From the NCBI GenBank assembly GCA_034722055.1, contig JAYENL010000012.1, positions 1 through 15,648 of the forward strand: a DNA stretch of 15,648 bases, in the 5' to 3' direction. This document shows positions 1 through 15,648 of the stretch, piece by piece (position 1 is the stretch's first letter; the number at the start of each line of letters is the position of its first letter). The position numbers and the translations under genes were made by a program. The notes below the pieces were generated by a model. That model was not told the origin of the DNA, made no database searches, and saw nothing but the letters and a program-made list of their open reading frames with translations. The DNA comes from Armatimonadota bacterium (GTDB lineage: Bacteria > Armatimonadota > Zipacnadia > Zipacnadales > UBA5352).

Positions 1-122
1 GCGGGCCTTCGGCCCGCGTCGGGCGTAGGCACGCCCGACCTCCGCACGACACGGCCCGCGGGCGTGGCCGCCCGACCTCAGCCCGCCAGCGGTTGCCGTT
101 CGGAGCGACCGGCCACCGATCA
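1..122. repeat. REP-like hairpin cluster
   Basis: Hairpins at 1-17 (cTTCGg loop), 18-39 (gtcgggcgt-aggc-acgcccgac followed by ctcc) and 59-74 (followed by acctc), plus a degenerate GGAG-hairpin at 102-122. Segments 11-42 and 53-79 are imperfect direct repeats. Confidence 0.65.
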
Positions 123-133
123 GCGCCCAGCCT

Positions 134-1567
134 CTACCCGCCTGGCGTCCACATCCGCCGGTGCGCGAGGTCCGAGACAAGCGTGGCCTCCGGCGCCCAG
201 GTGCGGACCCACACGTCCGCCGCCCGGCCTGGCGGCGTCCACGGGACGCTGGCCTGGCGCACGCCGAACGCCAGGCTCTTCGCCTTCTCCGGCGGGAGCT
301 CCTCGAACCCCTTGCGCCAGCCCCGCGGGGCATGCAGAAGCGGCACGTCCACACGCCCGATCAGGCTCCCGCCGCGGTCGGGGTGTCCCCGATAGAAGGC
401 CACGGCCACGTCCCGCGCGTCCATGCCGCCGATGTTGTGCACGTTCGCGCACAGACGGCCCGGCCGGCCGGGGACGAACTGAAGGTCCCACTCCCGGACC
501 ATGAGGCAGGGGCGGAGGAAGTACTCCACCGCGGCCTCGTCGGCCGTCCGCAGCACCTCCGGATCCACGCGCTCGGGGCCGGCGTACCGGAACCAGGCCA
601 TGCCCGGCATCTCCGGCGCCACCAGGCGGATGTGCTCCACCGACCGCCGCACCTCCGCCTCGGTCACGCCCCCGTAGGCGTCGGTAATCCCCAGGCCGAT
701 GACGCATTTCTCCAGCACGTCCATCCGCCGGGCCATGCGCACGCGCTGGTCGATGTAGTCATAGAAGCTGTGGGTATTGAAGGCCCCGCGGACGTACTGC
801 CGATAGGCCTCCAGCATCACCAGGTCAGCGTGCTGGCGGTAGGCGTTGGCGGCCATGGCGGTCAGCGAGCCGGCGTTCCAGACCGCGAGGAAGGCCTCCG
901 GCGCGCCCGCCTTGAAGCCGCCGAGCGCCTCCAGGGCCCGGCCCGCCCGCTGCTCGGCCGCCGGCAGGCGGTCGTAGGCCCCGATCTCGTCGATGGCGAT
1001 GCCGTCAGCATCGCCAAACTGCAGCCAGTACTGGGCCATGTCACGGTCCGCCGCCAGCTTCGCGCCCTTCCACGCGAGCTGCAGCACTCCGCGGTCGCGC
1101 CACATGCGCTGCAGCTCCGGCTCCTTCGGCAGCGGGGTGATGGCCGTGGCCCAGCGCAGCTCCGGCCCGCTGCCATACCACACGAAGTGCAGTGGCCGGT
1201 GGACGACCGGGATGGTCCTCTCGACCTGCACCACCTCGCCGCCGAGTCGTGCACCCGCCAGCACATGGTGAAACCCATCAGTCCGCGGCGTCCACGACAC
1301 GGTCGCCAGCAGGCTGCCATCCTCCTGGGGCGCTGCCTCGAACGCCCCCAGGTCGGTGTGCACCGAGCCCACGGTGACCGAGAAGTCGATGCTCAGCGCG
1401 CCCGGCACCGCCTCGCCGGTACATCGGGCGCCAAGCATCACCTCCTCGCCCACAACGGGGATCGCGCGCGAGGTGGTGACCGTAAGCTCAGCCGCAGACG
1501 CGGACGTTGCAGCGACCATCAGCAGGCAGACGGCAGTCAGTGCTGTCTGTTGCACCCCTGATTCCAC
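134..1567 (-). CDS. Secreted hypothetical protein (signal peptide, Ig-like N-domain, putative TIM-barrel/glycoside-hydrolase-like core, C-terminal CARDB-like domain)
   Basis: 477-aa ORF with a GTG start preceded by GGAGG. N-terminal signal peptide (LTAVCLLMVAATSASA). Central DGIAIDE motif. The C-terminal ANVHNIGGMDARDVAVAFYRGHPDRGGSLIG resembles a CARDB strand pattern. Lies 37 bp downstream of the lyase-like gene. Confidence 0.75.
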   Translation of the reverse strand: MESGVQQTALTAVCLLMVAATSASAAELTVTTSRAIPVVGEEVMLGARCTGEAVPGALSIDFSVTVGSVHTDLGAFEAAPQEDGSLLATVSWTPRTDGFHHVLAGARLGGEVVQVERTIPVVHRPLHFVWYGSGPELRWATAITPLPKEPELQRMWRDRGVLQLAWKGAKLAADRDMAQYWLQFGDADGIAIDEIGAYDRLPAAEQRAGRALEALGGFKAGAPEAFLAVWNAGSLTAMAANAYRQHADLVMLEAYRQYVRGAFNTHSFYDYIDQRVRMARRMDVLEKCVIGLGITDAYGGVTEAEVRRSVEHIRLVAPEMPGMAWFRYAGPERVDPEVLRTADEAAVEYFLRPCLMVREWDLQFVPGRPGRLCANVHNIGGMDARDVAVAFYRGHPDRGGSLIGRVDVPLLHAPRGWRKGFEELPPEKAKSLAFGVRQASVPWTPPGRAADVWVRTWAPEATLVSDLAHRRMWTPGG

Positions 1568-1604
1568 CGCTCTCGCCTCCAGGGACGTGGCATGAAGTCG
1601 GTGG

Positions 1605-4286
1605 TCAGTCCCTCACCAGCGAGGCTGCCAGCGGAATGACGAAGGTGTTCGTACCGGTGAACTCGCGCCCCGGGAAGTAGACCTCGCGGGTGGTATCGCC
1701 ATCGATGCGCAGCCCGTGGTCCATCGCCAGGACGATGACGCTTCCCCCCTCACGCTGCTCTACGCGATCGATCTCGTAGCCGTGCGTGTGGCCGTCAGCG
1801 TGCGTGACGATCAGCCAGTGACCGTGCAGCTCGTCGCCCTCCGGCAGCTCTGCGTCGGTGAGGAAGGTGTCGGCCTCTGCGCCGTCGGCGACCCGGCTGG
1901 CGGCCGTGATCCGCCCCTCGTAGCGCGCTGCAGATGCGATCAGCGAGGCGTCGCCGCACTGCAGCGACCGGCCCTCGAACAGCCACATGTGCGTCACCTG
2001 GCCGTTGGCCTGTCGGACGATGCCGACGCGCCCCGTCATCCGAACGCCACCGGCGGCCAGCTCGGCGTAGGGCGGCTCGGCGAGCGTCGCCAGGATGGTG
2101 TCCACGGCATCGTCATGATACACCTGAAGCGCAACGGCATCGGCGCCATCGACCTGGAGGCGGCTCACGCGCTCGACCACGGGAGCGCCGGCGAAGGGCG
2201 CCTCCACCACCGCGAAGAGCGACTCCAGCGGCTCATCGCCCTCACCGGTGCGCCGCAGCACGAGCTGCGGCATCCAGAAGTCGAAGGCCTGCTGGGAGTC
2301 CCGCCCGGCCCTGCGCACGGAGGGACTGCGGCCGAGCAGGACCTCGGCGTCCTCAAGCCCCGGAGCGTGGATCGCGACGCCGGTGTCCGCCTGCTCAGCG
2401 TAGGTGAAGGTGACCACCGCATCGCCCCCCGGGGACCCAGCGCTGACGTCGCGAATAGCTCCGTAGGGGATGAAGCGCGAGCCCTCGGTCCTGGGCTCCT
2501 CCCACTGCTCGTCCTCCGCCAGCAGGTTCGCACGGCCCTGCGGCAGCTCCACGCTGCAGGTCGCATTCATGTCCTCATCGGCGTCGCCGTGCGCCAGCCA
2601 GTCGTGGGTCCGCCCGCCCCTCACGGCAAAGAGGTCCACCACGTAGGCGTCCTCGGCCGACACGGGCACCAGCACCAGCATCCGGCGATAGGCCCCCAGG
2701 TCCTCGACCTCCCGGTAGGCCCGCATGCCGTCGGCCTCGACCATCGAGGCGCCCGCCACATCCGGGAAGAAGCGCAGCAGGTCGCCCTCCGAGCCGCCGC
2801 CCACCTGGTCCTTGCGATCGATGGCCACCAGGTTGTGCCCCATGGTCGAGATCGTCCAGTAGCGGGCCCGGGTGTGGGTGTAGCCCAGGTCGCAGAGCAT
2901 CTCGCGGCCCTTAGCGTACAGCGAGAGGGTAAGGTTATCCAGGTGCGTGTGGCCGTAGCCGCCGGAGAAGTGCAGTTGCGCCTGCATCTGGCTCGGGCCG
3001 GAGCCGCGGCCGAGCGAGGCGTGGCCGTAGCCGGGCAGGATCGTGGAGCGCGTCGTCTGCCGCGGCTCGCTTCGTCTCTGGTTCGGCCACGTGTCGTGCA
3101 CCGGCGTGGACGTGCCGTCGGGCAGGGACACGATCGCGAACGCGTCTCGGGCCCTGGCGAAGAAGGGCAGGTCCTCCTCCAGCGAGAGGTCGTCAAAGCG
3201 CGTGCCATCCACCTCGTCCACGTATCCCTCGGGGTCCGAGTAGCCCTGCAGGGCGTCGAAGACACGCTGCAGGCCGCCCATCACCTGGTAGTGATAGGAC
3301 GGCGCCTCCCGCCAGGTCCCGTCATAGAAGCAGCCGCCGCGCAGGATCTCCAGCGCCCAGTGATGCGCCCAGTGCACGTATCGCGGCTCCCCCATCACGC
3401 GGCCCATGTGCGCGGCAGTGCGAAGGTAGAACGGGGCCATGTTCCCCGTGTGCCGCTCGAAGGTGTTCACGTACTCGAAGGTCGCGCGGAAGAAGTCGCG
3501 CTCCAGGCGCTCCCGCACGTCGTAGCCGCGCTGGGCCGAGAGGGCCTCGAACTGGTCGCTGTCGTAGACCATGTCGTAGGCCTCGATGACCCCGGAGGGC
3601 AGCTCGCTGGCCATCCACCTCCCCCACCTGCCGCCGGCGCCCATGTAGGGTGGCTCCTGGAAGTCCTGGAACCTGAAGGTGGTGATCCACTGCCGCATCG
3701 CCGGGTAGTGCGGATACACCTGCGCGATGCGGTCGAGGATCAGCACCGCCCGCCGGGCGTACTCGGGCCTGCCCGTTGCCAGCCACGCCCGGCCCAGCGC
3801 CTGGAGCTGCCCCAGGATCCACTGGCGCCGGTACATGAGGATGTGCCCGTCGATGAAGATGCGCAGGTCGTCGCGCTCCCGGTCCTGGTGATAGCGGTAG
3901 GTGACGGTCTCGCCGAGCGCGTTCTGGCCGGAGATGGTCTGGTCCTGCGGGAACTGCTCGTTGGGGTAGACCGTGCCGCAGTAGTTGCAGGTGATCTGCT
4001 CGGGGTTGTCGATGCTCCAGGAGTAGACGCCCGAGCCCTGCGAGCCCCCGTGACAGTTCGGGCAGTAGCAGAACCGCACGAAGGGCTTTTCGGGCACGAA
4101 GGAGAGCATCTCCTCCTCGCTCATCGCCATGACCCGGTCCACGGCCTCCTCGTACTGCTCGGCCCTCGCGGGATCCACGCCATGGTCCAGCACGGGGTGT
4201 TCGGCGGCCATCGCCCGGCCTCCGTACGCCAGCATCGCGCACGCGATACTCATCAGGCACAGCGTCAGCACTTCGGGTCCGCGCAT
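1605..4286 (-). CDS. Secreted heparinase II/III-like polysaccharide lyase family protein
   Basis: Long ORF (track 1605..4295). The ATG at 4286 is preferred because GAGGTG lies 6 nt upstream. Signal peptide ending ..AMA-AE. Motifs EAPSYH, GHTHLDNL, DLGY, HNLVAID and YVVDLF are typical of Hepar_II_III proteins. Confidence 0.8.
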   Translation of the reverse strand: MRGPEVLTLCLMSIACAMLAYGGRAMAAEHPVLDHGVDPARAEQYEEAVDRVMAMSEEEMLSFVPEKPFVRFCYCPNCHGGSQGSGVYSWSIDNPEQITCNYCGTVYPNEQFPQDQTISGQNALGETVTYRYHQDRERDDLRIFIDGHILMYRRQWILGQLQALGRAWLATGRPEYARRAVLILDRIAQVYPHYPAMRQWITTFRFQDFQEPPYMGAGGRWGRWMASELPSGVIEAYDMVYDSDQFEALSAQRGYDVRERLERDFFRATFEYVNTFERHTGNMAPFYLRTAAHMGRVMGEPRYVHWAHHWALEILRGGCFYDGTWREAPSYHYQVMGGLQRVFDALQGYSDPEGYVDEVDGTRFDDLSLEEDLPFFARARDAFAIVSLPDGTSTPVHDTWPNQRRSEPRQTTRSTILPGYGHASLGRGSGPSQMQAQLHFSGGYGHTHLDNLTLSLYAKGREMLCDLGYTHTRARYWTISTMGHNLVAIDRKDQVGGGSEGDLLRFFPDVAGASMVEADGMRAYREVEDLGAYRRMLVLVPVSAEDAYVVDLFAVRGGRTHDWLAHGDADEDMNATCSVELPQGRANLLAEDEQWEEPRTEGSRFIPYGAIRDVSAGSPGGDAVVTFTYAEQADTGVAIHAPGLEDAEVLLGRSPSVRRAGRDSQQAFDFWMPQLVLRRTGEGDEPLESLFAVVEAPFAGAPVVERVSRLQVDGADAVALQVYHDDAVDTILATLAEPPYAELAAGGVRMTGRVGIVRQANGQVTHMWLFEGRSLQCGDASLIASAARYEGRITAASRVADGAEADTFLTDAELPEGDELHGHWLIVTHADGHTHGYEIDRVEQREGGSVIVLAMDHGLRIDGDTTREVYFPGREFTGTNTFVIPLAASLVRD

Positions 4287-4577
4287 CTCAAGCACCTCAA
4301 TCGCTCTTCTCCAGTCCCGTCGTTGCCCCGATCACCTGTGTTGGCCGTCGCCGTTATCCTGTCTGGCCCGCAGGGCCGGAATCCTGTCCATCCTGTTCCC
4401 CTGCCTTTGCCGTGAGCGGTTCCGCCTCGGCAGGGCCGCCGCTGTTGCCTTCTCTCGCAGGGTCCAGCGGACCTCCAGGCTCAGGTTCCGCCGAAGAGTC
4501 CTCTGCGCGCTGTGTAACCTCGAGCCGCAGGTCGTGGAATACGAGTCAATCAGAGACTGATTCCAACAGGAGGTGGC

Positions 4578-5132
4578 GTGACAATGAGGATGCCAATGGT
4601 GGCTGTCGGAATGTGTGCGCTCGTGTGCCTGACCCTTGTGAGCCTTGCACCGCCTGATGCCTCTGCCGCTGGCCCGACCTTGGCGGTCAAGAGAGGCCCT
4701 GACCTGGTGGTGCAGGAGATCATCATCCGCGAGGAGGGAACGGAGGAGTTCCACAACGTGCGCGTCAGTGTGCGAGTTCGGAACGTCGGCGGCGCCAACG
4801 CGGGGCGGAGCATGACCGCGCTGATCTACTCGGACAACGCGACCGCAGGAGCCACGGTCTTCACGGAGCCAACTCCCGGCATTCGTGCCGGCGGGCATCA
4901 CGAGGTGGAGTTCCTGATCGAGGGTATCGCAGGGAGGTTCAGCGGGATGCTGCTTGCGGTGGCTGACGCGCCGGTCGGCGCCAGCCCAACCGGGCAGGTC
5001 ACTGAGGGAGCCCCGAGCCTGACCATGGCTGTCCTCACGACCAGGACCGACAGCAACAACACCTTCGGCGTCATCTGCAGCACCGAGGGCAGGACGCCGC
5101 CGATCCGCTATCAGAACCCCGCGTACAAGTGA
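4578..5132 (+). CDS. Small secreted CARDB-like (Ig-fold) protein
   Basis: AGGAGGT RBS at 4568-4574 just before the start. Hydrophobic signal peptide. GPDLVV...VRVRNVGGANA...LAVAD...V.E...SNN matches the CARDB pattern. Confidence 0.75.
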   Translation: MTMRMPMVAVGMCALVCLTLVSLAPPDASAAGPTLAVKRGPDLVVQEIIIREEGTEEFHNVRVSVRVRNVGGANAGRSMTALIYSDNATAGATVFTEPTPGIRAGGHHEVEFLIEGIAGRFSGMLLAVADAPVGASPTGQVTEGAPSLTMAVLTTRTDSNNTFGVICSTEGRTPPIRYQNPAYK

Positions 5133-5164
5133 CCGGCTGCTCGCGGCGTCAGGCTCATTGCAAC

Positions 5165-5194
5165 TGCGGGCCGGGGAGCGCTCCCCGGCCCGCA
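5165..5194. terminator. Perfect 30-bp palindrome between convergent genes; probable bidirectional terminator hairpin
   Basis: tgcgggccggggagc|gctccccggcccgca is exactly self-complementary and lies between the stops at 5132 (+) and 5220 (-). There is no strong U-tract. Confidence 0.6.
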
Positions 5195-5219
5195 TCCACG
5201 CGATTGTGTTGCCTTGCCG

Positions 5220-6920
5220 TCAGTCGCCGCAGATCGGCAGGATCAGCCGTGACGGGTGCTCGCATGAGTGAAGGACCATCTGCTGCGCGGGGATCATCTC
5301 CATCTCCGCCAGGTCATCGCCGCCCGTGTTGTGATTGCGGTCGTGGTTGGGGAAGTCGGCGGAGCAGATCTCCAGCCGGATGCGATGGCCCTCCCGGAAC
5401 CGGCAGGCCGTGGGGCCGAGGTTGATGCGCAGCTCCACGACCTCGCCCGGCTCGACCAGCTCCTCCTCCGCCCACGAGTTGCGATGCCGCACGCGGACCA
5501 TCCCGTAGCAGATCTCCAGCGCCATGCCATCCGGGTCCTCGTCCACCAGCCGCGCGAAGAAGTCTGTGTCCGGCGCCGAGGAGGAGGCGTAGAGCACCAC
5601 CTCCGGGTGGCCCACGATCTCCACCTCCTCCGCCAGCGGCTCGGTGCAGTAGTAGAGGATGTCGTCGCGGTACTCCAGCCTTTGGCGGTCGCTGGGCAGC
5701 GTGAACAGCTTCACCGTCCACAGCGTGGGCGTGGGGTCGCGCGGGTCATAAGTGTACTCGTCCGCCGGCTCGTCGGCCGGCTCCTCGCGCGAGAGCGCCC
5801 CACACTCGTCCACCGGGTTGGCCGTCCCGTCGCTGTGCAGGAAGTACTCCGTCGGCGTGGTGCCCGGCGGCGGCCAGGTCTCGGCTGACTTCCACTCGCC
5901 CGACCCCATCACCATGTAGCGCAGCGGCGGCTCCCTGTCCACGCCGTTGTCGATGCCCTTCAGCCAGTGGTCGAACCAGCGGATGATGATGTCCGTGATA
6001 TCGAACTCCGCGGCGGCGCCGAAGTCGATGTCGCCGAACTTACGCTGGCCAAAGCCCCCGTGGTTGTAGGGGCCGAGGATGAGCTTGCTCTGCTCGCGCG
6101 CCAGCTCTGTGGCGGCGTTGCGCTGCATGCCAGGGAGGTGCCAGATGGTGTCATTGCAGTGGTCGAAGTAGCCGGAGAAGTCCAGGTTGGGCACCTGGAC
6201 CCTGGCGTGCTTCTCGCCGAAGCGCCAGCGCGGCCGAGCCGGGTCATCCAGCCAGTTGCGGGCGTAGGTCGCCAGCGGCTCGGGCATGTGCCGCGGCAGG
6301 TCCTTCCAGGGCAGATAGCCCAGCCACAGATTCTGCTCCACCTCCTCGAACAGCTTCGACGCCTCGGCGGGGGTATGCGGCGGGCCCAGGCCGGCGCGCT
6401 TGCGCAGGTCCGGGGCCACGGTGGTCAGCCACCACTTCACGCGCCGCCCCGGCCGGAACGCCCCCCACCAGTCCACGCTGGTCAGCTCCAGCGGGATGGT
6501 ATAGGCGCACATGGCCCTAAGCGACGGTGGCTGCTCGGCGGCGGCCTCCCACTGCATCCAGGCATTGTAGGAGGCGCCGAAGGTGCCCACGATCCCGTTG
6601 CACCAGGGCTGGTCTGCGAGCCACTCGATGGTGTCGTAGCCGTCCTGGCCGTCGGGCGTCTCGTCCTCGCTGAAGAGCACGAACTCGCCATCGGAGGCGT
6701 AGCGCCCGCGGGTGTCCTGGCACATGACGGCGTAGCCGGCGCGCAGGTAGCGGTCGAATCTCCGGTCGCCCTTCCCGTAGGGCGTGCGCATCAGCAGCGC
6801 CGGGACCTTCGCCGCGCCCTGCGGTCGATACAGATTCCCCCGCAGGATCACCCCGTCCCGCATGGGGACCTCGACGTCCCTCTCCTCGACAATGCCCATC
6901 AGCCCGCTCTGCTCGCCCAT
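5220..6920 (-). CDS. CocE/NonD family hydrolase (peptidase S15-like alpha/beta hydrolase)
   Basis: Motifs VPMRDG, LMRTPY, QDTRGRYASDG, nucleophile elbow GASY, GPYNH, and C-terminal DTDFFARLVD / GHRIRLEI..DFP..DRN. The ATG at 6920 has AGGAGG 10 nt upstream. Confidence 0.92.
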   Translation of the reverse strand: MGEQSGLMGIVEERDVEVPMRDGVILRGNLYRPQGAAKVPALLMRTPYGKGDRRFDRYLRAGYAVMCQDTRGRYASDGEFVLFSEDETPDGQDGYDTIEWLADQPWCNGIVGTFGASYNAWMQWEAAAEQPPSLRAMCAYTIPLELTSVDWWGAFRPGRRVKWWLTTVAPDLRKRAGLGPPHTPAEASKLFEEVEQNLWLGYLPWKDLPRHMPEPLATYARNWLDDPARPRWRFGEKHARVQVPNLDFSGYFDHCNDTIWHLPGMQRNAATELAREQSKLILGPYNHGGFGQRKFGDIDFGAAAEFDITDIIIRWFDHWLKGIDNGVDREPPLRYMVMGSGEWKSAETWPPPGTTPTEYFLHSDGTANPVDECGALSREEPADEPADEYTYDPRDPTPTLWTVKLFTLPSDRQRLEYRDDILYYCTEPLAEEVEIVGHPEVVLYASSSAPDTDFFARLVDEDPDGMALEICYGMVRVRHRNSWAEEELVEPGEVVELRINLGPTACRFREGHRIRLEICSADFPNHDRNHNTGGDDLAEMEMIPAQQMVLHSCEHPSRLILPICGD

Positions 6921-6967
6921 GTGCCTGTGCCCTCCTGGTGGTGTCGGCATGTCGGCGTCTCCCGCAG

Positions 6968-7271
6968 CAGCCGTTGTCGGTGCCGTCGGGAGCGACGCTG
7001 GAACGGCGTCGGGCTGGAAGCCCGACCTACGCGGTAGGTGGCACGCGGAGTGGTGCTGTTGGACGTCTCTGCCTTTGTCTGTCGTTCTCTGCCATTCCGA
7101 GCCTCACCCCCTGCCCGACTGCGTCGGGCATCCCCCCTCTCCGTTCCGGATGAGGGGGAGGACGGCGTCGTTGTCCAGTCGTCTGGAGGGACGGGACTAC
7201 GCTCCCGCCCGGCCGTTGTCGTCCGCCGTCAGCCGTTGCCGTCCGGAGCGGCGGTGTCTTCAGACCCGCCG
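6968..7271. repeat. REP-like hairpin cluster between folC and the CocE hydrolase
   Basis: Minus-strand GTAG-GTCGGGCT-TCC-AGCCCGAC at 7030-7008. Plus-strand GGAG+palindrome units at 6989-7011, 7185-7210 and 7245-7271. Further hairpins at 7112-7130 and 7133-7158. Linkers are gccgtt-rich. Confidence 0.7.
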
Positions 7272-8683
7272 AGTCGTTCGTCGTTGACCGGTCGTCTCCA
7301 GCCCACCCGCTGCTGATCCGGCGCCGGCAGGGCCCCGGCCTCCATGAGATCGGCGAGCACGAAGAACGACCCTGTCACGCAGATGGCATCGCGCTCCTCG
7401 GCCGTTTCGCGGGCGTGTGCGAGGGCCTGGACGGGGTCTGCAACCACCTCGTGGCTGCGCCAGATCGCCCCCGTGCGCTCCGCCAGCTCCTCGGCCGGCA
7501 TGGCGCGCGGCAGGCAGGCCCGGGTGAGGATGGCGTGGTCGGCCGATGAGAGCTCCCCCGCCACCACCTCGGCGGGCTTATCCTCGGACAGGCCCAGCAC
7601 CACGATGAGCCGGCGGCAGACGAGATGTCGGCGCAGGGCACGCATCAGGGCCCGCGCCGACTGCTGGTTGTGCGCGCAGTCAATGACCACCCACGGCCGC
7701 ACGTCCACGACCTGCACCCGCGCCGGCCACCGGACTCCCTCCAGCCCGTCCACGAAGGCCTCTGGCGGAACCTCCAGTCCCGCCTCACTCAGGCCCTCGC
7801 AGACCGCGGCGGCCACTCCCGCATTGATCGCCTGGTGCTCCCCGGCAAGCGGCAGCCGCAGCGCGACCCGCGCGCCCGCGTAGCCCCCCTCCAGCGGCTC
7901 GGTCAGCAGCGGCGGGTCGCCGGGCACGGCGTCCCGGGGCCGAAGGGGCGTCACCTCGCCGACCTCAAAGGGCTCCGCGAAGCGAAGCGGGCTGGCCTGC
8001 GCCGCCGCCGCGTGCTGGATGATGACTCGGGCCTCCGAGGGTTGCTGCGCGCTCACTACCGGCACGCCCGGCTTGATGATCCCGGCCTTCTGCTGCGCTA
8101 TCCCCGCCAGCGTATCCCCGAGGACGTGGGCGTGGTCGATGCCCAGGGTGGTGATGACCGACATCAGGGGAGCGACGACGTTGGTGGCGTCCAGCCGCCC
8201 TCCCAGGCCCACCTCCACGACGCACAGGTCCAGGTCCTCCTCGGCGAAGCGGAGCAGCGCCATGGCGGTGCAGGCCTCGAAGAAGCTGGGCCCGCGCAAC
8301 CCCTCCTCCTCCACCTGCTCCACCGCCGGCCGCACGGCGCTGGCGAGCCGCGCCACCTCCTCCTCGGTGATGGGCTGGCCGTTGATGCGCACCCGCTCGC
8401 GCCAGGACACCAGGTGGGGGGAGGTGAACATGCCGGTGCGGTGACTGGCCGCGCGCGCCGCCGCCTCGACCATCGCCGCCACCGAGCCCTTGCCCTTCGT
8501 GCCGGCGATATGCACCGCGGCCAGCCGCTCGTGGGGATCGCCCAGCAGCTCCATCAGCCGCCGAGTGGCGTCCAGGTTCATGCGCCGCGCGAACCGCCGG
8601 TCCAGGCCGGTGCGCTCCGGATCCGCCAGCGCCTCCAGCCACTCAGCCGCCTGCCGGTATGTCATCGGTCGGCGCCGGCCCAT
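7229..8683 (-). CDS. folC: Bifunctional folylpolyglutamate synthase/dihydrofolate synthase
   Basis: Motifs HIAGTKGKGS (P-loop), FTSPHL..RERVRING, VEVGLGGRLDATN, DH..LGDTL, KAGIIK, WPAR, DCAHN and VTGSF. GGAGG lies 7 nt upstream of ATG 8683; an alternative start is at 8665. Confidence 0.95.
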   Translation of the reverse strand: MGRRRPMTYRQAAEWLEALADPERTGLDRRFARRMNLDATRRLMELLGDPHERLAAVHIAGTKGKGSVAAMVEAAARAASHRTGMFTSPHLVSWRERVRINGQPITEEEVARLASAVRPAVEQVEEEGLRGPSFFEACTAMALLRFAEEDLDLCVVEVGLGGRLDATNVVAPLMSVITTLGIDHAHVLGDTLAGIAQQKAGIIKPGVPVVSAQQPSEARVIIQHAAAAQASPLRFAEPFEVGEVTPLRPRDAVPGDPPLLTEPLEGGYAGARVALRLPLAGEHQAINAGVAAAVCEGLSEAGLEVPPEAFVDGLEGVRWPARVQVVDVRPWVVIDCAHNQQSARALMRALRRHLVCRRLIVVLGLSEDKPAEVVAGELSSADHAILTRACLPRAMPAEELAERTGAIWRSHEVVADPVQALAHARETAEERDAICVTGSFFVLADLMEAGALPAPDQQRVGWRRPVNDERLGGSEDTAAPDGNG

Positions 8684-9911
8684 GCTCCACCTCCTCCCGC
8701 CGTGGCGGCGTGCGGGCCTGGCTGGCCGCTACGATCGTCAGCACTGACAGCCCCGCCGCGGCGACGAAGACCCACTCGTAGCCGAACAGGTCCCAGATGT
8801 ACTTCCCGCCGAAGTAGGGCACCACCATGGAGACGGCGTGGTTGAGCGTGATCCCCATCGACAGCGACGGCGAGACATCCTCGGGACGGTCCGCGATCTT
8901 CGCCAGGTAGGCGCTCCGGGCGTTCTCGACCCCGAAGAGCAACTGGTCCAGCACGTAGCACGCGAACAGGACCCAGATCGGCCGGCCCTCGGGCAGCCCG
9001 ACTCTGTTGGCGAAGGCGTATCCGAGGCAGATGAGCACCAGCATGGCGCCGTCGGCCATCAGCACTCTCCGCTCGCCCCACCTGTCGATCAGCTCTCCCA
9101 GCCCCTGCTGGAAGAACACGCCGATCACCGCTGAGGCGATCCACAGCTTGGCGAAGGTGGATGCCGGCTGACCGTAGACCTTCACCAGCACCCAGGGGGC
9201 GAAGGTCAGGAAGACCTGCTTGCGGGCCCCGAACAGCGTGCACAGCACGTAGTAGAGGGTGTACTTCCGCTTCACCACCAGCTTCTCCCGCCTGGTGTGC
9301 CGCTCGGTGGGCTTGAGGCGGAAGTAGAACAGGGCGCCCAGGATCGCCGCGACGCCGCCGAAGACGAAGGTGACGAGGTAGTTGTGCCCCATGGTCTCGA
9401 TGACCAGCCATACCGCCGCTCCGCCCACGATGGTGGCGCCGACTCGCGCCGCCTGGGTCTGGCCCAGCCGCCGGCCGTGCTGGCGCTCGGTGCCCAGGCT
9501 CATGGCGATGGCGCTGCGCATGGGCATCTCCACATGCTGGCCGATGCTCCAGGTGATCATGAAGGCCAGCATCAGGCCCCACTGGGGGCCGATCAGTCCC
9601 AGGCCCACCATGCCCAGGCCGGTGAAAGATGCTGCCAGCGCGGCCACCCGGTTCTCGACGAGGAAGAACAGCGCCCCCGACAGCAGCGCTACCAGGAAGC
9701 CGGGAAGCTCCCGTGGGAACTCCAGCGCTCCCCGCGTCGTCGCCCCGATGTGGAAGACGTCGTTGAGGTAGTTGTTAAAGGTGGTCTGGAAGACGCCATT
9801 GCTCACGCCCAGCGCGAAGACCGCCACCAGGAAGGCTACCAGTTGCGGGTTTTTGCGCAGCTTGCGGGCGATGGTCTCTCGCATCTGTTGGCTCCTCATC
9901 CGGCCCGTCAT
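8643..9911 (-). CDS. MFS transporter
   Basis: About 12 hydrophobic segments and an MFS motif A-like GELIDRWGERR. Its 3' end overlaps the folC start by 41 bp. The start is uncertain (9911, 9899 or 9884). Confidence 0.88.
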   Translation of the reverse strand: MTGRMRSQQMRETIARKLRKNPQLVAFLVAVFALGVSNGVFQTTFNNYLNDVFHIGATTRGALEFPRELPGFLVALLSGALFFLVENRVAALAASFTGLGMVGLGLIGPQWGLMLAFMITWSIGQHVEMPMRSAIAMSLGTERQHGRRLGQTQAARVGATIVGGAAVWLVIETMGHNYLVTFVFGGVAAILGALFYFRLKPTERHTRREKLVVKRKYTLYYVLCTLFGARKQVFLTFAPWVLVKVYGQPASTFAKLWIASAVIGVFFQQGLGELIDRWGERRVLMADGAMLVLICLGYAFANRVGLPEGRPIWVLFACYVLDQLLFGVENARSAYLAKIADRPEDVSPSLSMGITLNHAVSMVVPYFGGKYIWDLFGYEWVFVAAAGLSVLTIVAASQARTPPRREEVEHGPAPTDDIPAGG

Positions 9912-9929
9912 GTCGCGCCGGCCGATGTG

Positions 9930-9963
9930 AAACGCCCCCTCCGGGCCGGCGGCGGAGGGGGCG
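9930..9963 (-). terminator. Probable intrinsic terminator downstream of glyA
   Basis: Perfect 11-bp stem cgccccctccg (9933-9943) / cggagggggcg (9953-9963) with a 9-nt loop, followed on the minus strand by TTTCAC. It lies 24 nt after the glyA stop. Confidence 0.65.
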
Positions 9964-9987
9964 GCTGTGTTCGCTGTCCGCCTGCCG

Positions 9988-11247
<1,260 letters not shown>

Positions 11248-11477
11248 CGTGCTGTGACCTCCATCTCGGCGTCTGGTCCGCAGGGGTGTTCTCTCCTCAG
11301 CCACGTGATTCCTCGACGCCGGCGAGGCTCCTCGCCGCCGGCGTGGCCGCTCCCCCGACCTCCCAGCAGCGAAGCTCACCGGAGAGCGGGGCGCGTCCCG
11401 GGACCGCTGCGCGCCCGCCAGTATCCGAGCCTGCTGATCCCGTTCGCCATCGCTCCCCCCTGCTCGTCATGCGCCAA

Positions 11478-13610
11478 TCACTGGACGTAGCCCATATCCT
11501 TGAGACGCCTCATGATCGCGGGTGGAACCTGCTCGCGCCCACTTCCCGTCCTGCGCGCCATCAACGCCAGTGATGCCTCAGTCCACGCCAGCAGGTCCTG
11601 CTCCATCGCGCTGGTGTCCGGGGCATGTGGCAGGCCGTGGATGTTGTGGTGCTCGCCGGGATCCTTCCGCAGATCGTACAGCTCGAAGCGCTGTGCGCTC
11701 ACATAGTAGAGGAGCTTGTATCGGCCGCTCAAGACACCCTTCCGGATGCACCCGTGACAGCAGCCCTCAAGCCAGATGCGCTTATCCGGCAGGGCGCTTT
11801 GGCCGGAGATCAGGGGAGCGATCGACCGTCCGTGCATGGCTTTGGGAACGTCGAGCCCGCACAGCTCAAGCACGGTCGGCGCCACGTCGAGCAGCGATAC
11901 CGGATCGGCGATGGTATGTCCCTCGCGCTGCCCGGGCAGGCGGATCAGCAGTGGCACGTGCAGGAGCTCGTTGAAGAGGGACTGACCGTGCTCCCAGCCG
12001 CCGTGCTCCCAGAACTCCTCGCCATGGTCGCTCCAGAGGACGATGAGACTGTGGTCCCAGAGATCGGCCGAGCGCAGCACCGCGACCAGCCGGCGCAGCC
12101 AGCGGTCGAAGAACTCCACCTCCGCCACATAAGCGTCACGGATACGCTGCCTCTCCTCCGGGGAGGAGTTAGCCCAGCCAGCCACCGTCGGTGTGCCCGG
12201 ATACACGCGTAGCTCCTCAGGCGCCGTCGGCGCGTCGTAGGGCCCGTGCGGGTCCATATAGTGCACCCAGATGAGCGCCGGACCTCCCTCCGCTCCCCCA
12301 ACCGCCTGCTCCACCACCCGCGTCACCTCGTCAGCGCGCTCACGGTCATCGACCGTGGTCAGCAACTGCCTGGGGAGCAGCCGGAGCCGGGAGAGCTCCT
12401 GACCGATTCGCAGGTCCCCGGGCACCGGCGGCACCGCCACGTGGCGAAACAGATCGAAGCCCTGGTCGGCATGGGCCGCGGTGGTCAGGTTCCCATTGGT
12501 CACCACTGCCGCGGTGGTGTATCCGGCCGCGTTCATGATCTCGGCCAGCATCTCCGCTTCAGTGTCCCACGCGTAGAGGGTGCTGTCCGCGCCTGCACCG
12601 GTCAGGCCCAGCGAGCGGGCCACACCCATCTCGGACGGGTAGCGGCTGCTGAAGAACGAGGCGAACGACGGCCTGGTCCAGGGTGCCACCGAGTACGCCT
12701 GCTCGAAGGTATAGCTTTCGGCGGCCAGACTGTCGATGTTCGGCGTCCTCACCGGGCCACCGGCGTAGCCCACGTAGTCGGCACGCAATGTGTCCACGCT
12801 GATCAGAACCACACTCGGCCTCTCCTGATCTGCCGTCGAGGCCGTGCCGCCCGAACCGCCCGGCCAGGCGACGGGCTCGTCATAGGCCCTCACCGCACCG
12901 GCGACCAGCAACGCTACGACCGCGACTGCACACGCTGCAGCGGCAATCCGCCCTCCCGCGGACCCGATGCGACCGACGGCGCCGGCCGCATATCGCGCCA
13001 CTACGGCGCCCGCAGCCCCCGCTAGGCCCGCCGCCCCGACCGCCACGGCCAGCGCCCAGACCGCCGAGGGCAGCAGGCGCATAGTCATGGCGCGCAGCGC
13101 CGCCACGAACACCCCGGAACCGACGATCACGCCGACCGCCAGCGGCACCCCGGACACTCGACGCATCCGGCCCTCGCGCACCGCCACCGCCCCGGTCAGT
13201 CCAAGACTCACCACAATGGCAGCCAGCCAGTGCCACAGATAGCTGGTCTCGAACAGTTCCTGTACGCCACAGAATGCGGCCACCGCTCCCAGGCCCAGAC
13301 CGGCCCCTGCGTTCAGAACGCCCCATGAGACTGAGCGCACGCCCGGGGTCCGACGCAGCCCGCTGAGCAGCAGCCCGAACGCCAGCCCAACTGCCGTGGC
13401 CGGCAGCACATGCATCGCAAGCGCCAGGACGAGGTGCTGCACCGTCCCGGAGGCATCCGCCGTCAGATCGATGGGCACCCCGGTGGGAGAAAGCGCGTCA
13501 TCCAGCCCGGCGACGGCCCCCAGCACCGCTCCTGCGGCAGCGAACAGACGCAGCGCCCCCTTCGGGAGCGCCTCATACTGCTCGCCGTCCACCCGGGCCT
13601 GGTCTCTCAT
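11478..13610 (-). CDS. Membrane-anchored sulfatase-like hydrolase/transferase (alkaline phosphatase superfamily)
   Basis: The N-terminal ~240 aa contain several TM helices. These are followed by [67 protein letters not shown] and a C-terminal LKDMGY. Confidence 0.88.
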
Positions 13611-13653
13611 CGCGAGTGCCTTCCCGGCATCCTGTCAGGGCGCTCACCGCCGT

Positions 13654-15288
13654 TCAGTGCCAGAAGTGCCTCATGCCGGTCATGACCATGGGGATGCCGT
13701 GCTCATTGGCGGCCGCAATGACCTCCGCGTCGCGGCGCGAGCCGCCGGGCTGAATGATCGCCGAGCAGCCCGTGGCCGCCGCCGCATCCAGGCCGTCGCG
13801 GGCCGGGAACATGGCGTCCGAGGCCAGCACCGCGCCCTGCGCCCGGTCGCCGGCCTTCCGCGCCGCGATGATGGAGCTGTCCACGCGGCTCATCTGCCCC
13901 GCCCCGCAGCCCACCAGGTGCGTGCCCCGCACCAGCACGATGGCGTTGGACTTCACGTGCTTGGCGATGCGGTCGGCGAAGACCATGGAGCGAACCTGCT
14001 GCTCGGTCGGCTCCGCCTCCGTGACCAGCTCCCACTCCTCGGGCATCACAGCCTGGTAGTCGCGCTCCTGCACCAGCATCCCGCCGGGAATGGCCCGCAT
14101 GTCCAGGTCCCGCGTGCGGCCCTCCGGGCGGAAGTCCTGCAGGACCATGATTCGCATGTTCTTCGACCGGCCCGTGAGGATCTCCAGCGCCTCAGGCTCA
14201 TAGCCGGGCGCGATGATGGCCTCGACGAAGGCCCCGATGATGGTGACGTCGGTCAGCCCGCTCTCCTCGTAGAAGCGCGGCTTGATGACCTCCTCAAGCC
14301 AGTCGCTGTTGAAGACGCCGTCGGCGGTCTCGGCGTCCACCACGCGGTTGAAGCCCAGCACTGAGCCGAAGGCCGAGACCGGATCGGCGGTGTAGGCGTC
14401 CTCGAAGGCCTGGGCCAGCGTGTCGGCCGACGCCGCGCCGCAGGGGTTGAGGTGCTTGATGATGACGGCGGTGGGCTCCTCGAAGTCCCGTGCGGATTCC
14501 AGCGCCGCGGTCAGGTCCAGGTAGTTATTGAAGGACAGCGCCTTGCCGTGGAGCTGAATGGCGCCGGCCACGCCCGGCTCATGGGCGCCCAGGTCCTGAT
14601 ACAGCGCCGCCCTCTGGTGCGGATTCTCGCCGTAGCGCAGCTCCTGTGCCCGGCGCAGCTTCGGCGCGATGACGGTCGGGAAGCCGGGCTCGTCTGTGAG
14701 CTGCTCCCGCAGGTAGGCCGAGATCGCGGTGTCGTAGCGGCAGGTCATCTCGAAGGCCGCCAGCGCCAGCTCCCGCCGCGTCTCGATGGTGGTCTCGCCG
14801 TCGCCCTGGCGCATCTCCTCGATGACGCGATCGTAGTACGAGGGATCGGGCACGACGGTGACGTCGCGGAAGTTCTTGGCCGCCGAGCGCACCATCGCAG
14901 GCCCGCCGATGTCAATCTGCTCCACGGCCTCCTCGAGGCTGGTGCCCTCCCGGGCGATGGTCTCCTCGAAGGGGTAAAGGTTGACCACCACCATGTCGAT
15001 CAGCTCCACGCCGTGCTCCTCGGCCTCGGCCATGTGCCGCTCGGCATCGCGGAGCGCCAGGAGGCCGGCGTGGATCTTCGGGTGCAGGGTCTTCACGCGG
15101 CCGTCCATCATCTCCGGGAAGCCGGTGTACTGCTCGACCGCGGTGACGGGCACGCCGGCGTCCTGGAGCGCGCGCATGGTGCCGCCCGTGGAGAGGATCT
15201 CCACGCCCATCTCCGCCAGGGCCGTGCACAGCTCGACGATCCCGGACTTGTCCGAAACGCTGACCAGGGCCCGGCTGATGCCTGCCAC
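13654..15288 (-). CDS. purH: Bifunctional AICAR transformylase/IMP cyclohydrolase
   Basis: Motifs [82 protein letters not shown] and RHF.H. The GTG at 15288 has GGAGG 7 nt upstream. Confidence 0.97.
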
Positions 15289-15310
15289 GGTCCATCCTCC
15301 CTCACATACG

Positions 15311-15344
15311 AAAAACCGCCGCCACGGGACGCCTCCCGGACGGC
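15311..15344 (-). terminator. Terminator-like hairpin plus U-tract inside the purH 5' leader (attenuator candidate)
   Basis: Minus strand gccgtc-cggga-GGCG-tcccg-t-ggcggc-gg-TTTTTcgt, between the promoter and the purH RBS. Confidence 0.6.
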
Positions 15345-15379
15345 CCTTTCGCGGCTGCTCACCTGACGGCTCGCTGGCG

Positions 15380-15408
15380 ATTATACGCCTCGCGCGGAGG
15401 GATGTCAA
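15380..15408 (-). promoter_or_regulatory. Perfect-consensus sigma70 promoter for purH
   Basis: Minus strand TTGACA (15408-15403), 17 bp, TATAAT (15385-15380). This is very unlikely by chance in ~70% GC DNA. Confidence 0.92.
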
Positions 15409-15413
15409 AACGC

Positions 15414-15610
15414 CGGGCCGGCTTCGTCGGGCCTGCCGGCCCTTCTCAGGTCGGCCCCTCCCAGGGCCTGTGACGGTACGAGGAGGGGCCGTCCTGAGTG
15501 CGACTGCGCAGCAGTCGGCCGAAGTCGGCCCCAGAGTATGCGGGCCGGCTTCGTGGGGCCTGGTGGCCCTCCTCAGGTCGGCCCCTCCAAGGGCCTGCGA
15601 GGGTACGAGG
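15414..15610. repeat. Two direct copies of a 70-nt structured repeat (15414-15483, 15541-15610) separated by a 57-nt spacer
   Basis: Ungapped manual alignment gives 63/70 identical, with a period of 127 nt. Each copy has two 5-bp ggccc/gggcc hairpins. Confidence 0.9.
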
Positions 15611-15648
15611 TCGGGACGGCGCCGGGTAGGGAACGAGTCTGGAGCGCG

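Follow-up and report, generated by a model that had tools for sequence, protein, structure and literature searches.

The window analysed here, a stretch of 15,648 nucleotides, is an entire contig of a 6.1-Mb, 93%-complete genome with 68% GC, and it carries purH (AICAR transformylase/IMP cyclohydrolase; TIGR00355 and NF002049 above cut-off) on its minus strand at 13654-15288, with a GTG start. A sulfatase-family gene, glyA, an MFS-type gene and folC follow on the same strand, and judging by orientation and spacing, purH probably heads an operon that takes in all of them; among relatives, glyA lies within 1.5 kb of purH at 14 of 29 loci. The earlier note on this DNA had claimed a perfect TTGACA-17-TATAAT promoter ahead of purH, and the claim is borne out: the -35 hexamer TTGACA (15403-15408) and the -10 hexamer TATAAT (15380-15385) agree with the consensus at 12 of 12 positions (15408-15380, minus strand), and the promoter is one of seven perfect, 17-nt-spaced promoters in the whole genome. 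Spacing to the -10 box puts the predicted transcription start at about 15375-15372, 91 nt separate the end of the promoter from the purH GTG (15288), and the Shine-Dalgarno sequence GAGGGAGG (15296-15303) is predicted to be 85% unpaired. Upstream of the promoter, and thus outside the leader, two 78-nt copies of a palindromic intergenic repeat, 87% identical and 127 nt apart, occupy 15414-15618; this repeat, REP-like in look, is found at 24 places spread over 18 contigs and forms a tandem array on contig C299.

Within the leader stands a terminator-like GC hairpin, here called P2 (15344-15318), whose 11 base pairs comprise a 6-bp basal helix (GCCGUC/GGCGGC) and, beyond one bulged U, five further pairs closed by a 4-nt loop; its folding energy of -21.1 kcal/mol (z -2.6) was equalled by 3 of 200 shuffles. 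Two unpaired G's (15317-15316) follow, then UUUUU (15315-15311) and CG, a tail (15317-15309) of the type seen at the 3' terminators of this genome, and we would predict a release or pause point at about 15311-15309. The hairpin and its U's had been described in the earlier note (15344-15311), and both are present, but the two G's between them had been passed over. A simple terminator scan of 13000-15648 gave no sites. A small 5' hairpin, P1 (15357-15374; -7.7 kcal/mol, 3 of 200 shuffles as good), contains a tandem GA/GA mismatch and had been missed; five relatives have some hairpin at this place, of unrelated sequence, and P1 has zero consensus pairs in a six-sequence alignment. In this genome only, a 7-codon frame (15325-15302, minus strand) with an SD-like word in the hairpin loop begins within the 3' arm of P2 and ends on the purH Shine-Dalgarno sequence.

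Two upstream segments had been put forward as competitors of this hairpin. A GNRA-capped stem overlapping its 5' edge is there as written, but it is weak, with 3 bp and a 7-nt loop (15355-15343) at -3.1 kcal/mol, which 69 of 200 shuffles equal. GCCGUCA (15370-15364) can indeed form 7 bp with the 3' strand, because GCCGUC occurs twice in the leader; the segment is a copy of the hairpin's own 5' arm, and the pairing would give a larger stem with the same base, ahead of the same U tract, and would not mask the 5' arm as an antiterminator would. In this genome the terminator fold is favoured by 1.5 kcal/mol over the best alternative, a margin at least as small in 13 of 100 shuffles of the upstream segment.

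Conservation of the leader in relatives had been proposed as a check on the attenuator idea; hairpin and promoter are kept across the order, and the basal stem covaries. purH is present in 64 of the 67 genomes of the order, and 62 loci were analysed after three matches truncated at contig ends had been dropped, one genome contributing two copies. A promoter with at least 10 of 12 consensus positions lies within 230 nt at 48 of the 62 loci (17/17 in the family, 4/16 in f4, 1/3 in f2), and of the 45 leaders that are 45-190 nt long, 32 have a hairpin with a pyrimidine tract within 3 nt (19 of 225 shuffles do), the detector being negative in the other 13. Across 17 leaders, picked for having the stem in hairpins of similar length, pairing in the 6-bp basal helix reaches 99% and double-sided changes number 11 vs 2.5 in shuffles (0/500), and slid registers of the alignment give zero support for covariation; because these leaders had been picked for the stem and come from related, non-independent genomes, this covariation shows a kept stem, not a probability. 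The basal GCCG/CGGC is common in the selected set, similar stems also occur at unrelated sites, and the whole is much looser than the rimP stem discussed below. Genome G008 has two full-length purH genes (contigs C6 and C27), each with a promoter and a hairpin leader, one with two hairpins and the other with one.

The surroundings of the stem are variable. Hairpins range from 20 to 54 nt, and the segment 5' of the hairpin varies throughout and is absent in many relatives. The only same-genus genome, with a purH 92% identical, has a different, non-homologous 20-nt hairpin at about +2 and none of the 5' segment of the present genome. The upstream segments had been read as functional parts of a switch, and this reading does not survive their lack of conservation. 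Aligned within the family, six leaders show two hairpins, three the second only and four only one of the first type, with a pyrimidine tract after each, and in the six two-hairpin leaders the consensus pairs are confined to the second hairpin. Outside the order, the layout was not seen at the 18 anchored loci (of 20), four of which have a promoter, three with leaders of 33-37 nt and one with a long, different leader; scans of metagenomes and genome contigs returned purH genes that are almost all distant (55-66% identity), the exceptions being two at 76-79% from Candidatus Zipacnadia (Armatimonadota), where the present genome probably belongs. Within the order, then, a strong promoter and a terminator-like hairpin are kept before purH, and the element is not a known riboswitch.

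The tail of the hairpin is U-rich. Over the 9 nt after the stem, purH leaders carry 3-7 U's (median 5; 3 U's in 6 of 32), while the 3' terminators of this genome consist of a GC hairpin and a short tail (UUUUCG, for example), with 4-8 U's in 9 nt (23 cases, selected for four T's). The stem and the tract are 2-3 nt apart in 20 of 32 purH leaders vs 4 of 23 3' terminators, a comparison that is rough because the two detectors differ slightly; the wider gap in the purH leaders suggests a deliberately weak signal.

The same layout is found before genes with no part in purine synthesis: before rplU in 26 of 42 leaders (shuffles 34/210), before ffh in 22 of 29 (shuffles 29/145) and before uvrA in 7 of 19 (shuffles 10/95), three genes picked because hairpins had already been seen there in this genome. 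Taken over all promoter-bearing leaders of the genome, 14 of 105 are positive vs 44 of 525 shuffles, which is barely above chance, and two genes chosen blind as controls had too few promoters to be informative, rpsT having one at 3 of 30 loci, with 0 of 3 positive, and pyrG at 0 of 30. The rates for purH, rplU, ffh and uvrA, together with those genome-wide, indicate that some housekeeping leaders, but not all, carry the layout. Nine sites in the genome combine promoter and terminator, purH among them; the others precede two CBS-domain genes, an argC-like gene, rplU, a BadF/BcrAD-family gene, a gene without a Pfam match and a gene downstream of a tRNA, and one is intragenic. A second copy of the purH leader was not found in the genome by blastn, and the next match of the hairpin covariance model (E 0.047) has neither promoter nor U tail. 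Beyond its training sites, the model finds similar hairpins with U tails at unrelated places, and none of the 19 matches inspected has a consensus promoter within 130 nt upstream.

Several of these other leaders are of interest in their own right. rplU (L267-L296, L357-L376) and ffh (L327-L356) each have their own conserved leader hairpin and U-rich tract and may be autoregulatory leaders; the rplU locus of this genome has no Rfam match. The two CBS-domain genes (G000:C298:18750-18850, plus; C184:30917-31020, minus) share a near-identical promoter, a terminator-like hairpin and a second hairpin before the Shine-Dalgarno sequence. A long leader at G000:C273:6413-6750 (minus), with a promoter and terminator-like hairpins before the argC-like operon and no Rfam match, is a candidate arginine attenuator. 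At G000:C122:1200-1320 (plus), a perfect promoter and then a good terminator lie upstream of genes without Pfam matches that look by eye like a phage packaging region, and the site resembles a late promoter that needs antitermination. In most family members, a G/C hairpin that lacks a U tract stands about 30 nt ahead of pyrG (L439-L468), with no promoter nearby, and may be a processing or stabilising stem.

Overall, we believe, with a probability of roughly 55%, that the purH element is a leaky terminator-only 5' leader of the rimP-leader kind, predicted to terminate and thereby to damp or pace a strong promoter. The very strong housekeeping promoter would start transcription of purH, RNA polymerase would copy the GC hairpin and then the short U tract, and because about two unpaired bases separate this tract from the stem, only some of the polymerases would stop, the rest reading on into purH and glyA. 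The operon would thus be damped or paced, in a fixed or generally tuned manner (NusA-dependent, for example), by a weak intrinsic terminator or a hairpin pause that has no sensing domain. From the layout we infer the transcript end or pause at the hairpin, the degree of leakiness and any part played by Nus factors. At the same time, conservation across the order before a purine and one-carbon operon could also mean regulated control.

The rimP-leader is a described terminator-only 5' attenuator, at least in the part of Naville and Gautheret (2010, PMC2965389) that we draw on, and the purH leader shares two features of such leaders, namely a hairpin and U tract between promoter and first gene, kept in position across species, without aptamer or antiterminator. 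The likeness has limits: the described class has a fixed stem sequence and NusA as its proposed effector, according to the same part of that paper, whereas the purH stem is only loosely fixed, and some relatives have lost it or have another in its place. The genomes studied here have a rimP leader of their own (G000:C210, upstream of 14185; loci L469-L498), a hairpin highly conserved across the order, with the stem word UGGGAGUGG at 29 of 30 loci and then an interrupted U tract, as read by eye; such interrupted tracts are common to the purH and rimP leaders of the same genomes. This rimP leader serves as a yardstick for how a terminator-only leader read by its sequence looks in these bacteria.

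A NusG-dependent pause was considered because the pauses described in B. subtilis make use of a hairpin plus a TTNTTT tract (PMC12288461, PMC8060035, in the sections used here). As those sections describe them, the NusG- and NusA-stimulated pauses and weak terminators of B. subtilis resemble the purH leader in that a hairpin within a 5' leader precedes a tract that is rich in T and often interrupted, but there the tract lies at -11 (to -6) with the hairpin 11-12 nt from the 3' end, whereas the purH T tract lies 2-3 nt past the stem. The motif-dependent pause was rejected, the tract in this genome being TTTTTC at 2 nt from the stem, the geometry off by 1-2 nt, and the tract-binding W and R missing. 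According to the portion of bioRxiv 10.1101/2022.10.21.513233 available to us, these two residues of NusG contact the T tract; both are replaced at 30 of 30 loci here, with Q-T in place of N81-T82, so that T82 is kept. The NusG in question (G000:C130:41808-42377, minus; L379-L408) may interact differently with non-template DNA. Pausing as such nonetheless stays within the preferred reading, because NusG pro-pausing without the motif is reported in the same portion of that preprint. The genome also encodes Rho and RNase J.

The main rival, which we hold to be possible and distinctly less probable than a leaky terminator, is that the hairpin does not terminate at all and belongs to a structural 5' UTR, where it guards the 5' end of the mRNA while the U-rich stretch serves as a landing site for S1 or the 30S subunit before the Shine-Dalgarno sequence. 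5' stem-loops protect mRNA and U-rich sites bind ribosomal protein S1, and the presence of RNase J fits such a role. In 14 of 32 purH leaders the hairpin begins 4-15 nt past the -10 box, about 9 nt or less from the predicted start, which leaves no space for an aptamer and, as in most rplU leaders, places the stem where a guard would be expected; where it lies further in, the 5' end is taken up by another hairpin in five family members and the present genome. In 24 of 32 leaders, 27-35 nt lie between the end of the stem and the start codon, and the tails are often interrupted by C, both of which suit a structural element. Against this, the U tract hugs the stem and not the Shine-Dalgarno sequence, 22 of 32 leaders having TTTT no more than 9 nt from the stem, and the 15-20 unpaired bases ahead of the hairpin in several leaders of family f5 would leave the 5' end unshielded.

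We regard as unlikely an aptamer-free purine and one-carbon attenuator, in which a protein or nucleotide-dependent pausing would decide whether the terminator fires, in place of a ZTP riboswitch. The idea keeps some weight because an operon of this kind is classically under ZTP control and the search for a regulator came up empty: purH is served by a promoter of its own, often with glyA adjoining as noted above, and such genes are typical of ZTP riboswitches in the accessed text of PMC7266159. Those riboswitches have purine and folate targets like the ones here and often act through a terminator, but RF01750 has no match in the leader or in this genome, nor does the 93%-complete assembly have a match to a B. 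subtilis-type PurR; the well-kept basal helix speaks for the idea as well. RF01750 does match in 3 of 41 genomes of the order and 3 of 14 controls, and the two sites inspected precede a pyruvate formate-lyase-like ORF (named by eye), not purH. What argues against such an attenuator is that none of purD/E/F/M, which follow unrelated genes on contig C241, or purL and guaB, which lie elsewhere, has the promoter-plus-terminator layout in this genome, that the stem is far less fixed than the rimP word, and that the same-genus genome has its own, non-homologous hairpin.

The leaders of pyrG, pyrC and pyrBI sense NTPs, precede nucleotide biosynthesis genes and have a terminator near the start site and no aptamer. 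The purH leaders are like them in all three respects, but show no conserved homopolymer, start-site motif or leader peptide; indeed, no conserved run, homopolymer or motif was found at the start site in 48 leaders. Stalling for want of GTP or ATP at the release point would, moreover, lower purH expression when purines are scarce, which would be the wrong sign. We also rejected start-site switching or slippage of the pyrC and pyrG type, since no position 5-14 past the -10 box has one base in more than 26 of 48 leaders, and a leader-peptide attenuator, candidate uORFs occurring in 4 of 48 leaders and at unrelated places; neither the AUG-UGA after the U tract nor the 7-codon frame from 15325 is kept in relatives. 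The tail TTTTCGT was tried as a PurR half-site, and it has no partner half-site upstream and is common in 3' terminators.

The earlier note favoured a compact switch built on a small aptamer or on competing stems, and a compact riboswitch for ZMP, IMP, PRPP or folate, perhaps embedded in the terminator as in the HMP-PP (thiS) class, now appears very improbable. The gene context would fit, an alternative fold lies just 1.5 kcal/mol away in this genome, and PMC7266159, in the part relied on here, offers the precedent of an aptamer embedded in a terminator, very short and terminator-dominated like the purH leader. That class, however, must stay highly conserved and keeps most of its nucleotides (same source and part), whereas loop, upper stem and 5' segment are free in the purH leaders: they have no conserved unpaired nucleotides or loop and no conserved aptamer 5' of or inside the terminator, the consensus pairs lying in the terminator stem alone. 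In 22 of 27 leaders the best alternative is less stable than the terminator fold by at least 5 kcal/mol, and this genome is one of the five exceptions. A conserved antiterminator was not found, 1 of 11 leaders with an upstream segment beating shuffles at 0.05, and that one resembling a register artefact. With the alternative stems unconserved and the same layout standing before non-purine genes, little is left of the switch.

Signatures of known riboswitches had been judged absent by eye, and Rfam agrees. At gathering score no family matched anywhere in the window, and at E up to 10 there were chance matches alone; all 4227 families run on the window and the purH loci of 14 relatives gave no purine or ykkC/PRPP riboswitch, and in 20 further loci there was a single match, Acido-Lenti-1, 5' of the promoter in L210. 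A fourU thermometer or anti-SD switch was rejected, 1 of 32 leaders being more paired than 90% of its shuffles, and the Shine-Dalgarno sequence of this leader being largely unpaired; purH Shine-Dalgarno sequences are more paired on average than those of other leaders of this genome (0.39 vs 0.56 unpaired). A likeness of 15366-15354 to the SRP RNA core has no Rfam match. Finally, the suggestion of an independent small RNA of about 60 nt whose promoter also reads into purH, which a perfect promoter and a terminator would indeed produce, is scarcely tenable, the product being about 30 to 75 nt in most relatives with nothing shared outside the stem, and neither a second genomic copy nor an Rfam match having been found.

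In the literature searched, which takes in few subscription papers, we found no description of such a purH leader, or of any leader in this lineage; purH is absent from the main text of PMC2965389 and appears solely as the neighbour of another motif in the part of PMC11109978 at hand, and the supplementary motif tables of PMC2965389, PMC11109978 and PMC5737381 could hold one. If the leader terminator is fixed or generally tuned, its significance is small: it is a new, conserved example, before purH and in an uncultured lineage, of a class already described. With about 90 nt and natural variants of one and two hairpins, the leader would be easy to test in vitro. We would also venture, as a doubtful and more far-reaching thought, that the purH-glyA operon of the order is gated by a weak, aptamer-free terminator whose read-through is set by an undescribed purine- or folate-responsive protein or by the unusual NusG of the lineage, and that it is one of a set (purH, rplU, ffh and rimP) that makes up a lineage-wide layer of control. 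If read-through did answer to purine or folate status without an RNA aptamer, this would matter because it would point to a new regulator, acting at the ZMP and one-carbon node in bacteria without the usual ones.
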